A stretch of DNA of 64,000 nucleotides from Salmo salar (lineage: Eukaryota). The notes below the pieces were generated by a model. The model saw nothing but the letters and a program-made list of their open reading frames with translations. It was not told the DNA's origin and made no database searches. The translations under genes were made by a program, and so were the position numbers. Below are positions 1 through 64,000 of this stretch, one piece after another (within the stretch, counting starts at the first letter, position 1; every line of letters starts with the position of its first letter). Location: positions 51,942,644-52,006,643 of the forward strand of contig NC_059444.1 of assembly GCF_905237065.1 (NCBI RefSeq). Direction: 5' to 3'.

Positions 1-84
1 GAGTGGGAGGGGACTGACTCAACTGCTTCTCCCTAAAAACAGCATCCGGGGGCAGACACACACGCACACTCTTAAAGACTATCT

Positions 85-277
<193 letters not shown>

Positions 278-2547
278 CACTTAGCCAGAGTCAAGCCAAA
301 GACTGCCTTGCCCCTACTGTATGTGGCTTGGCTCACATTCCAGGCTTTGGCACACAGTGACACACTGACTGACTCCCAGAGGGAGAAGAGGTCATTCTGC
401 TCTGTGAATAACAACTAGACAAGGGCAAACACTAAGCACATAGGAGCTAATACTGACCAGGGAGGAGAGAGAGTAACAACTGACAAAACACCCCAGTGAG
501 GCATTTGTATAGAATTTGAACAAAAGAGGCAACCATCAAAGATAATGAATACATACTTAGAGAGGTGAGAGGTAAAGTGGGCAATACATTTGCAATACTG
601 AAGTGAGAGGAATGGATTGAAACTGACCAGAGATGGTAGACTATGTTTAGAATTGTGTAAATACTGTCAAGCAGACTGTCATAACATTGTTGTTGTGGAA
701 TTGGAAGATGCATGGCTCCCTTGCAAAAGAGACCCTGGTCTCAATAGGACACCCTGTTAAAGTAAAGGTAAAATGAATAAACAAGTTACCAATAAGGAAT
801 AGATGATATGGAGGTATATACTGGACAGAAGCGGGGGAAATGAAGAGTAAGCAACAAAATAAAAATGACTGCCTGTCTTTTGTGTTTATTCTAGAACCAG
901 CTCTGCTCAGTCTGTTTTTCCAGTCTAGTATATTCTCAGACTTTTTATCCTGCATCAGTATCAAGCACCACACCATCTCTCTTTCTCTCTGTCTCTCTCA
1001 CACACACACACACGCACACATACACACACACATCCTCTTTGACTCTATCTGTGCCAAACAAAGGACTGAAGCCCATGCAGCTATCCCCAATCCTCCCCTC
1101 CCTCTTCTCCTCTCCTGTTCTTTATCTCCCTCTTTCTCTCAGCCAATGAGAATGTCATTCCGCTGTATGGGTGTGCCTGCCTGTGTCTTTGTGTGTAACT
1201 GCGTACATCTGTCTTCTCGTACACTCTGTGTGTATGGATGTTTGTTTGTGCGGGGGGGGGGGGGGGGCTAATCAAGTGTGCTTCAGAGTGCATGCGAGTT
1301 ACCAGCCCTGCCTCAATCCCCAACCCAGAGTGGCTCATTCTCCCCAGATTCCAGGTATTTTTAAATGAAGACGATGAAGCAAAGATAGGTTTTTCCCTAA
1401 ATCAAACTACAGATGGTCCCATCTGTCTCTAACTCCTCCCTCCCTTCACAGAAAAGAACGATATGGAACAAATTCAGAACAAAAAAGCCCCCCCCATCAA
1501 CATCATCACATTGATCAAATATCAATTCCAATCCCTGTCACCTCCCTCCCTCCCTCCCTAACTCTTCCTTTGACTTCTGTAACATGCTCCCATAGTGTGA
1601 GATGGTTTTGACGTCACAGTTAAAAGGATCCCTTGGTTGTGTTACAGTGGTGTGGACTGACTGGAGATGAATGGTACAGTGGAAGAAAATAATCCCAGTA
1701 CAGAGAAAAGCAGATGTCCTTTTCGGCGACACCGTGTTTTGTCACATTCGGAGCAGCTCGGGAGGAGCAGCCTGGAAGGAGCAGCCTGGGAGGAGCAGCC
1801 TCGTCCTGGAAAACTATGCAGAGACTTTAAATACAGTCTGAGAGACTCATGCAACCATTGCAGCGGATCATGGCATCGTTGACCAGAGTTAGACTTGTTA
1901 GACGTGTCTCATTCAGAGGAACCAGTCTGGTTGTCACTGCCTATCCCTACCTCAGTGTTGTTCTACATGACGCCTTCGACTTTCTGAGTGATGGCGGCAG
2001 CCAGTGACGAGTGGTCAAAAACAATAGGTGGGTAACTCCCGATCACTGTTCACGGTCAAGAATGCATTTGTCTGCAAAAGGTGGATAAACACTCGAGCAA
2101 AATTAAAAATGTGCGTAAACGGCGTTTACATACATTTACCCTGCACTACACCACTGGTGGCAGCGTTGGGGTCCGTGGTGTAGGAGGTAGAGATGAGGGA
2201 CTTGTCTATCTGTTTCAGAGAACATATTACAGGCCATACATGCTCGTGCAGCAAAAAAGGGGACGAGGGACTATACTGAAGGTTGCAGGTGCTTTTGTAG
2301 AATAGTGTTTTGATCGTAGGGAAGGGGAAAAGTCTGGTTGGGATGGTTGTTTGTGTGCTGTCTTGCGATCTTGCTCCTGGTTACCACGGTGACCCTCAGG
2401 ATTTTATTATACCTAATAATAAAGAGAAAACACAAGGGTGTTTGCAAAGATGTCATCAATAATGTTATAAAGTACAAACACTGAAAACGGTTTGACTCAA
2501 ACCAGCCACAGATAGACGCAAATAAAGAACCAGACACATCAAACGCA

Positions 2548-2830
2548 GGTTGGCATTTATTGGGATGAATCTTGTCCTGGAGGCAGCTCTGCAGGGTGGT
2601 CACTAGCTGGCCAAGCCACAAAGTGGCCCCTGGGCACCAACCTCCAGGGCACCCCTCCCAACCCTGGAGGTTGGGGGCCACGGGGCACGTGCCCTGTGTG
2701 CCCGTTCTGTAAACTGGCCCTGCCCTAACCTTAACCCTAACCTTAACCTCATGCCTAAGACTAACTTTTAAAAAAGTCATTACTTTTTTACGATATAGAC
2801 AATTTTGACTTTGCGGCTGACCCATCTAGC
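2548..2830. repeat. Dispersed repeat family 'R' copy 1 (core ...cctaaccttaaccctaaccttaacc...gacaattttgactttgcggctgacccatctagcggaaacc)
   Basis: Homologous segments at 28157-28400, 29195-29360 and 45830-45995, each sharing the 'ggcagctctgcag..gtcactagctgg' head and 'ttttgactttg.ggctg..catctagcg.aaac' tail. The 184-aa ORF 2271..2825 runs through it and is not a real gene. Confidence 0.7.
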
Positions 2831-3293
2831 GGAAACCGCTCAGCTCTGCCTCCAGGACAAGATTCCTCCCAATAAACCTCAACCTACACAACAAACAGAA
2901 AATCAAAAACAGATGTTAACAGAGCTACAAAGTCCAGGATTCAATCTGATCGTGTTTGTAGACAAAGCAACTTTTAAAGGCAATGATCCCACGTTCGCAT
3001 TCACGGTAAATGCTGCATATGTCGACTCAATAGGAAATCACCTTTAAATGGCGCATTGTTGACAACGCAATCAGATTGAATCCTGGCAAAGATAGGGGGA
3101 AAAAACGAACAAAAAGGTACAACAACGGGCACTAACCTAGCCCAGCACCAAAAATCAAGCACAAACACAAACACAGACATGACCAAAGCAGGATAGAACA
3201 CACACAAACAAACAAACAAAAGCTGCACGTAACGACAGACACAAAACAGCACCGCAACAAGAACTCGAGAGCTCAGCCACTTTGGCCACTCAC

Positions 3294-3426
3294 TTCCCCA
3301 GTTTAAGACGATGGCTGCGATGATGATGATGACCCCGCCAACTAGCGAGACGATGGACAGCACCATTGCGTTCCGGCCCAGACGTCGCGCCCCGTCAACG
3401 TTCCCCAGCTGCAGGCTGTTCCTCGA
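3294..3426 (-). CDS. prrt2: PRRT2 (proline-rich transmembrane protein 2, dispanin/CD225) penultimate or last coding exon: [44 protein letters not shown]
   Basis: Translation closely matches the human PRRT2 C-terminus (...[44 protein letters not shown]...). Acceptor is ...ctccag|TCGAGG. A consensus donor GGGGAA|gtgagt sits at 3294. Read-through to the stop at 3001 would add about 80 aa of low-complexity junk. The true 3' end and the stop codon (human ends ...VYK*) are not resolved. Confidence 0.75.
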
Positions 3427-4013
3427 CTGGAGAATAGGGAGACATGTTATTGATTAGGTTACAAAATGCTAGTAAGTTTACCAAAATTCCCAGGTTGTCC
3501 AGAAATCCTGGTTGGAAGATTCCTAGAATCAGGAGGGAATTAAGCAGGAAATCCAGGAATCCATAATCTGGGATTTCTGGAAAACCTGGGAATTTTGGGA
3601 CCCTAGTTGGTGTATATAAAGGGACCACTGCATGAAGAACACAGATATGACATGTAAATAAATACACACAGTCATTCACATACCCATGCTTCAACATACA
3701 CACACAAATATACCCATGCATGCAGGCAGACAGACAGACAGACGGAGAGACAGACACACAGGAAAAACTCAATGTGAAGACAAAAGGTTAAAAGCAGTGG
3801 GTGGCAGTCCTATCTCTTCTGACCAGAACATTGGCCATCATTTTCTGTTCATTTCCCAGCAGGTGATCACTAACACATCACGGCCTCCCACTGCTTTTAG
3901 CTGTTCATCTTTGTGGTGTTTCTTAGATATCACACGCATTCATGCACACACACACATTCCTTCACAGACAACACTTACAAACCACATGTCAAATACTTAA
4001 AAGTTCCACTCGC

Positions 4014-4244
4014 CATAACAGAGAAGACGAGAGCCACGATGTTGATGGGCCACAAGGGGCAGAAGCAGGACAGGATGGCCAGGATCAGGTAGTCTCTAGG
4101 GGGTTTGCCGTTGTCCTCCTCTGTCACGGTGCTGGGCTGACGGCTGATGGAAGGCCTGGGAGACCCTGCCCCATGACCCAGCAGGGACCCAGAGCGGCTT
4201 CCTTTCCGCACCCGGCCGTTGGTTGGTTTTGCGTGTTGCAGTCG
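4014..4244 (-). CDS. prrt2: PRRT2 coding exon encoding ...[67 protein letters not shown]
   Basis: [29 protein letters not shown] is near-identical to human PRRT2 [29 protein letters not shown] (CD225 TM1). The phosphorylation-type motif region (RxxSG.PGSPR) is also conserved. The 5' acceptor was chosen at the phase-0 site cccccaag|CGACTG after a polypyrimidine tract. An alternative acceptor lies at 4300 (ccctcag|GTAATGG). The 3' splice uses an atypical donor right after ATG (gcgagt/gtggaa), giving SVM(S/A)RNSLQ. Confidence 0.8.
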
Positions 4245-6239
4245 CTTGGGGGACGAGATGGAAGATGTGGGCGAGGAGTCGGCAGCACACATTCCATTAC
4301 CTGAGGGAGGGAGGCAAGGAGGGGAAGGAGGGTGAAAAGAAGGGACAAAGAAGGAACGAGAGAATGTCCTCATAGTTTCGTCACCAAAATCGGGAATCCA
4401 GACATGATTCAACATCTATAGACGGGTTGGCTGACAACGTCACGAAAACTATGCGCGTGTATAAATGTGGCCGGAAGGTGTGTGTTGTTATGATTCTGAA
4501 CAGTCAGATAACTAGCAACAATGACAAGAAGCCAATGTGCTAGCTAGTTTAGCCTACTCAAACACCCTGCTCAAACAGAGGGATGCTATGTTAGCTAGCT
4601 GGCTATGACTATCCAACACAACACTGGAACTCTTCCAAGTCAAGGTAAGATTTTGGTTTTACAAATGTATTCCCACCGGGGCCTGCCAGCGTAACTGCTT
4701 ACTGACTGTACACTGTAATGTTACTGCATGATTGTAGCAGGTTTACTAATGCGTTAGTTCTATTAGCTATGTTGACTATGATGTTACTTTAGCTAATATG
4801 GTGACAACGATGTAGGCTGTGTGTAGCGGTTATGGTTCGGCTTGGAAAGGTTTTTTCGTCTGGTCACATACAGCTGATGTGTTGTGCATTGAAGTCCACA
4901 AGCGAAGGGAAAAGGTGAGAGGAGAGTGAATAGATGTGAGAAGGAATAGAATGAGGCTGCTATGAAAGTGAACTGTGTTTACGCATGATTAAGGGTATAT
5001 TCATTCCGCAAATTCTGTTGAAAAACGTTTCTTAAACGGAAGCAAACGGAACAAAATGGGGACAAACATACCTGAATTTGTCCAATAGAAACTTTTGTTT
5101 GCAACTGTTGGACTAATGATTACACCCTATATCAGCTAGATGCAGGCAAGAGTGTGCAAGGCGGTATTGAATGTGTCACTGTCTGTCCATGTGAATGTGT
5201 CTCTGTCTGACTCCTCAAATTTTTCTCTCAACCTGTGTGCACCTACATTGTAAACTTTCATTCATAGTCTAGGTTATAGCAACCTCATGATGGGTATAGG
5301 GAAAATTTGAGTATCATGTAGTAGCCTAAACCTATCACTGTTACATTGAACTGGGTGAATGGAATATGAATGACAATAGAATGTAATAGAAATAAGGCCA
5401 TGCTCATGAAAAATCGTCCTCCCTCATCTTAAATGGCACTGACCACCACTGATGTATAGATAGGTGTAATCTAGAGCTCTCTCTCTTGCTTCACCTTCAT
5501 TTTGGAAGAAATGAATTTGTTCAAAACTGTTCTAGAGCGTGTTGATTTTTAATCCGAGGGTATCCTGTTATTGACACACTTGTTGAATTATGCTGCACAA
5601 CCTGACAACAACAGTAATTCATGAGGCAGTCAATATATTTGTACAATTCTCAAATGGCTCTGAAACCCCTTCTGAAAAAATATTGCATTCAGAGTGCAGT
5701 ATAATTGCTATATGCTGCAAAAACTGCATCCAAGGTACCACAGTTGACTACAATTACTGCCCTTTAACTGCAGTTTCAAAACTTTAAATCTTTTTTTGGA
5801 AGGGCACAAGTGATTGACGTATGGTCTGGTCAAGCCAATGACCTACATTTACTTTTTGTTTGGAAAAGTAATAGAAAGAAAGTGTTTAATTGAAAGACTA
5901 GTGAAGGGAGGTGAGGGGGGGATTGAGTCATTGAAAAAAGAAAGGGTGCTGAAGAGAAGAGAAGGTTGCTATCTGTAAATCATGCATCTGTCTTAAGTGA
6001 TTCCCGGACGGACAGGGACAGACACTCAGGGTAATGTGAAGGGGAAGTGAAGGGACATCTCTAGAACACAAACATTCGTAGAGTCGTAGATCACAACAAC
6101 AGAGATGAGCTCAAAGTGTTGAGAGGGGTGTTAATTTGAAGTTGGGGTGGGTAGGGTGGAGGAGAAGGGGGGGTGGGGTGGAGGATGATAGGGGGAGGTT
6201 GAATATTTATTTACTGGTCTCCATCTTCTCGCTAATTAC

Positions 6240-6383
6240 TGCCAAGTGGTCTTTGGATTCCGATTGGCTGGAGTCAGGGGCTGTCTCTTGGTGCTCAGCG
6301 CTGGTTGGCTGGGAGGTGATAGTCTGCTCCGGCTGCTGTTCTCCCTCCGCTCCACTGGGGGCAGCATTGGTGTTGGAAGCCAT
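6240..6383 (-). CDS. prrt2: Putative PRRT2 first coding exon (MASNTNAAPSGAEGEQQPEQTITSQPTSAEHQETAPDSSQSESKDHLA), acidic low-complexity N-terminus
   Basis: ATG at 6383-6381, followed by a 48-codon ORF ending at the donor GCA|gtaatt (6240), phase 0. This is compatible with the phase-0 acceptor at 4244. The composition resembles the disordered PRRT2 N-terminus, but there is no sequence-level match, so it is speculative. Confidence 0.3.
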
Positions 6384-6979
6384 GGCAGAATGCGGACGAT
6401 GTTGTTTTCACTGGTAGTTTGGGCCTGTTTGATGATTGGTCTTGATTGGACTTTTGATCTTCTTCAACTGAAATGAACAGCGGAAATAGAGAACATAATT
6501 CATTTGACAGTTACTTGCATTGTGGTGTTATCGAATTACCAGTTTGTTAGCATGGAAGTCTTAGAGCTCCTGCAATGTTCTAATCAACCATACAGTATAC
6601 TATAGTCTAGCATTTCTAAACATTTTATACAGGGATACCAGGGACCAGCCAGCAAGCAATGGCTTTCTTCATTGGGACTGCTTAGATTAAACTTGACATT
6701 TTACCAAATCGTAGTCAGCTAACCATCTGAGGGGCGGGTAAGCAACATCCGGGGACCATATAGGAAGGAAACTACTCAGAGATTTCACCATGAGGCCAAT
6801 GTTGACTTTAAAATAGTTACAGAGTTTATTGGCTATGATAAAGGAATGAGGCTGGATCAACATTGTAGTTACTCCACAATACTAACCTAATTGACAGAGT
6901 GAAAAGATGGAAGACTGTACAGATTACAAATATTCCAAAACATGCATACTGTTTGTAACAAGGCACTAAAGTAATACTA

Positions 6980-7640
6980 CAAAAATTTGGCAAAGCAATT
7001 CACTTTTTGTCCTGAAGACAAAGTGTTATGTTTGGGGCAAATCCAATTTAACACATTGCAGAGTACCACTCTCCATACTTTCAAGCATAGTGGTGGCTGC
7101 ATCATGTCATGGGTATGCTTGTAATTGTTAAGTACTGGGGAGTTTTTCAGGATAAAAAAATGACGGAATGGAGCTAAGCACAGGCAAAATCCTAGAGGAA
7201 AACCTGGTTTAATCTGCTTTTCACTAGACACTGAGAGAGGAATTCACATGTCAGCAGGACAATAACCTAAAACACAAGGCCAAATCTACACTGGAGTTGC
7301 TTACCAAGAAGACAGTGAATGTTCCTGAGTGGCTGAGTTACAGTTTTGACTTAAATCTACTAGAAAATCTATGGCAATGATCAACAACCAATTTGACAGA
7401 GCTTGAACAATCCAGGTGTGGAAAGCTCTTAGAGACTTACCCAGATAGACTCACAGCTGTAATCGCTGCAAAAGGTGCGTCTACAAAGTATTGACTCAGG
7501 GGTGTGAATACTTATGTTAATGAGTATTCACACAGTTATTGTGTGTAGATGGGAACATTTTAAATTCCGGCTGTAACACAACAAAATGTGTAATAAGTCA
7601 AGGGGTATGAATACTTTCTGAAGGCATATACTGTTGGGAA
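6980..7640 (+). mobile_element. Tc1/mariner remnant (3' half of transposase plus right TIR)
   Basis: Encodes ...QQDNNLKHKAKSTLELLTKKTVNVPEWLSYSFDLNLLENLWQ... (Tc1 transposase C-terminus) and ends in '...gtattgactcaggggtgtgaatacttatg...gtatgaatactttctgaagg', the TIR typical of fish Tc1. Confidence 0.75.
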
Positions 7641-8772
7641 TAGGGTGCTATTTGGGACATAGCCAGTATGTCCATAGAAACGAGAGTTTCTGTCAGAGAC
7701 TACTGCCAATAAACATTGTACCTGCTCTGTTAATAATGCACTGTTGCCAGTAGCAACCAACTGACTGACCAATGAGAATATCTTTCCACATAGGTATGAC
7801 AGTCTCTGGGAATGTAATAGATGTTCTTCAAAGAGAGGAAATGTTTGGAAAAAAACATGTTTTTTACAACTATGCAATACAATAAAGCAATAAAACAGCA
7901 AGGAGTAGGCTATGATTGAAGATCTGCAATGTTAGACAGAGTAAATGGCAGAGGAAAAGGCACTTCTCTTATAACTAGTTGGAACCGGTTCAGGGAACAG
8001 AACCGAAAACCGGAAAATAAAGGAAATGATTTGAGGAACAGAACCCAAACCAAAAACGAAAGTGATCTATTCTGTTCCGAAACAGAACCGTTATTTTAAA
8101 TGCATGGTAAACGGTTAATAACGTTATATTAGGCTCCAGGATTTTTTTCCCAGTCCCACAAAAATCGCAACAAACTGCCTATGCAAAGCCCACACTCTGT
8201 CACTCAGAAACTTATTCCAGGTGTATTGCCGCCACCAACTGGACGGGTTGAAAAAACAGGGTAAAAAGAAAATCCATACATGATAGGGAATACTAACTTG
8301 ATTTACCACCCCAAAAAATTGTACATTGACAAAACCAAAACAAAACTCCTACTTCTTCCTTCCTTCAAATCTCCATATCTCCCTTCTCAGGCTCATGGGC
8401 TTGAGAGGGTGGTACGGCTTGTGACAACTACTCCGCTGAAAAATCTTTCAGTCCCAGGAACCGGCTCCGCCACATCCACAATGATGTGATTCTGTGGAAC
8501 TAATTAAGATTATGCATGTCATAACAAGATGCCCAGCGCTTCGAGGCAAGCCTCCATCCTCTCTCACTCTCAAAATTGCAGTTGCATCTCGCCCTACATT
8601 GTGGCAGGCAGCACAATGTGTGTGTTTGTCTTTTATTATGATTAAACCATGCTTTTACGGCAAAATAAAATTTGCTCTTACCGACTTTCCTATATAGATT
8701 AAATGACTTACCCACTCCAGAAAAGCTGCTCTATCCGGTGAAGTAATTTAGTGTTGAGCTAAAATTTAAAAT

Positions 8773-10351
8773 ACATAAAGTACCATTCAAAAGTTTGGAC
8801 ACACCTACTCATTCAAGGGTTTTTCTTTATTTTGACTATTTTCTATATTGTAGAGTAATAATGGAGACATCAAAACTATAAAATAACACATATAGAATCA
8901 TGTAATAACTAAAAAGTGTTAAACAAATCTAAATGGTTTATATTTGTGATTCTTCAAAGTAGCCACCCTTTGCCTTGATGACAACTTTGCACACTCTTGG
9001 CATTCTCTCAACCAGCTGCACCTGGAATGCTTTTCCAATAGTCTTGAATGAGTACCCACATATGCTGAGCACTTGTTGGGTGCTTTTCCTTCAGTCTGCA
9101 GTTCAACTCATCCCAAACCATCTCAATTGGGTTGAGGTCAGGTGATAGTAGAGGCCAGATCATCTGATGCAGCACTCCATCACTCTCCTTCTTGGTCAAA
9201 TAGCCCTTACACAGCCTGGAGGTGTGTTGGATCATTGTCCTGTTGAAAAACAAATGATAGTCCCACTAAGCGCAAACCAGATGGGATGGCGTATCACTGC
9301 AGAAAGCTGTGGTAGCCATGCTGGTTAGGTGTGCCTTGAATTCTAAATAAATCACTGACAGTGTCACCAGCAAAGCACCCACACACCATCACACCTCCTC
9401 CTCCATGCTTTATGGTGGGAACCACACATGCGGAGATCATCCGTTCACCTACTCTGCGTCTCACAAAGACACGGCGGTTGGAAACAAAAATCTCAAATTT
9501 GGACTCATTAGACCAAAGGGCAGATTTCCATCGGTCTAATGTCTATTGCTCGTGTTTCTTGGCCCAAGCAAGTCTCTTATTCTTATTGGTGTCCTTTTGT
9601 AGTGGTTTCTTTGCAGCAATTCGACCATGAAGGCCTGATTCACACAGTCTCCTCTGAACAGTTGATGTTGAGATGTGTCTGTTACTTTAACTCTGTGAAA
9701 CATATATTTGGGCTGCAATCTGAGGCTGGTAACTCTAATGAACTTATCCTCTGCAGCAGTGGTAACTCTGGGTCTTCCTTTGTTGTGGCAGTTCTCATGA
9801 GAGCCAGTTTCATCATAGCGACTGCACTTGAAGAAACTTTCAAAGTTCTTGAAATGTTCCAGATTAACTGACCTTCATGTCTTAAAGTAATGATGGACTG
9901 TTGTTTCTCTTTGCATATTTCAGCTGTTCTTGCCATAATATGGACTTGGTCTTTTACCAAATAGGGCTATCTTCTGTATACCACCCCTACCTTGTCACAA
10001 CACAACTGATTGGCTCAAACGCATTAAGAAGGAAAGAAATTCAACAAATTAACTTTTAACAAGGCACACCTGTTAATTGAAATGCATTCTAGGTGACTAC
10101 CTCATGAAGGTGGTTGAGAGAATGCCAAGACTCAGCAAAGCTGTCATCAAGGTAAAGGGTGGCTACTTTGAAGGATCTCAAATATAAAATACATTTTAAT
10201 TTGTTTAACACTTTTTTGGTTACTACATGATTCCATATGTGTTATTTCATTGTTTTGTTGTCTTCACTATTATTCTATGATGTAGAAAATAGTAAAAATA
10301 AAGAAAAACCCTTTAATGAGTAGGTGTGTCCAAACTTTGGACTGGTACTGT
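8773..10351 (-). mobile_element. Tc1-like DNA transposon, near full length (1.58 kb), transposase pseudogene
   Basis: Terminal inverted repeats taccattcaaaagtttggacacacctactcat (8780) and gagtaggtgtgtccaaactttggactggtactgta (10320-10351). Minus-strand ORFs 9008..9253 ([47 protein letters not shown]), 9536..9718 and 9682..9960 are frameshifted pieces of a Tc1 transposase. Confidence 0.85.
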
Positions 10352-10559
10352 ATATATTTCTGAGGTTTAAAAAGGAACAGAAAGGAACGATATAAACCCA
10401 TACTTTTTTTGTGTTCGAACCGGTTCAGAACTTTATTTTGCTGGTCAGAACATTGGAACGGAACCAAAAAAAGAATGGTTCTGTTCAGAACGAAACGATT
10501 CGGGAAAAAATTGGTTCCAACCCCTGGTTATGCCTTAATATCTAGCTGTTGACCAGGAT

Positions 10560-11720
10560 GTCATGAAGTATCAAATCAAATAAAACTTTATTTGTTACAT
10601 GCGCCGAATACAACAGGTATTACCTTACCGTGAAATGCTTACTTACAAGCCCTTAACCAACAATGCAGTTCAAGAAAGAGTTAAGAAAATATTTACCAAA
10701 TAAACTAAAGTAAAAAATAATAAAAAGTAACAGAATAAAATAACAATAACAAGGCTATATACAGGGGGGTACTGGTACCGAGTCAATGTGCGGGGGTACA
10801 GGTTAGTCGAGGTAATTTGTACATGTAGGTAGGGGTAAAGTGACTATGCATAGATAATAAAGAGTCTCATGGCTTGGGGGTAGAAGGTGTTAAGGAGCCT
10901 TTTGGTCCTAGACTTTTTGGGCTTTCCTCTGACACTGCCTAGTATATAGTTCCTGGATGACAGGAAGCTTGGCCCCAGTGATGTACTAGGCCATATGCAC
11001 TACCCTCTGTAGCGCCTTACGATCAGATGCCGAGCAGTTGCCATACCAGGCGGTGATGCAACCGGTCATTATGCTCTTGATGGTGCAGCTGTAAAACTTT
11101 TTGAAGATCTGGGGACCCATGCCAAATCTTTTCAGTCTCCTGAGGGGGAAAAGGTGTTGTCGTGCCCTCTTCACAACTGTCTTGGTGTGTTTGGACGATG
11201 ATAGTTTGTTGGTGATGTGGACACCAAGGAACTTGAAACTCTCGACACGCTCCACTACATCCCCGTTGATGTTAATGAGGGCCTGTTCGGCCCTCCTTTT
11301 CCTGTAGTACACGATCAGCTCCTTTGTCTTGCTCACATTGAGGGAGAGGTTGTTGTCCTGGCACCACACTGCCAGGTCTCTGACCTCCTCCCTATAGGCT
11401 GTCTCATCGTTGTGGGTAATCAGGACTACCACTGTTGTGTCGTCAGCAAACTTAATGATGGTGTTGGAGTCGTGTTTGGCCACGCAGTCGTGGGTGAACA
11501 TGGAGTACAGGAGGGGACTAAGCACGCACCCCTGAGGGGCCCCAGTGTTGAGGATCAGCGTGGCAGACGTATTGTTACTTACCACCTGGGGCGGCCCGTT
11601 AGAAAGTCCAAGATCCAGTTGCAGACGGAGGTGTTTAGTCCCAGGGTCCTTAGCTTAATGATGAATTGTGTGGGCACTATGGTGTTGAACGCTGAGCTGT
11701 ATCCGACTCCTCCTTAAGAT
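10560..11720 (-). mobile_element. 5'-truncated L2-like LINE copy 1 (RT C-terminal domain plus 3' UTR)
   Basis: ORF 10986..11585 (-) carries RT motifs GAPQGCVLSPLLYSMFTHDC, FADDTTVV, FKFLGVHIT...FPLRRLKRFGMGPQIFKKFYSCTIKSIMTGCITAWYGNCSASDRKALQRVV. The 3' UTR 10560-10985 (tail ...gtaacaaataaagttttatttgatttga on the minus strand) is a common salmonid LINE tail. A second copy lies at 40570-43450. Confidence 0.75.
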
Positions 11721-12363
11721 AAGCCACACCCATCAAGCCCCACCCCTCTAACCTTTATGCCACACCCCCTCCTATCTGCACACCTCTCTCAGCCTTTGGT
11801 CGTGTTCCAGGCTGACTACATTTCAGACGCCTAACAGATCTCACAACACCTTGATAGGTGTTTTAAATGTCTGCTAACTACATCATATGATAGAACAATC
11901 TGATGCCTGACTCCGCAGTCGATGACGTGGTACTCAGCCATTGGTTGGTGAAACGTAAAGTCTGCAATGTAGTCGACCTGGTAAGCGACCAAAGTCTTCC
12001 GACAGGTGACGTCACACTTACGTGGCGCTATTCCCTTACATAAGTTACACAACCTAAGTTAGCTAAGTTAGACAACCACATATCACAGTCACTTGACCAA
12101 CCAAATCTGACATAAGACAATTCTGTCAACCCTCTTATCATTTTGAATAAGAGTTAGAGTGAGGATTAGAGGTAATAAGGATTAGTCCGTATTGAATAGT
12201 AAGGCTGGGATACATTCAAACCTGCCATAGAGACAGAATCATTGGATCACTTGTTTTGGTTTTTGGTCGCAGGTTCAGGAATGGCTGAAGAATTGGAACA
12301 TTTACTTGGAGCTAACTCTGAAAATAGCACTGCTAGGTGATTTGAAAAGTCATAGTCAATCGA

Positions 12364-12990
12364 TCAATAATATATATTGAACAAAAATATACACCGAACA
12401 TGTAAAGTGTTGGTCCCTTGTTTCATGAGCTGAAATAAAAGATCCCAGAAATGTTTCATATGCACAAAAAACGTATTTCTCTCATATATCGTGCACAAAT
12501 GTGTTAACATCCCTATTAGTGAGCATTTATTAGTTTTCGAGGTACTCCATCCATCTGACAGGTGTGGCACATCAAGAAGCTGATTAAACAGAATGGTCAT
12601 TACACAGGTGCACCTTGTGCTGGGGACACTAAAATGTGCAATTTTGTCACACAACACAATGCCACAGATGTCTCAAGTTTTGAGGGAGCGAGCAATTGCC
12701 ATGCTGACTGCAGGAATGTCCACCAGAGCTGTTGCCAGAGAATTGAATATTCCTTTCTCTACCATAAGCCGCGTCCAACCGGCCTCACAACCACAGACCA
12801 CGTGTAACCACGCCAGCCCAGGACCTCCACATCCAGCTTCTTCACCTGTGGGATCGTCTGAGACCAGCCACCAGGACAGCTGATGAAACTGAGGAGTATT
12901 TCTGTGTGTAATAAAGCCCTTTTGTGGGGAAAAACTCATTCTGATTGGCTGGGCCTGGCTCCCACTGGTTGAATCAATGTTGTTTCCACG
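12364..12990 (+). mobile_element. Internally deleted Tc1-like element (MITE-like derivative): left end plus HTH N-terminus joined to the right end
   Basis: ORF 12593..12883 MSQVLRERAIAMLTAGMSTRAVARELNIPFSTISR... is a Tc1 transposase HTH domain. It is followed directly by the '...cattctgattggctgggcctggctcccactggttgaatc' terminus. The same family in opposite orientation lies at 54440-55375. Confidence 0.7.
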
Positions 12991-15900
12991 TCATTTCAAT
13001 TAAATTACATTGAACCAACATGGAATAGACATTAAATTGCCGTCTGTGTCCAGTGAGCTGGTAGTAGTTGGTTAGACAATTTGACCATTGGAAAAATAGC
13101 TACTGCATAAATACTGCAATGCGGGTTTTATTGAATTGAGTCCAAAGTGTTAATGAAATTATAATTATTATAAACACGGTTTAGGGTGGGGACGGTTTGA
13201 ATTCCCCAAGCAATCAACCTTACCTGGTTCTTACATATTGTCTGCAAGACAAACTTACACCCCTTCCCTCACTTCCTTACTTAGACAGGGATTTAAGTTG
13301 CCCTTTCCTGCAATCAAATGACTGAGTGGCCTCATGGGTGGAATGTTATTAATATTTTAATAATTTACACCGAAAATCTGGTGTTTCTATGTCAAACGGT
13401 TTTGTTATATTTCAGTATTCTGTGATGTACAGTATATAAAGTGTAATATTGGAATGCAAACTCCAATTGAATACATTTAAACTCTATATCTGACATGTTA
13501 CAGGTATCTTCTTTTTTTTAAGCTCATAACCATTTGTGTGAGGTATATGCTTTTTTTTCAAAGTAGATTTGTTTAATTAAGACTACCAAGAAACTGTGTG
13601 GCCGATTTTGCCCACTGCAGTAAATGGATTACATGTGCGTTGTAGACAAGCGCATTGCACTGTCGACAATGCACCTCTTAAAGGCAATGTTCCCGACGCT
13701 TGTGGAGATCACGTTCATTGTAAACACTTTGGATTTTCGGTTTAAGCTTAAATAAGAGGTTTGCGCAGGACTGATTTCTTCATCCCACTCTGCTGCTTTT
13801 GCCCGCTCCCACTGGCTTCTTGTCTGACTCCCACCCGCTCCTGCAAGAACTGGTCCCGAACCTGACCACAGTCCTGCAATGTTATTTTAGGTGTGTGTTA
13901 CACAGCTTGCTTTGCAGCCCCGGTCCCAGCAATTTTGCCGGCCTAGGCAAGATCAAAATGCGCGAAAATAGCCTAAGAAATATGAGGATAAAGTACCATT
14001 GATTTTGGGCCTAGTGCTGAGCGATTAGTACTTTTTTGAGGTCAGTTCGTTTTTTAATTTATTTAAAAAATATATATATATTAACGGTTTTCGGTTTCGA
14101 CATTTATATAATTTTTTTTCATTAAATGCATTAAGAAATATGAACTTTAAATTATTTACAGCTTTTTAAATTTAAATTCCAAAGCCACATATTGAGAACA
14201 TTCAATTGCCAAAACATTAAAAACATTCCATTGTCTCTAACAACTCAGAATAAAGCAATTCATAAGAGCCCCATGATAGTAGTGACGGCCCATTACTGCT
14301 TATCACTTATTATTAACCATCATTTATTCACATTACTTTATTTAAATAAAATATTTCAGTTGTGTATATTACTCTATTATTTAATTTCATCATCTCATCT
14401 CTGCTCAGGCAGCAACAGCCAGAGAACCATCTAATGTTATTTCTGTTCTCCCCAACGAGCCAAGTTCTCCTTGGCTAGCGAAAAGGCTATACGTGATCAT
14501 TGGGTTGCCACATCTGCCCATGTTGAAGAGCTGACGAAATCACTATTTTAGTAGTTCTTCAAAGTAGATATAGCATGCTTTCAACTATCAATCGGGTTAA
14601 CTATGCCTCCCAAACTTTCTCCATCTCTCTCATTGCTGCGTTGAGTACATTCCTCTCTCAAGCGGTCTGTGTGGGTCTGTGCGGGTCTGCCGGGAAGAAT
14701 ATGCGCAATGGATTCTGGTCATTGTAGTGAATTACCAAATTACTAGGTTTAATATTTGCCTATTGAAAACTAAATTCCCTGCAGCGTTTTTGATTTGATG
14801 TCTTTCGCGCTTGATAGGATTTATCTCTAGAGAAACAGCGCGTTGAGCTCATAAAAAAAGGAACTAAGTCATTTAACCGAAGTTGGTCAATTAGTTGTTT
14901 AATAATCGGGGGGAAAAAACGACATTTCGGTTAATTGCTTAGGCTATCAGTATTATTGGGCTATATGAGCCAATAGGCTAGACGTCGTTTAAAAGAGAGC
15001 CAGAGTTGGGTTGAAATAGAATAGGAGAGTAGGCACTTGCACTTAACTTGAACTACGTTTTGCATAACTTTTAGCAGGCAGAGACAAATACATGTGTTAT
15101 CAATACTTAATATCTAGTCAAAGTAGGAGCCGAAACTATCGCCTGTCATACTTCAGAAGTTAATGTCCTTGGAAAGACAACTGCCTCGGGCTTTTCCCCC
15201 CATGCATTTAGCCTACAGGCTATTTAATTGAGACACCACATATAAGCGCACTTGATCTCGAAAGCCCAACAAAAGGGGAATACTGCTATCTAACATAATT
15301 TACCTTTAAAAGTCGGGTGCAATGCGTTTGCCGATAAGGTGCCTTTGACTGACTCCCGGCCTTACTTCCTCTACAACTTGACATCTGGATATTCTCTGTC
15401 CTGTAAATACTTTCATTCCATTTACAAGGTTGTTAGAGTATACTGTGTGTATCCATTTGGGCTCAACATAGCTCCATCTATGAATCTGAGAGCGGTTACA
15501 TTTCTCCAGCTCCATCCCTCAGCTTGATCGAAAAACCAATTGGCTGGTCTGCTGTTTGGCTGAAAAACGAATTAAGGATGTACATGTCATTTATAAAAAG
15601 TGTTCGGCTTCGCTAAGAGGCGTTGTTGAGTCATAAAATCAAATCGAAGTACCACCCAACCCACTTTACAAAGATGAATGTTGTGAAAATATAAACATAT
15701 ATGGGAAATGTAATAGTTATTATAATAAATATTGTACATTATGATGACATTTGCATAGAATAATTATCTGCAATTAATGCAGGGAGTGAGACTGACATAC
15801 TAGAGGAGATGTGGGTAGAATGAAGAGGGGATGGAGGAGAGAAGGGACGGGAGGAAAGGGGGGGGAGAAGGAAGATGGAGAAGGACTTGCGGTGGATTGC

Positions 15901-16063
15901 ACATGTAATTCATCAAAAAAGCAGGAACACTGTAAATTCTAGCAAATTCAATGTAAAGATGATCAACGACTTATGCAGACTAACATATATCTGTTTGGAA
16001 AACCACTGAATGCATAATAAAGATGCCTACAGACACAGATACATGCCTGCCTGCCCGCCTGCC

Positions 16064-16066
<3 letters not shown>

Positions 16067-16119
<53 letters not shown>

Positions 16120-16135
16120 AGAGAGAGAAAGAGAG
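16067..16135. repeat. (AC)n microsatellite followed by (GA)n
   Basis: Direct read: ac x about 29, then agagagagagagaaagagag. Confidence 0.95.
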
Positions 16136-17284
16136 GCATAAATACACATGCACCCTCTCCACGCCCTCCCTCGCTCTTTCTCTCATGTTCAGAAGTAAAT
16201 TGCAGAATGAACAAATGACTGGTGCATTCTCTCAGACACACGCGCGCGCACCATAGTCTGCATGCACACACAATGATGACACACCCACTTTAGACCGCAC
16301 ATGCAGTGCATACTGTACACTACAGATTGGCTACTGTACACTACAGATAGCATAATATGAACAAAATCACATAGAAACCGCATGGTATCCACCTAGGCCT
16401 ACCTGATCTTATTGAGTGACATGAAACATTATCCTTAACATTTTGCTTTTCTTGATCACGATTCCAAATATTACAGAAAATGCAATGTGTAGTAAAAAAG
16501 AGAACACAAGTTCAGTAAGCTACGATTAAAATCTCCACCCAGAATTCGCCAAATTGTATTTTTCTTTTGATACAAGCTATGGTAAACAGTAACGGTAAAA
16601 TTAGGCTACAGACCACGCCGTGGGATGTCAAATTGCGCTCTTGTGCTTGCTATGTTGCTACCTCATCTCTCTCTCTCTCTCTTTTGTTCAACGGCGCTGC
16701 AAGATTGTGGAGAGGGAGGGGGAGGCTGGGAAGGGGAGGCAGGAAACTCCTGTGCCCGGAGGCGGGTAGAGAGGAGGGGTGAGAGGGAGAAGTCGACGCA
16801 GCACATGCAATAGGATGGTTTCGCTCGCTTATCTCTCTTGCCCTGCTTTCCTTTCTTTTTTTCTCTCAGGCTCTATTTCGCTGATGGGGCAAATAGTTTA
16901 CCAACGCGCCACTTGCGCCGTCCACATACCAATTTAGCTAGTCATACCCCCTCCAGCGTTCCTTTGTGGCTGGTGCACTGACCGACTAATGTTAGCCTAT
17001 ATTTATTAATATAATCATGTGGTCAATATTGTTGACAGTATTCACCAGCAATTGAAAATACAGTGCATGCTTGGCTATTATTTGGTCATGTCTGGCCCAA
17101 CTTTGCTCATCGCACCTGAAGTGGAGATATACAGTACCAGCCAGGCCGAGCCATGAGGGATACTTTAGTGTTGTATGCTAGCGACGTCCTGTGGACAGAA
17201 ATTGTACACACAGCCTAAACATAAAAAATACAATAGAGTTACACAAGGGACCTCCCTCCTGTATGTTTATTTTAATGTTGTTTA

Positions 17285-17495
17285 ACCTTTAACCCGGCAA
17301 GTCGGTTAAGAACAAATTGTTATTTACAATGACGGCCTACCACGGCCAAACCCTCCTCTAACCCGGGAGACGCTGGGCCAATTGTGCGCAACCCTATGGG
17401 ACTCCCGTTCATTGCCGAACCAGGGTCTGTAGTGACGCCTCTAACACTGTGATGCAGTGCCTTAGACCGATGCGCCACTCGGGAGTGTAGGCCAT
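17285..17495 (-). mobile_element. Salmonid tRNA-derived SINE (HpaI-like), minus orientation
   Basis: The reverse complement begins ctcccgagtggcgcatcggtctaaggcactgcatcacagtgttagaggcgtcactacagaccctggttcg...gggagtcccatagggttgcgcacaattggcccagcgtctcccgggttagagg...ccgtcattgtaaataacaatttgttcttaaccgacttgccgggttaaagg, the canonical HpaI SINE body. Confidence 0.8.
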
Positions 17496-18411
17496 GTTAT
17501 AGTGGGTCTGTTTGCTCTTTGGACAAACAAAACATTTGATCACGTTACCAGCTAACGTTATCTTCAACTGAACCACATTTTGTTGTACGTATTTTACATG
17601 GTCAAATATGCATTGGGATTGTCGAAAAATAGGCTATGAAGTTGAGGGGGGAAAAAAGGCTGTGCTAAAATATCCAGTGGTCTTCTAATAAAAACGTAAT
17701 CAGTATCAAATCATTGATTAAAGGTGCAATCAGTAAGATTTGTAATGTTGTCCAATGGTCATTTCAATTAATGATATGATACAATTTGAGAGTCAATAGA
17801 TTTTTCAAGCTCTGTAATAAATAAGTCAGGCCAGAGCATGTAGCTTATTGTTGTTTTTATTAGTTACTACTGAGTAAGCTAAACACACAAACTGTAGATT
17901 AAGAGTTTGATGCATGGTGGTAATTGCAAAAATATGATTTATTCAAATAGATTGAGACACATTATCCATTGTGTGTATAGACAGAACATGGATACAAACG
18001 GAAGAATTGGCACTTATTAATGTTTTGGGGAAAATTCACGCTTTCATTTCTTTGATAAATGGACCAACAAATGAATGAAAGAAATTTGCATAGAACTCAA
18101 ACAAGGAAAGATTCAGCATTCTGGTTAGTAGAGATATGCAACACATGAGTTGGACAGCACTTTATAGGGCATCAAAGACACCAAACAGATGAGTAAAACA
18201 TTATTTTTTTTAAAAGGCATGTAAACCAAGGGAATGTTCACTCGGACGTCTTTAGTCAGACACACAGTGATGTGTACACACACACGTCATCCATATCATA
18301 TCCTTAAAATGGTCAGTTACTACATCTGGATAAACAACCAGAAATCCTACATCTGTAGGGGATGTTTTCAGACTGGACATTCCCCTCCCTTTTCCTATTC
18401 TCTTCCTCCTC

Positions 18412-18534
18412 TCACTGGCCCGGGCTCTGAGATAGAGCTCCCAGAAGGCCGTTGGCCGTGCTGAAGAGGTTGATGGGAGAAGAGCCGTCTGTGATCAGGG
18501 TGGACTTCAAACCCAGAGACTGGAGCAGCTTGAC
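18412..18534 (-). CDS. mvp: MVP exon 16 (last coding; [40 protein letters not shown]), stop TGA at 18414-18412
   Basis: Matches the human MVP C-terminus ([32 protein letters not shown]...). Acceptor is cccccag|GTCAAG. The 3' UTR continues to lower coordinates; a possible AATAAA lies on the minus strand near 17853-17858. Confidence 0.9.
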
Positions 18535-18880
18535 CTGGGGGAGGGTAGGGAAGGACAGAAAGTCGAGAGAGATGATACATTTAATATGATAATTGTTCCT
18601 TTCCGTTATAACTGATTGAATAAGATCCCGTGTTCCAGTTCCAATATCTTATACATCCTGATAACGTCTTGTCACGCTAATATAGCTCATTTATTTAAAT
18701 TGAGATTGGGTGGGAGAAAGACAGACCTGCTCTGTGAAACGTTACAGTAAAGTAAAACATTACAGAACGATTCTGACCTGAGCAAGAGCTTAAGGATTCT
18801 CCAGGTGCCATTTTTATTCAGACAAAATGGATTGTGTAGCACCAATATGACGGTGTTACGGTATGTCAGGAGTTATATAC

Positions 18881-19069
18881 CTGTAGCTCGGGGCCGGCTC
18901 TGGCCATCTCCTGCAGGGTGTTGGCGCCGATGCTGTCCACCAGCTGTTTAAAGCGTTTGCTCTCTATCTCAGCCAGCTTCTGCCGTTTCTCCACTTCCAA
19001 ACGATCCATCTCTGACTTATAGTTTAGCTCTTGCTCCCTCGCCTTGGACATACGGTTCAGCTCGCCCTC
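18881..19069 (-). CDS. mvp: MVP exon 15 (EGELNRMSKAREQELNYKSEMDRLEVEKRQKLAEIESKRFKQLVDSIGANTLQEMARAGPELQ)
   Basis: Coiled-coil C-terminal region, compare human ...[26 protein letters not shown]. Acceptor tgtgtgtgcag|GAGGGC, donor CTACAG|gtatat. 189 nt, phase 0. Confidence 0.88.
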
Positions 19070-19137
19070 CTGCACACACAATTACAGGTCAGCTACACAT
19101 AGTATGTGAACCTTTCAGCATTACACAATGTAGAACA

Positions 19138-19168
<31 letters not shown>

Positions 19169-19171
19169 GGT

Positions 19172-19345
19172 TAGAGCGTTGGACTAGTAACCGAAAGGTT
19201 GCAAGTTCAAATCCCTGAGCTGACAAGGTACAAATCTGTCGTTCTGCCCCTGAACAGGCAGTTAACCCACTGTTCCTAGGCCGTCATTGAAAATAAGAAG
19301 TAGTTCTTAACTGACTTGCCTAGTTAAATAAAGGTAAAAAATAAA
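19172..19345 (+). mobile_element. tRNA-derived SINE (SmaI/FokI-type) fragment, in an mvp intron
   Basis: ggttagagcgttggactagtaaccgaaaggttgcaagttcaaatccctgagctgacaaggtacaaatctgtcgttctgcccctgaacaggcagttaaccc...cttgcctagttaaataaaggt. The reverse-oriented full copy is at 60555-60760. Confidence 0.75.
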
Positions 19346-19424
19346 CACAGGTCAGCAATTACAGGTGAACTACTGGTTGTTTCAGAATTACACAATGTAG
19401 AACACATTGCAAGAGGATACGTAC

Positions 19425-19551
19425 AGCCTCAATCCTCTGGGCCTCAGCCTTCAGTTTAGCCTCATTGACTGCTGCCTCTCCCTGGATACGGGCTGCCTCT
19501 GCTCTGGCCTGGGCCTCTGCCTTGGCTGCCCCTGTACTCTCCACCGCTGCA
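19425..19551 (-). CDS. mvp: MVP exon 14 (S)[42 protein letters not shown]
   Basis: Compare human [42 protein letters not shown]. Acceptor ttgcag|T (completing the AG|T Ser codon), donor GAGGCT|gtacgt. 127 nt. Confidence 0.88.
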
Positions 19552-19919
19552 CTGCAACACACAACGACACACTGTTAGCTGGTTAAGGTTGGGAAAATTG
19601 ATCCTAGAGCTGTACCTTGGGGAAACTTCTTCACCCCAGCGCCACATATCTAATCTCCGCATTCACACAACTCACAATAGCATTATGTTAGGATCTCTGA
19701 TCTAAAAATCTTACCTCGGTACAACTTCACAGTCACACTACTAAGAACAGCATGATGCTAACGCTAGCCATGCTAATTCTAGTCTCTTGCCATAACATTT
19801 TACCCATCAGCGATGCTAACATGTGTTAGCGTTATGCTAATGCGATCCCACTGCCATTACGTTTACCCATAAGCGATGCTAACATTCGTTAGTGTTAGCG
19901 GCACAGCATTAATGGTCAC

Positions 19920-20036
19920 CTGAGGGCCTCCAGCTCCAACAGCTCTTTCCTGGTCCTCTCTGCCTCCGCCTGGTCTGTGATCCTCTGCCTCTCCAGACGA
20001 CCACGTGCCTCCTGCTCGAGACGCTCTGCCTCATGG
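19920..20036 (-). CDS. mvp: MVP exon 13 (R)[38 protein letters not shown](S)
   Basis: Compare human [38 protein letters not shown]. Acceptor ccctgcag|CCATGAG, donor CCCTCAG|gtgacc. 117 nt, phase 2 to 2. Confidence 0.9.
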
Positions 20037-20129
20037 CTGCAGGGAGGGAAGGGGAAAGAGAAGTTAACGCTTAACCCAACAGGCAAAAACAACCCAATCT
20101 GAAGATGAATAGTGTGGGTCTGTCTGGTG

Positions 20130-20255
20130 GCAGGTAGCCTAGCAATTGAGTGGGTTGGCCAGTAATCAAAAGGTCACTAGTTCAAATCCCTTAGCCGAAC
20201 TAGGTGAAAAATCTGTCAATGTGCCCTTAAGCAAGGCACTTAACCCTAATTGCTC
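20130..20255 (+). mobile_element. tRNA-related SINE fragment (third family) in an mvp intron
   Basis: gcaggtagcctagcaattgagtgggttggccagtaatcaaaaggtcactagttcaaatccc...cttaagcaaggcacttaaccctaattgc. It has a tRNA-like A/B box region followed by the conserved fish SINE core. Confidence 0.6.
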
Positions 20256-20761
20256 CTGTAAGTGTGTGTGTGTGCACATGCATGTTTGTCAATGACATAT
20301 GGACAAAGCCATCGATCACGTGACACCATTCATTCCTATGTGAAGGCGCATTGAAGCCAAATGAAGTCTTAAGATGGCGTCTCATGGAGACATAACATGT
20401 GCAACTCCAAGAAGTGAGTTGCAGGCTAGCTCAGTGGTGCCAACTCCGGTAAAATAACTAAAGTTGAAGGCAGACAGGTGTACTGCAGGCTGCCATTAGC
20501 AAACAAATTATTCTTATAACTTCTGTAATGAGATTTTAAAATAAAATCGCTTCAAGTAAATATATCTAGTGTATTAGAAATCATGATTGTCTTCAAATTT
20601 TGTATACAAAGATAGACATTTTTCCATTCACTATAATGGGGGGGATCCTGTTTTATGCTAACAATCCCTGCAGTACCACAGTCGGCCTTGAACTTCGATG
20701 GCTTCAGAGGGGGAAATCTCCCCCCCCCCCCCCGTGTATGCGCGCGCGTCTTGTGTCTTAC

Positions 20762-20973
20762 CGTGCGGCAGCCTCCTGGGAGTTGGTGGTGATCTCGATG
20801 GCCAGCTGGACACTCTTCTGCAGGGAGTCTCTGGTCCTCTGGTCCACCGGCTCCACTGACTGGATGTCAACACTGCTGATGACCAGACTGTTCTGGTGGA
20901 AGCGCAGGCTTGGACGCACTGCCAGCTTGTCGTCAAAGCCAAACACAGAGGAGCAGATGATCCGGTTGGAGTT
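20762..20973 (-). CDS. mvp: MVP exon 12 [70 protein letters not shown](R)
   Basis: Compare human NSARIIRTAVFGFE...[41 protein letters not shown]. Acceptor ctctacag|AACTCC, donor GCACG|gtaaga. 212 nt. A poly-C run (20717-20733) lies just downstream in the intron. Confidence 0.9.
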
Positions 20974-21163
20974 CTGTAGAGTGGAGGGGGTTAAAGAAGA
21001 GGTTAAAGCATGGGGTGTTATTGTTGTCTTTGGATCAATTGGCTTACGTTTTCCATAGGCCTACCTAAACTACAATAGCTAAGGGCTGGAGGCCATGTAG
21101 AATTAAAAAGTGTGTTGAAAAGGCAGAACAGTGCAGATTTAGATGACTGAGGTGTGGAAGGAC

Positions 21164-21308
21164 CTTGTGAAAGTCGTCAAACTGCACGGAGGCGACGGCT
21201 CCTCTGACGCGGGAGGCGATGGCTTTACAGGCATCCCCCACAAAGTCTGGCACCGAGAACAGAGCCGCAGCCTGGGACGGGTCCGCAGGAGACTTCAGGT
21301 CAAAGTGC
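21164..21308 (-). CDS. mvp: MVP exon 11 (W)[48 protein letters not shown]
   Basis: Compare human ...[33 protein letters not shown] (almost identical). Acceptor ctctctcag|GCACTT, donor CACAAG|gtcctt. 145 nt. Confidence 0.92.
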
Positions 21309-21474
21309 CTGAGAGAGAGAGAGAGAGAGAGAGCGAGAGATATGAAATACATCAGCTGGCCTACAGACTAGACTAGGGAGACAGAGAGACAGACCAAATC
21401 GCAGAGGATTCTCAAGCACACACACACATACGCCCCTCCCTCCCTCCTTCCCTCCCCCCACCAACAAACCCTAC

Positions 21475-21672
21475 CAGTTGTAGCTGAGCTGCAGCTGCAG
21501 GCGTGCGTGGTCGGCCGTCTCTATGGTGATGATGTCAGTGAAGAAGTCCGGCCCAAGCAGCAGACACACGGCCTTGATGACATTGGTCCTCTTGGGCTTG
21601 TCCCCCGACAGGGAAAGCACTGTGAACTGCTCATCAGGCCCCAATATTACCATCTCTGGCCCAAACACCACC
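21475..21672 (-). CDS. mvp: MVP exon 10 (R)[65 protein letters not shown](W)
   Basis: Compare human [67 protein letters not shown]. Acceptor tctctcag|GGTGGTG, donor CAACTG|gtaggg. 198 nt, phase 2 to 2. Confidence 0.92.
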
Positions 21673-21915
21673 CTGAGAGAGGGGAGGGAGGGAGGGAGGA
21701 GAGAGGGCAAGAAAGGAGAAGGGATGGGAAGAGAGAGGGAGGGAGGGCGAAAGGGAAAAGTTAACACTAGGGGCCCAATGTTGCTCTGGTTAAAAGTAGT
21801 GCACTATATAAGGAATAGGGTGCCATTTGGAAAGCAGACTAGTTTTATGGGTTGTTTCTGGACAGGTCCAGTGTCATTGTCCCTCCACGTCTGTCTGCCT
21901 TTCAGCCATGTTTAC

Positions 21916-22151
21916 CTGGCCTTCTTCTCCCTGTAGTCATAGACCTGCACAGCAGCGTTGTGGGGAACCCTGTAGGACACCACCTTGGTCTTGTCCCGGT
22001 CCTTCATCTCCACTTCCTTTCTGCGGTCAGAGCGGTCAGCCAGGGGGTCCTTTGTGGAGGTCAGGAGGGTCTCAACATTCTGAGGCAGATTCTTCACCCA
22101 CAGCTCCTCGTCCTGCGTCAGCATGTAAGTGTGGCCAATCACAGCACGGAC
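21916..22151 (-). CDS. mvp: MVP exon 9 [78 protein letters not shown](R)
   Basis: Compare human [47 protein letters not shown]...[25 protein letters not shown]. Acceptor ctctag|GTCCGT, donor GGCCAG|gtaaac. 236 nt. Confidence 0.92.
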
Positions 22152-22516
22152 CTAGAGCCAGGCAGCCAATGGGGGAGAGGGATGGTGAGAGGTGGGTGGG
22201 GATTTAAGGTTGTTAAATAAACAGGCGAATGGATTCCCTGGATCATTTGAATCAGGTGTTTTAGTGTATGTCCCAAATGGCCCCCCTACAGTATGTGGTG
22301 CACTACTTTTGACCAGAGTCCTGTGGGCCCTGGTAAATCGTGCAATGGAGCTGGTGCAATCACACTTTTTTTTTACCAGAAAAGTATCCATGTCATTTTC
22401 AATGATTATTAATGTTTTTTAGCTAGCCTATATTAAAATACAGGTCTGTTTTATATAATAATTAAAGCTGCAATATGTAGCTTTTTGGGCGACCTGGCAA
22501 AAGTGGGAGTTATAGA

Positions 22517-22642
22517 TAGATCGGTCATTCTCATTGAAAGCAAGTCTAAGAAGCGGTAGATCGGTCATTCTCATTGAAAGCAAGTCTAAGAAGCGGTAGA
22601 TCGGTCATTCTCATTGAAAGCAAGTCTAAGAAGCGGTAGATC
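22517..22642. repeat. 40-bp tandem repeat x about 3.2 (unit gatcggtcattctcattgaaagcaagtctaagaagcggta), in the 7.2-kb mvp intron
   Basis: Direct read: three perfect copies at 22521, 22561 and 22601. Confidence 0.95.
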
Positions 22643-23639
22643 TGTTCTGTGTGCTATTTCTACGCTTCCTGTTAAGTTTCATTTTTGCATCTTTGACTTT
22701 CGGTTTTGTGAAACAGCTTCTAAAAGAGAAAAATAAAATATTTTTGGTAACGGAAAAGATATTTCAGTGGTTTAGATGGTACAATAATGCTTGTTTTGCC
22801 AAACAAAAATTAGGAGACCTATTAGAATTTTAGCAACCAGGAAACAGTGGAGCGATTTCTACATATTGCACCTTTAACAGATTGCATTTTGCACACGCTC
22901 CACGTCACCTCAAGATTAATGTTTTGGTTCAGTGCCGTTAGAAAGCAATAGTTGTACCACTGGTGTTTACAATTAAAAAAGGCACCTGCAAAATAAAATG
23001 ATGTATCCATTTCGTTGTGCCGTTACAAATGTATCATTGTTTCATGTCCGATGCACTCTGTTGTTACATATCAATTGAGAGGTGTCCACCAGTTCATGTT
23101 GCCTGTAAGAACCACGGTGAGCACAGGCATGTCTGATTAGGCGTCGCTGGCTTTCTCATCCAATGGGTTTTGAGAAGGAGAGAGGACGCAAGGCGTATGC
23201 AATTGAGATTCTCCCACTGACTCAAAGTAACCTTCCACCAGCCGAAAAAAGACTGCACCTTTGCAGAAAACTGCATGTCCGGTGGCTCGCAATGAGCAGT
23301 TTGCAAGAAGATACTGAGAAATAATCAGTAAGCCTAATATTACATGATTAAATCTGAAATCATTTATCCAAGCTGTTTAGAGGCATTTAACACCATTCTG
23401 CATTTGCACCATATATTTTCCCAACATTAAAATCAGTTAAAATGTTTCATTCAGTTACAAAAGTAACAGTCCTGACTGAGCCCCATATGCGAGCGGACAG
23501 CAGCCGCTTCGCAGTTATGTGGCCAAGCTGTCTGTACGGGCAAAATGGAAAAAGCACAGGATATTTGTAGCTCGATGAAACAGTTCTGCTTTGCTTTGTA
23601 AGTAATAATCATCCAAATAAACAATTTCTACCCTCATTG

Positions 23640-24065
23640 CATCAAATACACTACATGACCAAAAGTCTGGACACCTGCTAGTTGAACATTTCATTGCAAA
23701 ATCATGGGCATTAATATGGAGTTGGTCCCCCTTTTGCTGCTATAACAGCCTCCACTCTTCTGGGAAGGCTTTCCACTAGATGTTGAAACATTGCTGCGGG
23801 GACTTGCTTCCATTCAGCCACGAGCATTATTGAGGTCAGGCAATTAGGCCTGGCTCGCAGTCGTCGTTCCTATTTATCCCAAAGGTGTTCGGTGGATTTG
23901 AGGTCAGTCAAGTTCTTCCACACCAATCTCGACAAACCATTTAAGTACGGACCTCGCTTTGTGCACGGGGCATTGTCATGCTGAAACAGGAAAGGGCCTT
24001 CCCCAAACTGTTGCCACAAAGTTGGAAGCCCAGAATCATCTAGAATGAGATTGTATGCGGTGGCA
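23640..24065 (-). mobile_element. Truncated Tc1-like element (TIR plus 3' part of transposase)
   Basis: tacactacatgaccaaaagtctggacacctgctag... TIR. The minus-strand translation gives a Tc1 transposase C-terminal fragment (...FQHDNAPVHKARSVLKWFVEIGVEELDWP...). Confidence 0.65.
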
Positions 24066-25331
24066 TTGTTCTATTTTATTCTGTTAAATTACTATAAAAT
24101 AGGTGCATCTTGACTGTGATAAGGGCTCGGGAAATAAGAGCATCTTGTCTGCTAAATTAACAAAAAAGGCTATGCCATTGAACAGCCACAGGCTTCTACA
24201 AGCAAGCGCAACTGCTGAGGCTAATGCCTTTTGAAGATTGTGTTCCATAATATAACCAGTTGATATATTACGGTTTCAATAAATTCATCTTAAAATGGCC
24301 GTTTTTAAAATTGTAATTGACTGAATACTGTATATGGGGCAATTTAGCCGTTAGGATTGGTTATCTGTAATGTTAAGATAAATTAGCCATTGTTGCGCAC
24401 TGTTGGCATATAGATATATGCACACTTTCTTTTCTTCTGGCCTTGTTTAAAAATAAATTCAAATAATTTGAGTACTCGAGATCAATATAATTTCTTGTGG
24501 CAGAACCTAATAAATAGTTGTATTTTGTTCATATGGATTCCCCTTTTGAAGAACAGTGTGGAATTGCAGGAAATGGTTTAAAACAAAAATATATGTTTTT
24601 AAAGTGTTTGACGGTCAGGTGCACAAGCACTATAGAGAATCAGCCAGGTCACACCAGATCCACTGCAGTATTAGACATTTGTCCAGGGGCCTCATTTATA
24701 ATCATTGCTTAAAAATGTCACAAAATTTCTGCGTGTGCCATTTCTGAAAAAAAAAATATATATATTTTTAATTTGTTAATTGGCGCACATACAAAAATGT
24801 TGTACTTGGCGTACACCATACTATAAATATGCATGTTTCTCGTTATAAAACTCTGTGTGCGTGAACAAGCATTAAAACTCAGCCTGGAAAACGCCCTCCG
24901 TTTAACCTTTGATGTTGAAAATAACGCCCGTTATTTACAGTATAAATTGGAATTAAGCCATGGCAGTTTCTAAAAGAGCAATGGCAACTAGGATCACATT
25001 TCTGTAGCGGTGTGGGCAAAATGCTTTGCAGACTTTTTCAAATTAAACATGCATGCGGCCTATGGCGAGTGCCTGTCTGTGCATTCAGCAAGATTGATTG
25101 TATATTCGAAACAATTTAAAAGTACGCTAAACGCAAAAGACTTGATGACCAATAAATGATTATGTTTCTAGGTCCTGCCATGGAATAGGCTCTGAGATTA
25201 ATAGGAAACGATGCCGTGGTCATATCGCACAGCAATAGCCTATCCATAGGCCTACTGTCAAATATTTTACATAAGTTACCGGTATATTTACTGTGTTGGA
25301 AGAAAGTTAATATTTTGCAGTAATTTATATA

Positions 25332-28154
<2,823 letters not shown>

Positions 28155-28156
28155 TA

Positions 28157-28400
28157 GGTTGGCATTTGAGTTGTACTGGAAGCAGCTCTGCAGAATGGTC
28201 ACTAGCTGGCAAAGCCAGTCATAAAATATGATTTTAAACCCAACTCTAACCTTAACCACACTGCTAACCCCAATACCTTAAATGAAAGACCAAAAAGTAC
28301 ATTTTTGTTTTAATGAATTTGAACAATAGTCCATTTTGACTATGCAGCTGACCCATCTAGCGTAAACTACTCAGTTCTGTTTCCATGGCCAGACTCATTA
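28157..28400. repeat. Dispersed repeat family 'R' copy 2
   Basis: ggttggcatttgagttgtactggaagcagctctgcagaatggtcactagctggcaaagcc...ctaaccttaaccacactgctaacccc...ccattttgactatgcagctgacccatctagcgtaaac is homologous to 2548-2830. Confidence 0.7.
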
Positions 28401-29408
28401 CAAAATGTCAACCTGCGTAATTTACGCTGTATCTGGCAAAGGACGGTGTCAAAATTGTTGTGGACCTGTCAGCAGAACGTTTGAATTCAACAATGTTTTG
28501 CATCGACTTTTCCCCCCAACCTAAACATGGACTGCCCGCGAATTCTGAAACAGTGTCTACGCCTGGCTACTAAAACAAAAATGCAATTACAGAAGCATAC
28601 AGTAGGCCTACTTCAATGTAAAAGATAAACGGTTTACCTGTATATTATAAACCGTGGTGCCTATGGGATTGCAAAACTTGATATACATATAGGCTATATC
28701 TAATTTACTAGGTCCAATTAAGTGAGAGATGCGCATGGTAATTTGTTGTATGGCTAAGTCGGGAATATGAACTCAGCACGGCCAGAAAAGATGAGTAATT
28801 TATTCTGCAATGGTTATGAAGATAAAATAAAATGATTTCTAGTTTTTAATTATTTTAGATTTACTAACGGCAAATGGCTGAATTCTTGTTTGTGCTTTCC
28901 TGCTTTTAATTTTCATCATATTCCACATTTGCACAAAATAGCCTACACACTTGCAATACAATATTGCAACCACTAGCAGATGTGCATACGCATGGTCTAA
29001 CGTTTGCGGGGAGGTGAGCACAGTCTCACATCAAGATTTTTGAAATATAAAATGCCAACTTTTGCGTGAAAATTGGAGCACGCACATGTCGTGGTGTATT
29101 TTCTACTTACACACAGTTTATAAATGAGGCCCCTGGTCCCCAAGACATGGAGGGATACTGTCCACTAGGGGCAATGTGAGCAACGGCTCTGAAGATGGTC
29201 GGTTTAATCCCAGTGCTAGGCACATCTCAAACCTTAACCATTACCTTAACCAGTCGGAATTAATGTGAAGAAAAAAAAACGTACTGTCATGTTCAGTTTA
29301 ACCCTATCCCAAACCTTATCAGGCAAAATTATTGCCTAAACTTAACGGTCAAGTTGCCATTTGGGACGTGGCCCCTGTCTTCAAACATTCCGCTGGGTAA
29401 AAACTCAC

Positions 29409-29615
29409 CTTTCCTGTTTTGACGTCTCGGACATAGATCCCTTCATTCTCGTCCAATGGGATGGCCTGTCGCCGTAGCATCACCTCCACGGCAACCGGGG
29501 GGACGTACACAATTGGTCCGCGTAGCATCCAGCGATCACCGGGGCGACGTTGGACTCCACCCCTCCGGGAGAGCTTGGCCCTCTCCTCCTCCCCCTCATC
29601 CTCCTCTTCCTCCTG
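29409..29615 (-). CDS. mvp: MVP exon 8 [69 protein letters not shown]
   Basis: Compare human [57 protein letters not shown]. Acceptor ctctctgctag|CAGGAG, donor GGAAAG|gtgagt. 207 nt, phase 0. An imperfect 50-bp tandem duplication (29632-29740, agagagagaagggacagagagataaggagagggagggaaagtgagag) lies just upstream in the intron. Confidence 0.9.
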
Positions 29616-29884
29616 CTAGCAGAGAGGAGAGGAGAGAGAGAGAGAAGGGACAGAGAGATAAGGAGAGGGAGGGAAAGTGAGAGAGAGAAGGGACAGAGAG
29701 ATAAGGAGAGGGAGGGAAAGTGAGAGAGAGAAAGAGTGAGACAGTGTGAAAGGACCGAATGTACATTGAATGGATTGTGTACCAGCCAAACCAGACAGTC
29801 CTGTTTAGGATCGTCGTTGTATTTGACTAAGGTCCATTTGTTTCCCCTCCCATCTGCATTTAAATTATTCCACCCTTACCTCAC

Positions 29885-30010
29885 CTCCTGTGTATCATTG
29901 AAGGCCTCTACGGCCCTCAGCACCAGGCCCTCCTCCTCAGAGAGAATATAGACGTCCTGGATGCCCTCCTCTAAGTGCTCCCCGGGCTGCAGGAAGAACG
30001 AACGCTCACC
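29885..30010 (-). CDS. mvp: MVP exon 7 [42 protein letters not shown]
   Basis: Compare human [41 protein letters not shown]. Acceptor tcctcccag|GGTGAG, donor CAGGAG|gtgagg. 126 nt. Confidence 0.9.
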
Positions 30011-30202
30011 CTGGGAGGAGGAGGAGAGAGAGCAGTGTTAAATTAAAGCTCATTGGGGAAGTGACTAAAAGCTACAAAGGCAAATTAATGAACAAACAGA
30101 AGTCACTGAACTTCCTCACCAGTGTGTAAAACGCCAACGAGTGACTAAACAAACAATTGACCAAACAAAGGAGTGAAAGACAGAGCTCTCTTTCAGACTC
30201 AC

Positions 30203-30439
30203 CTTGACCACCCTCTTCTGACCCAGCTGTGGTTTACCGTCTGGTCCCACCGGGTCCAGGATCACACAGTACTGACGTCTGCTCAGCGTGGTCACATTGA
30301 CCCCTCCCACCACTTCCTCGGCAACAGACGGGATGTGTGCCTCCCGCTCCGCCATGGTAACGAGCCACTCTTCCCCAGTGCGCCGGTCCCGCCCCCCGGC
30401 GTCACGGAATGGCCGTATTGCTCGCACATGCAGTGCTTT
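30203..30439 (-). CDS. mvp: MVP exon 6 [79 protein letters not shown]
   Basis: Compare human [80 protein letters not shown]. Acceptor ctctcag|AAAGCA, donor GTCAAG|gtgagt. 237 nt. Confidence 0.92.
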
Positions 30440-31043
30440 CTGAGAGTGAAAAAAAACATGAATTCATTTAGGCAGGTCCTAAGAAACATCATAAGACTAA
30501 TAAAATGTATTTTCAAAAGAATAGAAGAGCATATTGAGTTTAAATTAGGCCTTTGTTACAGGTCAGTGCATTTTTTATCCACATTTCAGCCCTTTCCTAA
30601 CCTCACTCACCCTCGTTAGGGAGAAGGCATAGGATCTTATCTTCATCATGATACCGATAGAAAATAATACCAATCCTATTTTCAAAAGCATGCGAGTGTC
30701 ATTCATATTTCACAACCTCCGCGGGTTTTTGGAGTTGGCTATACGCAAGCAAAATAATAGGCCTACTCTTGATTTAGGCTACATTATTGCATGCTCAGTG
30801 GCGACCCGTCATTCAGGGCTGCCCCACCCGTTTTGAGCCCCACATTTTGTCATTAATGCAAGATATATAGGAGAGAGAAGGAAGGTGGGAGAGAGTAAAG
30901 GAGGGAGGGAGTAAAGGAGGGAGGGGAGGGAAAGATAAAGGGAGAGAGAAGCGAGGGCGTAAGTGATAGGTAAAGTGTAAGAGAGAAGGAGGGAGGTGGG
31001 GAGTTCTGGATAAAGTGAGGGCGAGAGAGGAGAGAGGTGTTAC

Positions 31044-31138
31044 CTTGTCGGTGAGGATGAAAGCGTTGATGATGTCGAGGACCTCCTCATGAGCCCCTGG
31101 TAGATACGCCCCCACCTTTCTCACCTGCCACTCCTCAC
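31044..31138 (-). CDS. mvp: MVP exon 5 (G)[31 protein letters not shown]
   Basis: Compare human [32 protein letters not shown]. Acceptor tgtccag|GTGAGG, donor GACAAG|gtaaca. 95 nt, phase 1 to 0. Confidence 0.9.
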
Positions 31139-31278
31139 CTGGACACACGCATACAGGGAATCACTCAGCTAGGTAGGTGTGTGCGCACGTCTGTGTATGA
31201 TAGCGATACAACATCTGCTACTTGTGTACATACATTAAATGTACAATAAAAAAATAAAATACAGTACAAGTGTCTCAC

Positions 31279-31410
31279 CAGTGACCCTGCGGACTCCGCT
31301 CCTGTCCACTCCCTCCTTGCGCGCTCGGAGGCGAATGGCCTGGTTCTCTCTGATCACCGTGGCCTTGATGGTTTCCAGCACCGCCACCTCCTTCCTGGGG
31401 ATGTACGTCC
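31279..31410 (-). CDS. mvp: MVP exon 4 (G)[43 protein letters not shown](G)
   Basis: Compare human [45 protein letters not shown]. Acceptor ccccatag|GGACGT, donor CACTG|gtgaga. 132 nt, phase 1 to 1. The upstream 8.5-kb intron (31411-39900) contains the gypsy tandem array. Confidence 0.9.
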
Positions 31411-31760
31411 CTATGGGGAGGGAAGAGGTTAGGGGTCAGGGGTTAAAAAAAAGCATTATTAGGCAACCAGTGTCACGACTTCCACCAAAGTCGGTTCCTC
31501 TCCTTGTTCGGGCGGCGTTCGGCAGTCGACGTCACCGGTCTTCTAGCCATCGCCGATCCACCTTTAATTTTCCATTTGTTTTGTCTTGTTCTCCCACACA
31601 CCTGGTTTACATTCCCTCATTACTTGTCGTGTATATAACCCTCTGTTCTCCCCCATGTCTGTGTGTGGAATTGTTTGTTGTTAAATGATTGTGCACTTCT
31701 GACTGGTTCGCGACGGGTTCTTTGTACCCATATTTTGTTGTTCTGGATGCCGTTGGTCTT

Positions 31761-34700
31761 GCATATTAAACTGCTCCAGTTATTTCCCAGTTCTGCTCTC
31801 CTGCGTCTGACTTCCCTGCAACCAGTCACACCCCTCTTACAGAATTCCACACCTGAATATGGAGTGAGCAGGAGCAAGTGCCCCTGGTATAGGGTGTCGA
31901 GGAGCGCATCCGGGAGCACGCGGCGATGCTCCACCATCTCTGCGCCGCAATGGACCGCTGGGAGAGACAGGGAGTTCCTCTAGTGCCTCCACCAGCACAA
32001 CCGGGGTCTCCACTACTCACCCCCCTGCACCCGGTCCCAGTGGGATTCGTCTCGCCCTTCCCCGGGAGTACTGTGGGACAGCTGCATGTTGCCAGGGTTT
32101 CCTGTTGCAGCTGGATCTTTACCTGGCAACCGTCAACCCGGCTCCTTCGGGCCGTGAGAGGGTGTCCACCCTGGTCTCGTGTCTCTCGGGGAAAACCCTG
32201 GAGTGGGCCAACCCCGTGTGGGGAGAAGGCGATGCGGCGCTGGACCATTTAGAGGATTTCACTCGCCACTTCCGGGCAGTCTTCGAAACATGTCTCCGAT
32301 TCCCTGCGTCAGGGGTTCATTTGGTCCTCTACTTCACCCGCCTCCTTGAGTTTCTTTTTTGTGAAGAAAAAGGAGGGAGGTCTGCGCCCGTGTATTGACT
32401 TCGAGGCCTAAACCAGATCACTGTGAGATACAGTTACCCGCTACCTCTCATAGCCACAGCGATTGAGTCAATGCACGGGGCGCACTTCTTCACCAAACTA
32501 GATCTCAGGAGCGCTTACAACCTGGTGCGTATCCGGGATGGAGACGAGTGGAAGACGACGTTCAGTACTACTCAGGGCATTATGAGAACCTCGTCATGCC
32601 GTACGGGTTGATGAATGCTCCATCAGTCTTCCAAGCCTTTGTAGACAAGATTTTTAGGGACCTGCACGGCCAGGGTGTAGTGGTGTATATTGATGACATT
32701 CTGATTTACTCCGCTACACGCGCCGAGCATGTGTCCCTGGTGTGCAGGGCGCTTGGTCGACTGTTGGAGCATGACCTGTACGTCAAGGTTGAGAAATGCC
32801 TGTTCTTCCAGCAGTCCGTCTCCTTCCTAGGGTACCGCATTTCCACCTCAGGGGTGGAGATGAAGAGTGACCGCATTTCAGCCGTGTGTAATTGGCCGAC
32901 TCCCACCACGGTAAAGGAGGTGCAGCGGTTTCTAGGGTTTGCCAATTACTACCAGAGGTTTAGCCGGGGTTTTGGTCAGGTAGCGGCTCCCATTACCGCA
33001 CTGCTGAAGGGGGGCACGGTACGTTTGCAGTGGTCGGCTGAGGCGGACAGGGCTTTTGGTCACCTGAGGGCTCCGTTTACCTCGGCTCCCGTGCTGGCCC
33101 ATCCGGATCCCTCTTTGGCGTTCATAGTGGAGGTGGACGTGTCTGAGGCTGGGATAGGAGCCGTGCTCTCTCAGCGCCCCGGTACGCCACCGAAGCTCCG
33201 CCCCTGTGCCTTCTTCGAGGAAGCTCAGCCCGGCGGAGTGAAACTATGACGTGGGGGACCGGGAGCTGTTGGTTGTCGTCAAGGCGTGGAGACATTGGCT
33301 TGAGGGAGCTAAACACTCTTTTCTCATCCGGACTGACCACCGCAATCTGGAGTACATCCGGGCAGCGAGGAGACTGAACCCTCGCCAGGCAAGGTGGGCC
33401 ATGTTTTTCAACCGTTTTCTTTTCATCCTTTCTTACAGACCAGGTTCCCAGAACGTGAAGGCAGATGCACTGTCCCGGCTCTATGACACAGAGGAGCGAC
33501 CCATGGATCCCATCCCCATACTCCCGGCCTCCTGCCTGTGAGGGAGGGAGCTGGACGCGGACATTGAGCAGGCATTAGGTGCAGAGCCCGCTCCCCTCCA
33601 GTGTCCCGCTGGGCATCTGTACGTTCCGTCTGCCGTCCGTGACCGGCTGATCTATTGGGCCCACACGTCACCCTCCTCTGGTCATCCAGGCATCGGTCGG
33701 ACGGTGCGCTATCTGAGTGGGAAGTACTGGTGGCCCACTTTGGCTAAGGACGTGAGGGTTTATGTTTCCTCCTGCTCAGTATGCGCCCAGTGTAAGGCTC
33801 CTCGGCACCTGCCCAGAGGTAAGCTACACCCCTTGCCCGTTCCACAACGGCCTTGGTTGCACCTGTCGGTCGATTTCCTTACCGATCTTCCGCCCTCACA
33901 GGGTAACAAAATGATCCTGGTCGTTGTGGACAGTTTTTCCAAGTCCTGCCGTCTCCTCCCTCTGCCCGGACTCCCTACGGCCCTACAGACTGCGGAGGCC
34001 TTGTTTACACACGTCTTCCGGCACTACAGGGTGCCTGAGGATATAGTGTCTGATCGGGGTCCCTAGTTCACTTCGAGGGTCTGGAGGGCGTTCATGGAAC
34101 GTCTGGGGTCTCGATCAGCCTTACCTCGGGTTTTCACCCGAGAGTAACAGGCAGGTGGAGAGAGTTAACCAGGATGTGGGTAGGTTTCTGCGGTCTTATT
34201 GCCAGGACTGGCCGGGGGAGTGGGCAGCGTTCGTGCCCTGGGCAGAGATGGCCCAGAACTCGCGTGGCCACTCCTCCACTAACCTTTCTCCCTTCCAGTG
34301 CGTACTGGGGTATCAGCCGGTTCTGGCTCCTCGGCAATTAGAGTCAGACCGAGGCTCCTGCGGTGGACGACTGGTTTCGGCGCGCGGAGGAGACATGGGA
34401 CGCCGCCCATGTTCACCTTCAGCGCGCCGTGCTGCGGCAGAAAGCCAGCGCAGACCGTCACCGCAGTGAGGCCCCGGTGTTCGCACCGGGTCTGGCTCTC
34501 GACCCGAAACCTGCCCCTCAGCCTGCCCTGCCGGAAGCTGGGTCCGCGGTTTGTGGGGCCGTTTAAAGTCCTGAGGAGACTGAACGAGGTGTGTTACAGG
34601 TTACAGCTCCCCCCCCAATTACCTTATTAACCTCTTCGCTATAGGGGGCAGTATTTTCACGGCCGGATAAAAAACGTACCCAATATAAACAGGTTACTAC

Positions 34701-35618
34701 TCTGGCTCAGAAACTAGAATATGCACATTATTAGTAGATTTGGATAGAAAACACTCTGGAGTTTCTAAAACTGTTTGAATGGTGTCTGTGAGTATAACAG
34801 AACTCATATGGCAGCCAAAAACCTGAGAAAATTCCAAGCAGGAAGTGGCCTGTCAGAATGTGTTCTTCTTTTGGTTCTCTATCTAAACTACAGTATCTGT
34901 GCTGTTACGTAGCACTTTCTAAGGCTTCCATTGTCTCTCTAAAGCCTTCAGAAAGTGGATTGAGGCGTCTCCTGTCTCTGGGCAGAGTTTTGTAGCTCAG
35001 TTTGTCAGTGGTCTGCCTGGTGACTAAGAGATTGGATATGCGCATTCACAAGACCACGCTGTTTTTTCTTTTCCTCTTTGAATGAATACACTATTGTCCG
35101 GTTGGAATATTAAATCGCTATTTTACGAGAAAAATACCATAAAAATGTATTTTAAACAGCGTTTGACAGGCTTCTAAGTACGGTAAAGGAACATTTAGAT
35201 TTTTTTGTCTCGAAGGTATTTGGAAATAACTATGGATTATTTGGAACAAAAACATTTCTTGTTGAAGTAGCAGTCCTGGGAGTGCATTCTGACGAATTTT
35301 TCTTATAGTAAATCTGAGTTTAGTGAGCCCTGAACTTGGCGGGTGTCAAAATAGCTAGCCGTGATGGCTGAGCTATGTACTCAGAATATTGCAAAATGTG
35401 CTTTCGCCGAAAAGCCATTTTAAAATCTGACATAGCGATTGCATAAAGGAGTTCTGTATCTATAATTCTTAAAATAATTATGTATTTTGTCAACGTTTAT
35501 GATGAGTAATTTAGTAAATTCACAGGAAGTTTTAGGTGGGAATGCATGTTCTGAACATCACATGCTAATGTAAAAAGCTGTTTTTTGATATAAATATGAA
35601 CTTGATTGAACAAAACAT
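31761..35618 (+). mobile_element. Tandem-duplicated unit 1: degenerate Ty3/gypsy LTR-retrotransposon fragment (gag piece, RT, RNase H, integrase N-terminus; multiply frameshifted) plus an ~1 kb X-family repeat (34625-35618)
   Basis: ORFs 32105..32398 (...[35 protein letters not shown], gypsy Gag core), 32548..33249 ([20 protein letters not shown]...[12 protein letters not shown]...[17 protein letters not shown]), 33251..33541 (RNase [17 protein letters not shown]...[15 protein letters not shown]), 33704..34066 (integrase HHCC finger: [38 protein letters not shown]...[20 protein letters not shown]) and 34155..34630 (integrase core continuation, frameshifted). Unit 2 is identical apart from about 3 differences. 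Confidence 0.85.
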
Positions 35619-38600
35619 GCATGTTAAACTGCTCCAGTTATTTCCCAGTTCTGCTCTCCTGCGTCTGACTTCCCTGCAACCAGTCACACCCCTCTTACAG
35701 AATTCCACACCTGAATATGGAGTGAGCAGGAGCAAGTGCCCCTGGTATAGGGTGTCGAGGAGCGCATCCGGGAGCACGCGGCGATGCTCCACCATCTCTG
35801 CGCCGCAATGGACCGCTGGGAGAGACAGGGAGTTCCTCTAGTGCCTCCACCAGCACAACCGGGGTCTCCACTACTCACCCCCCTGCACCCGGTCCCAGTG
35901 GGATTCGTCTCGCCCTTCCCCGGGAGTACTGTGGGACAGCTGCATGTTGCCAGGGTTTCCTGTTGCAGCTGGATCTTTACCTGGCAACCGTCAACCCGGC
36001 TCCTTCGGGCCGTGAGAGGGTGTCCACCCTGGTCTCGTGTCTCTCGGGGAAAACCCTGGAGTGGGCCAACCCCGTGTGGGGAGAAGGCGATGCGGCGCTG
36101 GACCATTTAGAGGATTTCACTCGCCACTTCCGGGCAGTCTTCGAAACATGTCTCCGATTCCCTGCGTCAGGGGTTCATTTGGTCCTCTACTTCACCCGCC
36201 TCCTTGAGTTTCTTTTTTGTGAAGAAAAAGGAGGGAGGTCTGCGCCCGTGTATTGACTTCGAGGCCTAAACCAGATCACTGTGAGATACAGTTACCCGCT
36301 ACCTCTCATAGCCACAGCGATTGAGTCAATGCACGGGGCGCACTTCTTCACCAAACTAGATCTCAGGAGCGCTTACAACCTGGTGCGTATCCGGGATGGA
36401 GACGAGTGGAAGACGACGTTCAGTACTACTCAGGGCATTATGAGAACCTCGTCATGCCGTACGGGTTGATGAATGCTCCATCAGTCTTCCAAGCCTTTGT
36501 AGACAAGATTTTTAGGGACCTGCACGGCCAGGGTGTAGTGGTGTATATTGATGACATTCTGATTTACTCCGCTACACGCGCCGAGCATGTGTCCCTGGTG
36601 TGCAGGGCGCTTGGTCGACTGTTGGAGCATGACCTGTACGTCAAGGTTGAGAAATGCCTGTTCTTCCAGCAGTCCGTCTCCTTCCTAGGGTACCGCATTT
36701 CCACCTCAGGGGTGGAGATGAAGAGTGACCGCATTTCAGCCGTGTGTAATTGGCCGACTCCCACCACGGTAAAGGAGGTGCAGCGGTTTCTAGGGTTTGC
36801 CAATTACTACCAGAGGTTTAGCCGGGGTTTTGGTCAGGTAGCGGCTCCCATTACCGCACTGCTGAAGGGGGGCACGGTACGTTTGCAGTGGTCGGCTGAG
36901 GCGGACAGGGCTTTTGGTCACCTGAGGGCTCCGTTTACCTCGGCTCCCGTGCTGGCCCATCCGGATCCCTCTTTGGCGTTCATAGTGGAGGTGGACGTGT
37001 CTGAGGCTGGGATAGGAGCCGTGCTCTCTCAGCGCCCCGGTACGCCACCGAAGCTCCGCCCCTGTGCCTTCTTCGAGGAAGCTCAGCCCGGCGGAGTGAA
37101 ACTATGACGTGGGGGACCGGGAGCTGTTGGTTGTCGTCAAGGCGTGGAGACATTGGCTTGAGGGAGCTAAACACTCTTTTCTCATCCGGACTGACCACCG
37201 CAATCTGGAGTACATCCGGGCAGCGAGGAGACTGAACCCTCGCCAGGCAAGGTGGGCCATGTTTTTCAACCGTTTTCTTTTCATCCTTTCTTACAGACCA
37301 GGTTCCCAGAACGTGAAGGCAGATGCACTGTCCCGGCTCTATGACACAGAGGAGCGACCCATGGATCCCATCCCCATACTCCCGGCCTCCTGCCTGTGAG
37401 GGAGGGAGCTGGACGCGGACATTGAGCAGGCATTAGGTGCAGAGCCCGCTCCCCTCCAGTGTCCCGCTGGGCATCTGTACGTTCCGTCTGCTGTCCGTGA
37501 CCGGCTGATCTATTGGGCCCACACGTCACCCTCCTCTGGTCATCCAGGCATCGGTCGGACGGTGCGCTATCTGAGTGGGAAGTACTGGTGGCCCACTTTG
37601 GCTAAGGACGTGAGGGTTTATGTTTCCTCCTGCTCAGTATGCGCCCAGTGTAAGGCTCCTCGGCACCTGCCCAGAGGTAAGCTACACCCCTTGCCCGTTC
37701 CACAACGGCCTTGGTTGCACCTGTCGGTCGATTTCCTTACCGATCTTCCGCCCTCACAGGGTAACAAAATGATCCTGGTCGTTGTGGACAGTTTTTCCAA
37801 GTCCTGCCGTCTCCTCCCTCTGCCCGGACTCCCTACGGCCCTACAGACTGCGGAGGCCTTGTTTACACACGTCTTCCGGCACTACAGGGTGCCTGAGGAT
37901 ATAGTGTCTGATCGGGGTCCCTAGTTCACTTCGAGGGTCTGGAGGGCGTTCATGGAACGTCTGGGGGTCTCGATCAGCCTTACCTCGGGTTTTCACCCGA
38001 GAGTAACAGGCAGGTGGAGAGAGTTAACCAGGATGTGGGTAGGTTTCTGCGGTCTTATTGCCAGGACTGGCCGGGGGAGTGGGCAGCGTTCGTGCCCTGG
38101 GCAGAGATGGCCCAGAACTCGCGTGGCCACTCCTCCACTAACCTTTCTCCCTTCCAGTGCGTACTGGGGTATCAGCCGGTTCTGGCTCCTCGGCAATTAG
38201 AGTCAGACCGAGGCTCCTGCGGTGGACGACTGGTTTCGGCGCGCGGAGGAGACATGGGACGCCGCCCATGTTCACCTTCAGCGCGCCGTGCTGCGGCAGA
38301 AAGCCAGCGCAGACCGTCACCGCAGTGAGGCCCCGGTGTTCGCACCGGGTCTGGCTCTCGACCCGAAACCTGCCCCTCAGCCTGCCCTGCCGGAAGCTGG
38401 GTCCGCGGTTTGTGGGGCCGTTTAAAGTCCTGAGGAGACTGAACGAGGTGTGTTACAGGTTACAGCTCCCCCCCCAATTACCTTATTAACCTCTTCGCTA
38501 TAGGGGGCAGTATTTTCACGGCCGGATAAAAAAACGTACCCAATATAAACAGGTTACTACTCTGGCTCAGAAACTAGAATATGCACATTATTAGTAGATT

Positions 38601-39476
38601 TGGATAGAAAACACTCTGGAGTTTCTAAAACTGTTTGAATGGTGTCTGTGAGTATAACAGAACTCATATGGCAGCCAAAAACCTGAGAAAATTCCAAGCA
38701 GGAAGTGGCCTGTCAGAATGTGTTCTTCTTTTGGTTCTCTATCTAAACTACAGTATCTGTGCTGTTACGTAGCACTTTCTAAGGCTTCCATTGTCTCTCT
38801 AAAGCCTTCAGAAAGTGGATTGAGGCGTCTCCTGTCTCTGGGCAGAGTTTTGTAGCTCAGTTTGTCAGTGGTCTGCCTGGTGACTAAGAGATTGGATATG
38901 CGCATTCACAAGACCACGCTGTTTTTTCTTTTCCTCTTTGAATGAATACACTATTGTCCGGTTGGAATATTAAATCGCTATTTTACGAGAAAAATACCAT
39001 AAAAATGTATTTTAAACAGCGTTTGACAGGCTTCTAAGTACGGTAAAGGAACATTTAGATTTTTTTTGTCTCGAAGGTATTTGGAAATAACTATGGATTA
39101 TTTGGAACAAAAACATTTCTTGTTGAAGTAGCAGTCCTGGGAGTGCATTCTGACGAATTTTTCTTATAGTAAATCTGAGTTTAGTGAGCCCTGAACTTGG
39201 CGGGTGTCAAAATAGCTAGCCGTGATGGCTGAGCTATGTACTCAGAATATTGCAAAATGTGCTTTCGCCGAAAAGCCATTTTAAAATCTGACATAGCGAT
39301 TGCATAAAGGAGTTCTGTATCTATAATTCTTAAAATAATTATGTATTTTGTCAACGTTTATGATGAGTAATTTAGTAAATTCACAGGAAGTTTTAGGTGG
39401 GAATGCATGTTCTGAACATCACATGCTAATGTAAAAAGCTGTTTTTTGATATAAATATGAACTTGATTGAACAAAA
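35619..39476 (+). mobile_element. Tandem-duplicated unit 2 (about 99.9% identical to unit 1), followed by a partial third start (39477-39556)
   Basis: Every ORF of unit 1 recurs with a +3858 offset (for example 32548..33249 equals 36406..37107). The differences seen are R/Q at ORF 33423/37281, an extra g at about 37962 and an extra a at about 38523. The ~78-bp segment 'aaactgctccagttatttcccagttctgctctcctgcgtctgacttccctgcaaccagtcac..' occurs at 31768, 35626 and 39486, giving an A-B-A-B-A' layout. Confidence 0.9.
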
Positions 39477-39900
39477 CATGCATGTAAACTGCTCCGGTTA
39501 TTTCCCAGTTCTGCTCTCCTGCGTCTGACTTCCCTGCAACCAGTCACGCACCTCTTACAACCAGGCTGTGTTTGGAATCGGGTACTACATACTGTTTGGA
39601 ATGTACTACGTGTCTACTACTTGTTATTTTTTTACTTGACTTTGATTATATTGTCGAGGGAGCTTGCAATAAAGTATTTCACTGAACCTTTTATACCTGC
39701 TGTAAACTGTGCAAGTGATGAATAAAATTGGATTTGACTTCAGCCAGTCAAATTAGAAACAAATTGAAAGAGCACTAGCTATCTCGTTAAAACGATGCTC
39801 TGATTTGGTTAAAAAAAAATGCATTTATCAATATGAATGCATGTAAGGACCCAAGGAAAGTTGTAATGGATGTGTTAGGAGTTGAACCCAGAGAACTCAC

Positions 39901-64000: not shown

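Follow-up and report, generated by a model that had tools for sequence, protein, structure and literature searches.

A truncated LTR retrotransposon in an mvp intron

The window, the whole 64-kb stretch of Salmo salar DNA that was analysed, carries mvp on its minus strand. The intron that separates coding exons 3 and 4 of mvp contains a complex of ~8.1 kb (31466 to 39564), the element strand of which is opposite to mvp (Table 1). These limits include the flanking TSDs and correct those of the first-pass annotation (31761 to 39556), whose placement of the structure in an mvp intron was confirmed by tblastn. A single ACCAG pair surrounds the whole complex, and a second TSD is absent. There are no Ns in the window, and Rfam and tRNA scans of positions 30 to 43 kb gave no matches.

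Table 1. Features of the mvp-intron complex and its surroundings, in window positions
Feature	Position	Strand	Basis
mvp coding exon 4, downstream intron border (approximate ends)	31274..31420	-	tblastn with S. salar MVP
Left TSD copy, ACCAG, 5 bp	31466..31470	+	ACCAG junction with TGTCACG also in S. trutta and S. alpinus
Complete 5' LTR, 371 bp, TG...CA (TGTCACG...CTTACA)	31471..31841	+	End-to-end alignment to the two S. alpinus LTRs
A1, 5' LTR tail, left recombination repeat	31760..31841	+	Repeat search, unit alignment
Unit 1 internal region	31842..34629	+	Pfam, BLASTP, BLASTN
gag fragment in unit 1	about 32105-32290	+	BLASTP
RT in unit 1	32423-33249	+	Pfam
RNase H in unit 1	33251-33541	+	Pfam
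Integrase H2C2/rve/SH3 in unit 1	33704-34629	+	Pfam
Unit 1 copy of repeat X, ~990 bp, boundary +/-2 nt	34630..35623	+	Alignment to inverted copy 40694-42060
A2, hybrid middle LTR stump, duplication junction	35618..35699	+	Seven-sequence alignment
Unit 2 internal region, copy of 31842-34629	35700..38488	+	Self-BLAST, base-by-base alignment
Unit 2 copy of repeat X	38489..39484	+	Self-BLAST, base-by-base alignment
A3, original 3' LTR stump, last 75 bp, ends ...CTTACA	39485..39559	+	Orthology to S. alpinus and S. trutta
Right TSD copy, ACCAG	39560..39564	+	Pairs with 31466-31470
mvp coding exon 3, upstream intron border	39893..40027	-	tblastn with S. salar MVP XP_014047827.2
X2, fuller inverted X copy, ~1.37 kb, mvp intron 1	40694..42060	-	Self-BLAST, alignment

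Judged by its sequence, the element is a Ty3/gypsy chromovirus-type LTR retrotransposon that is non-autonomous and dead. The Pfam domains follow one another in the unit as RVT_1, RT_RNaseH_2/RT_RNaseH, Integrase_H2C2, rve, and SH3_Tf2-1, and the best protein matches are salmonid "Gypsy retrotransposon integrase-like" proteins. The gag fragment gave no Pfam gag match and was recognized by BLASTP (66% identity over 61 amino acids with the gag portion of a gypsy protein from salmonids). All coding domains of unit 1 are frameshifted and lie in several frames. Pfam and BLASTP agree in this respect with the earlier description of degenerate gag, RT, RNase H, and integrase remains in different frames, accompanied by an X repeat. 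Compared by BLASTN with a related Coregonus element that has 423-bp LTRs, ~1.2 kb is missing, comprising the gag C-terminus, the protease, and the RT N-terminus. The LTR termini and the first internal sequence of the two elements are homologous, and the post-LTR sequence GAATTCCACACCTGAATATGG is conserved in the Coregonus relative.

The internal region is flanked by TG...CA LTRs, of which the 3' LTR is cut to a stump in S. salar and complete (369 bp) in S. alpinus. The 5' LTR contains TATATAA and ATTAAA motifs and is 96% identical to the S. alpinus 3' LTR. The first-pass annotation had described the element as having no LTR-LTR structure, which was wrong, as the 5' LTR is present in full and the S. 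alpinus ortholog has both full LTRs. It had also treated a ~78-bp segment bounding the units as an arbitrary short repeat. The three copies of this segment were found as described (31760/31766 to 31841, 35618/35624 to 35699, and 39479/39485 to 39559), but the segment is the 3' terminal 76 to 82 bp of the 5' LTR, and its third copy is the 3' LTR stump. A1 and A2 are identical in sequence, and A3 differs by three substitutions and one indel. The strict homology of A1 spans 31766 to 31841, with TGCAT microhomology just before it. A3 is orthologous to the end of the complete S. alpinus 3' LTR and to the S. trutta stump.

X is an interspersed repeat with other copies in the window, and its copies in the units are truncated at the 3' side. 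In Salmo, X takes the place of 617 bp, which comprised the chromodomain, the polypurine tract (PPT), and 287 bp at the start of the 3' LTR. X is absent from the S. alpinus ortholog, where a Chromo domain (Pfam, 3.2e-9) lies in the segment deleted from Salmo, and the PPT AAGAGGGGG, also deleted in Salmo, directly precedes the 3' LTR. S. trutta has X. The fuller copy X2 is 82 to 87% identical to the X of the units and lies outside the duplication; S. trutta has X2, and neither S. alpinus nor O. mykiss does. A search of X2 for terminal inverted repeats gave no convincing pair. TTAA occurs at both X2 ends and S. alpinus is without the insert, yet its "empty" site has 12 extra bases, and a TTAA target duplication for X2 is only a lead.

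Two nearly identical tandem units

The tandem units occupy 31766 to 35623 and 35624 to 39484 (3.86 kb each), and the repeat search of the window gave spacings of 3858 to 3861. In the base-by-base alignment, the units proper were ~99.90% identical, with a sole substitution (33634 C / 37492 T) and three length differences of 1 bp each, all in homopolymer runs (G4/G5 at 34105, A6/A7 at 34669, and T7/T8 at 35200). Unit 1 is the shorter one in all three. The substitution is a T>C change; by comparison with the two outgroups, unit 1 carries the derived base. The first count of about 3 differences and more than 99.9% identity between two 3.86-kb units was thus essentially right. Self-BLAST of 31760 to 35699 against 35618 to 39559 gave 99.77% over 3943 columns.

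Homopolymer length differences are also typical of residual long-read consensus errors. With indels confined to homopolymers, the true similarity of the units may exceed the count, and the observed differences lend little independent weight to two real copies. The near-identity of the units and the homopolymer nature of three of the four differences, with the shorter call always in unit 1, would also fit an assembly artefact, in which the reference individual has one unit and the assembler wrote two. We consider such an artefact unlikely. The middle hybrid junction, which joins the X end to a 5'-LTR-type stump and the internal start, is absent from the single-copy allele and would have to come from chimeric reads. 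In addition, gaps and Ns are absent near the units, the clean T>C difference separates them, and a long-read assembler would hardly be misled by a repeat of only 82 bp. The duplication is thus probably real. An exact look-up of ten ORFs, two of them junction spanning, in a collection of 15 billion proteins found 0 of 10 and was therefore uninformative. A metagenome collection gave zero matches for the X/A junction, whether single-copy or tandem, and zero for the LTR/internal junction of any allele, indicating that the locus is absent from that collection.

Orthologous loci and the middle junction

In the O. mykiss ortholog and the Salvelinus ohnolog, the site is precisely empty, with one ACCAG or ATCAG. 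The insertion is present in S. alpinus as a single copy that has both LTRs in full and lacks X. The S. trutta locus is also single copy, but with X and the stump already present and only two A copies, and it has direct repeats at both ends of the future duplicated segment (5' LTR tail ... X-stump). S. salar, with two units and three A copies, is the only species compared that has the duplication. Every intermediate state is represented among four related loci, which establishes the order of events: insertion, then X and truncation of the 3' LTR, and then tandem duplication. The duplication is recent. Mismatches between S. salar and S. trutta amount to ~3.0 to 3.9% over the unit sequence, compared to 1 substitution per 3858 bp between the units, and the age of the duplication would be about 1% of the salar-trutta divergence. 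The single-copy A-B-A' state of the outgroups (S. trutta) accords with the earlier claim that an A-B-A-B-A' duplication is far younger than the element.

In an alignment of seven sequences, A2 begins with the X-side G (35623) and then has only 5'-LTR-type bases (all four states); on its left it is flanked by X, in the same way as A3. The derived A specific to S. salar (CTCCAGTT) and the ACC state are common to A1 and A2, and the G>A change occurs in S. salar A1 and A2 only. Since A2 holds this private salar change, A1 was its template, and the copying took place in the salar lineage. The junction matches the register of the 82-bp homology exactly, and the sequence switch lies within the first 1 to 7 bp, where X ...TGCATGT meets LTR ...TGCATATT. 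Together, the salar-specific substitution in A2 and the in-register junction therefore argue that the duplication took place after insertion, by homology-guided unequal exchange. Unequal crossing-over or replication slippage at short direct repeats, as opposed to retrotransposition, had been proposed from the first inspection, and an origin by unequal exchange is upheld by outgroups with the A-B-A' state.

The position of the switch would also suit a microhomology-only event (MMBIR/FoSTeS or sister-chromatid end joining) using TGCAT/T at the X/A boundary independently of the 82-bp homology, and the older X/LTR deletion junction carries the same microhomology. From the product alone, this event and the main model cannot be separated. 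We nevertheless regard it as improbable, as the breakpoints are in register with the only 82-bp repeat in 8 kb, a coincidence that would be expected in ~1 in thousands of cases. A duplication older than the salar-trutta split, homogenized by gene conversion and collapsed to one unit in S. trutta, is very improbable. Intra-element gene conversion is documented for LTR retrotransposons (PMC5751070, in the part available), and tandem arrays can shrink by reverse exchange. However, A2 has a substitution that is found elsewhere only in S. salar A1, and S. trutta is plain A-B-A', so that two extra events would be required.

Insertion of a tandem made during reverse transcription or integration has been proposed for tandem LTR retrotransposons with one TSD (PMC11899658; likewise in the available part of bioRxiv 10.1101/452573). 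For the mvp intron, this origin is scarcely credible, and the same applies to two independent insertions. S. alpinus and S. trutta have single-copy orthologs that share the insertion site and its TSD, an 82-bp stump beside the non-retroviral X is not producible by reverse transcription, and the second TSD that two insertions call for is absent. Both candidates were refuted by the single-copy orthologs, the A2 junction, and the single TSD.

Homology-guided duplication of an old insertion would proceed as follows. An internally deleted Ty3/gypsy chromovirus inserted once, in ancient times, into the mvp intron in antisense orientation. In the Salmo ancestor, X and an associated deletion then took the chromodomain, the PPT, and the start of the 3' LTR, leaving an 81- to 82-bp stump and a locus of the form 5'LTR(...A)-internal-X-A'. 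After the split from S. trutta, the 5' LTR tail on one chromatid, or on the nascent strand, may have mispaired with the 3' LTR stump of its partner, and exchange or template switching would have doubled the intervening 3858-bp segment to give 5'LTR-internal-X-A-internal-X-A'. As the reciprocal of this gain, an unequal crossover would be expected to yield a solo-LTR-like deletion in which the 5' LTR is directly followed by ACCAGGCTG. We consider this account as a whole, from the old insertion through X truncation to homology-guided duplication in the salar lineage, to be quite likely. Unequal exchange between sister chromatids or homologs and template switching would leave the same product, and one or the other was probably responsible. 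For the exchange point to lie at the far left end of the homology, a simple crossover would have to be accompanied by co-conversion of the entire heteroduplex to the A1 sequence; a change of template once A1 had been copied in full would be an alternative fit. The length of the repeat counts against the exchange account, as homologous exchange would have had only 82 bp at ~95% identity to act on.

Relation to known tandem elements and significance

Tandem LTR structures (LTR-internal-LTR-internal-LTR) with a shared central LTR are known from rice, other plants, kangaroo centromeres, TRIM arrays, and yeast Ty, and one origin proposed for them is illegitimate or unequal recombination that involves the two LTRs of a single element on sister chromatids or homologs (PMC11899658). 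The mvp-intron locus is a truncated-LTR version of this known tandem. As in tandem LTR retrotransposons, its two internal regions are nearly identical, three of its segments derive from LTRs, and a single TSD pair encloses it; the element is of the gypsy type. In contrast, a complete shared internal LTR is absent, the central segment being the last 76 to 82 bp, and the 3' LTR was mostly replaced by X beforehand, so that the salmon unit also carries X. The host is a vertebrate, unlike that of the rice tandems, and outgroups resolve the order as single first and tandem later, whereas the rice and plant survey could not establish the order of events for its own loci (PMC11899658).

Solo-LTR formation involves the same substrate (the 5' and 3' LTRs of one insertion) and the same mispairing, but a solo LTR is the loss product and the salmon locus is the gain product. 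The change from A-B-A' to A-B-A-B-A', with a hybrid junction repeat and in-register breakpoints, is of the same kind as NAHR or slippage tandem duplications of vertebrates, although the repeat is unusually short (82 bp, ~95%) and the switch is at its very edge. Tandem TE dimers are described as seeds of satellite DNA (PMC5932611, in the part available). The salmon locus resembles such seeds in being a TE-derived dimer that could grow by unequal exchange; however, it has just two units, it lies in a euchromatic intron, and further expansion was not seen.

By itself, the duplication is of little consequence, a neutral-looking 3.9-kb intronic gain antisense to mvp that is probably selectively neutral. 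As a structural change it is neat but of an ordinary kind; tandem LTR retrotransposons were already known. In a speculative reading, each unit would add ~1 kb of X inverted relative to X2 in intron 1, placing complementary intronic repeats on both sides of mvp exons 2 and 3. The unit could then be a segregating CNV, with 1, 2, or more units plus a solo-LTR-like deletion, and its copy number could modulate back-splicing of mvp (circular RNA) or splicing efficiency, which we regard as a long shot. The supplementary files of a paper on SVs in 492 salmon genomes (PMC7560756) name neither mvp nor major vault, and the same holds for the text of a salmon SV-eQTL preprint from 2026.

The locus is a clean worked example, in that the empty site, the two-LTR insertion, the X-truncated 3' LTR, and the tandem dimer are all represented. 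The order of events is the very point that the recent plant survey could not settle for its loci (PMC11899658). If exchange was the mechanism, an 82-bp LTR stump would be enough for such an event in a vertebrate. For the Atlantic salmon reference, the site is flagged as likely to be copy-number variable, or else as a check-point for the assembly.

Tandem units and their LTR

Comparison of 28 to 44 kb with itself gave a single long direct match between 31760-35699 and 35618-39559 (99.77% over 3,943 columns), which is far beyond chance, and a repeat search returned a 75-nt segment in three copies with a start-to-start spacing of 3,858 to 3,861 bp. Aligned base by base, the two units showed a single substitution (33634 C/37492 T) and three 1-base length differences, all in homopolymers (G4/G5, A6/A7, and T7/T8). 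Relative to the other two copies of the short segment, the third (39479-39559) carries three substitutions and one indel, and its homology ends exactly at ...CCTCTTACA. The first-pass annotation had described two near-identical units with three short copies, and this account was accurate. Its limits (31761-39556) should be widened to 31466-39564.

The same annotation had found no LTR-LTR structure, which was incorrect, as a 371-bp 5' LTR precedes unit 1 and the reported 78-bp segment is its final 76 to 82 bp, beginning at an ATTAAA motif. The LTR starts TGTCACGACTTCC... and ends ...CCCCTCTTACA, with ACCAG directly before it and again directly after the third short segment. In a protein search, the best matches to the frameshift-joined pol were salmonid gypsy proteins. 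The Coregonus relative from which one of these derives has 79% nucleotide identity over pol, 423-bp LTRs at 98.3% identity, and a 5-bp TSD; its LTR ends are TGTCACGG...CCCCTCTGACA, and its first internal bases (GAACTACACACCTCTCATGGAATCAGCAGGAGCAGC) parallel those of the window (GAATTCCACACCTGAATATGGAGTGAGCAGGAGCAAG). The LTR start and end, the ACCAG flanks, and the Coregonus parallels therefore identify the 5' LTR.

The exons flanking the complex encode major vault protein (mvp). They agree with S. salar XP_014047827.2 at all alignable residues, a full agreement not shown by the proteins of S. trutta and Salvelinus. The complex lies antisense to mvp, between coding exons 3 and 4.

Features of the mvp region (window coordinates)
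Feature	Position	Strand	Remark
TSD ACCAG	31466-31470 and 39560-39564
5' LTR	31471-31841		371 bp, upstream of unit 1
Unit 1	31766-35623
Unit 2	35624-39484
Repeat X, intron 3	34630-35623 and 38489-39484	+
Repeat X, intron 1 (X2)	40694-42060	-
mvp coding exon 3	40027-39893	-	borders complex
mvp coding exon 4	about 31420-31274	-	borders complex
BEL/Pao LTR retrotransposon	47200-54060	+	nearly intact
Tc1/mariner-type transposase helix-turn-helix (Pfam HTH_Tnp_Tc3_2)	54735-55208	-	in degenerate element 54570-55208
Fragments like Tc1-type transposase (by eye)	9011-9966 and 25600-26400	-
Degenerate non-LTR reverse-transcriptase fragments (two)	10989-11654 and 42462-43614	-	flanks 86-89% identical to each other
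Purine-rich (AG/GGA) and (TG)n simple repeats	29621-29741, 30870-30951, 1-400, and 16030-16290		mvp introns and flanks

Other repeats around mvp

Inverted copies of about 1 kb of the interspersed repeat X, 82 to 87% identical, bracket mvp coding exons 2 and 3, and a single-partner version of this bracket is common to S. trutta. Inverted flanking repeats promote exon back-splicing (circular RNA). The intron 1 copy, X2, is an insert of about 1.37 kb (40687-42065) that S. trutta has and that S. alpinus and O. mykiss lack. It is flanked left and right by TTAA, a hint of a cut-and-paste element that targets TTAA. Against this, terminal inverted repeats were sought in X2 and none was clear, and the S. 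alpinus site has 12 extra bases.

The BEL/Pao element is located some 3 kb upstream of the start codon of mvp. Its LTRs are about 98% identical over two 300-nt stretches (47200-47499 and 53760-54059). An ORF of 1,563 amino acids (48491-53182) with DUF1759, RVT_1, Peptidase_A17, and Integrase_H2C2 is followed by a DUF5641 ORF. The element looks young and is possibly active. A Pfam scan of the putative Tc1 fragments at 9297-9542 and 25750-26064 gave no match.

Orthologous loci and order of events

Five other sequences provided mvp loci for comparison. Pairwise mismatch was 3.8% between S. alpinus and S. trutta, 5.1 to 5.2% between O. mykiss and either of these, and 8.3 to 8.7% between the Salvelinus sp. 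ohnolog (L003) and any other locus. The O. mykiss ortholog (L005) and the ohnolog each have a precise empty site (...GGCAACCAGGCTGTG... and ...GGCAATCAGGCTGTG..., respectively). The S. alpinus ortholog (L002) has the same insertion with the same TSD, in one copy and without X; both of its LTRs are complete (361 and 369 bp, 2.8% mismatches), and it retains a chromodomain (Pfam Chromo, 3.2e-9) and a polypurine tract ahead of the 3' LTR. The S. trutta ortholog (L004) also has one copy, in which X already adjoins an 81-bp 3' LTR stump, and its X/stump junction (...CATGCATG-TAAACTG...) is that of the third segment in S. salar, where there are two units. The A-B-A' state needed by an unequal-exchange model, with A as the LTR tail, therefore exists in the sister species.

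In the Salmo ancestor, X took the place of 617 bp, of which 330 bp belonged to the 3' end of the internal region and 287 bp to the start of the 3' LTR. TGCATRT is common to the X/LTR junction and the LTR, suggesting that the deletion was microhomology-mediated. A private 668-bp deletion in S. trutta, corresponding to window positions 34148-34815, took out the 3' end of the integrase together with ~185 bp at the start of X, which leaves S. salar as the only species in which the integrase/X junction can be read.

The gypsy insertion is present in S. salar, S. trutta, and S. alpinus, and the O. mykiss ortholog is precisely empty (9214-9220 of L005). Under the accepted branching order, (Salmo,(Salvelinus,Oncorhynchus)), such a distribution implies incomplete lineage sorting of the insertion or a locally different genealogy.

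Mechanism, age, and known tandem structures

The junction was read by aligning the seven LTR tails, among them the S. salar 5' LTR tail (A1), middle stump (A2), and 3' LTR stump (A3). The left flank of A2 is X, as in the 3' stump, and from its second base on A2 has every 5' LTR tail state (TT not T, A not G at CTCC[A/G]GTT, and, close to the end, ACC not GCA). Only S. salar A1 and A2 have the A at CTCCAGTT; in S. salar A3 and in the two copies each of S. trutta and S. alpinus, this site is G. A2 is therefore a copy of A1 that arose in the salar lineage. The junction is in register with the 82-bp homology, with the switch within the first 1 to 7 bp. A microhomology-only event is an unlikely source of the duplication, as it would need to land in register by chance. 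An assembly artefact is unlikely, given a specific hybrid junction that is absent from any single-copy allele, the absence of gaps, and a repeat that is short relative to long reads. The in-register hybrid A2 and the single-copy A-B-A' in S. trutta uphold the earlier proposal of unequal crossing-over or replication slippage between short direct repeats. There may have been an unequal exchange between A1 and A3, with the heteroduplex repaired toward the A1 strand, or a nascent strand may have copied A1 to its end before re-annealing on A3; the two fit equally and give the same product.

The recency claimed for the duplication is borne out by 1 substitution in 3,858 bp (0.026%) versus 3.0 to 3.9% mismatches between S. 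salar and S. trutta over the same sequence. Because both divergences scale as twice rate times time, the duplication is about 0.8% as old as the salar-trutta split (Poisson range for one event, roughly 0.02 to 4%). With that split set at around 10 million years ago, the duplication would be tens of thousands of years old, under about half a million. Judged by the outgroups, unit 1 has the derived state for the T>C change and for two of the homopolymer contractions. The homopolymer differences, all in one direction, also fit residual consensus error and therefore add little.

Tandem LTR retrotransposons of plants, kangaroos, TRIMs, and yeast have two internal regions, a common central LTR, and one TSD pair (PMC11899658). 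The S. salar complex works like these but falls outside the strict definition (PMC11899658), because the shared segment is only an 82-bp stump and an unrelated repeat is part of the unit. As an unequal exchange from A-B-A' to A-B-A-B-A', the complex is a textbook case. The rice study notes that it could not tell whether its elements inserted as tandems or recombined after insertion (PMC11899658); at the S. salar locus, the outgroup sequences decide for post-insertion recombination. The mechanism itself is already known, and the locus is a useful example of the post-insertion order.

Follow-up and report, generated by a model that had tools for sequence, protein, structure and literature searches.

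What kind of element is a non-coding repeat that recurs at five places within 64,000 nucleotides of the Atlantic salmon (Salmo salar) genome (this whole stretch of analysed DNA being called the window), and is it new? A sequence-only reading had held it to be unclassified and to match no familiar salmonid repeat. This was wrong; the copies match the published elements pTSsa1 and pTSsa2 (DTSsa13 and DTSsa14). Judged from its sequence, the repeat very probably is the salmonid pTSsa family (pTSsa1/pTSsa2), which comprises ~1.4-kb non-coding, non-autonomous class II elements assigned to the piggyBac superfamily. The family has been known since its publication in 2007 (de Boer et al., 2007; PMC2198921), and the repeat is thus a real but ordinary one. 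The identification is based on the identity to published copies, on terminal inverted repeats (TIRs) with TTAA at the junctions, on insertions in four independent contexts and on zero coding capacity.

Relationship to the published pTSsa elements

The elements pTSsa1 and pTSsa2, named DTSsa13 and DTSsa14 in the supplement of de Boer et al. (2007; BMC Genomics 8:422, PMC2198921), are characterized in Table 1 of that paper by the insertion site TTAA, an inverted terminal repeat of ~22 bp with the end CCTG, a length of ~1440 bp, the lack of an open reading frame (ORF) and the presence of the NheI repeat. Their published ends are 5'-CCTG/CCTC...GAGG-3' with inverted repeats of ~18–22 bp, and 80–85% identity is the level that delimits the pTSsa1/2 groups (PMC2198921). 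With the 75 published copies in supplementary file 3 of the same paper as reference set, we searched the window for family members by blastn and with an nhmmer profile. The published features (TTAA target, ends, TIRs, length of ~1.44 kb, no ORF) were all recovered in the window family.

At least five copies had been proposed. Related sequence is indeed found at all five places by both blastn and nhmmer (copies A, A', B, C, and D), but a tandem duplication of 3,858 bp holds both A and A', which leaves four independent insertions in the window. A shared 21-mer, GTCTGTGAGTATAACAGAACT, occurs four times exactly and once with three mismatches, where zero occurrences are expected. Going by their sequences, copies A and B are of the pTSsa1 type, with C and D as older relatives; an identity of ~80–85% over the whole or nearly the whole element is reached by A and B and not by C and D (68–76%). 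It had also been considered that a database might annotate the repeat as the 3' UTR of a known element. A published annotation does exist, but it is that of an independent DNA transposon. The description of the repeat as an interspersed, non-coding, non-autonomous mobile family has held.

Insertion contexts in the window

Copy A (34631..35624, plus strand; nhmmer hmm 2–1082, E=4e-248) is pTSsa1-type and consists of the 5' part only (family positions ~1–1064): its 994 bp cover only the 5' 1,064 positions of the ~1.4-kb element, with 84.0% identity to positions 1–1064 of DTSsa13-6. The TTAA target is located at 34627–34630 and the 5' junction reads CCTTATTAA/CCTCTTCGCTATAGGGGGCAG. The copy sits in the C-terminal SH3 domain of the integrase of a Ty3/Gypsy element (Pfam SH3_Tf2-1 match in an ORF ending at 34630), and lacks its 3' end, the break being joined to the final 75 bp of the Gypsy 3' LTR. 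This host of A and A' is a Ty3/Gypsy LTR retrotransposon (31471..39559, plus strand) with a 5-bp target site duplication (TSD), ACCAG, at 31466–31470 and 39560–39564, a 5' LTR at 31471–31841 and 75-bp LTR tails at 35625–35699 and 39485–39559. Copy A' (38490..39484, plus strand), with the identical 5' junction, duplicates the insertion of copy A: positions 31760–35699 recur as 35618–39559 with 99.77% identity, and this 3,858-bp tandem duplication contains A, A' and Gypsy host sequence. The region 38485–39476 had already been taken for a duplicate, correctly so, as it is the same insertion inside the tandem unit. Unequal recombination of the 5' LTR with a 3'-LTR remnant of the Gypsy host, and not transposition, gave rise to the A/A' pair.

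Could all copies owe their existence to segmental duplication rather than to transposition? This is the case for A and A' (34.6 and 38.5 kb), which share both flanks in the 99.77% identical 3,858-bp unit. As an explanation for the family it is, however, highly improbable: the other flanks are unrelated (Gypsy integrase, LINE tail, Tc1-like element, unique sequence), the copies differ by 10–50% depending on the segment, and three family loci found elsewhere in a metagenome scan (L001–L003) have yet other flanks.

Transposition into a LINE can be followed with copy B, a full-length pTSsa1-type element with both ends (40687..42056, minus strand; nhmmer hmm 3–1445). A reverse copy had been placed at 40690–42054; it is present, and its true span, 42056..40687, is close to that. 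Copy B is 93.6% identical to positions 2–1325 of DTSsa13-135 over 1,355 aligned columns and 88.3% identical to DTSsa13-1, DTSsa13-135 being a published Salmo salar copy of pTSsa1 (PMC2198921). It is flanked by TTAA at 42060–42057 and at 40686–40683, carries four extra bases, CAAA (42056–42053), ahead of its CCTG terminus and has suffered a deletion of ~62 bp near the 3' end, with which one arm of a subterminal palindrome is gone; after this 62-bp deletion its length is 1,366–1,370 bp. Copy B is located in the 3' tail of the LINE, ~155 bp upstream of an exon of the major vault protein (MVP) gene on the same strand. The reverse transcriptase ORFs and the upstream 3' UTR of the LINE extend over 42061..43443 (minus strand; RVT_1 match on 42997–43443), and the remainder of its tail beyond copy B over 40682..~40570. 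The host LINE shows 83% identity to a LINE copy at 10707–11701, and an uninterrupted paralogue of its 3' tail (10590..10790, minus strand; collinear alignment) represents an "empty site" for copy B. When the flanks of copy B are joined on one TTAA they align collinearly with it (...TTTTTCTTAAA--ACATTGTTGGTTAAGGGC vs. ...CTTTCTTGAACTGCATTGTTGGTTAAGGGC), the paralogue having TTGA where the flanks rejoin on the single TTAA. Comparison with the uninterrupted paralogue at 10.6–10.8 kb thus confirms the earlier proposal of a LINE 3' tail split by one of the copies.

All copies in the window are found in or near introns of the MVP gene. Salmonid orthologues of the locus were sought via the adjacent MVP exon, which yielded 53 exon-sized matches. 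Three MVP loci that were fetched match the window only in exons, with 81–86% nucleotide identity, and not one of the 53 MVP peptides shares the intron-derived residues of the window; all were therefore judged to come from other, non-salmonid fishes.

Copies C and D are old, diverged members of the family. Copy C (61660..62655, plus strand, ~1.0 kb; nhmmer hmm 5–830 plus 1155–1437) has two degenerate termini; its identity to the references is 76–83% within no more than the first ~200 bp and 66–70% elsewhere. A copy had been seen at 61655–62610, which is right as to its presence, but the real span is the one given here and one internal ~390-bp unit is missing. Its 3' end has the CGCTAGCGGAACG variant in common with DTOmy13-1 and DTSsa13-183, after which follow a Tc1-like 5' region and a helix-turn-helix domain (HTH_SB at 62795–62959). 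Copy D (63226..64000, plus strand; nhmmer hmm 3–772, E=3e-132) is cut by the end of the window at approximately family position 770 and shows 68–75% identity to the references. It, too, had been noticed, at 63235–64000, but really starts at 63226, after a TTAA (63222–63225), the junction being GCTAAGTTAA/CTCTTTATAGATAGGGGGCAG. Both copies have degenerate ends but have kept the conserved 5' 200 bp; their overall identity is below 76%. The ~200-bp 5' module is 80–90% identical and the interior has drifted to 50–65%. One may tentatively, and with considerable doubt, think of C, D, and DTOmy13-1, the single published copy from O. mykiss (PMC2198921), as an older, unnamed pTSsa lineage that predates pTSsa1/2, with the 5' module as a candidate cis-site for a piggyBac-type transposase; the latter may come from among the ~75 piggyBac-like genes of salmon.

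Termini, interior and the source of the transposase

The family had been described as having no obvious TIRs, which does not hold: full copies start with TTAA and then CCTGTTGGGGCTAGGGGG and finish with CCACCTAGCCC..AGAGG before TTAA. The TIRs are imperfect and ~18–22 bp long (5'-CCTGTTGGGGCTAGGGGG ... CCACCTAGCCCnnAGAGG-3'). For example, 16 of 18 positions pair in a pTSsa2 copy, 16 of 18 in the metagenome locus L003 (TTAA excluded) and 17 of the 17 aligned terminal bases in DTSsa13-6 (TTAA included), and in copy B AACCTGTTGGGGCTAGGGGGCA matches the reverse complement of the 3' end AACCTCCCTGGGCAAGGTGGGA at 15 of 22 positions. With CCTG/CCTC ... GAGG/CAGG and short TIRs, the termini are of the piggyBac form 5'-CCY...RGG-3'. 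Copy A begins with CCTC, and so do DTSsa13-52 and DTSsa13-74 of the published set. In the 75 sequences of that set TTAACCTGT is found 49 times and AGAGGTTAA 40 times. The 5' terminus varies, TTAAAACCT being present in L001 and in 3 of the 75 published copies and CAAA separating TTAA from CCTG in copy B.

Inspection of the copy ends for TSDs revealed TTAA: it flanks L003 on either side and is also seen at the 3' junction in copy B and in L002 and at the 5' junction in copy A and in copy D, copy B being the only one in the window in which both junctions are intact. No duplication beyond TTAA (TA, TWA, and 8 bp were considered) was found in the flanks of copy B and of the metagenome loci.

The element opens with the conserved ~200-bp 5' module, after which come two ~390-bp units in an ancient tandem arrangement; a third internal unit was sought in the 5' 600 bp and not found. 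The first 200 profile positions are 80–90% identical among the window copies and positions 200–600 only 49–62% identical between diverged pairs, so that the window copies show the published trait of stronger conservation in the first ~200 bp. The lack of an ORF in the family has been corroborated, there being no ORF homologue, Pfam domain, tRNA or Rfam match. The longest ORF of copy B (131 amino acids) has neither a homologue nor a Pfam match, and this spurious ORF as query for further copies in protein databases gave zero matches. ARAGORN found no tRNA genes in the element and Rfam nothing above chance. A subterminal 3' palindrome in DTSsa13-6 (-14 kcal/mol, z = -5.1) was considered as a functional hairpin and dropped, since pTSsa2 and the window copies have not conserved it (z about 0).

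These properties bear on three other readings that had been offered, a SINE-like unit, a solo LTR, or a Helitron fragment, all of which are rejected in view of the TIRs, the TTAA flanks and the CCT...AGG ends. A SINE-like or LINE-dependent retroposon would likewise be non-coding and interspersed, and one copy does lie in a LINE tail. This reading has next to no probability: the element is without a tRNA-like head, an Rfam match, a poly-A or a LINE-derived tail (the reported absence of poly-A was verified on copy B, which has no A-rich tail), it has TIRs and a fixed TTAA flank, and the host LINE is merely interrupted, its flanks rejoining collinearly. Equally negligible is an origin as solo LTR of an unknown endogenous retrovirus or as Helitron fragment, even though ~1.4 kb would suit an LTR and the subterminal 3' palindrome of some members superficially resembles a Helitron hairpin. 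The ends are CCT...AGG and neither TG...CA nor TC...CTRR; TTAA is found on both sides, with no insertion between A and T and no arbitrary 4–6 bp TSD; an internal retroviral region is never attached in the 75 published copies; and neither pTSsa2 nor the window copies have preserved the palindrome. The search for a Helitron hairpin and a CTRR end was, accordingly, negative on all counts: CCT...AGG ends, TIRs and no conserved hairpin.

What remains is the question of which enzyme moves these DNA transposons. Only the ends speak to the superfamily: from the TTAA target and the CCY termini we infer that pTSsa belongs to piggyBac. A DDD transposase (Pfam DDE_Tnp_1_7) is not encoded, there being no coding capacity in any copy, and ORF and Pfam searches revealed neither a transposase nor a remnant in any window copy; this absence is expected because the element is a non-autonomous derivative. 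An autonomous partner sharing the TIRs was not found in the collections scanned and is not reported in PMC2198921 or PMC5544889, and nothing was found when bacterial and archaeal genomes and viral contigs were scanned for the conserved 21-mer, a 25-mer and a degenerate TIR pattern. The salmon genome has about 75 piggyBac-like transposase genes (PMC5544889). Endogenous alloherpesvirus-like elements are associated with some of the piggyBac-like genes of salmon. The ends of pTSsa would be bound by a DDD transposase of the piggyBac type that another place in the genome encodes, and the bound element would be excised and reinserted at TTAA by cut-and-paste in trans.

It is unlikely, if less so than the readings dismissed above, that pTSsa is a TTAA-targeting non-autonomous DNA transposon moved by a non-piggyBac or unknown transposase, the piggyBac label then reflecting mere resemblance. 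One could argue in this direction from the lack of a transposase or remnant in any copy, from the published assignment, which uses the TTAA target and CCT ends only, from termini that are CCTG/CCTC instead of the more common CCC, and from the 5' variant with extra AA or CAAA. Against this, the classical piggyBac signature consists of just these features together, a TTAA target with 5'-CCY ends and short TIRs that are slightly asymmetric, and the ~75 piggyBac-like salmon genes are a plausible source of the enzyme (PMC5544889).

Comparison with known elements

For annotation, the coordinates given here should be masked as pTSsa (piggyBac-like) and not as a new repeat class. The interest of the family lies in pTSsa2 being still polymorphic in Atlantic salmon (PMC7560756), in the family's having no known autonomous partner, and in the unusually conserved 5' 200 bp. 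What the window contributes is of minor weight: copies are nested in a LINE tail, a Gypsy integrase and, as it seems, a Tc1-like element, one has been copied along with an LTR-mediated tandem duplication, and two are old and diverged.

With pTSsa1 (DTSsa13), copies A and B are collinear over their length and share the TTAA flank, the CCTG/CCTC terminus, the ~1.4-kb length, the conservation of the first ~200 bp and the non-coding character. They differ in the 3' truncation of copy A, which runs into an LTR remnant, and in the 62-bp 3' deletion of copy B; the 5' variant (C/A)AAA-CCTG of copy B also occurs in the published DTSsa13-135. Complete, intact pTSsa2 copies are found as insertion/deletion polymorphisms in Atlantic salmon populations, where the deletions called agree with a complete pTSsa2 except for a few bp, and pTSsa2 has recently been active in Salmo (Bertolotti et al., 2020; PMC7560756). 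The architecture and the 5' 200-bp module of pTSsa2 (DTSsa14; GenBank EF685967) are those of the window family, and the motif GCTTCCACTAGATGTCAACAGTCTTTAG is common to copies C and D, DTSsa14-124, and DTSsa14-130. However, C and D are only 68–76% identical to any DTSsa14 sequence, and copy C shares its 3' CGCTAGCGGAAC variant with DTOmy13-1 from O. mykiss.

The NheI repeat of Salmo was reportedly described by Goodier and Davidson in 1994 and is said to be deposited as GenBank L25409. De Boer et al. (2007; PMC2198921) count the 380-bp NheI repeat among the parts of pTSsa1/2. Inside these elements we find an ancient tandem duplication whose period is ~390 bp, located in the region reported to hold the NheI repeat.

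Typical MITEs are smaller than pTSsa with its 1.4 kb, and internal similarity to a transposase gene was not detected. Non-autonomous derivatives of piggyBac elements such as human MER75 and MER85 are non-coding, have piggyBac-type ends and TTAA flanks, and are mobilized in trans. In its non-coding body, its piggyBac-type ends and its TTAA flanks pTSsa is like these derivatives.

Identity and ends of the repeat

When 34625-35618 was used as blastn query against the window, five related places including the query were found: a near-identical direct twin at 38484-39479 (99.8% identity), a reverse copy at 42054..40982 on the minus strand (81–87%), and partial 5′ matches at 61660-61850 and 63236-63561 (75–80%). 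The window contains four exact occurrences of a common 21-mer and one more with three mismatches, whereas shuffles contain none; this excess and the blastn matches show that the repeat is real. A profile HMM of the family (nine published and two metagenome copies) recovered exactly these five members, copies A, A′ (the duplicate of A), B, C, and D, and no further family fragments in the window.

The family is not new. Two salmonid piggyBac-like families, pTSsa1 and pTSsa2, were described that insert at TTAA, are about 1440 bp long with inverted terminal repeats (ITR) of about 18–22 bp ending in CCTG, lack an ORF or protein motif, are often nested in other transposons and contain the 380-bp NheI repeat (GenBank L25409), a core that goes back to 1994 by citation in the same paper (de Boer et al., 2007; PMC2198921). 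Compared with the reference copies in the supplementary FASTA of that paper (DTSsa13-n for pTSsa1, DTSsa14-n for pTSsa2), 42055..40711 in copy B matches DTSsa13-135 at 93.6% identity across 1,355 aligned columns and DTSsa13-1 at 88.3%, and 34627-35624 in copy A is 84.0% identical to positions 1-1064 of DTSsa13-6. The sequence-only reading, which saw no obvious match to salmonid repeats, was thus mistaken on this point; the family is real and mobile, as it saw, but was published in 2007 and is therefore already known. Atlantic salmon carry insertion/deletion polymorphisms that consist of intact pTSsa2 copies (Bertolotti et al., 2020; PMC7560756), which indicates recent activity.

A single scan of metagenome contigs found three loci with the 21-mer, presumably fish host DNA, with the 5′ end TTAACCTGTTAGGGCTAGGGGGCAG and the 3′ end ...GGTGGCACGCTAGCGTCCCACCTAGCCCATAGAGGTTAA. 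One (L001) is 96.9% identical to DTSsa13-126 and another (L003) is 92.3% identical to DTSsa14-4 over the full length. Two ENA 'metagenome' assemblies, ERZ1023261 and ERZ1023313, evidently include DNA from a salmonid host. L003, on an ERZ1023313 contig, is a full-length pTSsa2 with TTAA on both sides, flanked by fragments from two distinct Tc1-like families, and illustrates how densely transposable elements (TEs) are nested.

Terminal inverted repeats (TIRs) had been overlooked. Alignment of the 5′ end with the reverse complement of the same copy's 3′ end revealed imperfect TIRs of about 18–22 bp in family copies, with 16/18 matches in L003 and in DTSsa14-4, 17/17 aligned terminal bases in DTSsa13-6 (TTAA counted in), and 15/22 in copy B, the full copy of the window. 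The latter, read on the minus strand, extends about 300 bp past the stop point of the 994-bp copy; its 3′ end is ...GTCCCACCTTGCCCAGGGAGG followed by TTAA and aacattgttggttaaggg, and its 5′ end is ttcTTAA followed by CAAA and CCTGTTGGGGCTAGGGGGCAG. In 75 published copies TTAACCTGT was counted 49 times and AGAGGTTAA 40 times; copy A starts with the rarer form TTAACCTCT, common to DTSsa13-52 and DTSsa13-74. The 5′ junction of copy B (42053-42060, minus strand) is TTAA-CAAA-CCTG in place of TTAA-CCTG. DTSsa13-135 begins with AAAACCTG (AAAA-CCTG), and TTAAAACCT (TTAA-AA-CCT) was read in L001 and in 3/75 published copies. The extra bases may mark a subfamily with a variant terminus, or may be noise at the junction.

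Internal structure and mobility

Searches of the element sequence gave no ORF homologue, Pfam domain, tRNA or Rfam match, in agreement with the earlier claim that there is no ORF. Published pTSsa copies and 40687-42056 of the window contain an ancient internal tandem duplication (period ~390 bp; ~620-1010 aligns with ~1015-1400 at about 61% identity; local alignment scores 106–133 versus a shuffle maximum of 49), whose units probably correspond to the NheI repeat. A subterminal 3′ palindrome, strong in DTSsa13-6 (−14 kcal/mol, z = −5.1), is conserved neither in pTSsa2 nor among the window copies, and therefore no function is attached to it.

The sequences show TIRs, TTAA flanks, unrelated flanks for each independent copy, nesting in other TEs and zero coding capacity. 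On the model of established piggyBac biology, the pTSsa ends would be bound by a DDD transposase acting in trans, which would excise the element and integrate it at TTAA. We know of no autonomous partner of pTSsa. About 75 piggyBac-like genes have been reported in salmon (PMC5544889), none tied to pTSsa TIRs. The SINE-like, solo-LTR and Helitron readings proposed from sequence alone each fail on their defining features, and segmental duplication accounts only for the A/A′ pair rather than for the whole family.

Insertions in and near the MVP gene

Copy A (34631-35624; TTAA at 34627-34630) is inserted in the C-terminal SH3 domain of the integrase of a Ty3/Gypsy LTR retrotransposon, which spans 31471-39559 and has the 5-bp target site duplication (TSD) ACCAG on either side (31466-39564 including TSDs). 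The copy ends at family position ~1064, where it is joined, with microhomology GCAT.T, to a 75-bp remnant from the end of the Gypsy 3′ LTR. In an all-against-all comparison of the window, 31760-35699 equals 35618-39559 (99.77% identity), which reads as a 3,858-bp tandem duplication: the Gypsy interior and copy A are present twice with this period, the 75-bp LTR tail (35625-35699) between them, and copy A′ (38490-39484) lies in the second unit. Such a doubling is the product expected when the 5′ LTR recombines unequally with the 3′-LTR remnant, so copy A′ does not count as a transposition event. The array is a clean case of LTR-mediated unequal recombination following a deletion by which pTSsa became fused to the LTR tail. 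On the sequence alone, it may also be an assembly artefact. Related sequence is present at all five places claimed earlier, but because of the duplication those at 34.6 and 38.5 kb are one insertion, leaving four independent ones.

Copy B (42056..40687, minus strand) has lost 62 bp close to its 3′ end, is otherwise full length, and splits a LINE 3′ tail. Its flanks, joined on one TTAA, are collinear with an uninterrupted LINE tail at 10590-10790, which has TTGA at the insertion point; this confirms the insertion into a LINE 3′ UTR that had been proposed.

Exons of major vault protein (MVP; minus strand, 29879-44041) lie at 44041-43913, 40533-40327, 40030-39899, 31411-31271, 31145-31011, 30463-30200, and 30037-29879. 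The exon at 40533 lies ~155 bp downstream of the end of copy B. The intron from 39899 to 31411 measures 8.5 kb; in another fish (L005) its counterpart has only 165 bp, and the Gypsy/pTSsa array essentially makes up the difference. Elsewhere in the window, a BEL/Pao LTR retrotransposon (47200-54118; LTRs 47200-47558 and 53760-54118, 98.3% identical) has an uninterrupted ORF of 1,563 aa (DUF1759, RVT_1, Peptidase_A17, Integrase_H2C2) and, after it, a 185-aa DUF5641 ORF; this element may be young and almost intact. A minus-strand ORF at 3975-4415 matches Pfam CD225 (CD225/dispanin domain, E = 2e-10) and probably belongs, as an exon, to a PRRT/TMEM-like gene.

Divergent copies and the conserved 5′ region

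Copy C (61660-62655) has kept both termini in degenerate form and, by the profile HMM, has lost one internal unit (~390 bp); its 3′ CGCTAGCGGAAC variant is common to DTOmy13-1 (from O. mykiss) and DTSsa13-183. Its flanks at 61440-61654 (inverted-repeat region) and 62656-62960 (5′ region and Sleeping Beauty-type HTH) resemble one Tc1-like element, in which copy C may be nested; no uninterrupted paralogue of this host was found within the window. Copy D (63226-64000) is preceded by TTAA and continues past the window end. Copies C and D, at most 76% identical overall to the published copies compared, are older relatives. In the first 200 positions they are 80–87% identical to the other copies and to each other, whereas beyond these they are only 49–65% identical to A and B. 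Across the lineages of copies A–D, the 5′ ~200 bp retain 80–90% identity while the interiors retain only 49–65%, and this region may be a cis-acting module. The window copies thereby show the same unexplained 5′ conservation as the published pTSsa1 and pTSsa2, of which the first 200 bp are unusually conserved (de Boer et al., 2007; PMC2198921).
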